Origin: Candidatus Hodarchaeota archaeon
Lineage (GTDB): Archaea > Asgardarchaeota > Heimdallarchaeia > Hodarchaeales > Hodarchaeaceae
Direction of reading: 5' to 3'
Assembly: GCA_016839785.1 (NCBI GenBank)
Contig: JAEOTQ010000054.1
Location: 1-24,833, forward strand
DNA: 24,833 bases
Below the pieces are notes generated by a model. It saw nothing but the letters and a program-made list of their open reading frames with translations, did not search any database and was not told the origin of the DNA. Numbering within the stretch: position 1 is the stretch's first letter; every line of letters starts with the position of its first letter. Of the stretch, positions 1 to 24,833 are shown piece by piece. The translations under genes and the position numbers were made by a program.

Positions 1-2646
1 GTACAAGATATTCCTGTTGTTCTCTTACTAAATAACCCAGCCGATGTTCCTTACTTACCAGATGTTACTTCTGGAGAAGGAATCGATAAAATTTTTCTGT
101 GGAATGGGGACTCCACAGTATTTGTGGCCATAATTAAACACCTTGAAGATCAAATGAATGCAGAACATGATACTCGTGTAGGTTTGGTTCGGGTAATAAT
201 TGTAATTGAGGACTCGATTCGATATTATTCGATTTTCCTTCCAATTATGTATAGTGAAATTATGAAACAAACACATCGGTTAATTTCTGAAGGAGTCAAC
301 GATTATCATCATCTACTACAAATGCGGACGAGACCAAAAATCCTGTTAGCCTCTAATTTTGAGGATGCAATGAAATATTACGATGAATACAAGAAGTCTG
401 TTATTGGGATTATCTCTGATGTTCGATTTCCTCGGGAAGGAGTGTTAGATGAATCGGCAGGGCTGAGATTTATTAAATTAATAAAGAAAGATAATCCTAC
501 TCTACCAGTTGCACTACAATCCAGTAATGAAAAGAATCGTATTCGTGCTGAGAGCTTAGGGGTATATTTTATCAATAAATTTTCGAGGAAATTACTTAAA
601 ACGATACGTAGATACATGCTCAATTATCTTGGATTTGGAGATTTTAAATTTCGTTTAAGTGACGGAACAGAAGTTTGTAGAGCTAAAAATATTTTAGAAC
701 TTGAAAGAGCACTTGCTACTGTTCCAGAAGAATCCTTGATTTACCATGGTTCAAATGATCATTTTTCTGGTTGGTTAATGAATAGGGGAGAATTTGAAAT
801 TGCTCAGAAAATTAAACCTCGTAAAGTTACCGAATTTTCCAAAGCTGAAGGTTTACGTGAATTCTTACTTTCAGCTGTCAACTCCATATTAGAAGAAAAA
901 ACTGGAGGTGTAATTAATGACTTTTCAAGAGATACATTTCATTCTTCAATTCGTTTTACTCGTCTTAGACCAGGATCTCTTGGTGGTAAAGGCCGTGGAA
1001 TTGCTTTCCTCCAGTTTCTTTTGAATTCATTCCTGTTGGCAGATGAAATGTCAGAAGTTGTTTCAATTCGGATTCCAAAGACTTTTGTGATTGGAACTGA
1101 TGAATGGGACCATTTCATGGATGATAATGAAGAGCTCCATGAAATTGCTCTGTCAGATACAACTGACGAGATAATTAGAACCCGATTTACTCAAGCTAAA
1201 TTAGACATTAAACTTGTTGATGATCTTCGTTATATATTAAAAACACTTACTGGCCCCCTTTCAGTTCGTTCTTCGAGTGTGTTGGAAGATTCTCAGTTTC
1301 AACCCTTTGCTGGAGTTTTCGAGACATATATGCTTCCAAATAATCAGGATTTAGAGACTCGTGTCGAGCTTTTATGTACTGCAATCAAGCTGGTTTTTGC
1401 CTCTTCGTTCTTGGAACAGGCTAAAAGTTATGCAGAATCTACTGGACAATCTATAGAAGAATCTAAAATGGCCGTAGTCATTCAACAGGTTGTAGGAAGA
1501 ATGCGACCAAATAATTTATCCTATCCATGTTTTTCAGGGGTAGCGACATCATATAATTATTACCCAATCTCATATATGAAGCCAGAAGATAGAATTGTAT
1601 TTTTAGCTGCAGGTCTAGGAAAGACAATTGTGGATGGTGGATTAACTCATAGGTTTTGTCCAAAATATCCTGAAATTAGTTTTTATTCAACTCAAGATCA
1701 AATGTTTACTAATGGCCAAAAAGATTTCTTTGCGATCGATCTCGGTACTCAATCTAAATCTTTTGAACGAGGAGAAGACTCCTTTCTGATAAATTCGAGC
1801 ATATTCGATTTAGATCCAGAGACGCTCAAACACGTAGCAGACACATATGACCATAATGATCAAGTTATTAGACCAGGATACAGAGGGGATGGAGCCCCTA
1901 TAATTGCGTTCAGTAATCAGTTGAAGTATGATGGAATTCCTTTTGCGCTGCTTTTATCAAAAATCCTGCAATTAGGTGAGCAAACTATGGGGAGCTCTGT
2001 TGAAATCGAGTTTGCAGGTAATTTCCCTTTGGATACGAGGAAGAGATCAACATTCTACTTATTGCAAATTCGACCCTATACTCAATATGAGGTAATTCTA
2101 GATGAAGAAAAAGAAGCTGCTCCCGAGGACCAGATACTGATTAAATCAGGCCTTGCTTCTGGTAATAGAATTATTCAGGACATTCATGATATTGTCTATG
2201 TGAAGCCTGAAACATTTGACAAGCTAAAAACTCAAGAAATGGTTTTAGAGATAGGAGAAATAAATAAAAGATTAAAGAAAACAGACACTCCTTATATTTT
2301 GATAGGTTTTGGTCGTTGGGGAACTTTTGATTCATCATTAGGAATCCCTGTTAAATGGCCTCATATATCAGGAGCACAGGTTATCATAGAAGCTGGATTA
2401 AAGGATTTCCAAGTAGAACATTCCCAAGGGAGTCATTTTTTCCAGAATATTACTACAGCGAATATAGGCTATCTATTTAATAATTTTAAGTCAAAAAATG
2501 ATTTAATTGATTGGCAGTGGCTCTCAGAACAAGAAACCATTGTCGAGGATATGGTTTTCTTTCGACATGTCCGAGTCCCAAATCCCTTTTATGTGCGAAT
2601 TGATGGGCGGAAACGTGAAGGGTTAATCCTTAAACCAGATCTCTGA
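1..2646 (+). CDS. PEP/pyruvate-binding (PPDK_N, ATP-grasp) domain protein with receiver-like domain; 5'-truncated by the window edge
   Basis: Frame 1 is open from base 1 (VQDIPVVLLLNN...), so the true start lies upstream. Receiver-like segment IISDVRFPREG...LPVALQSS; PPDK_N motifs GSLGGKGRG, SVRSSSVLEDS..FAG.F.T, MAVVIQQVVG, GLGKTIVDG, EIEFA, YLLQIRP; C-terminal GRWGT and SQGSHFFQN typical of this PEP-synthase-like family. Confidence 0.85.
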   Translation, partial: VQDIPVVLLLNNPADVPYLPDVTSGEGIDKIFLWNGDSTVFVAIIKHLEDQMNAEHDTRVGLVRVIIVIEDSIRYYSIFLPIMYSEIMKQTHRLISEGVNDYHHLLQMRTRPKILLASNFEDAMKYYDEYKKSVIGIISDVRFPREGVLDESAGLRFIKLIKKDNPTLPVALQSSNEKNRIRAESLGVYFINKFSRKLLKTIRRYMLNYLGFGDFKFRLSDGTEVCRAKNILELERALATVPEESLIYHGSNDHFSGWLMNRGEFEIAQKIKPRKVTEFSKAEGLREFLLSAVNSILEEKTGGVINDFSRDTFHSSIRFTRLRPGSLGGKGRGIAFLQFLLNSFLLADEMSEVVSIRIPKTFVIGTDEWDHFMDDNEELHEIALSDTTDEIIRTRFTQAKLDIKLVDDLRYILKTLTGPLSVRSSSVLEDSQFQPFAGVFETYMLPNNQDLETRVELLCTAIKLVFASSFLEQAKSYAESTGQSIEESKMAVVIQQVVGRMRPNNLSYPCFSGVATSYNYYPISYMKPEDRIVFLAAGLGKTIVDGGLTHRFCPKYPEISFYSTQDQMFTNGQKDFFAIDLGTQSKSFERGEDSFLINSSIFDLDPETLKHVADTYDHNDQVIRPGYRGDGAPIIAFSNQLKYDGIPFALLLSKILQLGEQTMGSSVEIEFAGNFPLDTRKRSTFYLLQIRPYTQYEVILDEEKEAAPEDQILIKSGLASGNRIIQDIHDIVYVKPETFDKLKTQEMVLEIGEINKRLKKTDTPYILIGFGRWGTFDSSLGIPVKWPHISGAQVIIEAGLKDFQVEHSQGSHFFQNITTANIGYLFNNFKSKNDLIDWQWLSEQETIVEDMVFFRHVRVPNPFYVRIDGRKREGLILKPDL

Positions 2647-2708
2647 TTGATACTCCTATTTTATTCTCATATCTAAATATCTATAAGGGGTTGTTCTACT
2701 TGGATTCA

Positions 2709-3251
2709 ATGGAAGTTGCTGAAGTCGAAAAAAAACTAAAAAATTGGAAAAATATCAAGTTTTATTTTCCCTATAAAGAATTAACAGGTGTTCCTAAATG
2801 GCAAACTGTAGTATTGACATGTATGGATTGCCGTATTACTTCCAACGTGTTTGGGGTGGAAGACCCTGGTGAATTAACAATTATTCGTAATGCTGGTGCG
2901 CTATTAACACGTGATAGTCTTCGTTCCCTTCTGATTGCTATCTATGAACTTAATGTGCGTAATATTTTTGTTTGCGGCCATACTAATTGTGGGGGGCAAA
3001 TGTCTCCTCAAAGAATGGATATAACAGTCGAAAAGATTTCGAAACGAACGAATTCTCCTCCTCAGAAGGTTTTAGAATTACTTGAAGCACGTAATGCTAG
3101 CCAAGCTTTCTTAGGATTTGAGAATGTCTCACTACAAGTTAAGAAAACCGTCTTTAATATCAAAAATCACCCTCTTATCTTACCTGTAGGTGTTCACGTG
3201 AGTGGCTTTGTTTACCATACTCAGAGTGGTGAATTTGTCAAGATTCTTTGA
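2709..3251 (+). CDS. Beta-class carbonic anhydrase
   Basis: Zn-binding/catalytic motifs CMDCR, RNAG and HTNCG; C-terminal GFVY. ATG at 2709 chosen over TTG at 2691. Confidence 0.9.
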   Translation: MEVAEVEKKLKNWKNIKFYFPYKELTGVPKWQTVVLTCMDCRITSNVFGVEDPGELTIIRNAGALLTRDSLRSLLIAIYELNVRNIFVCGHTNCGGQMSPQRMDITVEKISKRTNSPPQKVLELLEARNASQAFLGFENVSLQVKKTVFNIKNHPLILPVGVHVSGFVYHTQSGEFVKIL

Positions 3252-3969
3252 AATGTGTCCAGAATTCTAAATACATTGCTTTTTCTTTCTTTTCGGGAAG
3301 AGAATCTAAGAAGATTAGCTTCTGAAGATTCGGGATACTTTTTTCAATTTTATCTCTGTATTTCTGAAGAATAATATCTACATCGTGAGGATTTTCAATT
3401 TTTATGATGCATAGTACTCGTGCAGGAAGCTTATTTGAAGAAGTTAAGAGTGAGAGTTCAATGATGTGATCTAAAAGAAAAATCGGATCAATTGTCAGAT
3501 CTATAGTGACCAGAGTGAATTGTTGTTCTGCCAGGGTTGTAATTAGGGGAAATATATCACCGATATAGTAAGAAAAGTTATTGAATTCTCCCTTCAATAA
3601 TCTGAGAAATGGTTCAAATTTGGGAGAGATTTCTACTGCATGAAGTGTTTCTATATTCTGCTCGAGAATATACTTACTAAATCCTCCAGCACTTGCTCCT
3701 AAATCTAAAACTCGATCATCAGAGTTAAAAGGAATATTTGCTTGATTAACAAAAAAAGTAAGCTTTTGATATCCAAGAGGTTCATTATATTCTGCTAATC
3801 TGGATTCATCTATAGAAATATCATCCGTTTTTTTCACTAAGTAAGCAGGCTTTGTACATTGAGTTGTATTTACACACACTCCCTTATTTCGGATAAAGCG
3901 GTTTGCTTTCGATCGTGATGACATCAAACCCTGTTTCACAAGCCATTCATCAAGTCTCATTATTGTCAT
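3238..3969 (-). CDS. TlyA-like RNA methyltransferase (S4 domain + FtsJ-like SAM methyltransferase)
   Basis: N-terminal S4 motif MRLDEWLVKQGLMSSRSKA...KP; SAM-binding VLDLGASAGGFS; AVEIS. Start could also be 3972 (TTG) or 3960 (ATG). Overlaps the convergent carbonic anhydrase by 14 bp. Confidence 0.8.
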   Translation of the reverse strand: MTIMRLDEWLVKQGLMSSRSKANRFIRNKGVCVNTTQCTKPAYLVKKTDDISIDESRLAEYNEPLGYQKLTFFVNQANIPFNSDDRVLDLGASAGGFSKYILEQNIETLHAVEISPKFEPFLRLLKGEFNNFSYYIGDIFPLITTLAEQQFTLVTIDLTIDPIFLLDHIIELSLLTSSNKLPARVLCIIKIENPHDVDIILQKYRDKIEKSIPNLQKLIFLDSLPEKKEKAMYLEFWTHFKES

Positions 3970-3972
3970 CAA

Positions 3973-4083
3973 TCACTGAATTTTTTTCTTCCTCTGCCAA
4001 AACTTTCTTCCTTGTTTTTTTTTCTCACGGAAACGTTTTTCTTCACGTAATATCCGTCGAACACCTTTCCCTTTTCGAGGCAT
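3973..4083 (-). CDS. Small, highly basic protein, 36 aa (MPRKGKGVRRILREEKRFREKKKQGRKFWQRKKKIQ)
   Basis: Manual translation: ATG 4083, TGA 3975-3973, immediately followed by TTG-ATG of the TlyA-like gene. AT-rich TATA-like region upstream (~4120-4141). Below the ORF-track cut-off. Confidence 0.65.
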   Translation of the reverse strand: MPRKGKGVRRILREEKRFREKKKQGRKFWQRKKKIQ

Positions 4084-4253
4084 GATTTCCCACACGGATT
4101 TTCTTTCTCTAAATACATTATTAAAAATTATACGTTTATTAGTTTTTTTCTTTCAGATTTTCTAAGTTTTACATTAAATAGACAGAATCGGCCATTTTCA
4201 ACTATCTCTGTCTCTGTTTCGAATTTAAATGAGTAAATTAGGATAAAGTATGT

Positions 4254-4394
4254 ATGGTTCCCTCTGAACAAAAATCCCAAGATGCGATGGATGATTCGCA
4301 TACAAATTCTGATAATTACTTAGAGCGAAAATATGGTAAAGAACCAAAAATCTCTTCCAAAGAATTAAAGCAACTTCGATGGAACTGGCATTAA
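4254..4394 (+). CDS. Small hypothetical protein, 46 aa (MVPSEQKSQDAMDDSHTNSDNYLERKYGKEPKISSKELKQLRWNWH)
   Basis: Manual translation. TTTAAA TATA-like box at ~4224-4229; T-tract just after the stop (4403-4409); fills an otherwise empty gap. Confidence 0.5.
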   Translation: MVPSEQKSQDAMDDSHTNSDNYLERKYGKEPKISSKELKQLRWNWH

Positions 4395-4564
4395 ATGCTC
4401 TATTTTTTTCCCCTTTGATAGAGGAGTTAATTAAACTTTCATGAGAATACTCAGATATCCCTAGTATAAAATTGCGTAATTTAAATTAGGAATCTTTTGA
4501 ATAATAACAAATTATTTATACAGAATATCAAATCTTACGGTTTATCCGTTGAGAGTGATATCTC

Positions 4565-4777
4565 ATGAGTAGAAAAGAATTACGAAAGTTCTTATTAGTA
4601 GGCTTAGTGAGTCTCATTATTGGTGTGGGGTGTATCTACCTAGGTACCGAAGTTTTTAATACAGGTGACATGACTTTTCTTATTATTATCGGTATTCTAT
4701 TATGTGTCTTAGGCCTTTTCTTTATGTTACTATTTATTGCACCTGGAACTGTGCTTAAGATATTAAGACAACGATAG
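4565..4777 (+). CDS. Small two-TM membrane protein
   Basis: Two hydrophobic helices with basic N- and C-termini; GAGTGA SD-like motif upstream. Confidence 0.7.
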   Translation: MSRKELRKFLLVGLVSLIIGVGCIYLGTEVFNTGDMTFLIIIGILLCVLGLFFMLLFIAPGTVLKILRQR

Positions 4778-4877
4778 ATATGAAATACTCAATAATCTAA
4801 GGTTAAACCTCAAAAGAGATATTGGAGGGATATTTTTCTTCTATAGAACATCAAAAGTTCAATTCTCACTTAATCAA

Positions 4878-5414
4878 TTAATATTCACGTGAAAATTTCT
4901 CTTCGATCCACTTTTGTATATCTTCTAGTTCCTCATCCTCTTCTATTATTTGATTTCTCCAAGATTTCATTATTTTCGACATATCTTGAATAGAAACAAT
5001 TTTATCATTTTCGATTGTTAATTCTATTACTTTTTCATATGACGTTGGTGCTTGGAATCCCATATGAACATACAAATCTTGAATAAAGTCCTTTGCTGCT
5101 AATAATCTCCCAGAAAAGTTGGTTTTTTAATCAAGATTTTCGTACAAGTAATCAAAGAAAGAGTCTTCAGCTTTAATCGGCTTAATGCCATTTATTGGTG
5201 TAGGTTCATCCTTAGTATTAAGTAGAACTCCCTGTAAAAGAAGAGTTTGATTTGTTACCTCGTAATTTAATGTAAATCCCCGCCAACAAGCCGTACAGCT
5301 AGTAGATAAATTAATCCCTATGAACTCTGGATTAAATAGGTTATCATCTTTAATTCCTGCTATTGCATACTCTTCATTTTCATATATTATTGTATCAGGG
5401 ATTTGTCCAGTCAA
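4878..5414 (-). pseudogene. Hypothetical protein gene interrupted by one in-frame TAA (codon 96 of 179)
   Basis: ORFs 5127-5414 and 4878-5075 share one frame. Reading through TAA at 5129-5127 gives ...YLYENLD*KTNFSGRLLAAKDFIQDLYVHMGF...; the TACWRG and YVHMGF motifs recall a widespread uncharacterised family (from memory). Confidence 0.7.
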
Positions 5415-5569
5415 AATTATTCTTTCCTTTTAGGACTATGATCTTCTAAGATTAAATAAGCAATGATTTAAGAAAATTATGGTAGAAGATATACTTCGGG
5501 TTTTAAGGGTTCGGGTTCTGGAATCCATTATTTAAAAATGAAATAGAGCAAAATAGACTCAGATGAACA

Positions 5570-6559
5570 GTGACAAGAAATAATAATTTAGGTTTAAATA
5601 TTGATAAAAAAGTAAAAATCATCGGTGGGTTCACGATAGGAGTACTTTTTTTGGCCAGTCTCCTTGTAGGATATTTCTTTTTAGCATTTAAACAAATTAG
5701 TTATAATGAATTTGGTCTAAATCAAGATACAATTAGTCAAAAGATTGAAAGTAAGGTCTATGAAAAAGGACTTTATCATGTTGGAATATTCCATCGTTTT
5801 ATTAAATTTCCAAAAACTGTACAAAAAATAGAATTTTTCAATACCCTTGGAAGTCCAGGAGATTCTTTGGGACCGTTAAATTCACGCACTGAGGATGGAT
5901 TATTGATCCACATACAGCTGGCTTTTCATTATCGTCTACAAAAAGATGATATTTTGAATTTATATGGAAAATTTGGTTTAGATTATGAAGATAGATTTGT
6001 CGGACAGGCTCGAACAACTTTAAGAGATGTTGTAAGCTTTTACAGTGCTATTGAATTTTTTACTAATCGAACCATCATAGCTGAATCGATGGAGATAGAT
6101 TTAAATAACGATTTACAGGATATGTATGTAGATATTGTATTTTTCCAAATGAGGGAAATAGATCTTCCTGATGAGTTTGAAGAAGCTTTGAAGCAGGTGC
6201 AAATTGCACAGCAACAATACCAAATCGCATTATATGAGCAAGAAGCTGCAATTGTACGAGCTGAAACTGCTATAATTGAAGCACAGGCACAAGCCAACAT
6301 AACGGTCCTCTCTGCAGAAGCTGATGCAGAAGCTTTTGTTATCTCTATGGAAGCTCAAGCGAAAGCAATAAATCTCACACTGACAGCAGAAAAATTAGCT
6401 TATTATGCAATGGGACAACAACTCAATTTAACCTCTAGTGAACTCTTAGCTTTATTATGGGTTATGGCCGTTCGAGATCATGATTCTTCATTACTTATAA
6501 TTGGAGCAGATACCCCTATTCTAATTGAGAATGAATTAAATACTACAAAAAGTATCTAA
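5570..6559 (+). CDS. SPFH/band-7 (prohibitin/erlin-like) membrane protein
   Basis: Single N-terminal TM; GLYH.G..H.F..FP; SRTEDGLLIHIQLAFHYRL; IDLPDEFEEAL followed by an Ala/Glu/Gln coiled coil. Confidence 0.9.
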   Translation: MTRNNNLGLNIDKKVKIIGGFTIGVLFLASLLVGYFFLAFKQISYNEFGLNQDTISQKIESKVYEKGLYHVGIFHRFIKFPKTVQKIEFFNTLGSPGDSLGPLNSRTEDGLLIHIQLAFHYRLQKDDILNLYGKFGLDYEDRFVGQARTTLRDVVSFYSAIEFFTNRTIIAESMEIDLNNDLQDMYVDIVFFQMREIDLPDEFEEALKQVQIAQQQYQIALYEQEAAIVRAETAIIEAQAQANITVLSAEADAEAFVISMEAQAKAINLTLTAEKLAYYAMGQQLNLTSSELLALLWVMAVRDHDSSLLIIGADTPILIENELNTTKSI

Positions 6560-6667
6560 TTTCTCTTCACCTTTTTATTTTGAAAGCCTTCTCAAGAGTC
6601 TTGTCAGGTAAATACTTATAGTGATCCGTCCCTCTTCATGGTTAATCTACACTCTGGATGGACGATT

Positions 6668-7006
6668 ATGAGAAAACAATTGTTTGTATTATTCAACTAT
6701 AACAAAGGAATTTTTACCCATATCTTATTGAATGTCCTTGATTTAGCAGAAAAAGGCTATGAAGTGGGTATTATTTTTGAGAGCGAGGCCTGTAAATTTA
6801 TTTTAGAATTCGAAGAGAAGAAATACGAAAAATATGAACTACTCAAAGGAAAAAACCTGGTTTTTGCAGTATGTGAAGTATGTGCTAAATCCATGAATGC
6901 ATTAGAAAGCGCTCAACGACAAGGTCTACCGATTAATGGGGAATTATTCGGGCATCCTCCTTTACGTAAATGGATTAAGCTTGATTATGATGTGATGCTA
7001 ATCTAA
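6668..7006 (+). CDS. DsrE-like (DsrE/F sulfur-relay fold) protein
   Basis: GYEVGIIFESEAC, CEVCAKSMNA and GHPPLRKWI..DYDV match the DsrE-like pattern. Alternative start at 6638. Confidence 0.75.
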   Translation: MRKQLFVLFNYNKGIFTHILLNVLDLAEKGYEVGIIFESEACKFILEFEEKKYEKYELLKGKNLVFAVCEVCAKSMNALESAQRQGLPINGELFGHPPLRKWIKLDYDVMLI

Positions 7007-7150
7007 TAATATCTGAGAATTGCTCCGTGTATTCTCCTAGCTTCCCTTAGGGAGGAGAAGAGATTGAGGAATTGACAGTAAAGAAAGAGAATTAAACATG
7101 GAAAAATCATCTTTTTGACCTCTATTGGAATTTGTGTTTAGAACAAAGAG

Positions 7151-8572
7151 ATGAAAAATGTGTCAGAGTATGCTGATTTAGCTGAATATGGTATGGAATA
7201 TGCCCAAGATCAAGGTGCGGATTATTCTGAGGCCAGATTAATAGATGGACAACGTATTGCATTTGTTTTACAGAACGGTAATTTTATTTCGGGATCAGAA
7301 CTTCCTTGGAAAGGTATTGGATTCAGAGTCTTGTGTAATGGCGGACTATCTTTTGTATCAGTAGATAATCTCACAAAAAAAGCAGTTAGGAATGCTATCA
7401 CTACTAGTGTAAAGATGGCAAAAAATTCGAATCCGAAAGATAAGATTGACTTCGGATCACCCGTATCAAATGTTGCCAAGTGGGGAGTTCCAGCAAAAGA
7501 AAATTTACACGATGTTTCACTTGAGGCTATGATAACAAAGCTCCAAGACATGGATAAAGTGGCAGAAAGTGCTGGAATCAATACACGAGCTACCATATTC
7601 GAAGCTCAAAGCTTAACTAAATATCTAGTAACGTCTGAGGGAACAAAGATTGAATCTGATCTATCTATGTTAAAATTCTATGGAATAGTTACAGTTAAAG
7701 GAATTTTAGACTCAGAACAACGTTTTGTGGATCTCACTAGGAGCACTGGATGGGAAGGGACTAAATCATGGATCGAAGAATACGAGAACGAATGTAAGCG
7801 AATAGCTAAGGTGGCAGCTCAACAGGATCACAAGTTAACAGGTAAGGTTGATTTTGTTGTGGGACCCGAGGTAGTAGGTATTATTTGTCATGAAAATGCA
7901 GGTCACCCCTCTGAAGGTGACCGAATCATGGGTCGTGAAGGTGCACAAGCTGGAGAGTCGTTTTGGCGTGATCTAACGCTTGGTGAATCACGTGTAGGAT
8001 CAGATCATGTGACAATTCTTGAAGATCCGACAATCCCTGGAACTGGGGGATATTATTTGTATGATGACGAAGGGGTGAAAGCACGTGAACGTGTACTGAT
8101 AAAAAACGGTATTATCAATGAACCCCTCCTAAATCGTGAGTTTGGTGTCAAATTCGGAATGGGATCTAATGGATCTTCACGTTCTTCTGATTTTAACAGG
8201 GAACCTATAATTAGAATGGCTAACACGTACATGAAACCCGGTGATTTTACGCTTGATGAATTGATTGAGGATCTTAAGCATGGTATATACATGTTATCTT
8301 TTACTGAATGGAATATTGATGATAGAAGGTATCAATCGAAGTATGTGGGCTTTGAATGTTATGAAATCAAGGATGGGGAGATCACTGAGACAATGGTGAG
8401 AAGACCTGTAATGGAATTGACTTCAATTGGGTTGTTCTCTTCTATCGATGGGGTGACCAAGGATCTAAATTTCGATTTTCCTGGAGTTTGTGGGAAGTCG
8501 GATCCAGGACAGGGAGTACCTGTCTATGCTGGAGGGGGTTCAATACGAATGCGAGGTATTAGGTTAGGTTAA
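7151..8572 (+). CDS. tldD: TldD metalloprotease subunit
   Basis: HENAGHPSEGD metal-binding motif, YDDEGV, PIIRMANTY, C-terminal CGK..GQ.VPV. Confidence 0.92.
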   Translation: MKNVSEYADLAEYGMEYAQDQGADYSEARLIDGQRIAFVLQNGNFISGSELPWKGIGFRVLCNGGLSFVSVDNLTKKAVRNAITTSVKMAKNSNPKDKIDFGSPVSNVAKWGVPAKENLHDVSLEAMITKLQDMDKVAESAGINTRATIFEAQSLTKYLVTSEGTKIESDLSMLKFYGIVTVKGILDSEQRFVDLTRSTGWEGTKSWIEEYENECKRIAKVAAQQDHKLTGKVDFVVGPEVVGIICHENAGHPSEGDRIMGREGAQAGESFWRDLTLGESRVGSDHVTILEDPTIPGTGGYYLYDDEGVKARERVLIKNGIINEPLLNREFGVKFGMGSNGSSRSSDFNREPIIRMANTYMKPGDFTLDELIEDLKHGIYMLSFTEWNIDDRRYQSKYVGFECYEIKDGEITETMVRRPVMELTSIGLFSSIDGVTKDLNFDFPGVCGKSDPGQGVPVYAGGGSIRMRGIRLG

Positions 8573-8573
8573 G

Positions 8574-9968
8574 GTGAACTTTATGGATGATACACTAAAA
8601 TCACTTGTAGATTCTGCTATTTCTACAGGGCAAAAACAAAATGTTGACCTAATCCTTGGTTTAGGTTCTCAATCAGTCAATAATCAAATTCGTTTTTCTC
8701 AAAATAAGATAGACATCAATAAACAATGGCAATCCGATTTAATAGATTTATTAGTTCTTGTTGAGGGGAATCGGGTTTCAATCGGTTCCTTTTCTCCTCG
8801 TGATGAAGCATATGTTAAGGAACGGGTGAATGCTCAGATTAAATTTGCCCAGAAGATGACCCCAAGTCCGTTTTTCATGGGTGTGGAATCAGTCCAACAT
8901 TCTATTGATCAATCAGCTTTTAGAGAACATTTTGATCCCAGAATTGTTGAATATCGTGAAAAAGCCCCACAAGTCATTAATACCTGCATAGATGAAGCTA
9001 TCAATACAGGTGCGACCCGAGTTGCTGGTTCTTTCTTGTTTGGTGAGAATTCAAATTATCTCTCAAGTTCTGCAGGCCCATCAGGTGGTTACCAAAATAC
9101 CTTCTATAATCTCACAGTCAGAGCGTTCCAAGATGAGTTAGATGCTTCAGGTCAAGGTCTTGCCTGTGGACGGATTCCTAATAGTGCGGAGAAGGAATTG
9201 GTTCAAGCTGCTGGTAAAGCTGGCCGTTTCTCTAAATCGCATAAAAATGCCCAACAGGCTAAACCTGGCTTATATGACATTATTATGAGCCCTGCAGTAG
9301 GAGCTAATGTACTTGGGAATATTCCACAAGATGCAAATCCCTTACTTATTATGATGGGGCGCAGTTCTTTAGGAGATAAAATTGGTGAAAAATTAGCACC
9401 CGATTTTGTTAATATAGAGGACAATGGTTTACAACCTGGAGGATTGGCCACAAGTCCTATCGATATTGAAGGAACTCCTCGATCTAGCACCTCTATATTT
9501 AATGAAGGGGTCTTAAAAAGCTATATCCATAATACGACTACTGGAAATATGTTCCAAGCTGAAAGTACTGGAAATGGAGCATTCGTAAACTTTGGAATGG
9601 GTAGTAAAATTATGGCCCCAGCTCCTACAAACGTAGTGTTCAATAATGGAGATTATTCATTTGATGAGCTATTAGATACGTCACGTAATACCTTGTATGT
9701 AACGTGCAATTGGTACACACGTTTTACTAGTAGGATTTCAACTGAATACAGCACTATTCCTCGTGATGCAGCTTTTCTTGTTGTTAATGGTGAATTATCG
9801 ACTCCAGTTAAAAATTTTCGAATCAGTGATAAGATTCTTAATCATTTTGCCAACATTGATGCTATGGGTAATGATCGTGTCCAAGTGAAATGGTGGGAAG
9901 TTGGCGTGCCAACGTGGATTCCGACAATTCGTGTTAAAGATTGTCGGGTAACCACAGCTACTCAGTAA
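8574..9968 (+). CDS. tldE: TldE/PmbA partner subunit
   Basis: Directly follows tldD; PGLYDIIMSP, DIEGTP, STGNG, PVKNFRISD; lacks HExxxH. Start GTG 8574 or ATG 8583. Confidence 0.88.
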   Translation: MNFMDDTLKSLVDSAISTGQKQNVDLILGLGSQSVNNQIRFSQNKIDINKQWQSDLIDLLVLVEGNRVSIGSFSPRDEAYVKERVNAQIKFAQKMTPSPFFMGVESVQHSIDQSAFREHFDPRIVEYREKAPQVINTCIDEAINTGATRVAGSFLFGENSNYLSSSAGPSGGYQNTFYNLTVRAFQDELDASGQGLACGRIPNSAEKELVQAAGKAGRFSKSHKNAQQAKPGLYDIIMSPAVGANVLGNIPQDANPLLIMMGRSSLGDKIGEKLAPDFVNIEDNGLQPGGLATSPIDIEGTPRSSTSIFNEGVLKSYIHNTTTGNMFQAESTGNGAFVNFGMGSKIMAPAPTNVVFNNGDYSFDELLDTSRNTLYVTCNWYTRFTSRISTEYSTIPRDAAFLVVNGELSTPVKNFRISDKILNHFANIDAMGNDRVQVKWWEVGVPTWIPTIRVKDCRVTTATQ

Positions 9969-10003
9969 TACGAATACTCAGCATTCACACCAATTATCCT
10001 CCC

Positions 10004-10028
10004 TTTTTTTCTTTTAGGAATTTTTTTT
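10004..10028 (+). terminator. Oligo-T terminator after tldE
   Basis: T7, T4 and T8 tracts shortly after the stop codon, typical of archaeal intrinsic termination. Confidence 0.5.
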
Positions 10029-10094
10029 AATGAGGAGATCAATTCATTCCTTAGACTTTTTCAAATTTTTTACCCTTGAAAAAAAGGTGGAAAA

Positions 10095-10565
10095 ATGCCT
10101 GTTTGTAAAAAATGTCGTAATTATATAATGGGTTTTCCTTGTCCGCATTGTGGAAGTGACCTCTCATTAACTGATCGGACAAATACTGATATTCAACCGA
10201 TCATTCCAAAGGAATTGCAAGGTGATTTTGAAGAACCTCCAGCTCCCTCATATGTTGAAGGGATTCCTGAACGTCAGAATATGGGATCTGTTCCTTCCGT
10301 TAAAGAAAAAGCTAGCCCTAAGTCTAGGAGCACAGGTGGTCATTCCTCAGGCCCAAGTTATTCCCCACAAATGAGTTCTCCTTCTATTTCAGCTGATAAT
10401 GTATCGGACTCTTTTCTGCCAAAAATGGATAACCGACTATCTTTGATGGAAAATACAATGAAATCAATTCAGGATGAACTTTCAACATTGCTAAAGAGTC
10501 AAAAAGTAATTGAGAATATTTTGACAAGGATTAATGGGGAATTATTGAAATTACGTAAGGACTAA
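10095..10565 (+). CDS. Hypothetical protein: zinc ribbon + Ser/Pro-rich linker + C-terminal coiled coil
   Basis: CKKC...CPHC; low-complexity middle; heptad-like C-terminus; AGGTGG SD upstream. Confidence 0.8.
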   Translation: MPVCKKCRNYIMGFPCPHCGSDLSLTDRTNTDIQPIIPKELQGDFEEPPAPSYVEGIPERQNMGSVPSVKEKASPKSRSTGGHSSGPSYSPQMSSPSISADNVSDSFLPKMDNRLSLMENTMKSIQDELSTLLKSQKVIENILTRINGELLKLRKD

Positions 10566-10569
10566 GTGA

Positions 10570-13185
10570 TTATACTCTGAGAAATTGGCTTACTAGTAAT
10601 CCCTCTAGAAGCTGCTTTTCTTGATTGTGGGAAGGTAAGCATTCTGCAACAGCTTGACAGAATGGGCCAAAGATATTTTGAACAGGTTTGATTGATGAGT
10701 TGAATAAATAAGATAACGAATCTTTGTCATTCATTTTCCATGCAAGGACCGCTAGATGCATAAGATCCACTATTTGTTGACTTTCATGATTAATTTTCGT
10801 TCGCTGTAGTGCTGACTTAATAGTTACTTGAGAACCTTCTATTTTTACAAATCCATCAGCTTTCGAATGTTGTTTCAAATCAATCCCATATGCTTGAGAG
10901 AGCTTCTGTACCTCTCCATAATTAATGATTGATTCTCCATATGTCCATCGAAAAGCGAGATAAAATTGTCCTGTTTCGTCTAGTATTGCATTTTGAGGAA
11001 TATCAGTTAAAATTTGGAATAAAAAGTCTGTTGATATTTTTCTGATATGTGCTAGCTGGGCGGATACAGGTACCTTTTCACCTGAATATTTCAATATTGT
11101 ACGAAATCGACTGAAAATCTCCATTCCAGGACCAATCGCTGAAATAAAAAAGTCCCCTCCTCGTATTCCGTCAGCCCAGAATCGTTTTAGACGAGAGAAA
11201 ATGTTCTTCTCTACTTCTGCGATTACCTCAGGTAGGTAACCTTCAGATTGTTGTTCTCCTTTACGACAGACTAAATATATTGACGAAGCTAACGCAGCTG
11301 AGGTTCGGGCCCGTAATCGTGCCTTCATTTCTGTATGGATAGGCCAGGAAGAGGTTATTGTAAACCCTGCTTGGATTAGGGCCTCTAACATAGTTTCCCA
11401 CCCTGAAGTGGATTTATGAGCATACACGAACAGAGCGATTCCACTTGGTGTAAGAACTCGATGAAATTCCTGGAAAGCTTGTGTGAGCATAGTTTCAAAG
11501 AATTGTTTTGGATTCTCTTGGCGGCCTTTATTTGCTACAATCTCTAATGTTTTTGGTGTCAAAGGGGTGGAAAATAACTGGGGAAATATATCACCAAGGG
11601 CTCGCTTAAACCAGACATAAAAAAAATCAGATAAATCTGAGTAGGGAACGTTGTCATAATATGGAGGATCTGTAATAACCGCATCAAAATAACCATCTGG
11701 ATAATCTAGTTTAGTTGCGGACGCCTGTTCGACAATTGCTTTCGATTGGGCTTTCCATGAATTATTCTGAAGATATCGGGTCACCCATTCTGTCTGTTTT
11801 GACCAATCACCATTTGCTCCAGAAAAAACATTCAGTTCTACATAGTCCCATACCATCGGAAGAGCAGTTCGACCAAATACATGTTCAATTTTTTCTCCAT
11901 ACGCGTTATAAATTACAAGGTTTGAACATTTGTCAGTTAATCGTCCAAGAATGATGGTTAAATATGACAGTATAATCTGGTCTAAGCTTATTTGACTCTG
12001 ATGAACATCAGGGTAATTTTTATCTGCCCAGTGACGGATAGAAGAAGCACAAGATTTTATTTCTCTGAGAAAGAAGATTAGAGACAGTAATTGCCTTTCA
12101 TTGAAGAGATCCTTCCATTTAAGGAGCCCATAATTCTGAACGCTAAAACCCAAGGTTCCGATAGGGGGTAACCATTCATTGGGAATAAGCTCCTGAAACT
12201 GGTTGTCACCTTTTATTTTCTCCTTTAGAAAAGAATGAGCATTTTCGTAGGTTCGTAAATCCTGATCTGATGCAGGACGATAGATTTTTCCAGCCTTTTT
12301 TTGATCACGTAAAATAACAATTGTCATCTGTTGACCGAGTTTTTCCTCTTTAGCAAATTTTCGAATGGTACTCGACGAGACAACTTGTTGACAGAATAAA
12401 CATCGCACAGTAGCTTTTGATATTGTCCCCTCTGATGGATTAAAGTCAATTAAGTCATCTTCTTGAATAACAAATGTAAGTGGTGTATCTGAATCTTGAT
12501 TGATTATAGGTTTGTAGGCAATACGACGTTTGTTTGTCCTTGCTAACCAGAAGTGCTTAATTAGAGGAATTATATGATCACAGTGAGGATTGGCACATGG
12601 AATTGTCCTCGCCCACAAATAGCCAATGGGGATATTTCCATTTGGATCTGCAGGATAAAATCTGTTGAGTGATTTCTTGACCTGAATTTGGATCCTATCA
12701 GCCCATTGGGAAACTATTTCGGCTAGATTTGAAAATCCAAGAGTTTGAGGCCATTCTAAAGTGGCCTTGGAAATTAGAACAGCCATTGGATTTAAATCAG
12801 AGGCATAAGTTTCACAACCCAATCGCACTGCTTCCAGAGGAATAGACCCACCACCTGAAAAGGGATCTAAAAGCTTTGGTGGATGTGGTTGCCACTGAGC
12901 TTGAATTAATTTCCTTCCTTTTTCAATAATTTCGTTATCTGGAATTTTTACGGTATTCCAAGGAGAAATTTCTGAAAGTAATTGAAGTAGGTCTTCTTGA
13001 TCGGTCTCTGAATTTGGAAGCTCAAGTAAGGATGCTAATATGGTTGCTCTAGAACTTGCAAGAGGACGACGAGCCCACCAAAGATGTAAAGTACTTGGAT
13101 GCCCATGTCTTACACTTTTTTCATGACTAGAGGCTTTGGAAATATCCATCAAAGGAAGATTCCATTCAATCACTCGTTTATCCAA
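10570..13185 (-). CDS. DUF1156-family adenine-specific DNA methyltransferase
   Basis: LHLWWARRPLASSRA (DUF1156), motif I DPFSGGGSIPLEA, motif IV TDPPYYDNV, internal Zn ribbon (CANPHC, CLFC), SSWPIHTE, ALASSIYLVCRK. Confidence 0.92.
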   Translation of the reverse strand: MDKRVIEWNLPLMDISKASSHEKSVRHGHPSTLHLWWARRPLASSRATILASLLELPNSETDQEDLLQLLSEISPWNTVKIPDNEIIEKGRKLIQAQWQPHPPKLLDPFSGGGSIPLEAVRLGCETYASDLNPMAVLISKATLEWPQTLGFSNLAEIVSQWADRIQIQVKKSLNRFYPADPNGNIPIGYLWARTIPCANPHCDHIIPLIKHFWLARTNKRRIAYKPIINQDSDTPLTFVIQEDDLIDFNPSEGTISKATVRCLFCQQVVSSSTIRKFAKEEKLGQQMTIVILRDQKKAGKIYRPASDQDLRTYENAHSFLKEKIKGDNQFQELIPNEWLPPIGTLGFSVQNYGLLKWKDLFNERQLLSLIFFLREIKSCASSIRHWADKNYPDVHQSQISLDQIILSYLTIILGRLTDKCSNLVIYNAYGEKIEHVFGRTALPMVWDYVELNVFSGANGDWSKQTEWVTRYLQNNSWKAQSKAIVEQASATKLDYPDGYFDAVITDPPYYDNVPYSDLSDFFYVWFKRALGDIFPQLFSTPLTPKTLEIVANKGRQENPKQFFETMLTQAFQEFHRVLTPSGIALFVYAHKSTSGWETMLEALIQAGFTITSSWPIHTEMKARLRARTSAALASSIYLVCRKGEQQSEGYLPEVIAEVEKNIFSRLKRFWADGIRGGDFFISAIGPGMEIFSRFRTILKYSGEKVPVSAQLAHIRKISTDFLFQILTDIPQNAILDETGQFYLAFRWTYGESIINYGEVQKLSQAYGIDLKQHSKADGFVKIEGSQVTIKSALQRTKINHESQQIVDLMHLAVLAWKMNDKDSLSYLFNSSIKPVQNIFGPFCQAVAECLPSHNQEKQLLEGLLVSQFLRV

Positions 13186-13359
13186 AAAATTCCCGCATTC
13201 AGATTTATATGCTAAAAACAGCTGATTTTTAATAAACGGGGTATAAATATATTGCCACTGGATTGATTTAAGAAATTTACAGCTGATTAGATAGGATTTA
13301 TTGTTAGGGGTTAAATGAGTTTTTCTTATGATATGTTTGAAAAAACGAAATTTTAGGGA

Positions 13360-13965
13360 TTAATCGTCACAGGATCCCTCAGCCTCTGCAAGTCGGGGTG
13401 AGGAAGCCGAAATAGCATCGGCACGAGTTAGTAAGGTTCGTATCTCGTTCACAACAGATTCTTCAATTTCAATCTGATGTTTAAGGAAAGCCTTACGATA
13501 TTGCTTGACAAACTCATCCTTAGTTTCTTCCGACCAGCCATATTTTTTTCGATATTCCGCATAGAGAAGATAAGCACGGGTTGATCTTTCTACCCAGCGG
13601 TCAAGATAATGAAAATCTTCAGTAAAAACAAGAACTTGGGGAACTTTTTCACCATTATTGACCTTGGTTACCATAAAGGGGAGATGATCCTTATTCATAA
13701 GTGTCATGTTTATGTTAGGACTTTGTTCGGCGATGTGGGTAAGAATAGGGACATTTGTTTGAGAATCCCAACACCAAGTGGTTGCTAGCACTAGAAGATT
13801 AATGGGATACTTAAGTTCAATTCGGAAAAACTCCGGAGAGTGTTTCTTTGCGCTTTTGTCATGGTAGTATAGGAAACGTTTACGGTCATCTTCCGTAGCA
13901 TCCTTTAGAAAGTCTTCGAAGGACATTCCTTTATTGAAAAAATTGTATGTGATTCGATCAATCAT
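13360..13965 (-). CDS. Thioredoxin-family protein with CxxS (WCWDS) site
   Basis: LVLATTWCWDSQTNVP, cis-Pro loop KVPQVLVF, WVERS. ATG 13965 follows AGGTGG; the ORF track starts at GTG 13977. Confidence 0.82.
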   Translation of the reverse strand: MIDRITYNFFNKGMSFEDFLKDATEDDRKRFLYYHDKSAKKHSPEFFRIELKYPINLLVLATTWCWDSQTNVPILTHIAEQSPNINMTLMNKDHLPFMVTKVNNGEKVPQVLVFTEDFHYLDRWVERSTRAYLLYAEYRKKYGWSEETKDEFVKQYRKAFLKHQIEIEESVVNEIRTLLTRADAISASSPRLAEAEGSCDD

Positions 13966-14020
13966 TTCTACGTCCACCTGTTGAAAAAAAAAGAGAAAGA
14001 AAAGATGTTAAAAATTTAAT

Positions 14021-14185
14021 TTAATGCTTGAAACTATGAGTATTAGTGAGTATAGTTCTATAGTGGTAATAGAATGCAATCAAATAAGCAATGGTTTTTA
14101 GTATCATAAACATTCCTGCTATTGGATAATTTGCTGTAAAGAAAATGGTTAAACTGTAAGTAATAAATGACACATTAACCACCAA
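14021..14185 (-). pseudogene. Possible remnant or small hydrophobic membrane ORF (54 aa)
   Basis: LVVNVSFITYSLTIFFTANYPIAGMFMILKTIAYLIAFYYHY...; two hydrophobic stretches, no strong start or SD, in-frame stop just upstream. Confidence 0.35.
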
Positions 14186-14376
14186 CTGGCAAGATAATTA
14201 ACTGATTCGATGGTATCTAGGTTTTACATCTCGTTTTCCACTCTTAAAAATACTATAGATCTTTCAATTTGCAGTTTATATATTTCTTTAGATGCCAATC
14301 GTTTACGAGTTACATATTAGTAATTCTGATTCCCTGTACTCACCAGTATAAGGAAATATACTACAAGATATTGCCT

Positions 14377-15465
14377 TTATTTCTTTATACTCCGAGCTTG
14401 TAGGAATTGTTCCATTTCTTGAGTTTTCCTCTCTTCTTCTTTTTCTATTTCTTCTTGTACTTTTCGTTCTTGTTCTTTGAATCGTTCCATGATATTTAAT
14501 AATTCTCCACTCATCATAGTCAATTTATCTGACGCCACGGTTAAATCATTCATTTCAGCCGTTTGCTCCTCTGTCGCTGCTGCTACTTCTTCGCTGGATG
14601 CACTGAATTCTTCTGATTGAACGGCAAAACCTTGAAATGTTTCATGGAGACTGGCAACTTTCTCATTGAGATTTTGGATGATTTCTTCGATTAGATTTCG
14701 AATTTCCTTAGTGTTCTTATTTGTCTCATCAGCTAATCTACGCACGTTGTCAGCTACAACACTGAAACCTCGACCAGATTCTCCTGCTCTTGCGGCCTCT
14801 ATTGCCGCGTTTAATGCTAAAATATGCGTTTGCTTAGCTACTCCTTCAATTATTTTTATTATACCTTCAATATTCTTCAAAGAGGTACCTATGATGTTTC
14901 TAATTTCATCGATGCTCTCTAGTCCTTGATTTGCATTATCTGTTTGAGTTGCCGCACCACGACTAATCTGTTGAATGGTACTAGTTATTTCCTCAGTTTG
15001 GGTATTCACATCATACGCAGTCTTTGCGACACCTTCAGCTGAATTTTTAAGTTCACTAGAAGCATCTTTCAACGTATTAACCATAGATATATTGCTATTC
15101 AATAATTTTAACATAGAATTTTGTAAATTACCAATTTCATCTGATCTATCAGTCATATGAATGTTTACTGATAAGTTACCTTTTGTAAATTCTTCTGCGG
15201 CATCGGATAGTTCAACCAATGGTTCGAATATATTTTTGAATATCCGAAAATTGACAACAACAACAACCACTGCTGAAAAGATGATACTAATAAGAGATAA
15301 CCCAAATAACGATCGAAGAAATGACTCATCTAAAGTAAATCCAGTAGTGGAGATGGAAGAAATTAAAAAAACGACTAGATTTAATAATATCAAAGTAATA
15401 ACTAATAAAACATTAATTACTATTGCACGTGTTAAATGACCCCCTCTATCTGAGTTAGAAGCCAT
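14377..15465 (-). CDS. Methyl-accepting chemotaxis protein (2 TM, HAMP, MCP signalling domain)
   Basis: HAMP motif EPLVEL...GNLS...RSDEIGNL; hairpin tip [31 protein letters not shown]; methylation-like EE/EQ pairs. Confidence 0.93.
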
Positions 15466-15626
15466 TTTAATATCTCACAAAACAAAAAATTTAGTTCAAA
15501 GAACCCTTCAATCAATTTTCACCTCCCTTTCCTAATAAACATTGGCGAACAAATTAGAGATAATGAGATTTAATGCTCATCCACAGAGGTAAGTTTGATT
15601 TAGAAGAATTTTGTTTTTCCAAATCA

Positions 15627-15986
15627 CATGACTAAATTTGTCAGACAACTATTATGAAAATAATTCTGGACAGGATGAGTCACACATCCACTATCCGGCA
15701 GGAAAGCAACACGAGAACGATTGCTTTCGATTAGGACTACTTGAATCAAATCTACTTGCGATACTCCAAACCTCAATGCAATTCATCAATGTGAGCCATT
15801 CTTCTCTTGCCTTTGACGGGTAACTCGTCTAACGTAGTTACAAGGGAAGCTGACCGAAAAGCGATGGAACGATTTTTGTCATCACCTCGGGGCTAAAGAA
15901 GTAAGGGAGGGAGGCCTTTTAAACTTGTGACTGAGAGAGGTCACCGAATACCAGCTCTCTCGCTTTGTCGGACAAAAATGATCATG
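15627..15986 (+). ncRNA. Candidate structured non-coding RNA (or MITE-like element), unclassified
   Basis: 22-bp imperfect terminal inverted repeat (17/22 identical), several hairpins with G-U pairs and a GAAA tetraloop favouring the + strand, 3' H-type pseudoknot. No convincing ORF. Confidence 0.5.
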
Positions 15987-15999
15987 CTTAATATCTCGC

Positions 16000-16024
16000 A
16001 AAAAAGGAAGGGGAAAAATCCCCT
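16000..16024 (-). terminator. Hairpin + oligo-T terminator of the PDO gene
   Basis: Minus strand reads AGGGGA-TTTT-TCCCCT followed by TCCTTTTTT, just after the stop codon. Confidence 0.6.
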
Positions 16025-16029
16025 CAGAA

Positions 16030-16686
16030 CTAAGCTAATGCTTCACGAACTTTGCTCATCAATGTTTGAGGTGGTACACCACCGACAACATCCCATGAAT
16101 CATTAATTACCGTTTTTGGTACCCCTTGGACTTGGTATTTCATAGATAATTCTTGAAACTCGGTCGCTTCGACCATATCCGCAATTATATTTTCATTAAG
16201 CATGGCTAGCTTGAATGCATTCAATACTGCGGTTGGACAATAAGGACACGTTGGAGTGACAAATACCTGCAGATGCAGAGGTTTATCAATGGCTAAAATC
16301 TCTTCAACAAGTTCAGGGTCCAAATCAGAACCAGTGGTTTTTCCAGACATGATGATACTTTCAATTAAACTCCCGAATTCATATCCAGAAGGAATACCAT
16401 AGAAGCGAATAAGTCCTTTACCTTGGCCTTCAACAACGATCGCTGGATGACGTTCAATCTTGAATTTTTTAGCCTCATCGCTGTTGATATCGCATTCGCA
16501 AGCTTTTAAAATCACTTTGTCGGATTGTGCAGCTACTTGCTGGACTAAGTCCAGGGTCTCATTGCATAATAAACAGTGATCTTTTCTAGTAAACATGTGG
16601 AGTGTAACGTCTGTTTCAATGGATTGAAACATACCTTTTATTTCGTTGAGAATTTTATCTTCTATCCTAACTTTGTGTTCAGACAT
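16030..16686 (-). CDS. Protein disulfide oxidoreductase (PDO, two thioredoxin folds)
   Basis: CLLC and CPYC sites, RFYGIPSGYEFGSLI, VFVTPTCPYCP, VQGVPKTVIN; AGGTGA SD. Confidence 0.93.
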   Translation of the reverse strand: MSEHKVRIEDKILNEIKGMFQSIETDVTLHMFTRKDHCLLCNETLDLVQQVAAQSDKVILKACECDINSDEAKKFKIERHPAIVVEGQGKGLIRFYGIPSGYEFGSLIESIIMSGKTTGSDLDPELVEEILAIDKPLHLQVFVTPTCPYCPTAVLNAFKLAMLNENIIADMVEATEFQELSMKYQVQGVPKTVINDSWDVVGGVPPQTLMSKVREALA

Positions 16687-16722
16687 GAGGATTTCACCTT
16701 AATTAATTGATTTAAGGAAATC

Positions 16723-16769
16723 TTTATAAATATTGCTATCTTTGAATATTCAAACAAATATATATATAG
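16723..16769. promoter_or_regulatory. Divergent promoter with a 14-bp palindromic operator
   Basis: TTTATAAA (16723-16730, toward PDO); perfect palindrome TTTGAATATTCAAA (16741-16754); TATATATA (~16759-16768, toward ArsR). Confidence 0.6.
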
Positions 16770-16798
16770 TAGTATGTATATTAATGAATTGAAGGTAA

Positions 16799-17119
16799 AT
16801 GTCAAATAAATTGGATCCATCATCTTCTGAGACTGAAATGGCCGCACTAATGTTACAAGCGGAACTTTGTCAATCTTTAACTCATCCTTTTCGTCTAAAA
16901 ATTCTTCAGCTCTTAAGTAATGGTAAAAAAAATGTTTCACAGATATTAGAAGAAACTCAGAAACCTCAACCGTTTATTTCGCAACATTTAAGAGTTTTAC
17001 GAGAGAAGAAAGTGGTAATGACAGAGCGTGAAGGGAATGAAGTCTATTATTCTCTTTCTGATCCAAAAATTGAAAAAATATGTGCTCTTGTCGCTGAACT
17101 CATAAAGAATCAAGATTGA
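16799..17119 (+). CDS. ArsR/SmtB family transcriptional regulator
   Basis: LTHPFRLKILQLL, QPFISQHLRVLR, wing REGNEVYYSL. Confidence 0.92.
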   Translation: MSNKLDPSSSETEMAALMLQAELCQSLTHPFRLKILQLLSNGKKNVSQILEETQKPQPFISQHLRVLREKKVVMTEREGNEVYYSLSDPKIEKICALVAELIKNQD

Positions 17120-17219
17120 AAGAAGAAAATTCAGTACAGAAATTGTTTATTAATCGAATCATTCGTTCGTATAATAAATTGACATTTTAATATCGACAGC
17201 ATTCTGGTTATGATAGTCA

Positions 17220-17939
17220 ATGAGAGACTACGTTGTACTTCGTGGGGCTATTTGGACTGAGTTTGATGAGCTTCGTGGAGCCAATCCACTCGTTTCGACT
17301 CCTAGTCAGCTTGATGATGAAATCGTCTTTAGTATATCACTCCGTGGTATGTCTGTATTTTCAAGTCGGCCTACTAATATTTCCTATTCTAAAATGATAG
17401 CTACTATTCCATTTCCAGAATATGAGGTATTTTCAGTATCAACCGTCCTTTATGAGTATTCTGAGGAAAGTAGGGGTGGATTTAAAATCAACCTAATTTC
17501 GATTCTCTTACCCGCGTTTTTTATGGAGAATTCTTGGGTTGATCTACGGCAAATTCAGGCAATTTTCCAACAGTACTTTTCCTCTTATGAAGGGGCTCCA
17601 GTTGAAGACAAATTGGCCGTTATTACGGCAATAGCTTCTGCAATTGATGTGATTCTTCAAAGAAAACTTGAAATCATTGATCAAGGAGAAAAAATTCGCG
17701 ATCAACTGCATCATTTTCTGGATTCGTATCACGTTCTTTCTCTTGAACAAGAGGAACAACAATTAGTTAAAACCCGTGTGAATACTCTGATTGTACTACT
17801 AGATCGGGTGTTAGAAGCAGGAGATTACGAACGTATACAACGAGCCCTTCAAAGAATGAACTTCATTCTTGAACAGGAACTTAGCGAGGAGCTGATAATG
17901 ATGTATCAGCAATCGCTCAGTCGTTTAGTTACGCTCTAA
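17220..17939 (+). CDS. Asgard-type longin/uDENN-like domain protein with helical C-terminus
   Basis: N-terminal IWTEFDELRGANPLVSTP resembles the FD...GP....P start of uDENN/longin folds; IPFPEY and SRGG...ISILL fit the beta-beta-alpha-beta-beta-beta-alpha pattern. Confidence 0.55.
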   Translation: MRDYVVLRGAIWTEFDELRGANPLVSTPSQLDDEIVFSISLRGMSVFSSRPTNISYSKMIATIPFPEYEVFSVSTVLYEYSEESRGGFKINLISILLPAFFMENSWVDLRQIQAIFQQYFSSYEGAPVEDKLAVITAIASAIDVILQRKLEIIDQGEKIRDQLHHFLDSYHVLSLEQEEQQLVKTRVNTLIVLLDRVLEAGDYERIQRALQRMNFILEQELSEELIMMYQQSLSRLVTL

Positions 17940-18069
17940 TAATTGATCTTTTATCGTAAAATCCGTTTTCTTATGAGGACTATACCCAATCCAATGAGAA
18001 TAACATACAAAAGTGAGATACTTGAAATTACGTTTCTTTGAAGGGCAAAAAAAGGGAGAGAAAAGTGGA

Positions 18070-18870
18070 CTAAATTGCAAATTCTCTTTTGTGAAAGATT
18101 AGAAGGGCACTGGTTAGAGCGACTATTCCAATTGAAACTACTATGATAATTTCACCTATCGGTAACATACCAGCTTCTTGAATAGCCCCCAGACTAAAGT
18201 AATTGAAGAGAGAAAGAGCTTCAAAATTCCCTATAGCCGCTAACATTCCACCCATACTATCCAGGAAATATTGACCTCCTATAACTAGCCCTGCTGCAGC
18301 CAAAGATTTACTTGAATCTAAGAAGATGGTAGCACAGAGTAAAGAAATTGCTCCTAATGCAAATAATAAGATAAAATACCCTAACGAATAATTGAGGACA
18401 AGAGATGTTGTTAATGATTCACCCAAAAACGAAGTTGCACCCAACATGATTCCTACCATAGAAATTGGGATAAATAGACTATAGGTCAAGTAAACACTAA
18501 ATTTTTCAAGTAAATATCTCCAACGAGGGATGGGTAGACTTAACATTATATCAAAAGTATTTTTATCAATTTCCGTGGATAACAATCGAGCAGGGATAAA
18601 GATTGCAACGAAAAGTAACAAAATATTCATCGTTCCTCCTGCATACATAAAAAGAGCTGCTTCCCACGTAGCTCCTAAACCAGATATGCCTAGGTCACCA
18701 ATAATTGCCTTCATAATGGGATTATCCATAGTTTCTAGCCGTTGTAGAATTAATTCTTGCATTGAAGGCCAACCAAGGGCAATCGTCCCTACAAACGCAA
18801 TGATTACTACTGGAGGGACAATTCCTGTTAACCATGATTTTTTTAAGTTTTTTAAATATATATGAACCAT
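18070..18870 (-). CDS. ABC-2 type exporter permease
   Basis: About 6 TM helices; EIDKNTFDIMLSLPIPRWRYLLEK; C-terminal FHKREF. Confidence 0.9.
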   Translation of the reverse strand: MVHIYLKNLKKSWLTGIVPPVVIIAFVGTIALGWPSMQELILQRLETMDNPIMKAIIGDLGISGLGATWEAALFMYAGGTMNILLLFVAIFIPARLLSTEIDKNTFDIMLSLPIPRWRYLLEKFSVYLTYSLFIPISMVGIMLGATSFLGESLTTSLVLNYSLGYFILLFALGAISLLCATIFLDSSKSLAAAGLVIGGQYFLDSMGGMLAAIGNFEALSLFNYFSLGAIQEAGMLPIGEIIIVVSIGIVALTSALLIFHKREFAI

Positions 18871-18890
18871 TTATTTCACCTTTACACCTA

Positions 18891-19832
18891 TCACCTATAA
18901 TACTGAAGAAAAATCTCCTCAAGATCGGCATCTTCACAAGTAAACCGTTTTAATTCGTATCTTGAAAGAAATTTTAGAACTTGGGTAACATCTTTTCCGA
19001 TTTTTAATTTGTAGGTATGAGGTTTGATGCATTCAACCGAAATTACTGTGTCTAGTTGGTTGAAATCTTCCTCTGTAGGGGTATTTTCCCCTGTAAATTG
19101 GATCATCATATTTTGTAGAAACTTGGATTTTAACTCCGTAACAGCCTCTACAAGAATCATTTCACCATTTCGGATAATTCCGACGCGGTCACAAATTGCT
19201 TGTACTTCTGCTAAATCGTGAGAGCTAAGAAATGTTGTTACTCCTTCCTTTTGAAGTTTTTTCAATATTTTATGAAAATTTGCGGTCATTAATGGATCAA
19301 GACCACTTGTTGGCTCATCCAAGATTAATAAAGACGGTTTTGATGCCATAACCGCGATAAGACCAACCTGTTGTCTATTACCTTTGGAAAGGGACTTTAT
19401 CTTCTTATGCAATTTTACTCGGAAGAGTGATCTGAGTTCTTGAAGAAATTCTTGATCAATAGGTCGGAATTTACCAAAATAGCTGATAAGTTCCTCACCA
19501 GTAAAGTTCTCGAAGAGAGCCATATCTCCTGGGACATAACCTATTCGTTTACGAATTTCTACTCGATCTTTCCTATGATCAAATCCAAAAATCTGAATTT
19601 TGCCTTTACCGAGTTTTAAATAATCTAGAATTGCTCGCATACTCGTGGTCTTTCCAGCACCATTAGGACCTAAAAAGCCGAAAATTTCTCCTCTTTTTAT
19701 TTGAAAGCTTACTTCATGAGCACCTCGCACGTGTTGACCGAATTGTATTCGGTTTCCAATCCGTATCTCTCGCCCATAAATCTTAGTTAAGTTTGAAACT
19801 TGAAGAATAGTTTCAGAAGCAGTTTCTGTCAC
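18891..19832 (-). CDS. ABC transporter ATP-binding protein
   Basis: Walker A GPNGAGKTT, signature LSKGNRQ, Walker B LILDEPTSGLDP, H-loop SSH. Confidence 0.95.
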   Translation of the reverse strand: MTETASETILQVSNLTKIYGREIRIGNRIQFGQHVRGAHEVSFQIKRGEIFGFLGPNGAGKTTSMRAILDYLKLGKGKIQIFGFDHRKDRVEIRKRIGYVPGDMALFENFTGEELISYFGKFRPIDQEFLQELRSLFRVKLHKKIKSLSKGNRQQVGLIAVMASKPSLLILDEPTSGLDPLMTANFHKILKKLQKEGVTTFLSSHDLAEVQAICDRVGIIRNGEMILVEAVTELKSKFLQNMMIQFTGENTPTEEDFNQLDTVISVECIKPHTYKLKIGKDVTQVLKFLSRYELKRFTCEDADLEEIFLQYYR

Positions 19833-20072
19833 TTTTTATTTCTCCGATTTTGATTTCTTGATATTTAGTATATGTTTTGTGTTTCTGCCGTTTGATTGCA
19901 CAACTGACGCAACATTTGAAACTCATGTCTATCTGAAGCTAAATTCTTTATAAGTTTTTTCGTAAATTCAAAAATCCAAAAAAACAAAAATTACAAAAAG
20001 TTAAATATGAATTAACAAAAAGCTCTACTAAGATAAAATGAATTACTCAAAGTAGTTCCGGGAATAGCAAAC

Positions 20073-21155
20073 ATGTCCAATAATCAAGATCCTCTTTTAT
20101 CGCTGAAAAATGATTATTTAACCTTCATTGCACAAGCGAACAAATCTTTGGGCTATAATCCGTATTTAAAAGGAGTTCTATTTGCTTTAATGTCCGAAGG
20201 AATATTAATTTCACAAGAACAAATTATGAGATTAACTGGGTATAGTCGATCGATGGTTTCAGAAATTTTAACAGAATTAACAGATTTTTCTAGCAGATTT
20301 CCTGTACGTGAGACCCGCAAACCAGGTGATAAGAAAAAATACTATAGTTGTTCTCTATCTTTTGTACAATATACCAAGATTCTAGCGAAAACTAATTTAG
20401 AGTCTTCTGAAACAAGTTATGAGTTTATAGATGCTCTTTTACCTCGTTTGGATGCACTTTTTCCACAAACCCCTGATATAAAGCATGTCTACGACTTGTT
20501 GAGCTTTCTCAAATCGACTTACTATAGTGTAAAGGCCTTGATTACTTATGTGGAGGATCAATTGGATTCGATCTTAGAAACAGGAAATTTTCCCGATATT
20601 AATCCTTATATTAAGAAAACTTTAGAAGAGAATAAACGATCATCCCATGTTCCCGAGATAGAAATACCAGACTCGGACACTCTTCCTCAAATAAAACACG
20701 ATTTTATATCATATCTACAAGATGTAATTCCTCCCTCAGGAAAACAGAGAGATCTAATCACCACCTATTTTGGTCTGTATTTGGAAAGGGAACCAGTGAC
20801 TCAAGAACAGCTCGGAGAACTATCAGGAGCTAGTCGAACCGCGATCTCTGAAACCCTTTCACTACTTACGAAAATCAGGAGCGCAAAACTGGTAAAAAAG
20901 CCTAAAGATCGAAAAAAATACTATTCTCCCATTATTAGCATGGCAGACTATAGTCTCTTAAAATATACAAACCAAAAACGGGTTTTTACTCAGATTAAGT
21001 CAGGAATCAATTCAGAGATATTACCTGAGCTACAAAGGATCACAGCAAATGAAAAAGAGAAAAATAAATTTGAGAAGTTCCTGAATGAAAATCTCTACTG
21101 TTATCAAATCCTAGAGGATTTCATTAGCCTAATGTACCAGACTTTTAGTCAGTAA
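20073..21155 (+). CDS. Tandem-duplicated winged-helix (GbsR/MarR-like) transcriptional regulator
   Basis: Two homologous halves: SQEQIMRLTGYSRSMVSEIL...KPGDKKKYYS and TQEQLGELSGASRTAISETL...KPKDRKKYYS; divergent from the ABC operon. Confidence 0.75.
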   Translation: MSNNQDPLLSLKNDYLTFIAQANKSLGYNPYLKGVLFALMSEGILISQEQIMRLTGYSRSMVSEILTELTDFSSRFPVRETRKPGDKKKYYSCSLSFVQYTKILAKTNLESSETSYEFIDALLPRLDALFPQTPDIKHVYDLLSFLKSTYYSVKALITYVEDQLDSILETGNFPDINPYIKKTLEENKRSSHVPEIEIPDSDTLPQIKHDFISYLQDVIPPSGKQRDLITTYFGLYLEREPVTQEQLGELSGASRTAISETLSLLTKIRSAKLVKKPKDRKKYYSPIISMADYSLLKYTNQKRVFTQIKSGINSEILPELQRITANEKEKNKFEKFLNENLYCYQILEDFISLMYQTFSQ

Positions 21156-21261
21156 GTTCTGCAACTGTTTAATTTGACAAACATTCTCTGCTTGCTTTTG
21201 CATTCATTACACTTTTAAGAAACAAGAATCTCTATATGCCAATCAAGGAAGGATTGGGTAT

Positions 21262-21957
21262 ATGCTGAAACAAAACAGATTCTTAATTGTCCTGTTCATT
21301 GTTGTATTCACTAAAGTGACATTAATCGAAGCTTGGAACGCTGTACCGCCAGCTGGAGAATCTCTCAGTGAGGGTACATTATCTTACTTTTCAAATAAAA
21401 CTTCTACCTTGGGCATTCCGTATCAACTACGGGCTTATTTTATTTTTAGAATTTATGACAATTTACGGTCTGATGGACAGATAAATGACAGCTTCTTCAG
21501 TACTTTTTTTTCATATTCATTTCATATCTACCCAACAATATATTTTAATTACCCAGAATGGGGATTAAATGATACAATCGTTACTGGCTTTACCAATATT
21601 TCTATCACCTATCGGGTGGAATACCCATCTGCTTCTACTGGTGCAACGTGGAAAATTAGTTCAATCTATGGAAGACCCACTTGTTCTGGGTTTGGAAGAG
21701 GTTGGTCTAGCACATATAATCAGAAAAGTGAGTACCCTGAAGTCATGATTAATCTATCATTCGGCGTGACATTTACAGAAGAGACGATTTATAATGAGAG
21801 TGTTCCCAATGAAACGGGGTGGTTAGAAGATGTCACTCATTTTAGGTATTATTATAGACACAAAACTGCGAAATTTAATCTGGATTTCCTTACTTTGGTT
21901 GCGTGTAGTACGGTATTCTTAGGCATTTCACGAAAACGACTCAGTTCGAAGAAATAA
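21262..21957 (+). CDS. Secreted/surface glycoprotein with C-terminal membrane anchor
   Basis: N-terminal signal peptide, seven N-x-S/T sequons, C-terminal hydrophobic helix plus basic tail RKRLSSKK. Confidence 0.75.
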   Translation: MLKQNRFLIVLFIVVFTKVTLIEAWNAVPPAGESLSEGTLSYFSNKTSTLGIPYQLRAYFIFRIYDNLRSDGQINDSFFSTFFSYSFHIYPTIYFNYPEWGLNDTIVTGFTNISITYRVEYPSASTGATWKISSIYGRPTCSGFGRGWSSTYNQKSEYPEVMINLSFGVTFTEETIYNESVPNETGWLEDVTHFRYYYRHKTAKFNLDFLTLVACSTVFLGISRKRLSSKK

Positions 21958-21983
21958 TCCGAAACGAATCTCGTTCCAAATCG

Positions 21984-22547
21984 TTATACAACATCAAATT
22001 CCAATGAAAAATTAGGGCCATCTTTAAATCTTAAAGGGGGTTCGATAAATAAGTAATATGTACCCACGGGAAGATAATTGATCCACAGTGCATCGTGGGA
22101 AGTATTTTCTTCATCAGTTGTTGCTAGATGAAAGGAAAAGGGTTCGGAAATCAGTGTTTCACCCAAAGTAAAAGCTCTATTTGCTTCGGTCAATGAAGGA
22201 CTTTGGGGAAAACCTTGAATAATATTCTTCGTTCCATTAAGGACGAAGTAATCTGCAGGCCAAAAATAACGGGTAAAATAAGGCATTGTATGGTTAATCA
22301 AACATGTAAAGTTTATTGTCAGAATAATATTTTCTCCATGATGATATTGAGTTTTATCTACACTTGCATTGAAGTACCAACGTTGGCTAAAAGGTAAGGA
22401 GGCTGGGTTAATAGGAGAGGAGTCACCATCATCTTCAGGTAGACTGTTAATAAATATAGAAGAGAGAACTATGCCCCCAATTATGAGAATCATGATTGTA
22501 GATACGAGGATGACAGCTTTAGAGGTGTTTACATTCATCATTTTCAC
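21984..22547 (-). CDS. N-terminally anchored surface protein with Ig-like beta-sandwich
   Basis: Single TM, acidic/Pro linker, VDKTQYHHGENIILTINFT...LPVGTYYL pattern, six sequons after the TM. Exact start among clustered Met codons uncertain. Confidence 0.7.
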   Translation of the reverse strand: MKMMNVNTSKAVILVSTIMILIIGGIVLSSIFINSLPEDDGDSSPINPASLPFSQRWYFNASVDKTQYHHGENIILTINFTCLINHTMPYFTRYFWPADYFVLNGTKNIIQGFPQSPSLTEANRAFTLGETLISEPFSFHLATTDEENTSHDALWINYLPVGTYYLFIEPPLRFKDGPNFSLEFDVV

Positions 22548-22769
22548 GGAAAATCAAATCGGAATTCTCAATATGACGTTATTTAATGTATCAGGACTTT
22601 TAAGATTTCTGTTGTATCAAATCATTTCTTGGGAGTATGGAAGGTATTGATTATACTTCTCAAAATAAGAGTCATATCACACCATTCTTCGTAATCCAAG
22701 TATTCCCTATCATTGTTAAATAAGCTCAGGATAAAGGAATGAAAGAAAGAGCGAAAATGGTTTCTATAG

Positions 22770-22807
22770 GAAAAAGAAGAAAAAAAGAGGGGAGCAAAAA
22801 AATGCTC
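22770..22807 (-). terminator. Hairpin + T-tract terminator of the actin gene
   Basis: Minus strand GAGCA-TTTTTT-TGCTC immediately after TAA, followed by long pyrimidine/T tracts. Confidence 0.6.
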
Positions 22808-23950
22808 TTAGATAGCTCGTTTGATAACGCCTGGACCTTGCTCTTGATATTCTTTGCGAGCAACCCAAAGGCGTTGGAATGTTTTAAGGGAGGAGAGAAT
22901 AGAGCCACCAATCCAAACAGAGTAACGGCGTTCGGGAGGGGCAACGATTCGGATTTCCACATTATCAGGGACAAGCTCGGTGAGTTCTTTGTGTAGACGT
23001 TCTTTTAATCCAGGGAACATAGTTGATCCACCAGATAGAACAATGTTTTGATAGAGTTCTTTTCGAAGGTCAATATCACAAAGTTGAACGGAGGCATAAA
23101 TAGCTTCATCTAAAGGAGTTTCTTCTTTTCCGATAGCACTTGGATTGAAGAATGCTTCAGGGGCTAAGAATCGTTCAGGACCAATAGTCAAAGTTTCACC
23201 ATCAGGTAAGGTATATTGCTTTTCCATACCAGAGACTTTTTCGGCTAACTTGAGTTCCTTTTCAGGATCAAGGGCAACATAACATAATCGCTCTTTAATA
23301 TCTCGAACAATTTCTCGCTCGGCGGAAGAGGTTAATGCACGTCCACGGGTACGTAATAATCGTCGTAGATATTCAGTAATATCACGGCCAGCAATATCAA
23401 TACGACTAATTGCATGAGCAATAGCGAATCCTTCATAGATGGGTACAATGTGTATAACACCATCACCCGCATCGATAACTAGACCAGTTGTTCTTCCAGA
23501 GGCATAGAGTGAAAGGACAGCTTGCATGGATACATACATTGCTGGAACATTAAATGTTTCAAAAAGGATTTCTGCCATCTTTTCTCGGTTCTTTCCTGGA
23601 TTGAGAGGAGCCTCGGTTAAGAGCACTGGATGTTCGCTTGGATTGACTCGTAAGTCATTGTGAAACGTATAGTGCCAAATTTTCTCCATGGCATCCCAGT
23701 CCGTAACTACTCCGTGTACAATGGGGTAAATAAGTTTCAATACACCCCGTAGATTCATAGCTTCTTCGCCTACATAGTATTCACGGACATAGTGGTCTAC
23801 GTCTGACATGATGGATTGGTATTTAGGGTACCCAATCAAAGTGGGAAAGACTGAACGAGGTTGATCCTCACCAGCATAACCATTTTTTGATAAACCAGTA
23901 CCATTATCAATAACGAGGGGTTTACCTGTAATTCCTTCTGCTAGGGACAT
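22808..23950 (-). CDS. Asgard actin (Lokiactin-like, close eukaryotic actin homologue), 380 aa
   Basis: [95 protein letters not shown] 23950 preferred over GTG 23959. Confidence 0.97.
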
Positions 23951-23980
23951 TTTTATCACATATTTTATTCGTTGTATTCT

Positions 23981-24080
23981 GCTTCTCGAACCGAAGTTTG
24001 GTAAGCCACTGTTTTTCTTGATTTCGGGGATTACCCTTTATATACTTGAACAGATATCGTTTCACTCGAGTAAGTGAAAC
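23981..24080 (-). promoter_or_regulatory. Actin promoter/leader: inverted repeat, TATA box, UUCG hairpin
   Basis: GTTTCACT-N6-AGTGAAAC (24059-24080); TATATAAA on the minus strand (24044-24037); AAC-TTCG-GTT hairpin (23998-23989). Confidence 0.5.
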
Positions 24081-24736
24081 TGTTTCTGCGGGTTCGATTG
24101 GCTTAATGCAGGTCAAAGATATTGTTGTTTTATTATAAAGGTTACCTTTCGCTAGATGAAGATCTTTAAACAAGTTTTATGCCAGTTTTATAGGTGGAAT
24201 CATTCATTCCCACATGATAAATGATGGGATTCTTTAGTACTGGACTTTTGTTGCGTCTTTTCCAAAAAAGATGGGGAATCAGCCAATTATGGTGCACGAA
24301 AAGATTCTCTAGTAAAACTCTCCGACTAAAATAATTTACGCTTTGAATGGTGAATATGGAGTAGAGGTTTAATTAATTAAACATTCTTCAATACTTCCAA
24401 ATGTAAATTGAAAATATTACTATTTAATTCTTTTTCTAATATTTCAGTCAGTTTAAATTCGTAAAAAGCGAATCTTTTATCATAAGTTTCAATAGATTGA
24501 TTAAAATTCTGATTTCGTGCGTTTATGAGTTTAATAATTTCTGAAGTTTTCAGGGAGCTGGATAATAGCTCGATATAATGACTGCTAATAATTGCTCAAA
24601 GTACTTGCTCGTTAATCAATTTAAAAAACTATAAAAAATCCCTTGGGATTATGGTGATTATCTACTAAATTCTAAGGAAGAAAGATAACTTCTTCCATTA
24701 GATTGAAATTTCAAGAATTCTCATGAGGTTTATTCT

Positions 24737-24833
24737 ATGTCACAAGAAAAATATCGTTTTGATTTAAGTGATGGATTTGGAAAAGAGGATATATTTGCAA
24801 TATTCGGCTCAATTTGGCATTTTTTTGCATTCA
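24737..24833 (+). CDS. Start of a hypothetical protein, truncated by the window edge (MSQEKYRFDLSDGFGKEDIFAIFGSIWHFFAF...)
   Basis: GAGGT SD upstream of ATG 24737; frame open to the end of the window. Confidence 0.6.
   Translation, partial: MSQEKYRFDLSDGFGKEDIFAIFGSIWHFFAF

What the first reader, a model, noticed from the sequence alone, without database searches (positions are those of the whole stretch)
15627..15986. Candidate novel ~350-nt structured RNA between the MCP and PDO genes
Seen on the + strand: the ends pair (TTTGTCAGACAA 15637-48 with TTGTCGGACAAA 15965-76). Helices: ATTAT-GAAA-ATAAT (15651-64); CTGGA/TCCGG enclosing GGATG/CATCC (15666-98); GAAAGCAA/TTGCTTTC (15702-28); a junction closed by CTTCTCTTG/CAAGGGAAG (15801-49) holding GACGGG/CTCGTC and TAAC/GTTA; CCGA..GATGG/TCATC..TCGG (15854-90); AGCC/GGCT (15794-97/15891-94) can close both domains. 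G-U pairs and the GNRA loop favour the + strand, and the segment looks more GC-rich than other spacers here. It lacks the signature motifs of SRP RNA, RNase P RNA and tmRNA. Inference: an undescribed Asgard ncRNA or ribozyme, antisense to both neighbours.
Basis: partly seen in the sequence, partly recalled or inferred. Interest (0 to 1): 0.8.

Follow-up and report, generated by a model that had tools for sequence, protein, structure and literature searches.

The report
Gene-less TnpB mini-transposon with guide-RNA scaffold
The supposed new 350-base RNA gene is one copy of a short, protein-less jumping element cut down from a transposon that encodes the RNA-guided nuclease TnpB; it keeps that nuclease's guide-RNA scaffold on the opposite strand, which is a known kind of element.

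Summary
Window 15627-15986 is exactly one copy of a ~360-bp repeat. There are 5 full copies in this genome and 34 across five genomes of one Asgard genus. Ends are sharp, flanks unrelated, and CATG sits at both ends. Empty sites hold a single CATG, including an empty allele of this very locus. The "paired ends" are 22-bp terminal inverted repeats shared with a 1.4-kb tnpB-only insertion sequence. The element is an internal-deletion derivative of that IS. It keeps the left end with a TATA-like box, a 37-nt piece of tnpB, and the last 117 nt of the IS.

That last part (15627-15751, minus strand) is the omegaRNA scaffold. It has three covarying helices plus a loop-to-3'-end pseudoknot, and wobble pairs favour the tnpB-sense strand. 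Rfam gives no hit. The folding z-scores are only -1.57 on the plus strand and -2.16 on the minus strand.

The kind is already described (PATE-like omegaRNA elements), and this scan met the same family before in another genome. Two things stay open: the enzyme that moves the element, and a conserved central module that folds better on the + strand.

The parts
15627..15986 (-). One complete copy of the ~360-bp non-autonomous element. The strand given is the tnpB/omegaRNA sense.
   Evidence: Own-genome matches cover exactly these bases. Boundaries are sharp and flanks unrelated in 5 own copies and in 34 copies from 5 genomes.
15627..15648 (.). Right-end (RE) terminal inverted repeat CATGACTAAATTTGTCAGACAA, including terminal CATG 15627-15630 and the palindrome TTGTCAGACAA.
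   Evidence: The motif CATGAYYNNNTTTGTCNGACAA (up to 1 mismatch) occurs 30 times in G000, 67 in G002 and 63 in G014; the reversed-pattern control gives 0.
15965..15986 (.). Left-end (LE) terminal inverted repeat, read on the minus strand as CATGATCATTTTTGTCCGACAA, including terminal CATG 15983-15986.
15627..15751 (-). omegaRNA scaffold / RE module, homologous to the last ~117 nt of the tnpB insertion sequence.
   Evidence: Covariance model R1 scores 134.9 bits, E 1.2e-28, minus strand. Homology to the IS is shown. Covariation is shown.
15647..15665 (-). Hairpin P1, the guide-proximal stem-loop.
   Evidence: On alignment A4, 96.6% of cells are paired and 5 of 7 pairs changed on both sides. One pair reads C-G 34 / U-G 20 / U-A 2 of 60.
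15666..15698 (-). Stem S2 (outer and inner helix). Its loop 15679-15684 can pair with 15628-15633 next to the guide, forming a pseudoknot.
   Evidence: The pseudoknot is 98.9% paired on the tnpB-sense strand against 81.9% on the other strand. Five one-sided changes are kept as wobble or Watson-Crick pairs; three cells are broken.
15702..15728 (-). Stem S3.
   Evidence: All 13 pairs show changes on both sides; 69% of cells are paired. MAFFT and the covariance model misalign some subfamilies.
15734..15743 (-). Near-invariant single-stranded motif CAAGUAGUCC at the 5' edge of the scaffold.
   Evidence: Invariant or nearly invariant columns in A2 and A3.
15801..15849 (.). Central conserved module, derived from the RuvC-I coding region of tnpB. 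Its function is unknown.
   Evidence: It matches IS positions 761-797 at 86%. Third-codon positions in tnpB are constrained here. The closing helix shows compensatory changes between the tnpB and MITE versions. The MITE versions fold better on the + strand.
15917..15923 (-). TATA-like box (minus strand TTTAAAA), homologous in position to the box upstream of tnpB in the full IS. Predicted promoter for a minus-strand transcript.
   Evidence: Conserved columns in A1 and A5. elrc 48-71 matches IS 88-107. Promoter activity is inferred, not shown.
15607..15626 (-). Predicted guide segment: the flank immediately 3' of the RE on the minus strand.
   Evidence: Inference from the TnpB/omegaRNA architecture (Meers et al. 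preprint, passages read). No transcript ends are available.

Best explanation
The segment is a non-autonomous (MITE/PATE-type) internal-deletion derivative of a 1.4-kb tnpB-only insertion sequence. That IS family was found only in the window's own genus (Asgard/Hodarchaeales, per earlier scan notes) among the 83 genomes of its class that were searched.

Shown:
- It is multi-copy, with sharp ends and unrelated flanks.
- It shares 22-bp inverted ends, a promoter-region piece, a 37-nt tnpB piece and the 117-nt 3' module with the tnpB IS.
- It sits at a CATG, which appears at both ends of filled sites and once in empty sites.
- Its 3' module carries a covarying three-helix-plus-pseudoknot RNA structure on the tnpB-sense (window minus) strand.

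Inferred:
- A transcript starts downstream of the retained TATA-like box, runs through the scaffold and ends in about 16-20 nt of flank that serve as guide.
- A TnpB made by a full-length copy elsewhere binds this omegaRNA in trans.
- The complex cuts the empty CATG + flank site after excision, so the element is copied back by homologous repair.
- The element is moved by an enzyme supplied in trans that recognises the inverted ends. That enzyme is not identified.
For: Copy number and boundaries: 27 hits; 5 full-length; 8 of 41 genomes, all in one genus; 34 full copies; CATG at the left end in 29 of 34 and at the right end in 28 of 34.

Parent IS: the minus-strand remnants are TnpB (Pfam OrfB_IS605 6.3e-13, Cas12f1-like_TNB 4.6e-25). 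Relatives carry intact 419-439 aa frames. Shared LE/RE and internal pieces are shown.

Mobility: the filled site G014:C89 corresponds to empty sites G002:C82 and G000:C153 with one CATG (or CGTG). An environmental contig joins 15617 to 15983 with CCAAATCA between, which is the empty allele of this locus.

RNA structure:
- A3 (47 sequences): 84.3% paired against 77.7 +/- 0.4 shuffled (0 of 500 shuffles as high) and 30-44% when slid; covariation score 0.192 against 0.095.
- A4 (60 distinct sequences): 82.8% against 73.8; covariation score 0.254 against 0.109.
- Strand: 84.3% paired in sense against 79.7% antisense; pseudoknot 98.9% against 81.9%.
- Module MFE is better in sense for 35 of 50 sequences.
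- The RNAalifold consensus is -30.15 kcal/mol with 51 pairs on the minus strand, against -20.93 kcal/mol with 34 pairs on the plus strand.

Literature: Meers et al. preprint 10.1101/2023.03.14.532601 (passages) states that PATEs 'often encode omegaRNAs' that TnpB must act on in trans.
Against: - No transcript is shown. The only RNA-library data are contigs, which give no strand, ends or level and may include DNA.
- No demonstrably intact tnpB of this family is assembled in G000. The best copy is split over C206/C84 and has a frameshift near codon 35. The genome is 84.5% complete.
- The ends are symmetric inverted repeats, unlike canonical IS200/IS605. No Y1 TnpA was found in 4 of 5 carrier genomes. 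No transposase was found with these ends.
- Several wobble positions favour the + strand: S2 outer T-G in 31 of 33 copies, and the central module.
- The copies are related, so the shuffle controls overstate significance.
- The whole-element MFE z-scores are weak.
Confidence: 0.8

Rival explanations
1. A passive, decaying transposon relic. The element is only DNA that a trans-acting transposase can still move. The scaffold structure is inherited from the parent IS and no longer makes a functional RNA.
For: No tnpB of this family is shown to be intact in G000. Copies diverge 13-31% from the window copy. No transcript evidence exists. Truncated and 33-bp terminal-only forms exist.
Against: The scaffold keeps pairing through compensatory and wobble changes among MITE copies themselves, not only between MITE and IS. 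The TATA-like box and the full 355-368 bp length are retained across 34 copies in 5 genomes.
Confidence: 0.15
2. One reading: a ~350-nt + strand structured ncRNA or ribozyme whose ends pair.
For: The central module in MITE copies folds better on the + strand: MFE -12.3 against -8.9 kcal/mol, 23 of 25 copies, 95.1% against 87.5% paired. S2 outer has a near-invariant T-G pair.
Against: The element is multi-copy and mobile. The end pairing is a transposon TIR also present on the tnpB IS. The + strand consensus fold is poor: -20.93 kcal/mol, and only one hairpin covaries. The helices at 15854-15890 are not conserved. The z-score is -1.57. The pseudoknot and P1 wobble pairs form only on the minus strand.
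Confidence: 0.03
3. The MITE, or at least its central module, makes a + strand RNA antisense to tnpB mRNA and omegaRNA. This RNA regulates or competes with the parent element.
For: The central module is complementary to the most nucleotide-constrained stretch of tnpB: third-position identity 0.86-0.93 against 0.70 overall. Its preferred folding strand flips between the tnpB versions (sense, 13 of 14) and the MITE versions (antisense, 23 of 25).
Against: No + strand promoter motif was seen when reading the + strand consensus by eye. There are no strand-resolved reads. The flip rests on two or three positions that are fixed in each group, so it may reflect few evolutionary events.
Confidence: 0.07
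4. The insertion has been taken over by the host as a promoter or leader for the downstream chemotaxis-receptor gene (14377-15465, minus strand).
For: The element lies 161 nt upstream of the MCP start codon. Its predicted outward transcript runs in the same direction as MCP.
Against: The same element sits in 34 unrelated contexts. The locus is polymorphic for presence and absence. The whole MCP+MITE segment is missing in 4 relatives, so nothing indicates a conserved host role.
Confidence: 0.04

Closest known systems
PATE-like, protein-less IS200/IS605 elements that encode omegaRNAs (Geobacillus stearothermophilus; Meers et al. preprint 10.1101/2023.03.14.532601, passages read)
   Same: No protein gene. 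Ends are shared with tnpB-carrying elements. The guide-RNA scaffold is retained and would need TnpB supplied in trans.
   Different: Here the ends are 22-bp inverted repeats flanked by CATG, not asymmetric subterminal hairpins. No Y1 TnpA was found in 4 of 5 carrier genomes. The host is an archaeon. A tnpB-internal module is also retained.
Haloarchaeal PATEs and internally deleted IS1341-type (tnpB-only) elements (Haloquadratum walsbyi; PMC3119063, passages read)
   Same: [quoted passage not shown] Very short 'terminal-only' forms exist in both (52 bp there, 33 bp here). Mobility occurs although no obvious transposase is present.
   Different: Those PATEs are described as lacking inverted terminal repeats. 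This family has them.
TnpB omegaRNA/reRNA of ISDra2 and relatives. The structure papers PMC10097598 and PMC8612924 were seen only in search listings; the architecture is recalled.
   Same: The position is the same: it overlaps the 3' end of tnpB and runs to the right end, with the guide taken from the flank. It has several stems, and a pseudoknot is predicted next to the guide (the pseudoknot of ISDra2 is recalled; a guide-flanking stem-loop is reported).
   Different: There is no detectable sequence or Rfam similarity. The cognate TnpB has glycine in place of the RuvC-II glutamate. This resembles the 'rearranged' RIIr type described in PMC10691335 (section passages); I did not place this TnpB on that paper's tree.
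TnpB/Fanzor genes carried by TIR-flanked, non-IS605/IS607 transposons (IS630-linked branch with symmetrical ends, PMC10691335; Fanzor elements with TIR + TSD, 10.1101/2023.08.09.552727; review PMC13565253)
   Same: Symmetrical inverted ends, a short fixed sequence at both junctions, and tnpB as the only gene in the non-autonomous unit.
   Different: No DDE_3/IS630 transposase was found (0 of 5 genomes) and no Cas1 (0 of these 5). IS4/IS5-type DDE genes are present in 3 of 5 genomes, but none of the 13 loci examined carries these ends. The junction motif is CATG, not TA.

Membership tests
Non-autonomous (MITE/PATE-type) derivative of a tnpB insertion sequence | Many copies with identical sharp boundaries in unrelated flanks | tested here: met
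   5 full and 22 partial hits in G000. 34 full copies in 5 genomes, each with its own pair of flanks; two copies (G014 and G002) share a right flank.
Non-autonomous (MITE/PATE-type) derivative of a tnpB insertion sequence | Ends and internal pieces shared with a protein-coding parent element | tested here: met
   LE 1-22, elrc 48-71, 142-178 and 244-360 match the 1417-bp tnpB IS.
Non-autonomous (MITE/PATE-type) derivative of a tnpB insertion sequence | No protein-coding capacity | tested here: met
   The longest ORFs are 61 aa (+) and 50 aa (-). The 50-aa frame has no Pfam match. Copy lengths vary from 355 to 368 bp.
Non-autonomous (MITE/PATE-type) derivative of a tnpB insertion sequence | Presence/absence polymorphism with a precise empty site | tested here: met
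   (G002:C82 and G000:C153 empty). (a contig of run X10 lacks 15627-15982 at this locus).
TnpB omegaRNA | Lies at the 3' end of tnpB, same strand, and runs to the transposon right end | tested here: met
   TnpB frames read into the module in C122, C1, C163 and in intact relatives.
TnpB omegaRNA | Conserved secondary structure supported by covariation on the tnpB-sense strand | tested here: met
   Caveat: the sequences are related, and A4 was fitted to the model.
TnpB omegaRNA | An RNA is made, carries a flank-derived guide and is bound by TnpB | not testable with these tools
   Only contigs of RNA libraries were available, which give no strand or ends.
Canonical IS200/IS605 (Y1 HUH, peel-and-paste) | No terminal inverted repeats; asymmetric subterminal hairpins | tested here: not met
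   The element has a 22-nt TIR, including the linker between CATG and the palindrome. The review PMC13565253 states that the family lacks TIRs.
Canonical IS200/IS605 (Y1 HUH, peel-and-paste) | Y1 TnpA available in the genome | tested here: inconclusive
   PF01797 was found in 1 of 5 carrier genomes (G019 only). The genomes are 84.5-93% complete.
Canonical IS200/IS605 (Y1 HUH, peel-and-paste) | Insertion beside a fixed 4-5 nt motif without target duplication | tested here: inconclusive
   CATG occurs once in empty sites and at both ends of filled sites. This fits TAM = transposon-end motif, but equally fits a 4-bp duplication.
TIR/DDE cut-and-paste MITE | A transposase gene bounded by the same TIRs | tested here: not met
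   DDE_3: 0 of 5 genomes. DDE_Tnp_1: 3 of 5 genomes, but 0 of 13 loci examined carry the TIR. Every TIR pair I checked by distance, of the matches listed, brackets tnpB only.
RNase P / SRP / tmRNA / any Rfam family | Match to the family covariance model | tested here: not met
   0 matches at gathering score in the window. The best sub-threshold match is 26 bits against a threshold of 39. The genome's RNase P RNA is elsewhere: G000:C43:10542-10902, 128.4 bits.
Archaeal C/D-box sRNA | C box (RUGAUGA) plus D box (CUGA) about 50-60 nt apart; Rfam score | tested here: not met
   A conserved GGUGAUGA lies on the minus strand (15879-15886), but I saw no downstream CUGA in the minus-strand sequence or in A5. 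The snoR14 and snoR12 matches score 17.7 and 15.2 bits against gathering scores of 40 and 39.

The most novel reading that the evidence does not exclude
This could be a TnpB transposon of a type distinct from IS605/IS607. It has 22-bp inverted ends, a CATG junction motif and an unidentified mobilising enzyme, and it was found only in the window's own Hodarchaeales genus among the genomes searched. Its mini-copies would be stand-alone guide-RNA genes. In addition, they would carry on the opposite (+) strand a folded module antisense to an unusually nucleotide-constrained structured stretch inside tnpB mRNA. That would be a MITE-encoded regulator or competitor of its own nuclease.
Probability: 0.12. 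Interest if true: 0.6.

Novelty: new member of a known kind. Interest (0 to 1): 0.3.

Why it matters
The result removes a false lead: there is no new ribozyme or RNA gene here. It documents, at one locus with a matching empty allele, a mobile guide-RNA-only offshoot of a TnpB transposon in Asgard archaea.

Two features are worth a specialist's look:
- The ends are symmetric, with CATG junctions, and no recognisable transposase accompanies them.
- A roughly 50-nt module inside tnpB is constrained at synonymous sites, is retained in the mini-copies, and changes its preferred folding strand there.

The second point bears on how TnpB elements are regulated. The first bears on how TnpB came to ride on TIR-type transposons, as Fanzor does in eukaryotes.

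Tried and rejected
- Rfam at gathering and at E<=10 gave nothing usable.
- Looked for target-site duplications beyond CATG in 5 and then 34 copies: none.
- Empty site for the window's own locus in relatives: not available, because the whole 2-kb MCP+MITE segment is missing there.
- Empty site for the C41 copy in G019: the flanks are too diverged to resolve at base level. One search found both flanks of a G014 copy in G002 and in G000; I did not inspect these at base level.
- Search for the mobilising enzyme: Y1 TnpA, serine recombinase, Cas1, IS630-type DDE, IS4/IS5-type DDE. A 2.6-kb interval between two ends in G002:C8 turned out to be an ordinary 840-aa host gene next to a 33-bp terminal-only element.
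- C/D-box sRNA reading of the GGUGAUGA motif: rejected.
- Base pairing between the central module and the CAAGUAGUCC motif or the S3 loop, checked by eye: only 5-8 bp and not conserved. Dropped.
- A regex-based split of the scaffold into helices mis-parsed several rows and skipped 6 of 56. I use only its whole-module figure.
- RNA-library contigs (X10, X14, X6): parts without cover and contig ends at 15806 and 15845 are not interpreted, because DNA run X1 breaks at the same repeat boundaries.
- Small shares of words in other runs are not used for habitat.
- Flank preference: A/C before the LE CATG in 28 of 32 ends, and a purine after the RE CATG in 43 of 55. The effect is weak and the copies are not independent, so I report it only as a hint of an asymmetric target.
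- Supplementary tables of the cited papers were not seen and could list this TnpB branch or its ends.
Full report
**The observation.** The two ends form a 22-nt inverted repeat, 15627-15648 and 15965-15986, 77% complementary. The segment is richer in G+C (0.40-0.45) than other spacers in the window (0.27-0.31). As a single molecule it folds little better than shuffled sequence. The plus strand gives -91.3 kcal/mol, z -1.57, with 8 of 100 shuffles as good. The minus strand gives -97.7 kcal/mol, z -2.16, with 5 of 100. Rfam finds nothing at gathering score in the whole window. At E<=10 around the segment there are only weak, sub-threshold matches.

**It is a repeat.** A search of the window's own genome matched exactly bases 15627-15986. 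My blastn gave 27 hits at E<=1e-3, as follows:
- 5 full-length copies (C4, C41, C60, C117, C235; the four other copies are 79-87% identical to the window copy)
- 1 covering positions 1-222
- 2 covering 1-145
- 8 covering 1-116/117
- 4 shorter pieces of the same end
- 5 pieces of the other end
- 2 internal 36-nt pieces

Many hits lie at contig ends. Aligned with flanks, the copies begin at CATGACTAAATTTGTCAGACAA and end at TTGTCGGACAAAAATGATCATG, and the flanks are unrelated. In 41 related genomes the element occurs in 8, all in the window's own genus. I collected 34 full-length copies of 355-368 bp: G000 5, G002 16, G014 10, G019 2, G005 1. CATG is at the left end in 29 of 34 and at the right end in 28 of 34. 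No further duplication of flanking bases is visible.

**The parent element.** The hits that share only positions 1-117 continue into a different sequence. On the minus strand that sequence encodes TnpB remnants with RuvC and zinc-ribbon motifs (Pfam OrfB_IS605 and Cas12f1-like_TNB). Relatives carry intact copies with open frames of 419-439 aa. These sit in a unit of about 1417 bp whose only gene is tnpB. The unit is bounded by CATGATCAAATTTGTCTGACAAC ... GTTGTCTGACAAATTTAGTCATG, the same inverted ends.

The 360-bp element, read on the minus strand, aligns to this IS in four pieces:
- bases 1-22 (left end)
- 48-71 (the region of a TATA-like box about 30 nt upstream of the tnpB start codon)
- 142-178 (IS 761-797, inside tnpB)
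- 244-360 (the last 117 nt)

It is therefore an internal-deletion derivative.

The TnpB aligns to Cas12f and ISDra2 TnpB structures. It has glycine where the RuvC-II glutamate normally sits. This resembles the 'rearranged' catalytic site described by Altae-Tran et al., PMC10691335 (passages of section 8). I did not place this TnpB on that paper's tree.

**It moves.** A copy in G014:C89 has orthologous empty sites in G002:C82 and G000:C153.
- Filled: ...GAAAAA CATG [element] CATG AACATAAT...
- Empty...GAAAAACATGAACATAAT... (CGTG in G000)

For the window's own locus, a 151-nt contig from an RNA-labelled library (run X10, depth 2) runs from 15586 to 15617. It then has CCAAATCA and continues at 15983. 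This is an allele without the element and with a single CATG. The contig may come from DNA in that library, but it shows that the locus is polymorphic.

In four relatives the whole stretch of about 14028-16035 (MCP gene plus element) is absent. There, the homologues of 12526-14027 directly abut 16030 onward.

**The RNA structure.** The last ~125 nt of the IS and of the mini-copies (window 15627-15751, minus strand) form three helices (S3, S2, P1). The S2 loop (GUGACU) can also pair with AGUCAU next to the element's end.

On a MAFFT alignment of 47 distinct modules:
- 84.3% of cells pair, against 77.7 +/- 0.4 in shuffles (0 of 500 as high) and 30-44% when the partners are slid.
- 20 of 38 pairs show changes on both sides.
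- The covariation score is 0.192, against 0.095 shuffled and at most 0.099 slid.

A covariance model built from this alignment (R1) scores the window copy at 134.9 bits on the minus strand. On the model-fitted alignment of 60 distinct sequences:
- 82.8% of cells pair, against 73.8.
- The covariation score is 0.254, against 0.109.
- P1 is 96.6% paired, with 5 of 7 pairs changed on both sides.
- One P1 pair reads C-G 34, U-G 20, U-A 2.

The copies are related, and the second alignment is fitted to the model, so these controls overstate independence.

**Which strand.** Counting G-U as allowed on the tnpB-sense strand gives 84.3% paired. The mirror rule for the window's plus strand gives 79.7%. 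The pseudoknot gives 98.9% against 81.9%. Whole-module MFE is lower in sense for 35 of 50 parsed sequences; 6 of 56 were skipped by my parser. The RNAalifold consensus for whole elements is -30.15 kcal/mol with 51 pairs on the minus strand (32 sequences). On the plus strand it is -20.93 kcal/mol with 34 pairs (34 sequences).

Against this, the S2 outer helix has a near-invariant T-G pair on the plus strand (31 of 33 copies).

The scaffold's position, its strand and the helix next to the guide match what is described for TnpB omegaRNAs. A guide-flanking stem-loop is described in passages of 10.1101/2023.08.09.552727; the ISDra2 pseudoknot is recalled.

R1 finds the module in 8 of 83 genomes of the class, all in the one genus: G000 19 hits, G002 37, G014 41, G019 10, G004 5, and one each in G005, G011 and G013.

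The helices at 15854-15890 are 65% and 50% paired. AGCC/GGCT is 70% paired, mostly through G-U. The junction at 15801-15849 is almost invariant.

**The central module, unexplained.** This ~49-nt block corresponds to the tnpB codons for NLVTTSDGLLVKGG, just after the RuvC-I GIDLG motif.
- In 7 intact tnpB genes (2 of 9 dropped: one has a stop, one is truncated), third-codon-position identity is 0.86-0.93 here against 0.70 overall. Only the omegaRNA-overlapping tail is as high. Other equally conserved peptide stretches show 0.61-0.77.
- The 42-nt core is nearly invariant in 15 tnpB genes of this family, 81-100% identical to the 37-residue probe (61-83% to the 231-aa fragment). It is absent from 3 more distant ones.
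- Comparing 14 tnpB versions with 25 MITE versions, the closing helix has 5 of 8 pairs changed on both sides with pairing kept. The module as a whole is 88.1% paired, against 83.6 shuffled (0 of 500) and 28-44% slid. Most of these changes separate the two groups, so they represent few events.
- The tnpB versions fold better in sense: -12.7 against -7.9 kcal/mol, 13 of 14. The MITE versions fold better on the window's plus strand: -12.3 against -8.9 kcal/mol, 23 of 25.

I have no tested explanation. An antisense role toward tnpB or a DNA-level site are possibilities.

**What moves it.** The ends are symmetric, including the 7-nt linker between CATG and the palindrome TTGTCNGACAA. This is unlike canonical IS200/IS605, which has no TIRs (review PMC13565253, passage). 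The searches gave:
- Y1 TnpA (PF01797): 1 of 5 carrier genomes.
- Resolvase: 3 of 5, but not with these ends.
- Cas1: 0 of these 5 (3 of 22 in the genus).
- DDE_3: 0 of 5.
- DDE_Tnp_1: 3 of 5, with none of the 13 loci examined bearing the end motif.

The genomes are 84.5-93% complete, so absence is not shown.

The end motif occurs 30, 67, 63, 11 and 5 times in G000, G002, G014, G019 and G004. The reversed-pattern control gives 0. The base before the left-end CATG is A or C in 28 of 32 distinct ends. The base after the right-end CATG is a purine in 43 of 55. This is a weak, asymmetric preference.

**TnpB supply in this genome.** All assembled tnpB copies of the family in G000 are truncated or run off contigs. 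C206 and C84 overlap by 119 identical bases and would give a full gene, but with a frameshift near codon 35. Whether this copy's RNA has a partner protein in this organism is open.

**Expression.** Two RNA libraries (X10, X14) and two doubtful ones hold parts of the stretch, but only as contigs. One 350-nt contig of X10 (depth 17.2) covers a related copy from the central module through the right end and 121 nt beyond. DNA run X1 breaks at the same repeat borders, so nothing can be said about strand, ends or level.

**Comparison with what is known.**
- Protein-less PATE-like relatives of IS605 elements that 'often encode omegaRNAs' needing TnpB in trans are described for Geobacillus (Meers et al. 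preprint, passages).
- Internally deleted IS1341-type elements and terminal-only forms are described for Haloquadratum (PMC3119063, passages).
- TnpB in transposons with symmetrical ends is known for an IS630-linked branch and for Asgard Cas1-linked groups (PMC10691335), and for Fanzor elements.

My literature searches listed no paper that, by title or abstract, treats this Asgard family. Supplements were not seen.

Earlier notes of this scan describe the same family in another genome and reach the same reading: CATG sites, no mobilising enzyme, an extra folded module. I read them after my own analysis. The assignment of the genome to Hodarchaeales comes from such notes and was not tested here.

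**Verdict.** This is a real feature and an ordinary kind: a new member of the guide-RNA-bearing, gene-less TnpB mini-transposons. It is not a new RNA class.

Noticed in passing
window 14022-16043: The roughly 2-kb stretch holding the MCP gene and the element is absent in G014:C176, G002:C100, G019:C289 and G004:C20. There, homologues of 12526-14027 directly abut 16030 onward. An 8-nt direct repeat TAATGCTT sits at 14022-14029 and 16036-16043, right at the end of the thioredoxin-fold gene.
   Followed up: partly
window 15467-15482 and 15988-16003: A 16-nt direct repeat TTAATATCTC(A/G)CAAAA. One copy abuts the MCP start codon and the other abuts the element's left end. Meaning unknown.
   Followed up: no
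window 15801-15849; loci in alignment A6: The central module is constrained at synonymous sites inside tnpB. Its preferred folding strand flips between the tnpB versions (sense) and the MITE versions (antisense).
   Followed up: partly
L129:3000-3032 (G002:C8:64499-64531); also G002:C35:1462-1494 and G002:C50:11147-11179: 33-bp 'terminal-only' forms in which left and right ends are fused through the shared palindrome (CATGATCAAATTTGTCTGACAATTTTAGTCATG). They resemble the 52-bp terminal-only PATEs of Haloquadratum.
   Followed up: partly
window 15879-15886 (minus strand GGUGAUGA): A nearly invariant C-box-like/Shine-Dalgarno-like motif sits just downstream of the predicted transcription start of the mini-copies. 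It may be a remnant of the tnpB ribosome-binding site and start codon. It is preceded by a small hairpin with U-G/C-G alternation on the minus strand.
   Followed up: no
G000:C206:1-1122 and G000:C84:1-415: Two contig ends overlap by 119 identical bases and together would give a full-length tnpB IS of this family, with an apparent frameshift near codon 35.
   Followed up: partly
intact tnpB genes, e.g. L064:877-2151: The RuvC-II glutamate is replaced by glycine (iGYn aligned to mEDl of Cas12f 9nzq), while RuvC-I D and RuvC-III D are kept.
   Followed up: partly
window 10570-13185 (minus strand): An 871-aa protein with DUF1156 and methyltransferase domains. Not examined further.
   Followed up: no
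G000:C43:10542-10902: The genome's archaeal RNase P RNA (RF00373, 128.4 bits; gathering score 84).
   Followed up: yes
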